Assembly (NCBI GenBank): GCA_964016885.1 | Contig: OZ024743.1 | Location: 279,558,001 to 279,622,000, forward strand | Direction: 5' to 3' | DNA from: Eledone cirrhosa | Taxonomy: Eukaryota | Length of the DNA: 64,000 bases | Shown: in pieces, positions 1 to 64,000 of the stretch | Numbering within the stretch: the stretch's first letter is position 1 | How the letters are laid out: every line of letters starts with the position of its first letter | Notes under the pieces: model-generated | The model's database searches: none | What the model was told of the DNA's origin: nothing | Seen by the model: the letters and a program-made list of their open reading frames with translations, nothing else | Translations under genes and position numbers: made by a program

Positions 1-479
1 TCGGTGATGGATGGTAGCCCAGTGAGAACAGAGGCTAAGCGAATGATTCGTGATTTCAGTGTTTGTATTTCGCCTTGAAATACAGTTGTAGTATTCCTAT
101 TTATCCATCCTGCTGAAGGTCAATAAATTAAATAACTGTAATTATTTCGGTCCAGTCAATGTAATAATCCGACCAACACTTGCAAAATCAATCTAGAAGA
201 GAGTAAGGATGCAATCATTTTTATGTCCTTTCTCTTAGGTTCAATTTATAAAAGGGCCTCTAGCATAAAAAAAGAAACACAACTAAAATAAATAAATGAA
301 AATCTAAAGAAGTGAGAAGGAAAGAAGAAATGTAAAGACAATAATAACAACAACAGTAGTAACATCAATAGCGCTATAATGAAGTTGTTGATTTATGTCC
401 GTTCGAATGTAGGGTCACTGCAGAGGTGACTTTATGGCTAAAACAGATGATAGCATTTCATTAATTTTTATCTCTTTCC

Positions 480-1468
480 AACACCAACGCCAACACCACC
501 AGTGATATCATCGTCGACGACGCCACCGCCGTAACCGCCGCCACCACCGCCGTCACCACCGCCGCTGCGCCACCGTTGTCGTCGTCGTTATCATCATCAC
601 CATCATCATCATAAACATCAACATCAAGACGACCACCAATATCATAACGGCCATTGCCATCAAATCAAGAAACATAATCACCATCACGACCACCACCGAC
701 ATCTCCAACTTAACCACCACTAACAACGACAATACAAAAACAACTAAAATGTAAAAGATTATCTCCACCCACTACCCTAAATCCAACCCCATTGCTAGAT
801 TCACCTCTAACTCCAAGAATCAGCAATAACAGCTATTACACACCACAATTGCCACTACCACTACCACAAAAACAGCCTACATTACCATCATCATTACCTC
901 ATACAACACTGAAGCACAACTAATAGCATTGCAGCCATTACCACAGATCACCACCAACACAACACTAATATTTCAATGCTGAAAGTTACCATCACCATAA
1001 GCACCCATACCACAACACACACCATCACCATTTTGACTTACCACACCCCAAAACCCTACCATCATATTATAGAATACATCAGCCAAAAGGAAAAAAAAAG
1101 CGAGATCATCATCATCACAAAAGCTACAACAAACGTCAATACCACAACATAGACACCACCACCACCACACCATAACAAAAAAACTGCCACTGCATCATAA
1201 CATCACCAAAACTATAACCACTAGCAGAGTCACTGCCACATTACATCACCATCATCGACACCACTATCACGGCTACCATCACAAACATGAACAGACAAAA
1301 TAACAATGCAAACAACACATTAGCTACCACCTCGACTGCTACACCGACTAACACCATAGTATTATCAATATTATTACGACGTTTGCCACAAACACCATAA
1401 TGATATCCACACTAAAATTGATATTACATCATTATATCAAATGCTGCTGCTGCTACTACTGCTGCTGT

Positions 1469-1520
<52 letters not shown>

Positions 1521-1580
1521 GCTGCTGCTGCGGGTGGTACTGGCGCTGGTGGTGCTGGTGCTGCTGGTGGTACTGCTGCA

Positions 1581-1650
<70 letters not shown>
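480..1650. repeat. Degenerate (CAC/ACC/CAT)n low-complexity tract ending in (CTG)n/(CTA)n arrays
   Basis: Cryptic trinucleotide periodicity, with pure CTA runs at ~1470-1520 and 1582-1650. Confidence 0.9.
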
Positions 1651-1654
1651 TGGA

Positions 1655-1756
1655 TACACACAAGGCCAGCAATTTTCCCAATGCACTACTGGTGCTTTAT
1701 TTTATCGACCCCGTAAGGATGAAAGAGAAAGTTAACCTCAACGGGATTTGAACTCA
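1655..1756 (-). mobile_element. tRNA-derived SINE family A, partial copy
   Basis: Reverse complement of the family consensus gagttcaaatcccg...aactttgcctttcatccttacggggtcgataaaataaag, which recurs more than 12 times in the window. Confidence 0.8.
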
Positions 1757-1779
1757 TATAATATAATACAATGCAAATG

Positions 1780-1830
<51 letters not shown>

Positions 1831-1832
1831 TG

Positions 1833-2160
1833 ATGATGGCTGCAACACGATTTCGAGTACTGCCATTGCTTGATACTTAAGCATGAGGATCACGGACGTG
1901 GCTTTTTAATCTTGCTATGGATTTGCCTATGCCCAGCAATACCATGCATCACTAAAAGTATCAAGCGATGCCTGTACTTGAAGATTTTTGAAGTGAGGAA
2001 AGGTTTTGCGGGGGACCAATCCCACTCTCTGAACATCGAATGCCTAAAAAGAAGAACTGGTCTACATCATTGGGTGCAAACGAAGTCGTGTGTTTTATAT
2101 CAGAGTGACCTTCTCCTAGAGTCATGTCTTAATGAAGACTAGGAGTCTCTCGCCCCACAA
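1833..2160. mobile_element. Old interspersed repeat, related to 49945-50240
   Basis: Shares gatggctgc, cccactctct, ttttat-tcagagt and ccttct-ctaga blocks in the same order as 49945-50240. Confidence 0.4.
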
Positions 2161-2200
2161 AATGTTTTTCTTGTCTTCGTGAAGCGAGAAACTCCTAGTC

Positions 2201-2270
<70 letters not shown>

Positions 2271-2272
<2 letters not shown>

Positions 2273-3560
2273 GCCATCATTTAGCAACGTTTTACTCTTT
2301 GTATTTTGTACATGCTATTATCTGTCAAATATGGAAGTTTGTGTTGGCTTCTTTACAATTAATTTACACATAGTATTTTGCTGCAATGTTGGCAGTTGTC
2401 AAATCAAACGGATTTCCAGCCTTCTCCATACTGTAATATTAGGTCTATCTAATAATACTTTGTCCTGTCTGAACTTTCATTTTTATTAAGACGGCAAGGA
2501 ACAATTAGAAGGATTTCGGCTGCTATTTCTAGCTGGTCGAGCGAATATATAACGGCTTCTTAGTTGGCATCTCTCTTTAAACAGATTTGTTATTGAACCT
2601 TGGATTTCCTGTTTACTTCTCAAGTCATAGTCACACAGTTAATAACACATTTCATTGTCTCTCATTTTATCGCATATATCTCTCTAGTTACTCTTAGCAT
2701 GTTATCAGATATCTATAACTTAACCTTTTTTAATCATGTTTTATATATTTCTCAATATTCTCTTTGTTATTATTAACTGATCCACCAGATGACGTTTCAT
2801 GTGCTGTATGAAAGATTTCAATCCCCCATTTTTAATATAATTCATATTTTCCCAATAATTATCCAACAGTTCTATCGTTAAGCATTTTGTATCTGTATAA
2901 AACATTACTTATAACGTTTGAAGGCTGTCTTTATATGTCGTAACCTTTAGAGTTGAGTTGTCTAACATTGTAGGTTGTGTAGAGGGTGAAGTTAAATGTA
3001 GTTTATAGAAACGTGAGAAAATATGGGGAAATTACGAAATATCAAAATGATATCAAAATAAGTAGCATTATCGATTACTGCTCTTCAAATTTTAATATCT
3101 GCTACACTGTGTTACTCCAACTGAATTGAGTATGTATCTATTGAATCAAACCATAAACTTATATCATTGAAGCATTATTATTTTACAATATATACATGCG
3201 TTGTTGCATCTTCTACGTAACTTTCTTTCTTGCTTGATATATGTAAGGAGGATTTATTCCAATAGTGTACAGAAATGTATATTTTTCTCATACATAGTTG
3301 AGGAAGGACATTAGCCATACATTTTGTGCATCATCTCCAATATTCCGGGAATTCATGCATTAGGAAGCAGTGCATCAGAATAACAAGTTATCCCAAGAAC
3401 AGAGGTCGGTTCCGAATGCTTACAACTCTGCTAAACGCACTCGTGACTCAGGTGTTGGTTTTAACCGGCAAACAACAATATAATAGTACAAAATGTTTAC
3501 ATCAATACTGTCCACATTAACTACGTTAATATTCCTTCATTCCTGTTGTAGCTTATGAGT
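2271..3560 (-). pseudogene. Possible very old Penelope-like reverse transcriptase remnant
   Basis: Minus-strand peptide scraps LWFDSIDTYSIQL and NPFDLTTANIAAKY resemble the PLE motifs WFxxI...FIQLD and NPPF...TNIG, in the expected order. No ORF remains. Confidence 0.25.
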
Positions 3561-4984
3561 ATTTGCTGAGAATAGTACAAATGCTTCAGATGTAATCTAA
3601 GTCAAATTCTTCGTGATATCTTGTTTTTTGCCTCCGGGAAGAAAACAAATGAAGTATTCGATTTGTCTCATGACTGTAACAAAAGTATTAGCAACATAAT
3701 ATTTCAGATTCAATGGACTTAAGCATAGTGTCACGTACAAATAGAAAGACAAGTGTCTTGAAAACGAACCTAATGTAACAATAAAGATTTGAGTGATCGT
3801 GGTATCTCTTTATGATATTAATAATTATTCCTTCTTATGGTGTTGTTGTTATTAATATAATAAATAGTGTCATACAGAAACGTTAAATCTACAAAGTAAA
3901 ATACCTTGCAGCATTTTCTTATGTCCGATTTTATTGTGTCCCAATTCTGCTGAATCAAATTGGCCTTTTATCTCTTCCGGGTCAGTGGAATCAATAGCTG
4001 TATTAAACTAGTGTCAGTTGAAAGAAGTTTGCTTCATAAGCACACGGCTCTGGGTACGATGTTCTGATTACGCCATAGTGACGAGTTGCTCGAACTTTGT
4101 CAATGAAATTATAGGAAAAGCATTCTATTTCCTCTCTCCGCAAAAGTTTTCAGACCTATAATAAAGACTATGGGCATTGTCATTCTTACATTGACTAACC
4201 AAGGGTTTGAGATGAACTTTCGCACAAATTGATATTACTTATCTGAAAGTCAATAAAGCAAATATTATATGCAGGGGTATATTTAATTTAACCCTTTACA
4301 TACAAATGTATTTACTTATTTATTTATTTGTTTTGCTTTTTATTTCAAACTAATCTGTAGTTCATTTTGATTAAAAACCGTACGAACAATACCACTGTAT
4401 AAAGTAAGTAGTTCATTTGTACGCTACTAGTTATTCCACTCTGATGTTTGAGAATACTCCCTTCGGCAGCTGCATACACGTTTATGGTCGCTGTCTACAA
4501 ATCAAAATCATTCCACGCAGCTTACATCAGAAAATCCAGACTAAATGTTATCGATTTCATTCTATTATCCATCCAACATGCAATACATTATCGAATCATC
4601 TTCCTATGTGTTTTATATTCGTTATGCCATCTAACACGTTGTTCTCTATATTTAATGTCTTATATTCACAGTAGTAGTGATATCATTAGGCCTTGAAATA
4701 GCAGTGATGTTAAAACGTCGGACAGACTACTAGAGGTGTTCGTTCCGGCTCTCAGACTTTTGGGTTCTAAAGTCAAATCCCGCCGAGATGAACTTCAGTT
4801 TTCATTCTTTTGAAGTCGATATATAACGTACCAGTCGAATATTGGATTGATTCTTCCTCTGTATCTCTTTCTAACGTATATGTCTCCCTATGTCAGAATG
4901 TGTTATGAACTGGATCCCATTAGGAGATATGATTTGCATCTTGAAGCTTAGGCTGAAAGATAGGAGGGTGTGTCGGTGGAGAAA

Positions 4985-7170
4985 GTTTATGCACCAACCA
5001 AGGATTCCCAATGCTTGGCCTTCCTTGATGAAGTCCTTGCAGCGTTAAATGTATTTAAGACCGAGTCATATATCCCGATGGAAGACTTCAATGGACATGT
5101 TGGCACTGACAACCTGACATAGAAAGTAGTGGTTGGAAGGAATGGCAACACTGATCTAAATACGAATAGGGAGGCCTTACTAGACTTCTGTTCTAGCAAT
5201 GGATTCTCTATTATGAATACATTCTTCCAGCACAGAGACATCCATAAATGTACATGGTATAAGGGGAATCAGAGACAGAGATCAATAATTGATTTTGTTA
5301 TTGCCTCTAATCTCTTTAATCTGTGCTGGATGTTCATGTTAAGAGAAGTGCTGAGCTGTCAACTGATCACCATCTAGTTATCTGCAATTTGAAATTGCAT
5401 AAAGTCAAAGAAACCCACAAAGCTGGCAGGTCCAGGATAATCTACAGAATAAAGTGGGAAGCATTTGTGGATAAAGAAGTCAGGATAAGGTATGCAGATA
5501 TTATTGCATTCAAATTCAGAGAACTTCCTGAACATCAGAACGGTGAGACAGAGTGGAGATTGTTCAGCGCAGCGGTTTCTGCTTCAGCTGTTAAATTCTA
5601 CGGGCAAAAGAAGCTTGGTGTTGCGCGGGATGGCAGGGGGACCCATTTGTTCAAACAAGAGGTCAAAGATGCCGTCCGAGCAAAGAAGGAGGCTTGCAAA
5701 TCTTGGCTTGGAAAGAAGACCTCCTTCCTGCACTTACGGTACAAGCAATCACGAAAAACTATAGCAGAGAGAGTAAATGCTTCCAAAGTGAAAACATGGA
5801 AGGACTTTGGGTTTAAGTTGGAATCCGACTTCAGATCAGCAAATAAAGTTTTCTGGCAGACAATCCGAAGACTTTGAAACAAGAAGCCCTCCTCCACACC
5901 GGCTATCAACACCGCATCTGTGGTTCTTCTCTCTTCCGAGAGGTGCATCCTCGTGTAGTGGAGAGAATACTTTACTAATATCCCAAAACCCGATCGCAAC
6001 AGCATCAACAGATGTACACGAGATGCATCTGGGAGCGGTGACTAATCTCTCAGAGACTGAGGTCACAAGAGAAATTACAGAGCTCAAATCTAGGATGCCA
6101 CTGGGAAGATGAAATACTGCCAGAGATGTGAATAGCCTTAAATAGAGAAGGCTGACTTATGTGTGCCGGTTGGCCTGGATCTCTGGAAAGGCTTCTAAGC
6201 AATGACAATCGGGAGTGATAATCCCAATTTTCAAAAATGAAGACAAGAGAACTTATCAGTAACCCTGATAAGGTATATGCTAAGTGTATGGCAAAAAGTT
6301 ACAGGGAGATTGTCGAGTCCATACTAGCTGATAAATAGTGTGGTTTTCACCCTGGAAGAGTGCGTACTGTCACCTCTCTTGTTCATTATATTTTAGGATG
6401 AACAGGATTGACATGCGCAGCCGGGATGGAGTTGTATCATGACTGGTTGGTGTAAAATCATTCGGCTGGAATTTGCAGACAACCTGGTGTTACTTAATTC
6501 GACAGAAGATGATCTTTGACTTGCACTTGATAGGTTAGATGCCGAGTGTGGAATTAACATCAGTGCTGTGAAAACTGAGACACTCGTCCTCTCAAGGAAG
6601 CGTTTGCAGTGCGCACTGCGTATGAATGGAGTTCCACTGAAGCAGTTAGAGAAGTTCAAGTATCTTGGGGCTGTATTCACGAGTGATGGAATGCTAGGGG
6701 CTGCATTACGTACAGGAATTGAAGGAGCTGATGCAGTAATACGCCAGAATGGAGTTAGCCGTAAAAGCCAAACTCGCTGTCTTCAATTCAGTATTCGTGC
6801 CAACCCTTACCTATGGTCATGAATCTTAGGTAATGAGAGAAAGAATACAATCGCGAATACAAGCGGCCGAAATGGGATTCCTAGGAAGGATCTTTTTTTG
6901 GTAACGTTACTCGATAAAGTGGATGTCTCGCAGATCAGAGAGTCACTACATGTAGAGTCGCTACTTCTCAGAATTGAGAGATCACAGCTCCAATACTAGG
7001 GACATGTATTTAGAATGTCTCGGGAAAGAATTGATGTAGGGCTTGAGACCCAGAGGTAGACCCCAAACAAGGTGGTTGGATAATATAATGACCTTCGCTA
7101 GTCACTCTTGGGGATCCAAATGGTTGCTTCTGACAGGAAGCGCTCGACCCTCTCAGGAATGAATGAGCGA
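4985..7170 (+). mobile_element. Decayed RTE-clade (Expander/Rex3-like) LINE: APE endonuclease plus RT pseudogene
   Basis: Motifs DFNGHVG, NTFFQHRDIHKCTWY, SIIDFVI, VKRSAELSTDHHLV, IPIFK, GFHPGR, CVLSPLLF, EFADNLVL, FKYLG, LTYGHES and RGRPQTRWLD spread over several frames with stops. An internal RT deletion lies near 6360. Confidence 0.9.
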
Positions 7171-7197
7171 AGATGTAGAAGATGAAGATAGGTATAC

Positions 7198-7228
<31 letters not shown>

Positions 7229-7250
7229 CATGCACAAACACACACATCCA

Positions 7251-7282
<32 letters not shown>

Positions 7283-7288
<6 letters not shown>

Positions 7289-8055
7289 TAAAGTTAGTCC
7301 TTCATCAGTGATCTTCCAACCATCATTGGTATTTCATCGCTTTAAAGACCATATACCTCCGGTTGGTGCGAGCAACGGCTAAAAAAAGTCGTTGGGACAC
7401 GTAAATAAAGGGAACACGAGTGTAAACAAACAAAAATGGTGAAGCAACGAAAAGTGAGGAAGAAGGAGTCAAGTCCCAAATTTCTATGAATTTAAATTCG
7501 GTGAAATCGTGAACGAGAGAGAATAAAGACCATCAAACCTGGTTGGAATGTAAGCAAGGAAGGAATTCCGTACAGGTCTAACGGGAGGAAGAAGGGATCT
7601 AGTTGTGATTTCGGTGAACGTAAGTTCTGTGAAATCGTAGACGAGAGAGAGAAAAAAAGCGACCTGCCAGAACAAGGGTGCGAAAGAAAAGAATTACGCA
7701 CAGGTCAAACGGGAAGAAGGAGGAGGAGGAGAAGTAGTAACAGAGAATGAGTGAGTGAAGGGTGAGGAAGAGGCTAACAGAGAGAGTGACCGCTAGAGAG
7801 GGTAAAGATACAGAGAAAGAGGAAGCAGTAAGAACGAAATAGACGTGTAACAGCGGGGAAAAAATATATGTAAATATGACAAAAACGTGCTGCGGGGTTG
7901 CTAATGGGTTACATATGAATAAAGTTAGTCCTTCATCAGTGATCTTCCAACCATCATTGGTATTTCATCGCTTTAAAGACCATATACCTCCGGTTGGTGC
8001 GAGCAACGGCTAAAAAAAGTCGTTGGGACACGTAAATAAAGGGAACACGAATGTA

Positions 8056-8061
<6 letters not shown>
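7283..8061 (-). mobile_element. Element with 148-bp terminal direct repeats (period 631 bp) between TA arrays, PLE pLTR-like
   Basis: 7283-7430 equals 7914-8061 with one mismatch. The repeat carries ctgatgaaggactaac on the minus strand, identical to the 5' half of the hammerhead at 11555. Confidence 0.7.
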
Positions 8062-8127
<66 letters not shown>

Positions 8128-8271
8128 AAATAGGATTTCGCTTCAAGCATAGCTTTATACAATATGTATAGAAATTTTGTATTTCTAAAGAAACATGGTT
8201 TTAGGAAGCCGTAGCTATGCAAAACGGGGGCTTACGCCCTATGGTGGTGTCCAGCAGAAACAAGGGGTACA

Positions 8272-8315
8272 ACCGTCTATGCATTTCAGGCTTGACTGGC
8301 CTTCGTCAGGACGGT
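8272..8315 (-). ncRNA. Type I hammerhead ribozyme (minimal, palindromic stem III)
   Basis: Exact reverse complement of 8368-8411. Confidence 0.85.
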
Positions 8316-8367
8316 CCCTCCCACCGCTTGCTACTGCTGGACGTGAAAACAGTCGAGAGTGGAAGGG

Positions 8368-8411
8368 ACCGTCCTGACGAAGGCCAGTCAAGCCTGAAAT
8401 GCATAGACGGT
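8368..8411 (+). ncRNA. Type I hammerhead ribozyme (minimal, palindromic stem III)
   Basis: accgtc CTGACGA aggc cagtcaa gcct GAAA tgca TA gacggt. Stem I extends via aaggg/ccctt across a bulge. Confidence 0.88.
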
Positions 8412-8688
8412 TGTACCCCTTGCTTCTGCTGGACATCACCAGAGGTCGTAACCTCCGGTGTTTGCATAGCTACGGCTTCTTAAAACCGTATTTCTTTAGA
8501 AATACGAAATTTCTATACATATTGTATAAAGCTATGCTTGAGACGAAATACTATTTCTATTCTATTATAAGTTGAGACAACTGATGCAGCTTCATATGCA
8601 AATGAGATTAATAACCTCATTTACACAGACGAGAAAACTATATATTCTCGACTGTTTTCAAGTCCAGCAGTGGCAAGCGGTGGGATGG

Positions 8689-8732
8689 ACCGTCCTGACG
8701 AAGACCAGTTAAGCCTGAAAAGCATAGACAGT
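8689..8732 (+). ncRNA. Mutated copy of the 8368 hammerhead
   Basis: accgtc CTGACGA agac cagttaa gcct GAAA agca TA gacagt. Core is intact but the stems have mismatches. Confidence 0.7.
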
Positions 8733-8866
8733 TGTTCCCCTTGCATCTGCTGGACACCACCAGAGGGCGTAAGCCTCGGTGTTTACATAGCTACGGCTTC
8801 CTAAAACCGTATTTCTTAAGAAATACGAAATTTCTATACTTATATATATATATACCCACACACATG

Positions 8867-8911
<45 letters not shown>

Positions 8912-8914
8912 CAG

Positions 8915-8965
8915 GGCTTCCTGATGATTTCTCCCGAATGAAACACTTCTAGTCCTGTAGAAGCC
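8915..8965 (+). ncRNA. Type I hammerhead ribozyme, second family
   Basis: ggcttc CTGATGA t ttc tccc gaa t GAAAC ac ttctagtc ct GTA gaagcc. The paralog at 20791-20841 shows a compensatory stem I change. Confidence 0.8.
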
Positions 8966-9110
8966 ATTTCTATATTAAATATTTATACTCTGCTATGTAT
9001 TGAGTACCTTACTTACTGCGGTTACCCCCGATTGAAGCCGTGATAAACTTATATATATATAAGTAAGTATGTTTTGAAACAGTTAGCAGGTTTTAAATTA
9101 GAAAATAGAA

Positions 9111-9313
9111 TACCTTTCACCGTATTTTTGACTAAAGAAAATTTTTTTTTTTAGCCTGATAATGGGGTTTAGAAGCCTCAGATAAATGGAAAAAGATGAG
9201 TATTGACGTATATGTACGTCAATACTCATCTTTTTCCATTTATCTGAGGGTTTTAAACCCCATTATCAGACTAAAAACAAAAATTTCTTTAGTCTAAAAT
9301 ACGGTGAAAGCTA
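9111..9313. repeat. ~200-bp foldback palindrome with almost no loop
   Basis: Arms are reverse-complementary around gacgtatatgtacgtc at ~9212. Confidence 0.92.
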
Positions 9314-9334
9314 TATATATATATATATATATAT

Positions 9335-9965
9335 ATAATTGGATACTTAGTAAAATCGAATCTCTGGCGGTGTGCAAGCAAATTCGGCCTACTATATGAA
9401 TGAGTTAGCAAGCACTCGACAAGGTAGGTCCTTAGATAATAACATACGTTTAAATAGCTTGACAAATTGAACATTGTTGTAGGCAAAATCCAACACACAA
9501 TACCAAAGTAACGAAAGAACTAACAGGTTGAGAAAAATACACCTGGACAAATCAAACGTTATACGTTTAAAATGTTTCTATGAATCCGAAATCAAATATC
9601 AGACTTACGTAACTGGCAAGCTCGTGGTATTCATCATCGAACAGAGGATTCAGTTCCTCAACAGGTTTTCGTTCTACCAAAGAATGGGGCGAGAAGCTAA
9701 ATGTTGCGGCTAGCTGCAGCGTATCGTATATTTAGTTGTCACGTGTTATTTCCAGCAAGGGAAATAACCCCGGTTTTTGGCGGATCATTCAAAATGTTAG
9801 ACAAAGGAAATATTATAATTTCCGCTAACCATCAGAATAAGCTCTCGACCAGATGTTATTAAACAAACACAAATAATTAACCAATAAACAGAATTGTCTA
9901 ATTAAATTAATTAGTTAATTATTAAATCTAGGAGAAAATAATATAATTGGATACTTAGTAAAATC
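9335..9965. mobile_element. ~630-bp element with 24-bp terminal direct repeats between microsatellites
   Basis: tataattggatacttagtaaaatc occurs at both ends. A very degenerate hammerhead-like string lies on the minus strand at ~9762-9836. Confidence 0.5.
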
Positions 9966-9966
9966 A

Positions 9967-10100
<134 letters not shown>

Positions 10101-10938
10101 GTTTTGTTGTGTTGTTAAGCACCTGGTCATCTCGATCTAACCTATGCTGAAAAATGTTCCACAAGCTACATCTGAAATTTGTAATCAGCCGTTATTTTTT
10201 ATCGGCTTGTTTTATGCAACTCTCTTTCATTTTGACCCACAGACTGATACACTTCCGATATGTATTTCTGAAAGAACGTTTGGCTCATCATATATCTATA
10301 AACATCTTATACTTACAAACTGTGTAATTACATGCATATATGTGTATGTCTGCTGGAGTGCTTTATTTTGAAAAAAAAATATAACAGCTTGGTTGTGAAG
10401 ATAAACTGCATGCAGATTGGCTTCCCACAACCACGTGTACACTTAACCTAGTTCTCGGATAGAATTAGTATGTGAGCTTTGAATTATATATACTACTCAT
10501 TTTCCCAGCTGAGTGGACGGATGCAACGTAAAATAAATTGTACTTTGCTTTGGTTACCAATACTACAATGATGGAGGTGGTGTTTAATCCTCATCACACC
10601 CCGTCTTGGCTAGTTTCCTCGCCAGTTAGAATTAACATTAAACAATTATATGGAAGAATTTCAAAGAAGAGGAATGGAATTTCATTTGAATTATACAAAT
10701 ATATGTTACAATAGAATTAACACTAGTGTGCGTGAAGACACATATGATCATACATAATTATCCACTCACATACCTGCATGCATACCTACATACACACATG
10801 TGCATACACTCATACACATACACGCACATACACATACACGCACTCATACACACACACACGCATATATATAGGTATATATATGTATATATATATAGGTATA
10901 TGTATATATATATATATGTAGGAGGTGAGTTATATTAT

Positions 10939-10971
<33 letters not shown>

Positions 10972-10996
10972 ATCTTATATGTATATAATCTTATAT

Positions 10997-11068
<72 letters not shown>

Positions 11069-11079
11069 TATATATAGGT

Positions 11080-11668
11080 TGCTATATCAAGCGTTAACCT
11101 AGTATATACCTTTCATATACTGTACCGATTGTGTTGTTATTGCTCTTTACCTCTCACATACATATATATATATATCAACGCTTACGTGGACCTCTCAAAA
11201 CTCGTTGGATTTTCTGATTGGACTTTCACCTCGAAACTGGATACCAACCCGGAGTACACCTGAAATCTTTCGTAACTTTGAAATTCTCTTTGCTCCTTGC
11301 ATTTAAATATTCCACTACTCTCCTCCACTTTTCCTCTACTACATTCTTCTCAGCCGTATATTTTTCACTCCCACCCTAGTACCGTCAATATGCCCAATTT
11401 CAAATATTTTCTCCGCCAGCTCCATTCTACTCTCAAGCGCTTCCTCCAACCTCTCCCCCTATATGAATGGACCTATTATTTTTATCTAAATACATTTTTT
11501 TTCCAATTCCATCCCGTCCGTCCCCTTAATCTATTTTAATTCTCATTCTTTCTTCTGATGAAGGACTAACGTCCGAAACGTTAAAACCCTTTTCCTGCTA
11601 TATCAAGCATTAACCTAATATATACCTTCCACATACTGTACCGATTGTGTTGTTATTTCTGTTTACCT
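11080..11668 (+). mobile_element. PLE pLTR-like unit: ~65-bp terminal direct repeats (period 516) with a hammerhead
   Basis: tgctatatcaagc...tgtaccgattgtgttgttatt at 11080 and 11596. The hammerhead core lies immediately upstream of the second repeat. Confidence 0.7.
11553..11585 (+). ncRNA. Minimal hammerhead ribozyme core
   Basis: CTGATGA a ggac taac gtcc GAAAC GTTA with a palindromic AACGTT stem III. Stem I is weak. Confidence 0.65.
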
Positions 11669-11671
11669 TTT

Positions 11672-11758
<87 letters not shown>

Positions 11759-11773
11759 TACATATATATAGGT

Positions 11774-12246
11774 ACTAACCGAATTGCTGGCGCCTTGCTG
11801 CGTTTCACACATTTGTTTTGTAAGAAAATGATGATTGATTTTAAATCAGTGATATAATTTATGGAGAAAACATCCTCATTTCAATATTACTCAATGTAAA
11901 ATGTAATGCATGAAAAACTGGAAAACATTATTTTTTGTAATATATCAAATCAAAATTATATTATTAAATCTTATTCTTATTTTGTTTCTTGTAAATAGTA
12001 TTTTTCAAAATATCAATTCAAAACTTCTGTGATTAGACATCATATCTTGTCATTTAATTATGATTTAAATTTCATATAAATCGAAGTGAACAAAATTTCA
12101 GCGGGGATTTTGTGCCCCCGGGGAACCCTTTGATTAAAATGAAATATACTTATCCAAGAACCCTGGGCAATGTTGTTTCAGAATATATATCAAAATCATG
12201 GGAGTTGTTCGTGAATAAACAAACAAACAGCGAAGAATACAACTGT
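11774..12246 (-). mobile_element. Non-autonomous Helitron, copy 1
   Basis: Colinear with 56375-57372. The minus strand has (tgtt)n near the 5' end and a GC hairpin plus a mutated CTAG at the 3' end. Confidence 0.65.
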
Positions 12247-12774
12247 ATATATATATATATATTGTTATACTTGGGGAGGGTCATATTTGTGTAATAATAT
12301 TGCCAGAATTAATAACAGAACACACTCACTGTTTGGTTGGTTTTCGCTTCTGTGTCTTTTACATCGGTTAATTTAATTTATTCGGTCCTCAATGTTTCCA
12401 TTGACTGACCAACGGTCAAAAATACAGATACAATATAGACACAAACACATATATATAGTCTAACAAAGTTCCTTCGTTGCACATCTGCAACATCGTCAGT
12501 GGTGCTATTATGTTTCCTCCCGTTGTATTGTATGCCTACGCCATCTTTATTTAGTCTGTTTATTTATTTTGTTTTGTCTTCTCTGTGCATGCGTTTGCGT
12601 GTGTGTGTAGGGTCTGATGTGTGTTCGTGTTTGGGTGACTGTGTATTGGTTATTGTATTCTATCTTAGTTTACTAGTTTGTGTTTATATGTGTTTCTTGT
12701 TATTGTGCTTGTGTATGTATTTATTTATTTATTTACACTTTTCTTAGGTCAGTATTGTTTGTTTGTTTGGGTGC

Positions 12775-13102
12775 TGTTGTTATTCCATTCATTTTTTCTG
12801 TTTAGCCTTGGCCATCGCTGGCCTCTCTGATTTGCCTATCTGCTGGGTCATTTCTATGTTTAGATATTATTCTACTTTCTATGTTGTCTGTGTTACTGGC
12901 ATGTTCGTATAGTACTGAACCGTTTTTTCGTCCTTTTAGTTCCCCCAGCGTTGGTCTATCCCTTCACCTATGCTACGAGCTGTCTCGCCTATGTATGTTG
13001 TTGTCATATTTCTGCAAGTAGCCTCTCTACATCTTATGCTATAGACTACGTTTCTAGTTTTACAGTTTATCCGGGGGTTTACTTTACATCGCAAAAAACT
13101 AA
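12775..13102 (-). pseudogene. Penelope-like element GIY-YIG endonuclease C-terminal fragment
   Basis: NCKTRNVVYSIRC..C..TYIGETARSIGE (ORF 12936-13259), continuing in shifted frames as VLYEHA, IISKHRNDPADRQIREA and LNRKNEWN. Confidence 0.85.
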
Positions 13103-13122
13103 TGTATATATATATATATATA

Positions 13123-13342
13123 TATATCACAGAAAAAAGAGAATCAGTGTTGCGACGAAAGGTATTTATTGGACATATTACAATTAGGAAAATCTGCTTC
13201 GTAGAATCGAGACGTATCCGAGGACCGCACGATTTCAGAGTCAGGTTTGATAACCACATCCATCGTGCCTCGAGCTGGTCGCCCGAGAAACAATTGTACT
13301 ATGTCCAATAAATTCCTTTCGTCGCAAAACTGATTATCTTTC
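13123..13342. repeat. Inverted repeat with ~60-bp arms
   Basis: aatcagtgttgcgacgaaaggtatttattggacata-tacaatt versus aattgtactatgtccaataaattcctttcgtcgcaaaactgatt. Confidence 0.85.
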
Positions 13343-13439
13343 TTTTAAGATATCATACTCTGCTATGAGGGCATCAAGTGCTCAAACGGCCTACCGCATA
13401 TGGACGCTTTAAGCATCCAACACCAATTATATATATATA

Positions 13440-13515
<76 letters not shown>

Positions 13516-29559: not shown

Positions 29560-31050
29560 TCTCTGTGCTACCCCTAGAGTTATTATAGTGGTAATACTAA
29601 TGTTACTGACTGTGGTGAGGTGTGGCAATTGTAGTGTTACTGGATGTGATAATGTGCTAATTGTAGTGTTACTGACTATCTGTGATAGTATTGTGACAGA
29701 TATAGTAAAGTGGTAGTAGATAGTGGTATCACAGACTGTTGTTGTGTTTGAGCTAGTGGGTAACAGTGGTAGTACTTGTGGAAATGGCGATCGTGGCATT
29801 TCTTGTGGTACTGGCAGGCAATGGTGGTCTTGTTGGCAGACACATTAATAGTTGATGGTGGTGGTGGTGGCCGTCGTGGCCGTGGTTGTGGTGGCGGCGG
29901 TGGCGGTGGTGGTGGTGATGGTGGTGTTGGTGGCAGTGGTGTTGGACATTGTGGTTCTGGTGTCGAGAGCGGTATTAGTTATTCTATTAGTATTTGTGGC
30001 AGTGGTGGCAGTGATAAAGGTGATGGTAGTGGAGGTAATTTTGTCGGCGGTTATTGCATTGATAGTGATATTGGTAACGATTGGGGTGCTGCTACTTCTG
30101 CTTCTCATTGTGGTCTGGATGACACGAATGGTGTTGGTGGTGATGAGTGCGGTGGGTGTTGGTGGGGGTATATTGATGGAGATGGTATTGATGGTATTGA
30201 TACTATTTTGGTTGTAGTGGTGCTGGTTGTGGTCGTATTGCTGCTGCTGCTAGTAATGGTGGTGATGGTGTTGGTGCTGGCAGATTTAATAGTGTTGACG
30301 GTAGTGTTGAGGAGGGTTGTGGTTTTGCTGCTGCTGTTAGTGCCGGTTATGCTATTGCGGGGGGGGGGGGGGTCGTTGATATTGAAGGTGGAGATTGTAG
30401 GGAGGTTGATGATACGAATGACGATGGTGGTGGTGGTAGTGTGGTTTACAGCGGTGATGGAGCAGGTGATTTTTGATGGAGATAGCAGTATTATTTAGTC
30501 CGGTATTTTTTCGGAGGGCGTGAGGTGGTTACGTTCGTGGGGATGATGTTGTAGTGCTGATATTGTGGTGATGTTGTGGTGATAGTGGTTATAATGCTGG
30601 TGTTAGTCGTGACGGTGAAGATGATAATTGGGTGGAGGCGTAATGAGATGGTGGTGTTGTTGTCAGTGGAATCGTGGTGGTGGTTGTTGTGATTTAGACA
30701 GCGTGGTTAGTAATGGTGTCATTAATTTTGTGGTTACTGGCTGTGGTCATTATGAGGGTGTTGGCGTGAGTCTGTTGTGGTGGGTTGTGCTGGTTGGGAT
30801 AGAGGAGTGCTGGTGTTTGTGTTGGGGTAGGAGATGGAGGTTCTGTGATAGTGGTAGTGGTGTTGTTGGTATTGTTGGTATAGTGGCATAAGAGTTGGTA
30901 GGGGGCCTGATGTCGGTGCTTGTGGTGATGTTGTTTCTGATTTTGGTGGTGGTGTTTTTAATATTGCTGTTACTGGCTATAGTGTTAGTGATGGAAAAAT
31001 GGTGGTGAACGAGTTGGGAATTGTCTCGATGGTGGCGGTGTTTGTGGATA
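29560..31050. repeat. Degenerate (GGT/TGA/TGT)n tract
   Basis: Trinucleotide periodicity with G/T strand bias. Confidence 0.88.
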
Positions 31051-31644
31051 TCATTTCGATTTTGTTAGACAGGATTTAGGCTGCTTTTTTTTTTATTTAA
31101 TCGTTATATTTTTTGTTCTCTCTACCCCTCTCTCATTATATCTTTTTCTCTCACTCTCTTTCTATCTCTCACATTTCTCTCCTCCTTATTTTATTATTTG
31201 CTTTGTTTTTCGTTCGTTTGTGTGTTCTTATTTTTTTTTGTTTCGAAATGATGAAGACATTGTCTTTGATATTTGCGGAATCGTTTGATAATGACGTTGA
31301 TAATGGCTGCGACTGGAAATACCGATTGTGATTGGTGGCTAGAGCAACGATTTGATGATATAGCTGTGATTTGATGATGCAACAAACTATTTTGAAGATA
31401 TAAACATCGAAAGAAAGTAACTAAAATGCAAAAGAAAGCAAAACTGATATAAATAAAACACACAAGATTTTTTTCTAGTCATCAACAAGAAACAATGGTA
31501 AAACCTATTTAATGTTAGAATCTGAGGCAACTATGTTGGTTATGCACTATCAGACTTATACACGCACACACACTCACACACACACAGACGCACATACACA
31601 CACACGCGCATGCACACACACACACACACACGCGTACACACACA

Positions 31645-31727
<83 letters not shown>

Positions 31728-32817
31728 CATATTTGTGTGTATGCGTACACACTTAAACGTTACCAATACCAAAAGTAATGTTATATACGCATAAATTCCC
31801 ATATGTAGAAACGTTTACAAAAACAGAAATGAATGTGGAAAATGTAATCGGAGAGAGAGAAATAAAGAAAGGCAGCAAAAGCGAAATGAAACGTTGAAGA
31901 GAGAAATTAATTAGAATAGTGGGTAAATGAAGGAAAAAGAGAGTTGTTCTATTTTAGAACATACACTATTTGTCTCTCTCTCCCAAGACTCACACTCCTA
32001 ATCCGATTCCAGTATAGCACTCAATTTTTCCCACCCCATGTTTATAAATTTAACCTCTACACGAGAAGTGGAACAGGGTTGGACATTATTGCGCGTGGTT
32101 TATTTTGAGATCGAGCTAATTATTTGTGGCAATTTTGTGAAATGAAATGGCGTTTCTTTTATAAACAAACACATTTTCGCGCTTGTGTGTTCCTCTTATT
32201 TTCAGTTTAATGGCTGTGAGTTTCTATGCTTTAATTTTTTGCTTTTCGTCTGAAACTCCATGTCGCTCACCTGATATTTGTCACATATAATCTAAGGATC
32301 ATGCTACGTTATATGTCCCTGGGCGCCGTTGAATTTATTTTGCCTCGTTTCTCGCTCTTTGTCCTGTTTGTTTCCCAAGAGCTGTTATCATAAATTTACC
32401 AGTAGCTGTGATATATTCTGAGCGTTTGCAGGTCGCATCCTTAAAATACAGAAAACTTAGTTTTCCTTTGATATCTGTTATATTCTTGGATATCCACGCT
32501 TAGAGCGAAATATAAATATGCTACATCGGTAAACGTTCTTCTAAACTGAAACCACTAACTGAATATTGATCATTAATTCACTGGATAATTATAAGTATAA
32601 TTTAGCACAATTTAAACAAGGGCAATTACTTAAATAGCCACATTAATAGGATAAACACTGCCATGCTCAATTAACACTGTTTTGCCAATTTTGAGTTTGC
32701 CGCGTGAAATTAAACTTTTGATTTAAAATTTTAAAATGCATGATATCAACAGTGCAATGCGAATTCAGCCAATTTAACCCTCTACACGTATTGGATCTTC
32801 GGACCAGATTAATATTA

Positions 32818-32940
32818 CGGTCTCAGCTCAAATCCCGTCGTGATTAACTTTGCCTTTTATCCCTACGGGGTCGATAAAATAAAGTACCAGTAATGCACTG
32901 GGATAATTACTGGCCTTGTGCCAAAAGTAGAAACATTATT
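32818..32940 (+). mobile_element. SINE family A, 5'-truncated copy
   Basis: Matches the family consensus. Confidence 0.82.
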
Positions 32941-32967
32941 AATGATGATATACGTATGTTTCTTATA

Positions 32968-33140
32968 TCTATATATATAAAACTGATGTTGTCTGTGTGT
33001 CCTCATTTTTGCAAAGTCTATACAAATCCACATTTCTACTCCGATTGACTTCAAACTTGCATTTATATATTCCTTGCGATCTAAAGATACTAACTGCGAT
33101 TTTTATTTTTTCAATTTTCTGTTGTTAAATGCGTGTTAGG
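32968..33140 (+). mobile_element. Putative Helitron 5' end
   Basis: A|TCtatatatataaaa, then tgtctgtgtgt and ccgattgacttcaaacttg, as in small metazoan Helitrons. Confidence 0.5.
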
Positions 33141-33417
33141 GGCCGGTTATCGATCGCCGAAGAGCCCTTATAATATCTGTCTGTATGTCTGGCTCACTGC
33201 ATAACGACATTCTGACGAACACGTCATTGCTGACGTATTATCTTCGTTACATTCACACATACACACACACATATACATATATACTTAGATATACATATAT
33301 ATATATATATACATATATACATATACACATATATATATATACATATACATATATATATATATATACAAACATATACACATATATAGATATACACATATCA
33401 CATAAAAATATATGTAT

Positions 33418-33455
<38 letters not shown>

Positions 33456-33487
33456 GCATCCATACACACACATATATATATATGTAT

Positions 33488-33911
<424 letters not shown>

Positions 33912-34250
33912 ATCGGTTTCAACACACGTTTTCAGGTAAAGAATCTTGCTAAACAAATTCAGAAACGATATATATATATATACAGATACATTGTAGGTTG
34001 CTTTAACCCGTCTTTTATTACTCAAAGAACTTCTTGCAAATAAACATTAACCCTTTGTGCCCCATTCATCTATCTGTAGACCAATAAATACAAAAAAATG
34101 GAGCATTGACAAGAACGATGGCGAATGAATGTTCGAGGTAAGCAGTTTCCTCCAGAGCTGTTAGTTCACGCGGTATTCTCTGCTACACATTTTCGTAATA
34201 ATACCGAACAACGTACTGCTGGTCACTCCTTCCTCCATAAGCCGTACAAA

Positions 34251-34361
<111 letters not shown>

Positions 34362-34814
34362 CAGAAACCTAGTGGAGATATTATATATTATATGTGATGT
34401 ATATTATAGAGTATATATTATGTGTTGTGTATGGTATCGACGCGATGGTCCAGGTTTGTCATATTTTATCCTGAGTTCAGTTTTTTTCGTCGCTTTGGTC
34501 ACTGCGGCCCGTCTCTCGGTCGATGTCTTCAATTTGCAAAGCTGTCTAAACGTAATGTTATAAGTCTAAGGTAATATACCTTATTGAGTGCTTAACTGTA
34601 CACCCCAACTGCATTAATTAGCTTGGCTGCAACCAGAGCTTCGTTGATGCTGTACTAAATTATATATATATATATATATATATTGTTTAGCTCTGGTTTT
34701 TTAACTATGGAGCGCTTGCTAGCATAATTCTGATTTTTGCGTTTCGTTTCGCATGTTCTACCCGCCAAAATGCGATTCTCGCTGAATTTATATATATATA
34801 TATATATGTTATAA

Positions 34815-35190
34815 GAACAGATTAAAGTTTAAGCAAAGAATCGCTGCTTTCAACATTAACGGGATCTTCTGAAACTAAAAGATTTAATCTATGAACGCAG
34901 AATTAAATATTTGGAGAAACCGAAGGAAAACAGGAAGACGATATTTTGGTTCGTGAAGACGTTCCCTGGCAATGAACGGAAAAAAAGCGTCGTTATGTGG
35001 ACTGAGAAGAACAATTTCATGCAAAGACAAGACCAAGTTCATGGTATAAATGGAGTCGTTAGACTAATATTCTATTTAACATAACAGAATGATTTCCAGC
35101 CCCGGAGTTTAAAAATGATGTAAATAAAATTGAAAACGAAAATGACAGAGGTTATTAAAATAGCAAAAGTAAATAGTGAAGATTTAGGCC
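34815..35190 (-). mobile_element. Copy of the 57.4-58.3 kb repeat family
   Basis: agattaaagtttaagcaaagaatcgctgctttca and downstream blocks are shared with 57400 onwards. Confidence 0.8.
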
Positions 35191-35267
35191 AGTACATATG
35201 TATGCGCCGACGGACATACACATACATATACATACGCACACACAAATACACACATACGCACACACAA

Positions 35268-35341
<74 letters not shown>

Positions 35342-35344
35342 CCA

Positions 35345-35384
<40 letters not shown>

Positions 35385-35584
35385 CACACGTGCGTGTGTG
35401 TGTAAGCCTTATGCATTTCTACAGTATTTTCACCAAAATTAAGTCATAGGTTACTTATGTACTCCGGATGGTCATGGGCACTTTCATTTTTCCCGATGTT
35501 GATTATAGGGCCTCACGGAAGATAACCCCCTTCAACCGCTTCCTTGGAGTCGACTGAAGCACTGCAGTGCAATGCAACAAAATG

Positions 35585-35825
35585 TCATAACTTCTAGAGT
35601 TCGCAACCGATTTTCACAAAACTTGACACATGGGTTACATTTGTTCTACAGATGAATGTCAATTGGCACATATGGAGTAGGGGACCCCTGGGGGCAGCAA
35701 CCCCCTTTGGGAAAAAGCCGATGATTTTGTAAAAGTATAGTTTTCGTAGCAGCTCTGAAGTATTGACATAAATGGTATACATAACTGCTATTTAATACCC
35801 GAGCAACCCCGGGTACCTCTGCTAG
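35585..35825 (+). mobile_element. Putative Helitron 3' end
   Basis: Hairpin tacccg-agcaaccc-cgggta followed by CTAG|T at 35822-35826. Confidence 0.65.
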
Positions 35826-36223
35826 TATGTTCTAAAGTTAAATGCTTGCCGCTGCCTCTTAACTAAGTTCGCTTCGCTTAAATTGCTTTCCAATCCAGCA
35901 TATCTATTTCATATAACATCATGTACTATTCTATCTATATAAGGGGAAAAAAATAATATTATGAATTAGCTTTTTGCCTCAACCTATAATCAAAATTTTG
36001 CGCGTTACAGCAACTCCATGTACAATCTGTTTTTATATTTAATTACTTATTTGACACCCAATGTTTGATATGAGCTATGTTCTTATTATTTTTTGAATTT
36101 GGTAAACTTTGTTGTTCTCTCTCACATTTCCTGAAGTAATGCAGTTATCATAATATAATAAAAGAAGTCGTGAATATATTTTTTTTATCCTGTTAGTAAA
36201 ATAAGTTAGATTACTTTCAATAA

Positions 36224-36531
36224 ATAATTGTTTCTACTTTTGGCACAAGACCAGAAATTATCCCAGTGTATTACTGGTACTTTATTTTATCGGCTCCGTA
36301 AGGATGAAAGGCAAAGTTAATCTCGGCGGGATTTGAGGTTACTTTGAATAAATAATTGTTTCTACTTTTGGCCAAAGGCCAGCAATATACCAGTGCATTC
36401 CTGGTACTTTATTTTATCGACCCTGTAAGGATGAAAGGCAAAGTTAACCTCGGCGGGATTTGAACTCAGAATGGCAAGGGCCGTAACTCAATGCGTCAAA
36501 GCATGCTGTCAGACCGTCTACCGATACTGCC
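36224..36531 (-). mobile_element. Two tandem SINE family A copies
   Basis: aataaataattgtttctacttttgg...ggcgggatttga repeated head to tail. Confidence 0.88.
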
Positions 36532-37018
36532 GTGAATAAAATAATGAATGAATGTTACAAAATTTATGTACTAAATTTCATAGCTGTTGATTAAACATAA
36601 ATATTCTTATATATAATGATTGCTTATTTCAAGATTCACTTCTTTTAAAATTTTCAAACGTCTACATTTCCGTTTAGCGTCCGTTATATCAAAACACTTA
36701 TCACATTGCTTATATCAACGTTCATATATTTGCATCGTTATATAAGATTTGTATTTCTGTCGCTAATTTTCTTCTTTTTCGTTTTTAAAAAATGTTGCCG
36801 CAATGCAGTTTATATATAATATCGTCTTTTTTAAATGTATCATGGATTACTTTACTGATTACAGAAGAGAGTGTAACACAGTCCCTCTTATATCTCTGAG
36901 CATATTGTCTATTACGATTTTATTTGATGTATCATATCTACATGCATGTATATTTGAGTATAATATATAATATCAATATGCACACGACACATGCTAGCAG
37001 AAAACCACCCGAAGCATG

Positions 37019-37070
<52 letters not shown>

Positions 37071-37072
<2 letters not shown>

Positions 37073-37260
37073 GGAAAATGTTTGAAACCGACGGCAGAGC
37101 TCAAGCCGTTTCGACGGATATTTCCGGAGTCCAGAAATATCCGTCGAAACGGCTTGAGCTCTGCCCTCGGGGTCAAATATTTTCCTATTACCCACTCTAC
37201 TACCCTAAGTATTGAGTAATTGCGTTATGGTCCTTCTGGTTTCTTACCACACCTCCTTTA
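37071..37260. mobile_element. Foldback element containing the 3' half of a hammerhead on both arms
   Basis: Palindrome 37071-37187 with arms ccgtc GAAACGGC ttgagctct GCCGTC. A paralog lies at 42009-42197. Confidence 0.8.
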
Positions 37261-37490
37261 CACTGTATGCTTAATTAAAAGCATTTTGAAGACCTTACGC
37301 TATTGTTTTAAGTTACTGACTATATCACTTACTTCTTTTTTCAACAAAAAGAAGTAAGTAACATAGTCACTACTTTAAAAGAATAGCGTAAGGTCTTCAA
37401 AATGTTCTAATTAAGCATAAAGTGTATTGCAAAACACACTATATATACATTCATATATATATATCGCTATTTCAGAGCACCAATTCTAAT
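37261..37490. mobile_element. Short foldback derivative of the 52.8-53.6 kb family
   Basis: Same sequence as 53461-53603, with an inverted 5' arm and centre ttttttcaacaaaaaga. Confidence 0.85.
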
Positions 37491-37571
37491 CACCCGGACA
37501 GTTTTGATAATACTGTTTCGCAATATTATTTGTGAAGAGGAATACCAAAATCCTAGCTCATCAGCGGGTGA
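37490..37571 (-). ncRNA. Type I hammerhead ribozyme with long stem II
   Basis: Reverse complement of 38168-38249. Confidence 0.88.
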
Positions 37572-37787
37572 AGAATTATTAATATCCTGGCCAGTTCTAA
37601 ATATAATAAAAAAAAAACTGGATAGTGTGCGTATATGTAACGCAGATGGTTCCAGAGCTTAGCGTCTGTCGCAGACTCACGCCACTAAAAATAGCAGCAG
37701 ATTACTCGACATTTGAATTAGCTCGACGAATTAACGGAGCCGAATATATATATATATATATGTCTATATATTTATATATATATATAC

Positions 37788-37970
<183 letters not shown>

Positions 37971-38167
37971 AATATATAGACATATATATATATATATTCG
38001 GCTCCGTTAATTCGTCGAGCTAATTCAAATGTCGAGTAATCTGCTGCTATTTTTAGTGGCGTGAGTCTGCGACAGACGCTAAGCTCTGGAACCATCTGCG
38101 TTACATATACGCACACTATCCAGTTTTTTAAATTATATTTAGAAGTGGCCAGGATACTAATAATTCT

Positions 38168-38249
38168 TCACCCGCTGATGAGCTAGGATTTTGGTATTCC
38201 TCTTCACAAATAATATTGCGAAACAGTATTATCAAAACTGTCCGGGTGA
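38168..38249 (+). ncRNA. Type I hammerhead ribozyme with long stem II
   Basis: tcacccg CTGATGA gc(34 nt)gc GAAACAG tattatcaaaa CTGTC cgggtga. 7-bp stem I, 4-bp stem III and a GUC site. Confidence 0.9.
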
Positions 38250-38681
38250 TCGGGAGTTATCACCATTCTGGTTTGTATTTATTTTTCTTGATTTATTCTT
38301 AAATTGAGTCTAGCAAACCCTATTGTCTCTAGTTAGTATTCTTTTCCCCTTAGCGAATCTGGTCCATTACCATTTGAACACATATATGTATATGTCTGTG
38401 TTCCGTTTTTTTTTTTTTGTTCAGTTATAATATACGGCTCGGAAAAACCTCTTTCCTAGAGCTAATTTACTGTAATGAGACTATTTTGAGTTTCTAACTC
38501 AATACATGCCTTTGATATATATATATGCATATTTCTGTGCCTAGTTGAATATTGGTGCTTACTTATATATAAGTATTTAAGAATATATATGAGCGTAACT
38601 TTGCGTTGTATACATGCAAACGTATATTAGAGGTGTGTTCACGAATCTGTCTTACTCTTTATGCCATTGCGCACAAGCGTG

Positions 38682-38762
<81 letters not shown>

Positions 38763-39604
38763 CGTCTGCGTGTGTGTGTGTGTGCGTGCGTGTGTGTAAG
38801 TGCATGTGTATTTCTGCATGATACGTTTGTGTTAATCTGTATGTGTGTGTCATCGTGTGTTTGCCAGTGCATGCCATATCTGACAGTGATCTCTTTATCT
38901 CTTTACATTCGTGTTCACTTTCTCTCACACATCTCATACTCTCTCACTCTCTCTGCTTTAATTTTACTCTCTGCTTGTCTTTCTTTCTCCCTTTCCTTCC
39001 CTCTCTTACACTATCTCCATCTTTTTCTCTGTCTTTCACTCTCTTTCGTCTACTTTTCTTTCTTTTTCCTACACCTTTCTTCCTTTCACTCTTTCTGTCC
39101 CAGCTCCCTCTCTGTCATTATCCTTCTCGTTCTCTCTTACTTTGTTTCTCTACTCTTAACTCTAACTCTCTCTCACCCTCTCTCTCACGCACACCATCAA
39201 TCTCTCCCACTATCTCTAACTTCCACCTGCTCTCTCTCTCTCATCCTCTCTCTCGCTCTATTTCTATCGCACTCCTTCGAGTCTTCTTAGTCTCACATTG
39301 TCACTGTTTAGAAGAAAGACTGTAAGCATTGATTTAATTAACTTGCCACATTGAAGCCATACCTGGATACTGCTTTCCTTCAGGTGTGTGTGATACAACA
39401 TTTTTGGGGTTTTTTTGCAGCATCATTACATCGTCATCGTATCACCGGAGAATCATCACCATAGAATCTTCACATTACCAATAGCAACATCAGCCAATAC
39501 TCCAAACAAACGAAGAAACTAAACTGCCAACAATGGCACTATCACCACTACAGCATTATCAGTGTATTCAATCGTATTCATACACGTATATATATATATA
39601 TATA

Positions 39605-39651
<47 letters not shown>

Positions 39652-39739
39652 GCAAAAGTTCTATTTAAATTGTTGGGATACAACAAGCAAATATTTTTAT
39701 AACTGATATAAAGCTCTCAACAAGTATTTGGAGTAAACA

Positions 39740-40121
<382 letters not shown>

Positions 40122-40379
40122 GTGTGCGTGTATGTATATATATATATATATATATATACGCACACACATATATGTGTCCGTATGTACATGTGTTTGTGTG
40201 TTTGTATGAGTGTTTTTGTGCAAGTGGTATGTATCATATGCTTCTTATAATGCAATTCTTTTGTATTTAATCTTTAAAAGCATAGATTAGTTGTCCTACA
40301 TGCACTCAGAAATATGTAATGTGTGTGCATGGAACTTGACTAGCGCCTAGATAGTATAAATACGTATGCGCGTATGTTC

Positions 40380-40445
<66 letters not shown>

Positions 40446-40450
<5 letters not shown>

Positions 40451-41030
40451 TTAGCACCCTGTAACCATTAAGCTCTAAGTATAAAGTACAAATAAATACT
40501 GAGCCGATTAACAATATATAGTAAGAAACACAGTAAACCGTGTGTCTAAAATTACAAAGGTTGAAAAACAACATATGCTTGAAATATTTAACCAAGAAAC
40601 AGACAGGATGACAAAATGAAAATAAAAATATATTATCATAATACAAACGGCCTCAATAACCATTATATCTCTCGGACAGATTATCCCTAATCTGTTTCGC
40701 CCTGAGTGTGTTTGTAACAGATAATCCTGGGCTTCATCAGCGAGAGATTGCAATTAAATGTCACAAACACTATTTGCCAAGGTTCACACAGAAAGATGAA
40801 TTTATCACCTCGTGCGCCGCCAGTCAAACGTGGTAAGCGCGTATTGAACAGAAATAACAGTCCAACACGCACAACTTAATAGCTCATCCTGTAAGAGAGC
40901 CGAAATATATATATGAATTAGAACCCTGTAACCATTAAGCTCTAAGTATAAAGTACAAATAAATACTGAGCCGATTAACAATATATAGTAAGAAACACAG
41001 TAAACCGTGTGTCTAAAATTACAAGGGTTG
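40446..41030 (-). mobile_element. PLE pLTR-like unit with 118-bp terminal direct repeats (period 467)
   Basis: 40446-40563 approximately equals 40913-41030. Flanked by TA arrays, with an internal hammerhead-like core. Confidence 0.75.
40681..40750 (-). ncRNA. Degenerate hammerhead ribozyme
   Basis: CTGATGA a gccc(loop)gggc GAAAC aga TTA. Stems I and III pair poorly. Confidence 0.5.
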
Positions 41031-41112
41031 GTTAAATATTTCAAGTATATATATATATATATATATATACATATATACAGTTAAAAGAATAGAGGTGTAA
41101 CACACAAGTTAT

Positions 41113-41236
41113 TATATATTGGTAAACGGAATAGAAAATGCTGACAAATTGTTCACAGTTGAAAAATGGTTTAATTAGGAATAATTAAACCATTTTTCAA
41201 CTGTGAACAATTTGTCAGCATTTTCTATTCAGTTTA

Positions 41237-41246
<10 letters not shown>
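41113..41246. repeat. ~130-bp foldback palindrome abutting (TA)n
   Basis: Arms are near-perfect around taattaggaataatta. Confidence 0.92.
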
Positions 41247-41322
<76 letters not shown>

Positions 41323-41819
41323 GATGTATATATATATATATATATTAATTTAGAACATTTATTAGCTGACAATTGTTTCTTCCAGAAGGAAGTCTGGAAT
41401 CATCGGAGCATAAGGAATGTCGAAACGTATGAATGTAGAATCCTAGTCATTTAGAACATTTAGGGTACATAGTTGTTATTAGTGTCAATGGGATCATGTG
41501 GTGGAGATGCAGGAGTTAAAACAATGTTTCGCTTGAAATAACACAATTAAAGGTAGCACTGGTTGGAAGTGTAATAGGTATAAGTAAAAGTAAAAAGCAC
41601 AAGCAAAAAAATCACAAGCAAAAAAAAACACAGGGAAAGAAGTTATAAGCAAAGACAATTGGTGTACAATGCAGGAGTCAATAAGGCAATAAGGCATGTA
41701 TGAGGAAAGAGTTATAGTGCAGTTGAAATAAACATATTTTGTATTGGTTTTCAGGCATGTTATATTAGTTGTAAACATTTAAGATAGTGTGCAATTTGTA
41801 TGTATATATATATATATAC

Positions 41820-42264
<445 letters not shown>

Positions 42265-42312
42265 TATGTATGTATGCGTACATACATATATGTATACAGA
42301 CATACAGTAGCA

Positions 42313-42355
<43 letters not shown>

Positions 42356-42502
42356 GTACACATACATATATGTACGTATCAGTTTAGCGGACGTTTATTA
42401 TAACGCCCGCTTAGTCCGTCTGTAAACAAACTGACAGCCTGAATTTATGCCGTACGGTGTTAAGGTAACCACGTCACCATTTTGTTCAACACTGACACAG
42501 GA

Positions 42503-42545
42503 ACGATGTACTAGTTTCAAGCTTCTTAGCTATCATCAGCACCGT
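42503..42545 (-). ncRNA. Type I hammerhead ribozyme (minimal, palindromic stem III)
   Basis: acggtg CTGATGA t agct aaga agct t GAAAC ta GTA catcgt. Confidence 0.88.
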
Positions 42546-42593
42546 ATACCCTTCTGCCAGATGGTTTAACGTTCATAAGTGTGTACCTGTATG

Positions 42594-42665
<72 letters not shown>

Positions 42666-42798
42666 TGCTACTGTACGTCTGTATACATATATGCATGTAC
42701 GTATACATACATACTTACATTTAAGTAGGTGCTGTACTAAGAGTGAGAAATGAAATTTCGTTTTCATTCTATTACAACTTATATATATATACATATAC

Positions 42799-42830
<32 letters not shown>

Positions 42831-43316
42831 TTATTTATTATTAATTTATTAAATCTAAACGGACGTATAGAGCTAGTAATCCATGACTGACTAGGGGTAA
42901 TATGTATACCTACCTACACACACACACACCTATATATATATATATATACATATAAATATATGTATGTATGTACGTATGTATGTAAGTTTGTATAAATATA
43001 TATATATGTATATATATACTTATCACATTTGTCTTCATATAGGTATATTTGTACAGTTTTAGTGTATTGGTGCGTGAATATGTATGTATACATGTGTAGG
43101 TATACACAAAATTAGATATACGTAGATTACATTTGGTAAATACAAATAAATATGAATGAAACATTTACAAATATTTCTGTTGGGTGAAAATAGTGAAGTA
43201 CTGACTGTGGAGACTTCATCTTATTCTCATCTCTCTCGTCTTTCACGCTCTCTCTCTCTCTCTCTTTATACACACACACACACACGTACACGCATACACA
43301 CACACACACACACACT

Positions 43317-43347
<31 letters not shown>

Positions 43348-43360
43348 GCACACACACGCG

Positions 43361-43477
<117 letters not shown>

Positions 43478-44457
43478 GTATGTATATGTATATATATATA
43501 TATATATATATTTCTTGATTATTCTAACCTCTGAAATGTTTCTATCTCGAGAATGCTTGTAGTTGTAAAATAAAAAAATATATGTATGTATATTATATTT
43601 GCGCGTAAAAAATATTTGTATCGTATATAGAAGTTAATGAAATATTTATATGTATAGAATATATATTTGCCGAATAATTTACAGTGTAGAATATTTCTGT
43701 GTAGACTGTTGAAATGTGTAGACAGCTAATAGTTGATGTATATTTATGTGCAGAATATTTATTCCTAGATCATGTAATTTTGCATATGCATAGTATTTAC
43801 ACTCGTAGAATATTTGTGTAAAATGTTTACACATACAAAACATATATGTAGAATTTTGTTTATGTAGAAACTTTATGTAAAAATAAGCTTGCAGGTTTTT
43901 TGTATACAGTGGTTGTGTGCATAGAATGTTTCACCTGCAGAATATTTATATGCGTAGAAAGTTTGCATATATATATAGTTTATTATACTTCGATTTTTAT
44001 TATGTTTGAAAGTTTTATCTTTGTTTTTTATTTGGCAGCTCTGGCCTAGTCCTTGGAGCTTCATTTTTTTCTTTTTTCTATTTGAAAAAAAACGTGCCAG
44101 CGTTTTCGTTGAAATAACCTGTGTTTGCTTACCTCATCTTGACTGTCATGTGAGCCTGAAAATGGAGCTTACTACTGTAATGCCGATTTGAAACCAAGAC
44201 AGTAGGTTCGTACCCACCTGTTCCGAAGAGGCTAATTCCTCGCCGATGAAGCTGCTCTTAGCCAATTACATAATGCTTAATGGCATTAGCTAATTTCTGT
44301 GCATGCCAGCTCCACATGGCCTGTCGCCAGGAGATGAAGTACCAGAAACTAATGCAGCCGTCCGTGGCCAGAGAATCAAATTCTAAATCCACACGAAATC
44401 GTGGGTTATATGAAGATAGACAGATAGATAGCTGGATAGATAGATAGATAGATAGAT

Positions 44458-47400
44458 TTATTATTAGCCACAAGGGCGCACAAGAAAAGGTGACAAAACA
44501 AAGACATGCCGGGGATTTTACATACAATGGTGTAAACAAATATTATAACAATCGAAATCCCCAATAGGGGGGAGGCGCCACAAATGGGTTGTTTAATACC
44601 CGGTCGATATAACAACCCTCAACTTCAGGAGCGTGTTGTGCATGTGCTCCCTTCTTCGTTTTGCTCTCTTCTTTAACCTACAGGCTTATAAACAGAGAAG
44701 GCCCAATCACTCGGGCCATTTTCGCTTCATTCACCCACCTTTCAGTAAATTTACTGGGGTGCAGTGCCTCTCTCTCCACTCTGATTCTTCTTCTAAAGTG
44801 ATACTTAAAGAAGGGAATCAATTGTTGTCCGGAGAGAAATGCATCTGTCCTCAGTCCTCTCAATCTCATCCACCATATAACCTCTTTCACCATAGCCACT
44901 GTACAGAGGAAAGCCGCTTCTCTTTCGTTTTTGAAAGAGGCTGGCGGTTTGGTCCTTACTATGGACTCGGCAATCAACTGGATTTGTCCCATACGCGACA
45001 GCAGTTGTTCTGCATAGTTCCAAAGGTCTCTTACGCACTGGCACTGAACAATTGTGCGTGCAAGACGGTTTCAATGTCCTGCTCGCATCTTGGGCACGTC
45101 CTCTTGGAAGGATCCCTGCCGGGGCGTCCGTACCTGTAGATATTGTCTCGAACGGGTAGCACTGCCAGGCCAGGGACCTCTGGAAGTTGTCCATAGGTCC
45201 CGGGCGGAAAGTCCTACCGAACAGACTGGTGAGCTCGTCGTCTTCGATGCCTAGAGTCTCCCCGAGCACGACGTCGCACTTGTAAAGTACTAACCCGCTA
45301 TAGAATGTCGAAGTGGAGTCTCCACTGATTCCTGTTCCCGCTTGATAGAGGACTGTGAGCACCTGAGCGCATTCAATATGCCAGGCGCCCATCTTCTTTG
45401 GTATTCGCTTGACCCAGGACTGCATCTCCGTCAGTGAGACAAGTTGTGGGAAGGCCTGTCTCATAAACGGTGCCCAGACAGGTTGGTCGATGTGGAATAC
45501 CTGGAGATGCCGTAGCCGCAGCGCATGTTTGCGCATCATTAGCCACGGCATGCCCAGCCCTCCGTTGCGAAGGTGTTGACAGCATACGGATCTCCTCACC
45601 AGTGGAGCTTGTTTCTTCCACAGGAACTGGAAGAGTATGCCTTCCATCTTGGTGAGGTATTCACGGGGACAAGGTACGACAGTCAAGCGGTAGTAGATGA
45701 CGGTCGCTATGAAAGTGTTCAACTGTTTCGCTCGACCTTCAAAGACAGTTTGCACTCTGCCCACTTCCGGGTGAACGCAAATACCTTGGCCATGACCTCG
45801 TTCCAGTTTTTCTGCACCTGGAGGTCTGGACGCAACCAGACCCCGAGCAATTTCACCGGTCCTTCCATCCAGCGTCTGACGACACTGTCGGACGGCATCA
45901 GTTTGCTTCTCCACGTACCGAGTTGCAAACCGACAGACTTGTCCGGGTTTAGTTTTGCTCCTGTGAACCTTTCGTATTCCTGTAGTAGGTTGCCGATTAC
46001 CTCGATTTCCGATGTTTTCGACACCATTACCGTCACGTCTGCAGAAACCGACGCCGCTTTTCGCAGTACCGGTTCTAAAGATATGCCCTGCAAAAGCTCC
46101 AACTTCCGCAGTAGTGGCTCTAGAGTCAATACGTACAGAATGGGGGAGAGAGGGCATCCCTGTCGTATAGAACGCGTAATTGCGAACGGCTCCGATAGGT
46201 AGCTGTTCACCTTGACCGTCGAGCAAATATTGGTATGCCTTGATCCAGCCTCTGAAAACGGGACCGAAACCGGCCGCCTTGAGAACCGCTTGCAAGTATC
46301 GATGGTCGACCCTATCGAATGCCTTAGACTGGTCTAAATTGATCAGAGCCCCACCGGAGCCGGGTTTACACCCCATCCTCTCTATGATGTATCGCATGAG
46401 GTGGAGGTTGTCGTGTATAGACCTGGTCGGGATTGCACACGTTTGCGCTTTCCCTACCAGGTTTTCAATGACAAGCGCCAGCCTCGTTGCTAGCACCTTG
46501 GCCAAAATCTTTAACTGTGTGTTGAGCAGATTTATGGACCTGAAGTTTTTAATTTCATCCCCCTTTTCCGAAACATGACAGTCACTCCCCCTCAACCTCT
46601 CGTCTTTCTTCATCAGCGTTACTACGCCCTTGCTTGCAGAACTGGGATCCTCCCGTTCTGCTACAAATTGCAGTAGCCGGCTTCGAGGACGCCAGAGAAC
46701 AAGTCCCGCATGCTTATGTAAAACTCATAGGGTAGACCATCTAGACCGGGGGTCTTGCGTTTCCCGCAGCGGCCCAGAGCGTCCCGTATCTCAGTGTCCA
46801 TGATCGGTCTTTCGCAGAAATCGGCGCCCTTGTTCGAGAGACGTGGCAGGCCCTCGAGGTATGAACTAAAGTCCATTGCCCCGTTCGGCTCACCGTTGTT
46901 CTGCTCAAACAGTCGCGCAAAGTGCTGCTGAAATGCCGCGCACAATTGCTTGGGGTCAAGTAGCACGCGTCCGTTTTGGTCTTTCAAAGACTGAATCGTG
47001 GACTTGTTGCCACTTTTCGCCTGCGCCACTCGAGCACAGCTTTCGCTCCTTCGTTTCCTAGAACACGCGTTTTGCTTCTGACCACACAGCCTTCGTGTTT
47101 CGCGTCGAAGAACTGGTCCAGTGCCGTTCTCGACGCTAACATTCTAGGCGCGTTTCCACTCCTAAGCGCCTCTTCTACCTTGGGTACTAGTTCTGTTTCT
47201 GATTTGTTTTTCGCTAAAGCTAATTCTCTGCTAAACCCTATCGATTCTACTCTAATTGCTCTCTTGAGAGAGTAGCACCATCTATTGTTGACGATGGCTC
47301 CCGTCAACTCTTGCTTAACTAATCTACTTATCCGTTCACTGTAGGCTTTTCGTGCCGGCAACGACACGTTCAGCCTCCAGTATCCGGGTCCTTGTCTATG

Positions 47401-49500
47401 TATTCTATCACGGTTGACTATGCAGACGACTAGTTTATGATCTGAATAGGCAACTATGTACATTTTTGGACAGCTTAACATCTACTTGTCCTTTTCTCTA
47501 ATGAAAAACCTAGATACGATCTAGATGTCTCGCTGCGGTTTGCCCACGTCCACTGTGGTGAAGTCGGGAAATCCAGTCGATACCTATCGGCCAGTTGGAA
47601 TTGGCCGATTAAAGTTTTGAGGCTGTTGCACCCCCCTCTACTGGGACATGATCATACATAGGCCACTCGTGCATCTAGGATACCATACCAGTCCCCCACT
47701 AAAAGAAAGGAGTGAGACGTTCCCAGAAAAGACTCTAGACGCTTAAAGAAGTCTGGCCGCAATTGGGATTGCCCGGTCGGGGCATAAACAGCCACCAGTC
47801 TGAAGGCTCCACTTCCAATACTGTTCACGTCTAGGACTACCAGTCTACCCTCCGGGTCCAAGTGTACATGCTGTACTTTGAGATCCAGGTTTTTCCGAAA
47901 CATGACAGTCACTCCCCTTCAACCTCCCGGCTGACAGAGAGATGCGTAGATCTCAAAGTCATTAAAGATGTGGGTTAGTTGCTGCCTGTTGTGGATCCTG
48001 GACTCAGTGATGGCTATTACAACTATACCGTGTGACCTAACGTCGTTTAAAAGTTGGCCCTGTTTCCAGGGCATCCCTAGGCCACGCACATTCACGCTTC
48101 CAACTCGTAAGTCAGCCATGTTGGTGGAGAAGTGTTGGTGAAAATGACGAAAAGGTGCACTTACCTTTTCGTTTCCTGGAGATCGGGTTGTCCAATTTCC
48201 ATTTCAGTTCTGGTGTGGGTGTTGAGTGGCGTGGGGAGACATTTCAACAGGACACGGTTTATTTGTTTTTGGCATGGGTTGCCAAAGTCCTGTTAAAACT
48301 GTTCTTTCAATTTCTGATAGGTTTCTATCGAAACCCTTATTAGTTTTAGGTGTGGTTGAGAGTCTGCTTTTACAAAAGTTTTCCCATCAGTTTCTACTTT
48401 GGGGTCTTGGGAGATGACCTCCATTAGGTTTTTTGTTTGTGTTAATGTATGTGTATTGTTGTTTTGTTTTTTTTTGTTATACTGTTTTGGTCTGTTGTTC
48501 ATTTTGTAGTTTTCTTTTTATGGTGGGCATTTGTGTTTGGGGTGGAGTTGGTTTTTGTTTTGCTAGTAGGTGGGGCTTTGATTTGGTGGTGTTTGTGTTG
48601 TTGTTTGTGTTGCTGGTTGTGTGTTCGTGTTGGTTATTGTTGTTTTTGTGGCTTTGTGGTGTCTCTTTTTTTGTTTTTTTTTTAATTTACGAGGCTCTCC
48701 TTCATCTTCACTTGGGGATGGAGACGTAGACTCGTCTGGTGATGAATCGTCAGGGGCGGGAGGGGGGGGGGGTATGTTGTGTGGTGATGGTGTGTTTGTG
48801 TGTGTGATTGATTGTGGTAGTGTTGGATGGAGTGGGATCGGTGGGACTGTGTTTTTCAGGGGTATTGTTTGTGTTTTTTCTGTTGTTTGTGGTTGAACAG
48901 TTGTTTGTTTTTGTGTGTTTGCTTGTTTTGTGTTGTTGTGGGTTTGGAGTTGGTGTTGGTAAAAGTAATTTTTGGGGGTGGTGGTGTTTGTTCGTAAGAG
49001 GGGACAGGAGGCCTCTAAAAGCTATGTGCTTGCGCATTTAAAACAATGTGGCCTCCCCTCTTCTGCCGAAATCTGTATATAGTTTGTATTGTCTACTGGC
49101 ACCCTTTCTGGTATCATGGAAATTCTGTCCGGTTTCATTTGGACCAAAATTTTCAAGTTTGTGCCGTTCCAGGTGTTTCTAGTAGATTATTGAATCGACA
49201 GTATTGTGTCTTCATCCTCTTCCAAGAACCCTGCCAGAATCCACCAGATATTAATGTTGGGTGGCATATTGGGGATGTTTATTCTTTGTGTTCTTTTTCC
49301 CATGTATGTAGGGAAAAAGGTGTGTGTGGAAGAGGTAACTGGGGTCACTGAGTATATTTTCGCAAGCGCCTCACTTTTGAAGAACACCGATTGCAACATT
49401 CCTATAGTATGCGTTCATTTCATCTATTTCATGAAGGTTTGTGTGGCTTGATAATATTGTATATGCTACTGTCGTAATAAAAGATATGTTTGTCCCAAGA
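44458..49500 (-). mobile_element. Near full-length L1/Tx1-clade LINE (ORF1 partial plus ORF2), frameshifted
   Basis: ORF1 has an RRM-like region and a decayed zinc knuckle GRPHCFKC. ORF2 motifs as listed in the next feature. The 3' end is aataataaa followed by (TCTA)n. Confidence 0.92.
44640..48119 (-). pseudogene. LINE ORF2 (APE endonuclease plus reverse transcriptase), multiple frameshifts
   Basis: MADLRVGSVNVRGL, VYAP, GDW, SDHK, GPGYWRLN, KTPGLDGLPYEFY, NFRSINLLN, LDQSKAFDRVDH, RQGCPLSP and GGLGMP. Confidence 0.92.
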
Positions 49501-50615
49501 AGCAGGTCCAGTGCTTATCCCTGGTTATATTTATCGCCAGTGTTAAGTTACTGAGAGTACAATACTACGCTCTGGACAAGCCTCTATCCTCATTTACTCA
49601 TGTTCACTTACGTGTACAGCGGAAACGGTGAATTGAGTGTTTTGATCCAAAACACAACACACCACCTGGTCTAGAAAGCGTACCCTTGACATTCACTACT
49701 AGGCCACGTCGTAATACAAAACTATCATGTGTGTGTGCGCGAACATATGACAATTAAACTAATGGATTCTTCTATTCGAAACTTATACAAATATACTGCA
49801 GGCACATGCACCCACTCACTCATACAAATATACATATATACATTATCATACACAAATATACTTACATACATACATAAATACATAAATACATACATACATG
49901 CATGCATATATACATACATATATATACACATACATACATGACATGATGGCTGCCCCTTCGTTATCGACTATGGCCATTGCACGATATACAATTATTAATA
50001 ATTATTAATTAATTCCATCGTGCAATGCCTGTGCGTGAAGATATTTTTTAAAGTAAGGAAAGACTGTGCACTGAGCCAAACCCACTCTCTTGGCGACAGT
50101 AGCTATAACCCGAAAAGAAGTAAATATCAACATCCTCGGTAACTACTGAGCTGCAGGTTTTATGTCAGAGTTAACTCAGTTTCCTGAGTTGCCTTCTTCT
50201 AGAAGAATGCCCTGACAAAGGCTAGGGTCCTTCACTCCCAGTGTTTTAACAGCACGGTCGGATGTACAGCCCGACTATTTCTATGTCCCCGCGCATATAC
50301 ATACACACATGTATATGCACATATACATACATATGTACATGTGTATATACATATTTACACATTTTTGGATGGCCGTTGACTCTTATAAGTTCTTCCGCCC
50401 TTTGTTAGGTTTTGTTTTCTGTCCTGCAGGCTGTCCAAAATCACCTCCTCACCAAGTAAAGTTGGAGAGGATGCCGGTTTAGTCGCCGACGAACCGACCA
50501 TGCGACAGGTTATACTGAGTTACATGTTAGCAGTAGCACACAAGAGTGACTCGACATAACATACGTCGTACTTACATACATACATTCATACATACGTGTA
50601 TTCTTACATACGTGT

Positions 50616-50640
<25 letters not shown>

Positions 50641-50650
<10 letters not shown>

Positions 50651-50896
50651 TGATAAGAGGAATTCCAACTTTGTCTGATTTACTCGTTTTATTTACAATC
50701 CTTTGAAATATATAATGGTATTATAATGAAATAGTATGATAGAATATTAAATTCTAAGTGTTAATTGAACAAGTTTAACACTTAGAATTTAATATTCTAT
50801 CATACTATTTCATTATAATACCATTATATATTTTAAAGGATTGTAAATAAAACGAGTAAATCAGACAAAGTTGGAATTCCTCTTATTAATATAATA
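50641..50896. repeat. ~255-bp foldback palindrome
   Basis: Arms are reverse-complementary around attgaacaagtt (~50769). The following tail ctatac-aatcatacacacccgtgtatattta also occurs at 20282. Confidence 0.93.
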
Positions 50897-51607
50897 TTCT
50901 ATACACAATCATACACACCCGTGTATATTTACCTATCTATATCTATATATAAATATATATATACACACACACTTGACCTGGAGAAAATACGCTAGTGTTG
51001 TATGAAGTGATAATATTCGCCATTATCGTATGGTATAGCAACTGTCGAATCTCCAACGATAGAATAGTCTTAATTTAGATAAACTGTTGTCTATATTCTC
51101 ATTCGAAGAACTTTTATTTTGTAGGGGAAAACGTCAATTTTCTCCGAAGCTTTTAATCACAATTTGAACTATTATGGTTTCTCTGCCATGATTTCCCTTG
51201 TACCAATTCTAGAACTCATTAAATGAAATATAAGAGTAAGAACGGGCTATTTCCTGTTAATAATTATGCCTCGTAGTCTATTGTTGATCTGAATGTTGTT
51301 GATTTTGTTTAACCCTAGTCAGGCATGATCGAATATAAATATGATGAGTGGCATTCCAGTCGAAACCATACATTCTCTATTTAGATATAACGTTTCCAGG
51401 AGTACATTATCGAACGAATCCTTCCATGGGTTAGAATTGTACTTAATGGCAATTTCGTTGCTATTTCTAGCATGTTGGAAGATTATCCTTCTTTCATTGA
51501 ATAATTGAATATTTGTAAACTCTAGTATAGGATTCAGATCTATATACAGGCATACATACACATATACACACACACACACACATACACACACACATATATA
51601 TATATAT

Positions 51608-52755
51608 AATAACTAGAAATTGATTAACATATAAATAAACATGAATAATCACAGGAGATAATTTTTACAAATGTGTAACCACACATAGCTAGGTAGGTAA
51701 CTAAATAAAGTTGACCAGAATTTCAAAAATAGATACCTTATAATATGATTAATCTTCCCTGTATATATTCCATTAAAGAAATATATTTCACCAATTAATC
51801 GGATGGTAAACCACGGAAGTGGAGACTTGGATTTTCAACAAGGAAGAAGTTCCAGCGATCCGTGTTTACACTTCAAGTTCAAATCAGCGACTGGCCAGTA
51901 ACACCTGCTATATTTACTAGGAATACACACATCATACTAGCTTCGTCCAAGTAGCTTGAATAGGGATATCGACAACTAGAAACAGCAGTCGAGTCCATTC
52001 AACAGAGTTAGCTCTACAATTAAGGAGCCGTATTTATATATCTATATCCAAAATTAAGATGAATCAAATGAATTTAATCTAAATCAAAATTATGGGTGTC
52101 ATGCCAGAAAGACATGCGCCATATCACCTGCAAAATAAGCTCTAAGATTCTAACGAATAGGTCCGAGCATTTTATAATAACTAGAAATTGATTAACATAT
52201 AAATAAACATGAATAATCTGTTGAATGGACTCGACTGCTGTTTCTAGTTGTAGATAACCCTATTCACGCCACTGGGACGAAGCTTGTATGATGTGTGTAT
52301 TTCTAGTAAATATAGCACGTGTTACTGGCCAGTCGCTGATTTGAACTTGAAGTGTAAACACGGATCGCTGGAACTTCTTCCTTGTTGAAAATCCAAGTCT
52401 CCACTTCCGTGGTTTACCATCCGATTAATTGGTGAAATATATTTCTTTAATGGAATATATACAGGGAAGATTAATCATATTATAAGGTATCTATTTTTGA
52501 AGTTCTGGTCAACTTTATTTAGTTACCTACCTAGCTATGTGTCGTTACACACTTGTAAAAATTATCTCCTGTGATTATTCATGTTTATTTATATGTTAAT
52601 CAATTTCTAGTTATTATAAAATGCTCGGACCTACTCGTTAGAATCTTAGAGCTTATTTTGCGGGTGATATGGCGCATGTATTTCTGGCATGACATCCATA
52701 ATTTTGATTTAGATTAAATTCATTTGATTCATCTTAATTTTGGATATAGATATAT
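51608..52755. repeat. 1.15-kb compound inverted/tandem repeat (A-B-x-D-A-B'-A'-D')
   Basis: 51608-52004 inverts 52218-52614, 52036-52178 inverts 52612-52755, and block A repeats directly at 51609 and 52178. Confidence 0.9.
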
Positions 52756-52872
52756 ATATATTTATATGAATGTATATATAGTGTATTTTGCAATACACTG
52801 AATGCTTAATTAAAAGCATTTTTAAGACCTTACGCTATTGTTTTAAAGTAGTGACTATGTCACTTACTTCTT

Positions 52873-52972
52873 TTTTCAACAAACAAAGGGAGATAAGCTG
52901 ACAGATCGCTGTTTCCTAGTTTCCTACTGTTGGTATTCCCCAGAGCTTAGCACTCCCCTTGTTTGAGGAAAA
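52873..52972 (-). ncRNA. Hammerhead, mutated copy of 53371-53462
   Basis: taagct CTGGGGA ata..tag GAAAC (8-nt duplication) ag cgat ct GTC agctta. Confidence 0.7.
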
Positions 52973-53370
52973 TTATGGATGCTGGATTCTTATAGAATTC
53001 CAGTAATAATCAGGAACTGATTATCCAGGGCGGTTGCCGGTCCAGCAAAAATCGAAAATTAGAATTGTTGCTCTGAAATAGCGATATATATATATGAATG
53101 TGTATATACAGTGTATTTTGCAATACACTGTATGCTTAATTAGTCACTATGTTAATGCATAGACACTACTTTAAAACAATAGCGTAAGGTCTTCAAAATA
53201 CTTTTAATTAAGCATACAGTGTATTGCAAAATACACTATATATACATTCATATATATATCGCTATTTCAGAGAACCAATTCTAATTTTCAGTTTTTGCTG
53301 GACACGCAACAGCTCTGTATAATCACTTCCTGATTATTACTCGAGGTCTATAAGAATCCAACATTCATAA

Positions 53371-53462
53371 TTTTCAACAAACAAGGGGAGTGCTAAGCTC
53401 TGAGGAATAACAGCAGTATGAAACAGAGATCTATCAGCTTATCTCCCTTTGTTTGTTGAAAA
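53371..53462 (+). ncRNA. Type I hammerhead ribozyme with a very long bulged stem I
   Basis: ttttcaacaaacaaggggag tgc taagct CTGAGGA ata acagcag tat GAAAC ag agat ct ATC agctta t ctccctttgtttgttgaaaa. Confidence 0.85.
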
Positions 53463-53599
53463 AAGAAGTAAGTGACATAGACACTACTTTTAAACAATAG
53501 TGTAAGGTCTTCAAAATGTTTTTAATTAAGCATTCAGTGTATTGCAAAATACACTATATATACATTCATATATATATCGCTATTTCAGAGCGCCAATTC

Positions 53600-53692
<93 letters not shown>

Positions 53693-53693
<1 letters not shown>

Positions 53694-53811
53694 ATAATTG
53701 TTTCTACGTTAGGCACAAGGCCAGCAATTATCCAGTGCATTACTGGTACTTTATTTTATCGACACAGTAAGGATGAAAGGCAAAGTCAACCTCGGCGGGA
53801 TTTGAACTCAG
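53693..53811 (-). mobile_element. SINE family A, truncated copy
   Basis: Matches the family consensus in reverse. Confidence 0.85.
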
Positions 53812-54002
53812 ATACACAATTATGATAATTAAGTAACACAGAATCAGTTTTGCATCTTATACGTATTTAATCACATATTACAACTGCCGATCAGCTCAGG
53901 GTTCGATCGAGTATGTTCGTTCAGATATGTGCTTACACATGTAGACTCACACCCACATCTTTTATTGATACTCTGCTTCCCAATAGCATCAAGTGCTTAT
54001 CA

Positions 54003-54180
54003 CATGTTGTTGAAGTGGGTTTTACTCCGCCAATACATCGATATGTCCAGCTCCTGGTTGTTTTGTTATTTCTCTAAGGAACTGGAATCATATCATTGCA
54101 GTTCCTCAGAGAAATAACAACGCAACCAGGAGATGGACATATCGGAGTATTGACGGAGTAAAACACACTTCAACAACATG
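54003..54180. repeat. ~180-bp imperfect palindrome directly upstream of a hammerhead
   Basis: catgttgttgaagtg...gaactg / cagttc...cacttcaacaacatg. Confidence 0.9.
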
Positions 54181-54208
54181 TATACCTGTCTCTCCCACAC
54201 TAATTGGG

Positions 54209-54263
54209 ACTGCCTGAAGAGGTCACAGCCAATGATGGCTGTCACCGAAATATATATAGCAGT
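54209..54263 (+). ncRNA. Type I hammerhead ribozyme
   Basis: actgc CTGAAGA ggt c acagcca atga tggctgt c acc GAAA tatata TA gcagt. Confidence 0.9.
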
Positions 54264-54886
54264 ATATCTATAATTTATAATAAACGAAGCCAAATTTTAC
54301 ATATTTGACTTAATTATTTATTTATATATATATATAGTTATAATAGTGACATATACAGGTACTTAAGTTTCGTTGGGTTATACCGACCACCCACCAACCC
54401 TTACACATTCAGCCTAAAATAAAAATGACTACCTCCATATGTTGATTTCAGTTTTTTAGGAAATTTACGAGTGTTCTTTAATGGAATGTAATTTCGAATT
54501 TAGCTATAAATATACAAATCGTTTAGGTAATGTAAATGGAGGTAACTATAAAAAAAACAACACAAAAGGGGAACTTGTGCAAAGTTAGTAATACTAAGAA
54601 ATAAGATTCCTTGAAATGGAATCTGTTAGTCTGGTCTATACCATATTCTCAGAATCAATTTCGCCTCATGTGGTCGGCGACTACTAAACATACCGTATAT
54701 ACTTAGCTAAACGAGATTCCCATTCATGTATCTATACAGCTTTGCCAAAGTTAAAGTTTAATTCTACCTTCAAGTTGAGCCAACTTATAGAAGTTCATAG
54801 GCAAATGTGGTTAATCAGCCCACCTATACAGGAGGAAAAACTATATATTTTCGCCTGTTTCACTTTACAACAGAGAGTAGGGAAGC

Positions 54887-54930
54887 ACTATCCTGATGAG
54901 ACAGAGAAGTTCGAAATGCGTTTAGATAGT
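54887..54930 (+). ncRNA. Type I hammerhead ribozyme, slightly decayed
   Basis: actatc CTGATGA gacagagaagttc GAAA tgcgt TTA gatagt, with a 6-bp stem I. Confidence 0.7.
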
Positions 54931-55079
54931 TGTCCCCCGCTGCTTGTGCTCTAATCGGCTAGACTGCGTTAGACGTCAAAGTTTAAATATTCATAGCTGG
55001 GCTATCGAAATATGTATTTATTAATCATAGGGTGTATCTTTTAATAGACTAAATTCACATGTATAAAGCTATGCCGTAG

Positions 55080-55196
<117 letters not shown>

Positions 55197-55779
55197 GTTT
55201 CTGAAAGTCACTAATGCAGTTTCAGTGATATCCAGCCATGCCACACTCATTCAATAAATCAATAATATTGCAGTTGGGAAAGTGCATCTTGTAGTTCAGA
55301 GTGCACTCATAATAGTTAAATAGCAAGTACAATGGCTGTGTTTTGGTAATGGTATGTTATGTAACTAGCTCATGGAGAGATTCCGTTTCTGTACAATATT
55401 CTGCCCATCAATGGCTATTAAAACTGCAATGTGTACAAAATTGGGTATTATCGGCAGATATTACGAAATCGGGCAGTTGCACGTCCTCAGCAGGTTAACT
55501 CTCCACTCAATATATAGATCATTTGTGTGTGCATACTAACGCGTATTGCTCTGGTAATAGATCAATCAGTTCTACGCTATCATGACTCGTGACCTCTAAA
55601 CAAAATAGAGGAAGACCGTTGTATGAGAAAAAATACCTTTTGTTGGGTAAATTCAATATATATATATGTGTGTGTGTGTGTGTGTACGTGTGTGTGTGTG
55701 CGTGTCATTGTGTGCGTGTGTAAGTTTATGTGTGCGTGTGTCTAAATATATATATATATATTATTATGATTCATACATG

Positions 55780-56290
55780 TAACATGTATTGCCCTACCTT
55801 AGGTTTTAAGACGAGTCGTCAACTGCAGTCTGCATATATTGGAGCAAAATGCATGAAGCAGTGATGCAACTCTTAGAAATAATTCATTAAGTGGAGAATG
55901 AAAATCTGGACAAGATCTCGGATTGAAATCTCATGTGGACAGGGGCCATAACCCGGACGAATTTTGATCCATTTTCTAAGGGATGAAACTCTTGTTTAAT
56001 AATGCAAATGAATGTGATGTTGGGTCTGTGTGTTCGGATTATTGCCGATAATTCCAATCAATTTATAGTACGGTGTATATTAGGAAAAAGATTGACATGC
56101 AGTATATAATGTTAATGTGTTGGAATTATTGTGGTTATAGCATATCTGTTTGTGATATCTCTATGTCCAGCCAGAAGCTTTTCCCTGATGAAAGTAAGTG
56201 TCTCTTGAGTTGTAAGTATACGTAAAGACCTCTTTATGTTCGGTTCAGGTATATTTTCAATGACTTAAAACATTCTAGAATCCTGGATTA
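55780..56290 (-). pseudogene. Possible decayed Penelope-like RT remnant
   Basis: Minus-strand scraps VNLFPNI and VDD at plausible spacing. No ORF. Confidence 0.25.
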
Positions 56291-56301
56291 TAATACCACT
56301 C

Positions 56302-56374
<73 letters not shown>

Positions 56375-56375
<1 letters not shown>

Positions 56376-57372
56376 TAGCCGAATTACCCGCGCCTTGCTG
56401 CGTTTCACACATGTGAGAAAATGATGATTGATTTTAAATCAGTGATATAATTTATGGGGAAAAACTCTCCATTACAATATTCATCGATGTAAAATGTAAT
56501 GCATGAAACATTGGAAAACATTATTTTTTGTAATATATCAAATCAAAATTACACTATTATTTTGTTTTTTGTAAATAATTTTTTTTGTAAATAATGTTTT
56601 TCAAAATATCACTTCAAAACTTTGTGAATAGGCATCATATCTTGTCATTTAACTATGGTTTAAATTTCATATAAATCGAAGGGAACAACTTTTCACCGGG
56701 GGTTTTGGGCCTCCGGGGAACTTAATAGGGGATTTAGCTCCCATTAGGTTGTCTTAATATTATTGAAATTTACTGAAATTTCGTGAATATGCATCATATC
56801 TTACATTATTAAATTTTATTCTTACATCATATCGTACATTATTAATAAGCTTACATTATTAGAATTGGCAGTATCGGTAGAGGGTTGGACGCCATGCTTT
56901 CTAGCATAGTTACGTCCCTTTACAGTCTGAGTTCAAATCCCGCCGATGTTAACTTTGCCTTTCATCCTTACAGGGTCGATAAAATAAAGTACCAGTAATG
57001 TACTGGGTAATTGCTGGCCTTGTGCATAAAGTAGAAACAATTATTAAATAATCTTACATTATTAAATATTATTCTTATTTTGTTTCTTGTAAATAACATT
57101 TTTCAAAATATCAATTCAAAACTTTGTGAATAGGCATCATATCTTGTCATTTAACTATGGTTTAAATTTCATATAAATCGAAGGGAAAAAACCTTTCAGC
57201 GGGGGTTTTGGACCCCCGAGGAACCCTTTCATTAAAATGAAATATACTTATCCAAGTACCCTGGGCAATGTAGTTTAAGAATATATATGGTTATGGCGGT
57301 CTTTCTCCAAAACCATAGGAGGAGTTCATGAACAAACACACAAACAAACAAACAAACAGGAATACACCTTTA
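56375..57372 (-). mobile_element. Non-autonomous Helitron, copy 2, with an internal duplication and a nested SINE
   Basis: Minus-strand 3' end cgcagcaaggcgcgggtaattcggCTAG|T and 5' (tgtt)n. 56555-56720 is repeated at ~57075-57222. Confidence 0.75.
56864..57046 (+). mobile_element. SINE family A, full-length copy nested in the Helitron
   Basis: Head ttggcagtatcggtagag, B-box gttcaaatccc and tail aattatt. Confidence 0.9.
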
Positions 57373-57384
57373 TATATATATATA

Positions 57385-58270
57385 TATTTATTAAAATAAT
57401 AGATTAAAGTTTAAGCAAAGAATCGCTGCTTTCACCCTTAACGGGATCTAATGAAACTAACAAAGTCAATCTGTAAACGCAGAAGTGGATATTTCAAAAA
57501 ACGTTGCAACCGGAGGAAGACAGGAAGACGATACTTTGGTTCATGGAAACGTTCATAGAAACGTTCCCTGGCAAAGAACAGGAAAAAACGAATATAATAC
57601 GTCATTAATAGGATCGGTGAAAAACAATTACACGCAAAGACAGGACCCCGTTTATGGTATAAACGAAGTCATAGGCTAATGTTCTCTTAAGTGGTTCATA
57701 GAGACGTTCTCGGGCAATGAACGGAAAAACGAAGATAATACGTCATATGTGAAGCGCGGAGAACAATTGCACGCAAACACAAAACCACGTAAATGGTATA
57801 GCTGAAGTCGTAGACTAAAATTCTAACTAGGAAACCGAATGATTCTCCGCTTCAGAGTTAAGAATAAAGTAAATAAAATACAATACAGAGGTAATTGAAA
57901 TGAAATAAATACATACACGCGTCCAAATACGTACATACACAAGCATACGCGAAAACACTCGCCATAGGTATACAAAACCACGCAGAACATTAGTCTACGA
58001 CTTCTTTTATACCATAAACGTGCTCCTGTCTTTGCGTGTAATTGTTTTTCACCGCTTCTATTAATGACGTATTATATTCGTTTTTTCCCGTTCTTTGCCA
58101 AGGAACGTTTCCACGAACCAAAGTATCGTCTTCCTGTCTTCCTCCGGTTGCAACGTTTTTTGAAATATCCAGTTCTGCGTTTACAGATTGACTTTGTTAG
58201 TTTCAGAAGATCACGTTAAGGGTGAAAGCAGCGATTCTTTGCTTAAAATTTAATCTATTTTAATAAATAT
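57385..58270. mobile_element. Foldback element with ~290-bp inverted arms and an internal ~140-bp tandem repeat
   Basis: 57385-57685 inverts 57984-58270. 57538-57685 approximately equals 57693-57825. Confidence 0.88.
58199..58249 (+). ncRNA. Hammerhead-like fold with variant core CAGAAGA
   Basis: Three-copy consensus agttt CAGAAGA t ccc gttaa ggg t GAAA gca gcgattctt tgc TT aaact. Confidence 0.5.
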
Positions 58271-58356
58271 TTACTCTACGGTTCTTATATATTCGATATA
58301 TATTTATCCTTATCGAGCCCTCTTGGGATTTTAGTCTTCAAATTTATTATTATTAC

Positions 58357-58447
<91 letters not shown>

Positions 58448-58450
58448 ATT

Positions 58451-58482
<32 letters not shown>

Positions 58483-58797
58483 CGTGCGTGTGGGTGTATG
58501 AGTGTATGTATGTGTGCGTGTATGTGTATGTTTGTGTGTGTCTGGGTGTGTGTATGTCACACAAATTCATATTGTGCTCAGTTCAATCGGAAAAATCGGC
58601 TACAAACCTTTCCTTATATATACCATTGTAATAAAACACATGAAACAATGCTAGATTTGTTTGTTGATGAAGTTAATATCTTACGCCGAACCATCTCGCT
58701 CTCTCTCTCACTCACTCTCTCTCTATCTCTCTCACTCTCTCTCTCAAATATACAGAGTTCACAAGTTGGTCCATAGTAGAAAATCCGTCTCTCTCTC

Positions 58798-58857
<60 letters not shown>

Positions 58858-61287
58858 CATATATATATCCTTCCAGAGTAACAACATGGTTTCCAGGTCT
58901 CTTGTCCTAAAATTCCTGAGAATCCATCCCGCCAGTTGCCTAGACTTTGTTCTCTTTTGGTTATGTGTGCATGAAACGATGCATCATTGCGCATGTCAAT
59001 ACACAGTTCACACATTGATTTTGAGTTGAGGATATCGGTTCCTACTGGTTCAGTGTACCTTTTTCGTGGTGGTCCTACGTTTGTGAGTTGGTAGGGAAGG
59101 GCTTGAAACTTACATGCGTTAAACTGAATATTACTGTATACATTCCTTTCTTATGTGGCATCTAAATCTTGTAAGGGTGCAACTTCAGTCGGTTTCTTGA
59201 CTACCTCTATTACTTTCGCATTAACAGCATAACATTATATATATATTTATATATCTGTGTATGTTTGTGGGGGTGGGTGATGTATGTGTGTGTGCCTGTG
59301 TGTCAGTGTGTGTTTGTGTGTGTGTGTGTGTGCGTGTAGTTTCAGTATACTAATACGGAATAAATTATGTTATATTATATATTATTTATTAGAAGCTAAA
59401 TATTTTACATTCTTTGTTCTCTAACCTCAATATGAAGCAGAGTTTCTAATATAATATAGCATCATATAATGATATATTATTCATATACGTATACGGTCTA
59501 TCGGAGAGGTATACATGGGAAGTAACTACATTAAGGTGACAAAAATAATAACGTAATTATCTTTTGTAAAAGTCAATCAAAATTGATACGCTTATGAGTA
59601 TGATAAACTTTAGTTCAATATCCATCATGCAAGTTTGGTGGGGTCTATTGTTTTCTACGTATTTGTGGAAGAATTATTGGGATAGGTGTGTTGGGCCACA
59701 AGGAATTCACTTTTATATATATACAATATACCCTGTTTCTCGTGCGATATATGGCTGTTTCTCTCTCTTTATTTGGTTATGTATATGTATATATATATAT
59801 GCGCGTGTGTGTGTGTATGTGTGTATGTGTGTGTGTGTCTATGTGTGTATGCGTGTGTATGCGTGTGTATGTGTGTGTGTGTGTTTGTGTACTTACACCT
59901 ACGCAAGCACAGATTGCCCATCTGTGTACATTTATATGTATATATATACATATATATGCATGTGTGTGTGTGTGCGCGCGCGTGTGTGTGTGCTAGCGCA
60001 TGTGTGTGTATGAATGTATGTATAAATATATATATATGTATATAATACACACACACATGTATGTATATGAATGTCTAGAGCCTTTTGTTATTGTTTATGT
60101 TGCTTTCCTGAAACCCCCGCCTCAAAAAATTTACCCAGTTCTTTTGATTGCAACGTACATATGTTTTTTGTCTTTCATGTTTCACAACAAAGGGCGAAGC
60201 AAATGAAAGAAAAACACATATTAAATCGCTCCAATGACTTTTTGACGTGAAACTACGCTTGTAAGATCAGCTGACGATTCTTGCCATGTCTCATCTGAAG
60301 ACAATGATATGGAAATGCCTTGGCCAAAGGATAGACACACGTGTGACGTACAAGTTGTTTGTAGACGAAGCGACAAAAGTTTTTAAGTGACTATCAGTGT
60401 GTATATATGACTGCCCTTTTATATGCATGTATGTATGTATATATGTATGTAAGTATGTAGGTAGGTAGGTAGGTAGGTAGGAGGTAGGTAGGTAGGTATA
60501 TAAGTATGTATGTATGGACGTGTATATATATGTATCTATGTATATATGTATGCATGTACCATTGTCTCTACGTGTGTACGTACGTATGAATATATGCATG
60601 TATGTATGTGTGTATTTATGTATGTATGTGTGTATGTATGTATGAGTGTGTGTATGTATGTATGTATGTATATATGTATGTATGTATGTATATATGTATG
60701 CATGACTGTTTTTATGTATTTATATATTGGGTCGGCATTTGTAGAAATTTCATTTCAACAAATTCTACAAATTTCATACTTGACGAGCCAGTATATATGT
60801 ATGTGCGCATGTACCTATAGAAATGTATATACATATATATATGTATAAATATGTATATACACACAAATATATACATATATATGTATATGTATATATGTGT
60901 GTGTATGTCTGTGTGTTTGTGTGTGGGGTTGGGTGTGGGGTGTATCAAATTACAATTACGAGGACAAAAAATAAACCTATATTTTTCTTCATAACCCCGT
61001 CTGCAATTTCGCTAACTGGTGTGCAGTAATCGTGCACCAAAGCTGTGAGGTTACCGGCTCACCAAGAGACCCTTCAAGTGAACGGAATACTTCATGAACT
61101 GACTGTTACAGGTGAATAATTTTCGGGAGGGAGATATTATGTAAAAATATATGAAAATCTGTAAAACATTATAGAAATGCTGCGTGTAATAATTGAATAT
61201 ACACGCGTAGAGATACAGAAAAATATGCGTGAGTACACCTATAACACAAAACATACATATTCAAAAATGCAATAACATCTCTACCTG

Positions 61288-61388
<101 letters not shown>

Positions 61389-61764
61389 ACACACACACAC
61401 ACACAAACACAAACACACACACACAAACACACACATACACACACAAACACACACACACACATACACACAACTAAACACACACACATACACAAATACTTAC
61501 ATGCATACATACCTAGTTAGCCAACAAATGATTCATGTTTATATATTAGAAACCGGCTCTATCTATATAAATCAGAACCTACATATATATACATGCATGT
61601 ACATATACGTACATACATACATAAAAGTGGAAGAAATTTATGGATATTATATTAGCCAACCCCATTATGTTACATATTCAGTCATGTAAAAAAAATATTT
61701 ACACTCGCCTAATCAACACGATCTACCAAACTCCGAGAAGCAACACATAACAATCTCAGTAAAA

Positions 61765-62372
61765 TAATGATTTCTACACAAGGCCAGCAATTATTGGGGA
61801 GGGGATAATTAATTAGATCGACCCCCATCCATTATTGGTGCTTTCTTTTATCGACCACGTATGGATGAAAGGAACAGCTAAATTCGGCGGGGTTTGAACG
61901 CAGAACTTAAAGGAGAGCAAATCTGTGCTATTATCCGATACTCTATAGATATATTTGTATATTTGAAATCTAAGCATTCCAACGGAAATGTCAAAATAAT
62001 TGTTTCTAATTTTGGCACAAGGCCAGCAATTATCCCAGTGTATTTTATCGACTCTGTAAGGATGAAAGGCAAAGTTAACCACGGCGGGATTTGAACTCAG
62101 ACCGTAAAGGGACGTATCTATGCTGGAAAGCATGGCGTCTGACCCTCTACCGATACTGCCAATCCGTCAAAATAATAACCGACTACTATGATTAATTATT
62201 TCTACTTTTGGCACAAGGCCAGCAAATACGCAGTATATTACTGGTACTTTATTTTATCCACCCCGTAAGGATGAAAGGCAAAGTTAACCTCGACGGGATT
62301 TGAACTCAGACCGTAAATGGACGTAACTATGCTAGAAAGCATGGCGTCCAACCCTCTACCGATACTGCCAAT
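61765..62372 (-). mobile_element. Three tandem SINE family A copies
   Basis: Copies at ~61765-61915, 61995-62163 and 62195-62372. Confidence 0.9.
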
Positions 62373-63125
62373 TCAACGAGATAAAAATCTGCTGGTTATG
62401 GAAAAGGCGCACCCCTCATTTTGCACACGCCAAGCATGTGTGTTAAATCTCTAAATTAAACAGCAGATTGTCCCTAATTCAGATTTTAAGATTTGAAGCC
62501 TATCACTAGATTTGCGAACAATTTGAAAAACCCTATTGTAGACAGCTGCTTTCCACGTCAAAGATATGCAGAGTTCGATTCTTGGTAGTCGCCACTGCCC
62601 ACATCTTTTCGTCTCATCTCAATGTGTGTGTGTGAGTGTATGTGTGTGTGTATACATGCATACATATACATGCATGCGTAGATACATAGCTACTGACCTA
62701 TATATACTGTATATATGTATATATACACATTCATACTAAAAATCATGCATAAATACACGCAACTACATAGAGATATACATATAAATACACACATACATAT
62801 ATGCATAAATACAGCTACACCTACATATGGACATATATACACATATATGTGCCTGCATATATGCATACTCATAAATATATACTATTTGTATCATATATAG
62901 AATATATTGAGTGGTTTAGATGTACAGATGTGTACATAACAAGATCATTTATTCTTATTACAAGCTAAAATTATTCGGCCGATGCACAAAATATGCCTTA
63001 GGCAGTCCGCCATGAGGTTAATATTCTACTTCTAATGGTCTGTGATTGAGACGTTGTTTTCTTGACTGGATTCCTTAGAAGTTGCTCCATGTAAATCTAT
63101 CTGTCTATCTTTCTCACACACACTC

Positions 63126-63165
<40 letters not shown>

Positions 63166-63168
63166 TAA

Positions 63169-63205
<37 letters not shown>

Positions 63206-63217
63206 CACACAGGTACA

Positions 63218-63289
<72 letters not shown>

Positions 63290-63300
63290 TACATATATAC

Positions 63301-63413
<113 letters not shown>

Positions 63414-63605
63414 CACACACATATATATATGTATATTATATACATATATATATATTATTCTGTATCCTCTATCTTACTTTTGAACATCTTAATGAATTAT
63501 CTCCTTTGACAGCGTACGAATAATTCGAAAAAGAATTGTTAAGATTTATGTTCGAACATGCAAATACACAAATACACACACAGACAAAAGCTCGTACATA
63601 CAAAT

Positions 63606-63746
<141 letters not shown>

Positions 63747-64000
63747 TATAGATATATTCATATATATATATACATATGGGTATGTGTGCGTGTGTGTCTG
63801 TATATATATGTATATATATATATACACGCATAATAATACGTCGAAAATTTCATTAATTTTAGATGGAAGGTATATTCAAAGAATATATTATATAGCATAT
63901 TTCCAGTCTTATTGATTATTATGTATCCTAGAAGCCAAACAGTTGTTTCGTGGATATTCAGCTTACTTCGCGCTTCTTTGAACTGTTGATAAGTTCGCTT

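Follow-up and report, generated by a model that had tools for sequence, protein, structure and literature searches.

The layout of a 321-nt hammerhead-bearing unit in Eledone cirrhosa suggests insertion by a Penelope-type retrotransposon

Non-LTR retrozymes have been described as repeats of 150–450 bp with a GC content below 50%, which carry type I hammerheads and give self-paired circles; examples include Rtz331 of the axolotl and the 350–390 bp repeats of mussels (PMC7229834; bioRxiv 10.64898/2026.07.22.740005). The title of a 2026 preprint claims that animal retrozymes derive, as non-autonomous elements, from Penelope-type retrotransposons (PLEs) (10.64898/2026.07.22.740005), and the published support for PLEs as the mobilizers of retrozymes consists of co-occurrence and sequence kinship. 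The insertions of PLEs show a partial tandem, an adjacent inverted truncated copy, a tail of 30–40 bp and a bias toward (TA)n (PMC8557442; PMC11167929). In an anole PLE, the length of the tail matches the spacing of two internal starts of reverse transcription (PMC11167929). According to a review, PLE hammerheads in general have a very short palindromic stem III.

In the present study, we analyzed a 64-kb stretch of E. cirrhosa DNA (64,000 nt, hereafter the window) and compared a locus near 8 kb with these systems. Like the non-LTR retrozymes, this locus has a short non-coding tandem unit with a GC content below 50%, one type I hammerhead per unit, a weak palindromic helix III, a strongly self-paired predicted circle and a high copy number. 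Unlike the known retrozymes, it belongs to a new sequence family and shows a PLE-type tail and inverted copy; its helix II starts with A-U instead of the usual G-C. Like PLE pseudo-LTR insertions (PMC8557442; PMC11167929), it combines a partial tandem, an adjacent inverted 5'-truncated copy, a (TA)n target, a one-end tail of 30–40 nt, and 3' ends about 100 nt past the hammerhead, whereas it has no reverse transcriptase (RT) or endonuclease frame and its period appears to be fixed rather than set by truncation. The hammerhead resembles the PLE min-HHR in being of type I, in its palindromic stem III region and in its predicted action as a dimer; in contrast to the min-HHR, with a helix II of 7–8 bp, a helix I of 4–5 bp and a bulged base after A9, it has helices of 4 and 7 bp, respectively, and no bulge (PMC4209133). 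The Chlamys elements, such as MRC1, are comparable non-autonomous PLEs that give pseudo-LTRs and head-to-tail copies; unlike the 8-kb element, they are algal and mostly lack hammerheads (PMC8557442). The element class, the size range and the dimer idea are already published. In the literature searched, we found no PLE tail plus inversion on a retrozyme, and the main text of the 2026 preprint uses neither "tail" nor "inversion" (10.64898/2026.07.22.740005). Octopus, Penelope and the hammerhead ribozyme were joined by one PLE survey alone in the same literature.

Based on its sequence features, we interpret the locus, with a probability of roughly 0.8, as a single old insertion of a non-LTR retrozyme, a PLE derivative that is non-autonomous and has a unit of 321 nt. 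The features are as follows.

8061–8125, no strand: (TA)n tract at the left end, the putative insertion target
8126–8161, minus strand: 3' extension ("tail") of about 36 nt, on the left end and missing from the right end
8126–8358, minus strand: copy A, inverted and 5'-truncated, 233 nt, head to head with the tandem
8271–8316, minus strand: hammerhead A, intact; its core lies at 8309 and cleavage is predicted after 8278
8358–8359, no strand: inversion junction, with at most weak microhomology of 2–4 nt
8359–8679, plus strand: one full 321-nt unit
8367–8412, plus strand: hammerhead B, intact; predicted cleavage after 8405
8406–8726, plus strand: monomer releasable by double cleavage (predicted only)
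8455–8560, plus strand: hairpin cluster containing both 3' end points, the putative region of reverse-transcription start
8680–8843, plus strand: copy C, an incomplete second unit that extends to the short 3' end (8839–8843, blurred by a TA run)
8688–8733, plus strand: hammerhead C, decayed; the core is preserved, and helices I, II and III each have a single broken pair
8841–8911, no strand: (TA)n-rich tract at the right end
54680–55082, plus strand: divergent relative of about 1.2 units with a period of 329; its hammerhead core lies near 54888

Three type I hammerheads were detected at the 8-kb locus. Their CTGACGA cores lay at 8374 (+), 8695 (+) and 8309 (−); the core was kept in all three copies and intact helices in two. 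The predicted cleavage sites on the plus strand, after 8405 and after 8726, were 321 nt apart. A strict type I scan of the whole window returned two motifs (8374+ and 8309−), compared with none in each of 100 block shuffles of the window. When one mismatch was permitted per stem, seven motifs were returned, including 8695+, compared with a shuffle mean of 0.1 and a maximum of 1. Hammerhead B consisted of a helix I of 7 bp, the core CUGACGA/GAAA, a helix II of 4 bp with a 7-nt loop, and the helix III palindrome AUGCAU, and hammerhead A shared both helix lengths and the palindrome. Hammerhead C kept the core but satisfied the relaxed scan only. Rfam gave no hammerhead match at the gathering score in the whole window and none at E≤10 locally around the locus, so the identification rests on the descriptor scans and on covariation. 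The Rfam matches to miRNAs and snoRNAs at E≤10 were hairpin-driven and were dismissed as artefacts of the palindrome. At the level of sequence motifs, these results confirmed that the three hammerheads are real and beyond chance. The first-pass annotation had placed hammerheads at 8368 and 8689, 321 nt apart, with an inverted one at 8272; the scan recovered these motifs, and the positions given correspond to the stem I ends. The TGCA palindrome that it reported was present in two of the three copies and reads AGCA in the copy at 8695. Its term "minimal" does not apply, as a helix I of 7 bp, a helix II of 4 bp and a palindromic helix III of 1–2 bp make up the canonical metazoan form (PMC4209133). 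Type I hammerhead-like motifs of other families occurred at 39884 (+), 42539 (−) and 54214 (+), each with a short palindromic stem III region and beside palindromes or TA runs.

A retrozyme has been called active when two consecutive complete ribozymes are present at a locus (bioRxiv 10.64898/2026.07.22.740005). In our dimer model, hammerheads B and C paired with three broken pairs, whereas two intact copies formed all six pairs with none broken. Of the earlier proposal, a constant monomer length of about 320 nt was supported, as was a type I hammerhead that is linked to PLEs and can dimerize through its palindromic stem III. The further proposal that the tandem copies at this locus supply the dimer was not supported: the second copy breaks three pairs, the inverted copy is antisense, and in the folded read-through transcript 8126–8843 the entire segment 8367–8413, which holds ribozyme B, was paired with the inverted arm. 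Because copy C is decayed and ribozyme B is buried in this hairpin, the 8-kb locus is probably inactive and would give a long hairpin rather than a monomer; activity would lie in other copies of the family. For an axolotl ribozyme with a one-pair helix III, monomer cleavage of 6% and much better cleavage of the dimer have been reported, and by analogy a dimer requirement is plausible for the 321-nt family. Over the 164 shared columns, private differences numbered 9 in A, 4 in B and 11 in C (alignment-dependent), and 6 of those in C lay around its ribozyme. Copies A (8261–8319) and B (8364–8422) were identical over 59 nt at the palindrome centre, with 0/59 differences around the ribozyme compared with 16/141 elsewhere, and they share letters that are rare in the family. 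Arm-to-arm conversion between A and B may have occurred, on marginal evidence (the chance of such a clean run is 0.049 when the window is not hand-picked); an inner-outer gradient was not consistent in the other palindromes examined in the window.

The insertion anatomy of the locus corresponds to that of PLEs, with a partial tandem, an adjacent inverted 5'-truncated copy, a tail on one end with an offset of 36–40 nt, and (TA)n on both sides. The plus-strand part (8359–8843) comprises 1.5 tandem units, and its direct repeat is just 164 nt at 90% identity (8359–8522 and 8680–8843), which leaves a single interval from which to read the local period. Copy A is equivalent to unit positions 8646–8679 plus 8359–8558 and starts 34 nt further upstream in the unit. 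Relative to the cleavage site, the right 3' end lies at about +117 and the left at about +153, an offset of 36 nt, or as much as 40 nt given that the right end is blurred by the TA run. A target duplication is unreadable, since (TA)n borders the locus on both outer sides. By analogy with published insertions, this layout suggests that a Penelope-type retrotransposon pasted the unit into the genome.

The proposed mechanism would proceed in the following steps. An intact tandem at another locus would be transcribed, and two hammerheads would pair via the AUGCAU palindrome and cut out a monomer, which a host ligase may circularize. A PLE reverse transcriptase-endonuclease would nick (TA)n DNA, and copying would begin within the unit, at hairpins located at about +117 and +153 relative to the cleavage site. 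The first cDNA would cover 1.5 units, from 8843 back to 8359; the second, of 233 nt, would be made from the other nick and joined head to head with the first. After insertion, the copies would decay to about 90% identity. We infer dimer cleavage, host-ligase ligation and internal PLE priming because these steps have been described in published systems. That the PLE RT starts at two fixed hairpins of a ribozyme-made circle, rolls across the ligated site and inserts into (TA)n is a tentative proposal, to which we give somewhat less than even odds. Two unrelated families in the window have the same geometry, with ends at +117/+153 from the cleavage site in the 8-kb family and at +142/+168 in the 53-kb family.

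Within the same element class, an uncleaved linear multimer may have been copied instead, with the hammerhead as a passenger or aided by protein and no circle formed; this variant is possible, though we lean against it. In the one PLE studied in vitro, mutating the ribozyme left insertion unaffected and unprocessed RNA served as the principal substrate (PMC11167929). Cleavage was dispensable in the anole system (PMC11167929), and just one of nine Xenopus dimers was cleaved (10.64898/2026.07.22.740005). Nearest-neighbour energies do not favour the dimer fold even for the intact model (−154.6 for the dimer fold vs −156.9 for two monomer folds) and are uninformative between the two. The sequences of B and C diverge at about 10% of sites, and C lacks letters common to A and B; decay after insertion, however, accounts equally well for the differences between units. 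The related retrozymes of coral, mussel and axolotl accumulate as circles, which argues against a purely linear template.

The non-LTR retrozyme reading of the locus also makes use of the properties of the unit and its family. The unit 8359–8679 had a GC content of 40.8% and stops in all six frames. Pfam returned no match for either of its two longest plus-strand frames, and a coding remnant was ruled out on this basis. No frame of at least 100 aa overlapped 8126–8843, and the RT plus GIY-YIG frame of an autonomous PLE was not found there. A tRNA-derived SINE was also ruled out, since the unit has neither a B box (0/23 matches in 8126–8843) nor a tRNA-like head; no tRNA was detected in 7000–10000. 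Folded as a circle, the unit had a predicted energy of −99.3 kcal/mol with z-scores of −7.8 and −7.1 in two runs (range −6.8 to −7.8), and the ribozyme was placed on a long stem. The five control stretches all gave z between −1.8 and +0.8, the 53-kb unit −3.5 and the 54.7-kb relative +1.0.

The family was surveyed by matching the unit 8359–8679 at a fit of at least 80% to four sequencing runs from at most three samples of two studies; runs X1 and X3 come from a single sample, possibly related to the source of the window. The unit was matched by 4,036 and 4,183 contig pieces and by 1,826 and 1,543 reads, and it belongs to a high-copy family. No RNA run was listed among those containing the unit, a result that carries no information on expression. 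The summed depth was 119–183 thousand over 8579–8633, a segment that is single at the 8-kb locus, compared with 101–162 thousand over the ribozyme. This spacer is as deep as the ribozyme and is therefore part of the family unit. The depth fell to 40–47 thousand at 8546–8567, compared with 100–180 thousand elsewhere, with a deeper dip at 8447–8457; both dips arise because the 8-kb copy differs there from most copies at several sites. The drop at 8546–8567 also means that many copies do not visibly cross the 8558/8559 junction. Among the 16 pieces listed (of 8,458), four bridged this junction, two gapless, one with one gap and one with 11; the two gapless pieces are probably one locus present in both runs. 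Loose ends behind 8522 (8522–8523) were found in 78 and 83 contigs, with a mixed (agreement 0.6) and partly tail-like consensus. At 8558, 103 and 122 reads ended loosely into a TA run, probably at one locus whose flank is unlike that of the window, and a larger pile lay at 8565 (296 and 221 reads). Loose ends were thus seen at the positions of both 3' ends of the locus. Joints that "go back 320–321" were rejected as a test of the period: they connect the two reference ends at a point within the unit, immediately upstream of the ribozyme, and would appear in every copy. The junction that is informative for the period is 8558/8559.

The divergent relative at 54.7 kb was 61% identical to the unit over 465 columns (score 250, compared with a shuffle maximum of 89) and was colinear across the position equivalent to the 8558/8559 junction. 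It ended at a (CA)n tract that lies within the tail region, and its period of 329 was taken from the tail anchor. A period based on the alignment (median 309, range 296–322) was set aside, since the upstream part of the relative aligns poorly (self-tandem score 62.5 vs a shuffle maximum of 60.5). In its hammerhead near 54888, 4 of 11 helix pairs were changed on both sides, that is, compensatorily. Five of 500 shuffles reached four compensatory pairs, in a test on only four sequences with the covariation coming from one divergent sequence. The tandem monomers of 321 nt at 8 kb and 329 nt in the relative both lie within the retrozyme range of about 150–450 bp. The spacer depth, the bridged junction and the colinear relative with its period of 329 together favour a fixed monomer over an accidental truncation.

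These observations bear on a second alternative, in which the locus derives from an autonomous PLE whose 3' end, 5'-truncated, was inserted as a partial tandem, and 321 nt is a chance length left by truncation. We consider it unlikely: other family pieces cross the same junction gapless, a 61%-identical relative has the same junction at a period of 329, and the region upstream of the ribozyme shows no coding trace while the entire unit is structured. The insertion signatures are nevertheless all those of autonomous PLEs, the depth at the unit junction is below that of the rest of the unit, and the window holds partial tandems of period 516 and 467 with PLE-type hammerheads (11555 and 40740) as well as a GIY-YIG-like fragment at 12939–13100 (a lead only). 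Those tandems, at 11080–11668 and 40447–41030, lie between TA runs; their hammerheads (11555+ and 40740−) are nearer to the PLE form than the 8-kb ones, and they are probably truncated PLE ends. The broken GIY-YIG-like fragment (12864–13100, minus strand) has cysteines inside the core, as in PLE endonucleases, was negative in Pfam and was linked at 0.92 to an Atlas cluster with GIY-YIG on 16% of its members, again a lead only. The 64-kb window yielded no autonomous element with a matching end as a partner.

Collectively, the retrozyme interpretation is supported by hammerheads beyond chance, compensatory pairs, the circle fold, the high copy number and the lack of a coding trace; against it stand the lack of an Rfam match, the depth drop at the junction and the poor circular fold of the relative. 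A satellite or foldback repeat that was amplified at the DNA level, through unequal crossover or errors of replication, and inherited its hammerhead as a relic is very improbable. The window does hold at least 12 short palindromes, and the 2026 preprint proposes that PLE ends are amplified locally in tandem (10.64898/2026.07.22.740005). Retrotransposition is indicated, however, by the presence of just 1.5 units, by the dispersal of the copies, by (TA)n on either side and by defined 3' ends that include a tail.

Further repeats of the window resemble the locus in part. The 53-kb family (52758–53603) forms a partial tandem (period 318–330) with an inverted copy, (TA)n flanks and a hammerhead at 53400; its ends are 26 nt apart, further fragments lie at 37259–37490, and it has no sequence similarity to the 8-kb family. 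The first-pass annotation had called the two families unrelated, and the alignment scores of 62 and 66, compared with shuffle means of 59.6 and 58.0, agree with this. Its suggestion of a common size constraint was not upheld. Retrozyme families have mean sizes of 313–342 bp in amphibians, insects and a coral, and sizes range from 51 to 972 bp (10.64898/2026.07.22.740005). About 320 nt is the usual size of retrozymes, so the coincidence is expected, and the partial tandems of the window have periods of 195, 318–330, 321, 467, 516, 568 and 631, not all with a ribozyme. A partial tandem at 51605–52760 (period 568, 97% identical) has an inverted copy, and no hammerhead core was found in it. Another at 7279–8068 (period 631, 99% identical) contains only the first half of a hammerhead core and adjoins the 8-kb locus across the TA tract at 8061–8125. 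Near-perfect short palindromes were observed at 9114–9310, 17538–17642, 37071–37187, 41120–41239, 42089–42194, 50646–50893 and 54002–54181, with spacers of 0–10 nt and mostly beside (TA)n; these are probably minimal inverted PLE-type insertions. The DNA looks molluscan, since Mollusca are named in the nearest Atlas clusters of one fragment, on the basis of 2–3 members in each cluster, and an abundant short repeat may point to an octopus. The window is rich in microsatellites (125 tandem-repeat rows) and contains LINE-type reverse transcriptase fragments at 44805–47481 (−) and 17633–18538 (+), both with RVT_1 matches, and at 5320–6822 (+). An abundant SINE-like repeat has more than 10 copies in the window, including 1659–1760, 15299–15489, 36208–36531, 56862–57047 and 61761–62375.

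In summary, what the locus adds to the described systems is anatomy, namely a fixed-period retrozyme unit with a PLE tail, a 5' inversion and a (TA)n target. Such insertion signatures are a more direct kind of support for mobilization by PLEs and can be counted across the genome. If priming on a circle proves true, these loci would be in vivo footprints of a step that retrozyme models still lack, thousands of copies would allow a direct test of PLE mobilization and of a circular versus a linear template, and the partner PLE could be recognized from the tail.

What the first reader, a model, noticed from the sequence alone, without database searches (positions are those of the whole stretch)
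52764..53603. Retrozyme-like ~318-nt monomers in both polarities, with a long-stem hammerhead
A ~318-bp monomer is present about 1.4 times on + and about 1.2 times on -, joined head to head near 53150. Each monomer has one hammerhead whose stem I extends a further ~20 bp beyond a tgc/t internal loop. The two copies carry different defects (ATC versus GTC site; CTGAGGA versus CTGGGGA), so their consensus is a fully canonical ribozyme. A more-than-unit-length, non-coding monomer is what reverse transcription around a circular RNA would leave (inference).
Basis: partly seen in the sequence, partly recalled or inferred. Interest (0 to 1): 0.85.

Follow-up and report, generated by a model that had tools for sequence, protein, structure and literature searches.

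The report
Penelope-inserted two-armed hammerhead retrozyme copy
This is one decayed copy of a 318-base non-coding repeat with a self-cutting-RNA motif, found at hundreds of places in this animal genome, mostly as back-to-back arms with two fixed ends, which suggests that Penelope-type jumping-gene enzymes copied it from a small, probably circular RNA.

Summary
A 318-nt unit runs 1.41 times on + (53158-53604) and 1.2 times on - (53142-52758), head to head. Each arm has one damaged type I hammerhead on a 6+20-bp stem. Two corrections: the ribozyme is on one strand only, so 'both polarities' is a DNA inversion; and copies are not circularly permuted. In 84 sampled insertions, 109 of 140 outer ends fall at two fixed sites 26 nt apart. 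Where both ends could be classed, 29 of 31 arm pairs use one site each. This is the Penelope-like element (PLE) 'tail' footprint. No copy was attached to a PLE reading frame (200 loci). Arms pass the cleavage site in 102 of 104 arrivals and reach 7 units, so the template was likely circular or an uncleaved multimer. A sister family shows 8 compensatory pairs in the ribozyme. Stem III is short and palindromic, predicting cleavage as a dimer. It works like a metazoan non-LTR retrozyme. RNA, cleavage and the partner enzyme are not shown. The scan noted the same kind before on other DNA of this genome (310-, 422- and 467-nt units).

The parts
52758..53604 (.). One two-armed (head-to-head) insertion of the 318-nt hammerhead family, subfamily A
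   Evidence: (L001)
52758..53142 (-). Left arm, 1.2 units; unit position m48 through m318 to m102 (short end, no tail); 17 substitutions and 3 insertions against the family majority over 373 aligned nt
53143..53157 (.). 15-nt filler at the head-to-head junction
53158..53604 (+). Right arm, 1.41 units; m1 through m318 to m129 (long end with tail); 22 substitutions in 447 nt
53371..53462 (+). Type I hammerhead with 6+20-bp stem I; core 53400-53406, GAAA 53420-53423, predicted cut between 53435 and 53436; stems II and III damaged in this copy
52873..52972 (-). Second hammerhead copy; core A>G at 52940, 8-nt duplication near GAAA, predicted cut between 52900 and 52899
53578..53604 (+). 26-27-nt 'tail' present at the right outer end and absent at the left outer end: the stretch between the two fixed end sites
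53604..53689 (.). (TA)43 flank, inferred target microsatellite; a short TA run also flanks the left end at 52749-52757
37259..37490 (.). Second, short two-armed copy of the same family in this window, without the hammerhead, ending at the tail end

Best explanation
This is a decayed copy of a dispersed, non-coding 318-nt hammerhead repeat family that was likely inserted by a borrowed Penelope-like (PLE) reverse transcriptase-endonuclease, probably copying a circular one-unit RNA. SHOWN: fixed ends 26 nt apart used one per arm, head-to-head arms, TA flanks, read-through of the cleavage site, units made uniform within an insertion, and selection on the RNA fold. INFERRED cycle: (1) A locus with two or more units is transcribed. 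(2) Two hammerheads pair through the palindromic stem III and cut out a monomer, whose ends are held together by the long stem I and ligated; a one-ribozyme circle would then resist re-cutting. (3) A PLE protein dimer nicks both strands of a (TA)n target and primes both 3' ends, one at unit position 102 and one at 128. (4) Each enzyme runs back along the RNA, across the cleavage junction, and stops at random, somewhat more often in the long stem. (5) The two cDNA ends are joined, often through a few shared bases, giving back-to-back arms. Odds: PLE-type mobilisation about 0.9; non-autonomous about 0.85; circular rather than linear template about 0.6.
For: Family size: 437 exact matches of a 23-mer, 0 for the reversed control. 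Sample of 84 of the 90 insertions among the first 100 listed matches: 56 are head-to-head; outer 3' ends fall at m95-106 (57) or m124-136 (52) of 140, against 7.9% expected. Of 31 pairs with both ends classed, 29 use one site each (p=4.6e-7). Sister family C (86% identical) uses the same two ends, 0 and -26. PLEs show 5' truncation, an inverted 5' copy and a 30-40-bp tail on one end only (10.1101/2021.04.23.441226). In vitro, a PLE extends both strands, and the tail is the stretch between two RT start sites (PMC11167929). TA runs follow 47 of 52 long ends, against 50 of 504 background positions. Arm ends overlap by 1-25 nt at 34 of 49 simple junctions. Read-through in 102 of 104 arrivals; arrays of 2-7.3 units exist. 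Successive passes of one arm differ at subfamily sites in 7 of 120 cases (37% expected from allele frequency; background 5.1%) and share 10.7% of rare alleles, against 0.4% between insertions. Fold: 8 of 31 ribozyme pairs change on both sides and 91.5% of cells pair, against 45-57% when slid. Of 102 pairs predicted on A alone, C keeps 82, changes 8 on both sides and 5 on one side, breaks 5 and gaps 2. The core varies between families only at the free position N7. The stem III loop is 4, 2 and 1 nt in A, B and C; hairpin energy is about 0 and self-dimer energy -8.8, -10.2 and -3.5 kcal/mol, matching the dimer model in PMC4209133. The genome holds RT+GIY-YIG frames.
Against: Rfam gave no hammerhead match for the window copies or for an intact copy. 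The minimum-energy fold of an intact copy (-36.8) is not the active fold (-34.7). Position 10.1-11.1 is A-U in A and U-U in B and C, not the usual G-C. No autonomous partner sharing the tail or ribozyme was found in 50 GIY-YIG loci, 252,542 bases, out of 10,596 candidates. A tested PLE does not need hammerhead cleavage and uses unprocessed RNA in vitro (PMC11167929), and both arms of L190 share a dead core, so an uncleaved template can be inserted. 31 of 140 outer ends lie elsewhere. Covariation rests on three related lineages. Uniform units can also come from young tandem source loci.
Confidence: 0.65

Rival explanations
1. Same PLE-mobilised element, but the template is a linear, uncleaved read-through transcript of a tandem source locus (or the enzyme jumps between linear monomers); no circle is needed.
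For: [quoted passage not shown] Arrays of up to 7.3 units exist as possible sources (L219). A dimer-dependent ribozyme would cut slowly. Both arms of L190 carry the same dead core.
Against: A purely linear, 5'-truncating route cannot regrow arrays. Each subfamily's alleles are uniform across passes. The long stem and core stay under compensatory selection across three lineages. None of 38 cores listed shows an indel at the cleavage junction, which template jumping might leave.
Confidence: 0.25
2. The unit is simply the pseudo-LTR of an autonomous PLE, and these are its 5'-truncated fragments.
For: The insertion anatomy is that of PLEs. Other hammerheads in this genome do sit behind PLE frames. 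Xenopus retrozymes are homologous to pLTRs (10.64898/2026.07.22.740005).
Against: Upstream of the unit lies more unit, up to 7 times. No PLE frame adjoins an arm in 170 loci. In 30 family-C loci there were two PLE hits, 700 nt or more from the arms. The 27 single-arm insertions share no 5' flank and have no PLE hit.
Confidence: 0.07
3. A DNA-level fold-back or satellite repeat with a chance hammerhead-like motif.
For: No Rfam match; palindromes are common in this window.
Against: Two fixed ends used one per arm; compensatory changes and variation only at the free core position; the hammerhead descriptor found 6 sites in the window against 0-1 in 20 shuffles.
Confidence: 0.03

Closest known systems
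Metazoan non-LTR retrozymes (coral, mussel, axolotl, newt; PMC7229834, passages read; 10.64898/2026.07.22.740005, parts 1-3 of 5 read)
   Same: Unit of 150-450 bp, low GC, non-coding, one type I hammerhead per unit with a 6-bp helix I, 4-bp helix II and short palindromic helix III; dispersed plus tandem copies; PLEs in the same genome.
   Different: Here most insertions are 1-1.5-unit arms joined head to head with a one-sided tail, an anatomy not described for retrozymes in the text I read. Stem I is extended by 20 bp. Circular RNA and cleavage were shown for those animals but are untested here.
Penelope-like elements: pLTR, inverted 5' copy and tail (10.1101/2021.04.23.441226, passages; PMC11167929, parts 1-2 of 4 read; PMC4209133, passages)
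   Same: Two fixed end sites, tail on one end only, inverted 5'-truncated partner, AT-rich or microsatellite targets, hammerhead upstream of the end sites.
   Different: No reading frame; tail 26 nt rather than 30-40; full-size hammerhead with loops rather than the minimal PLE type; units repeat seamlessly.
L1 twin-priming inversions (recalled, no call)
   Same: Head-to-head junction with short shared bases.
   Different: In twin priming the two pieces copy different parts of one RNA. Here both arms start within 26 nt of each other and overlap (29 of 31 pairs total more than one unit). No poly(A) tail.

Membership tests
Metazoan non-LTR retrozyme | Type I hammerhead with intact core in a 150-450-bp unit | tested here: met
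   318-nt unit; 46 of 99 sampled cores intact; covariation. Both window copies are damaged; no Rfam match.
Metazoan non-LTR retrozyme | Tandem copies with two or more ribozymes in a row | tested here: met
   Arms with two ribozymes and a 7.3-unit array. Rare: none of 109 fixed-end arms in the 84-insertion sample exceeds 2 units.
Metazoan non-LTR retrozyme | Non-coding, low GC | tested here: met
   No ORF of 120 aa or more overlaps the insertion; GC 0.32 in 52001-54000.
Metazoan non-LTR retrozyme | Self-cleavage in vitro | not testable with these tools
   Structure only.
Metazoan non-LTR retrozyme | Expressed as monomeric linear and circular RNA | not testable with these tools
   No RNA data available here; see Tried and rejected.
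PLE-mobilised insertion | Two fixed 3' end sites; tail on one end only | tested here: met
   109 of 140 ends; 29 of 31 pairs use one site each; same in family C.
PLE-mobilised insertion | 5' truncation with inverted 5' partner | tested here: met
   56 of 84 insertions head-to-head; 5' ends spread over the whole unit.
PLE-mobilised insertion | AT-rich or microsatellite target | tested here: met
   47 of 52 long ends followed by a TA run, against 50 of 504 background.
Autonomous PLE | RT + GIY-YIG frame joined to the repeat | tested here: not met
   None adjoining in 170 + 30 loci or in 27 single-arm 5' flanks; only part of the family was sampled.
Viroid-like or HDV-like replicon with ribozymes in both polarities | Ribozyme on the antisense strand | tested here: not met
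   No antisense hammerhead core; no other ribozyme family in Rfam.

The most novel reading that the evidence does not exclude
Each arm records one reverse transcriptase of a PLE dimer running round a single circular RNA molecule, with a dimer-only hammerhead acting as a switch that cuts multimers and spares circles. The stem III loop shrinking from 4 to 2 to 1 nt across sister families would be that switch hardening. An A/G site in the long stem that never differs between passes of one arm (0 of 33) but differs between the two arms of an insertion (11 of 62) would be an RNA-editing mark showing that the same molecule was read twice.
Probability: 0.35. Interest if true: 0.75.

Novelty: new member of a known kind. 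Interest (0 to 1): 0.5.

Why it matters
That PLE enzymes mobilise animal retrozymes, and that circular RNA explains more-than-unit copies, is proposed in PMC7229834, PMC4209133 and the 2026 preprint. The passages I read give co-occurrence and sequence relatedness, not insertion footprints. This family carries the PLE two-start-site footprint on a non-coding unit in hundreds of copies. It defines a 318-nt substrate with known start sites for an in vitro rolling-circle test, and three natural ribozyme variants for a monomer-versus-dimer test. The window's own copy is an ordinary dead insertion, about 5% from the family majority.

Tried and rejected
RNA evidence: no RNA holder listed. The three listed runs are contigs of one sample of unrecorded kind and say nothing on expression. 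Metagenome scan for the 23-mer: 0 matches. Rfam hits near the locus are microRNA models on palindromes and TA repeats, far below their gathering scores. Partner search: BLAST and profile searches of 50 GIY-YIG loci found only one nested family-C insertion (L032) and one weak hit in L036, E 0.0025. RNA-editing test, a lead from e1-8803865: A>G in the long stem is 123 of 2473 against T>C 47 of 2934, with no such excess elsewhere (166 of 12722 against 165 of 10635). But G>A is also raised in the stem, the per-site test is not significant (p=0.17), and selection for G-U wobble predicts the same bias. The m223 contrast (p=0.0075) is one of 12 comparisons, so it is suggestive only. Target-site duplications cannot be read in TA flanks. 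Pile-up of 5' ends at the cleavage site, expected for cleaved linear templates: rejected, 2 of 104. The two arm lengths are uncorrelated (rho 0.10, n=31). Faulty steps repeated: the first family-C mappings (arms table, 48) used a wrong reference and were redone; the structure string was out of register and was redone. The strict core filter (30 of 100) excluded short-loop subfamily B and was redone. Literature: six searches listed no paper on cephalopod retrozymes; PMC13282606 has no 'hammerhead' or 'retrozyme' in its main text. No supplements were read, and they may list such families.

Full report
OBSERVATION. The locus is as described. Numbering the unit from 53158 (m1), the right arm runs m1-m318-m129 on + (53158-53604) and the left arm m48-m318-m102 on - (53142-52758), with 15 nt of filler between them. 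Each arm holds one type I hammerhead: a 6-bp stem I, a TGC/T internal loop and a 20-bp extension (z -4.64 and -3.02), a 4-bp stem II with a 5-nt loop, and a 3-bp stem III. Both copies are damaged: the right in stems II and III, the left in the core and by an 8-nt duplication. The antisense strand has no core, so the two polarities are two inverted DNA arms. Rfam matched neither the window copies nor an intact copy.

FAMILY. The 3.0-Gb genome has 437 exact matches to a 23-mer of stem I and none to the reversed control; DNA searches gave 1006-3042 candidates. I take the host for an octopus-type animal from recalled genome traits and from earlier scan notes; this was not tested. I mapped 84 of the 90 insertions among the first 100 listed matches, on contigs C1 and C2. 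Five were left out because they had been fetched by other searches and one was not fetched. Arms average 92% identity to the family majority. There are two close subfamilies, A and B (95% identical), and a sister family C (86% to A, 314 nt), whose arms mostly lie 93-98% from its own majority.

INSERTION ANATOMY. Of 84 insertions, 56 are head-to-head and 27 are single arms. Of 140 outward 3' ends, 57 fall at m95-106 and 52 at m124-136; 31 lie elsewhere. Only 7.9% would fall in those windows by chance, and only 16 of the 5' ends do. Of 31 pairs with both ends classed, 29 have one short and one long end and 2 have two short ends (p=4.6e-7). The window copy follows the rule. Family C uses the same two ends. 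TA runs follow 47 of 52 long ends, against 50 of 504 background positions. At 34 of 49 simple junctions the arm ends overlap by 1-25 nt. This matches PLE insertions: 5' truncation, an inverted partner and a tail on one end (10.1101/2021.04.23.441226, passages). In vitro a PLE nicks and extends both strands of AT-rich DNA and starts at two internal RNA sites that bound the tail (PMC11167929, parts 1-2 of 4). The start points are therefore fixed, not permuted; that fits a circle read from a recognised site as well as a linear RNA.

NON-AUTONOMOUS. The genome has 10,596 GIY-YIG candidates and long RT+GIY-YIG frames. Fifteen such proteins found no frame adjoining an arm in 170 family loci (two loci had hits 800 nt or more away) or in 30 family-C loci (two hits, 700 nt or more away). 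The 27 single-arm 5' flanks are unrelated to each other. Upstream of a unit lies more unit. No partner sharing the tail or ribozyme was found in 50 GIY-YIG loci.

TEMPLATE. Fifty of 109 fixed-end arms exceed 325 nt (median 317, longest 588). Of 104 arrivals at the predicted cut, 102 read through, so cleaved linear RNA was rarely the template. A search with a natural two-unit arm found arms of 525-843 nt, a 7.3-unit array (L219) and a six-piece locus (L220). Successive passes of one arm disagree at four subfamily sites in 7 of 120 cases, near the 5.1% background and far below the 37% expected from allele frequency (158 insertions). They share 10.7% of rare alleles, against 0.4% between insertions. 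Each lineage thus passed through a one-unit bottleneck, which a circle explains simply; young tandem sources are the alternative. Stops are somewhat denser in the 3' strand of the long stem (5.6 per 1000 nt) than in m1-128 (2.2-2.8), but m129-213 is similar at 4.9. At m223, an adenosine in the stem that is A or G in both subfamilies, passes never differ (0 of 33) while the two arms differ in 11 of 62 (p=0.0075, one of 12 comparisons). This is suggestive of per-molecule editing, but the wider A>G test is also explained by selection.

RIBOZYME. On 14 natural copies of A, B and C, 91.5% of cells pair and 8 of 31 pairs change on both sides (5 in the long stem, 1 in proximal stem I, 2 in stem II); slid controls give 45-57% and 1-2 pairs. 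These are three related lineages, so this counts about 8 events. The catalytic core differs between families only at N7, and the stem II loop and the internal loop are conserved. The stem III loop is 4 nt in A, 2 in B and 1 in C, always palindromic; hairpins are unstable and self-dimers stable. PMC4209133 (passages) describes this build as the usual metazoan dimer-acting type, cutting in multimers and spared in monomeric circles, and proposes circular templates for more-than-unit reverse transcription. Against: no Rfam match, a non-G-C pair at 10.1-11.1, and an active fold 2 kcal/mol above the minimum.

COMPARISON. It works like the metazoan non-LTR retrozymes of PMC7229834 (passages), which names PLEs as the candidate mobiliser. 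The 2026 preprint (parts 1-3 of 5) adds co-occurrence and pLTR homology in vertebrates and says the mechanism remains open. The sequence-level membership features are met; cleavage and circular RNA could not be tested. It fails the tests for an autonomous PLE and for a two-polarity replicon. Six literature searches listed no cephalopod retrozyme paper; supplements were not read. I had reached this reading before looking up earlier scan notes, which report the same kind for 310-, 422- and 467-nt units in this genome; a look-up by sequence returned no note on this unit. Those notes are not independent support.

VERDICT. A real feature: a dead copy of a new family of a known kind, with clear genomic evidence for PLE-type insertion and moderate evidence for a circular template. 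Interest 0.5.

Noticed in passing
window 54002-54335: Another inverted insertion with a minimal hammerhead at 54214-54258; 76% similar to the stretch downstream of a long open frame in GIY-YIG locus L075, so probably a PLE terminal repeat.
   Followed up: partly
window 37497-38242: Inverted pair of a further hammerhead family with a long stem II; the short copy of the 318-nt family (37259-37490) abuts it.
   Followed up: partly
window 8278-8405: Inverted pair of minimal hammerheads of yet another family.
   Followed up: no
window 50680-50860: Palindrome 97-99% identical to the terminal repeat of an ORF-bearing PLE family (L065, L074); explains the Rfam MIR5274 hit.
   Followed up: partly
window 51605-52760: Nested inverted repeats (402 and 188 nt, 97%) directly left of the finding; no hammerhead found and no match in 50 GIY-YIG loci. 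Unexplained; possibly another two-armed insertion.
   Followed up: partly
window 53693-53812: 120-bp SINE-like repeat with about 12 copies in the window.
   Followed up: no
window 44805-46724 (-): 638-aa open frame with a reverse transcriptase domain (E 1.9e-11); no match to the 15 PLE proteins tested.
   Followed up: partly
L219:2468-4799 and L220:2435-5883: A 7.3-unit tandem array of subfamily A and a six-piece locus of subfamily B; possible source loci, now 4-19% diverged.
   Followed up: partly
L061:2809-5622, L062:1988-4519, L063:1775-5062: Uninterrupted PLE-type frames of 938, 844 and 1096 aa; one family is about 97% identical in protein across five loci, so recently active.
   Followed up: partly
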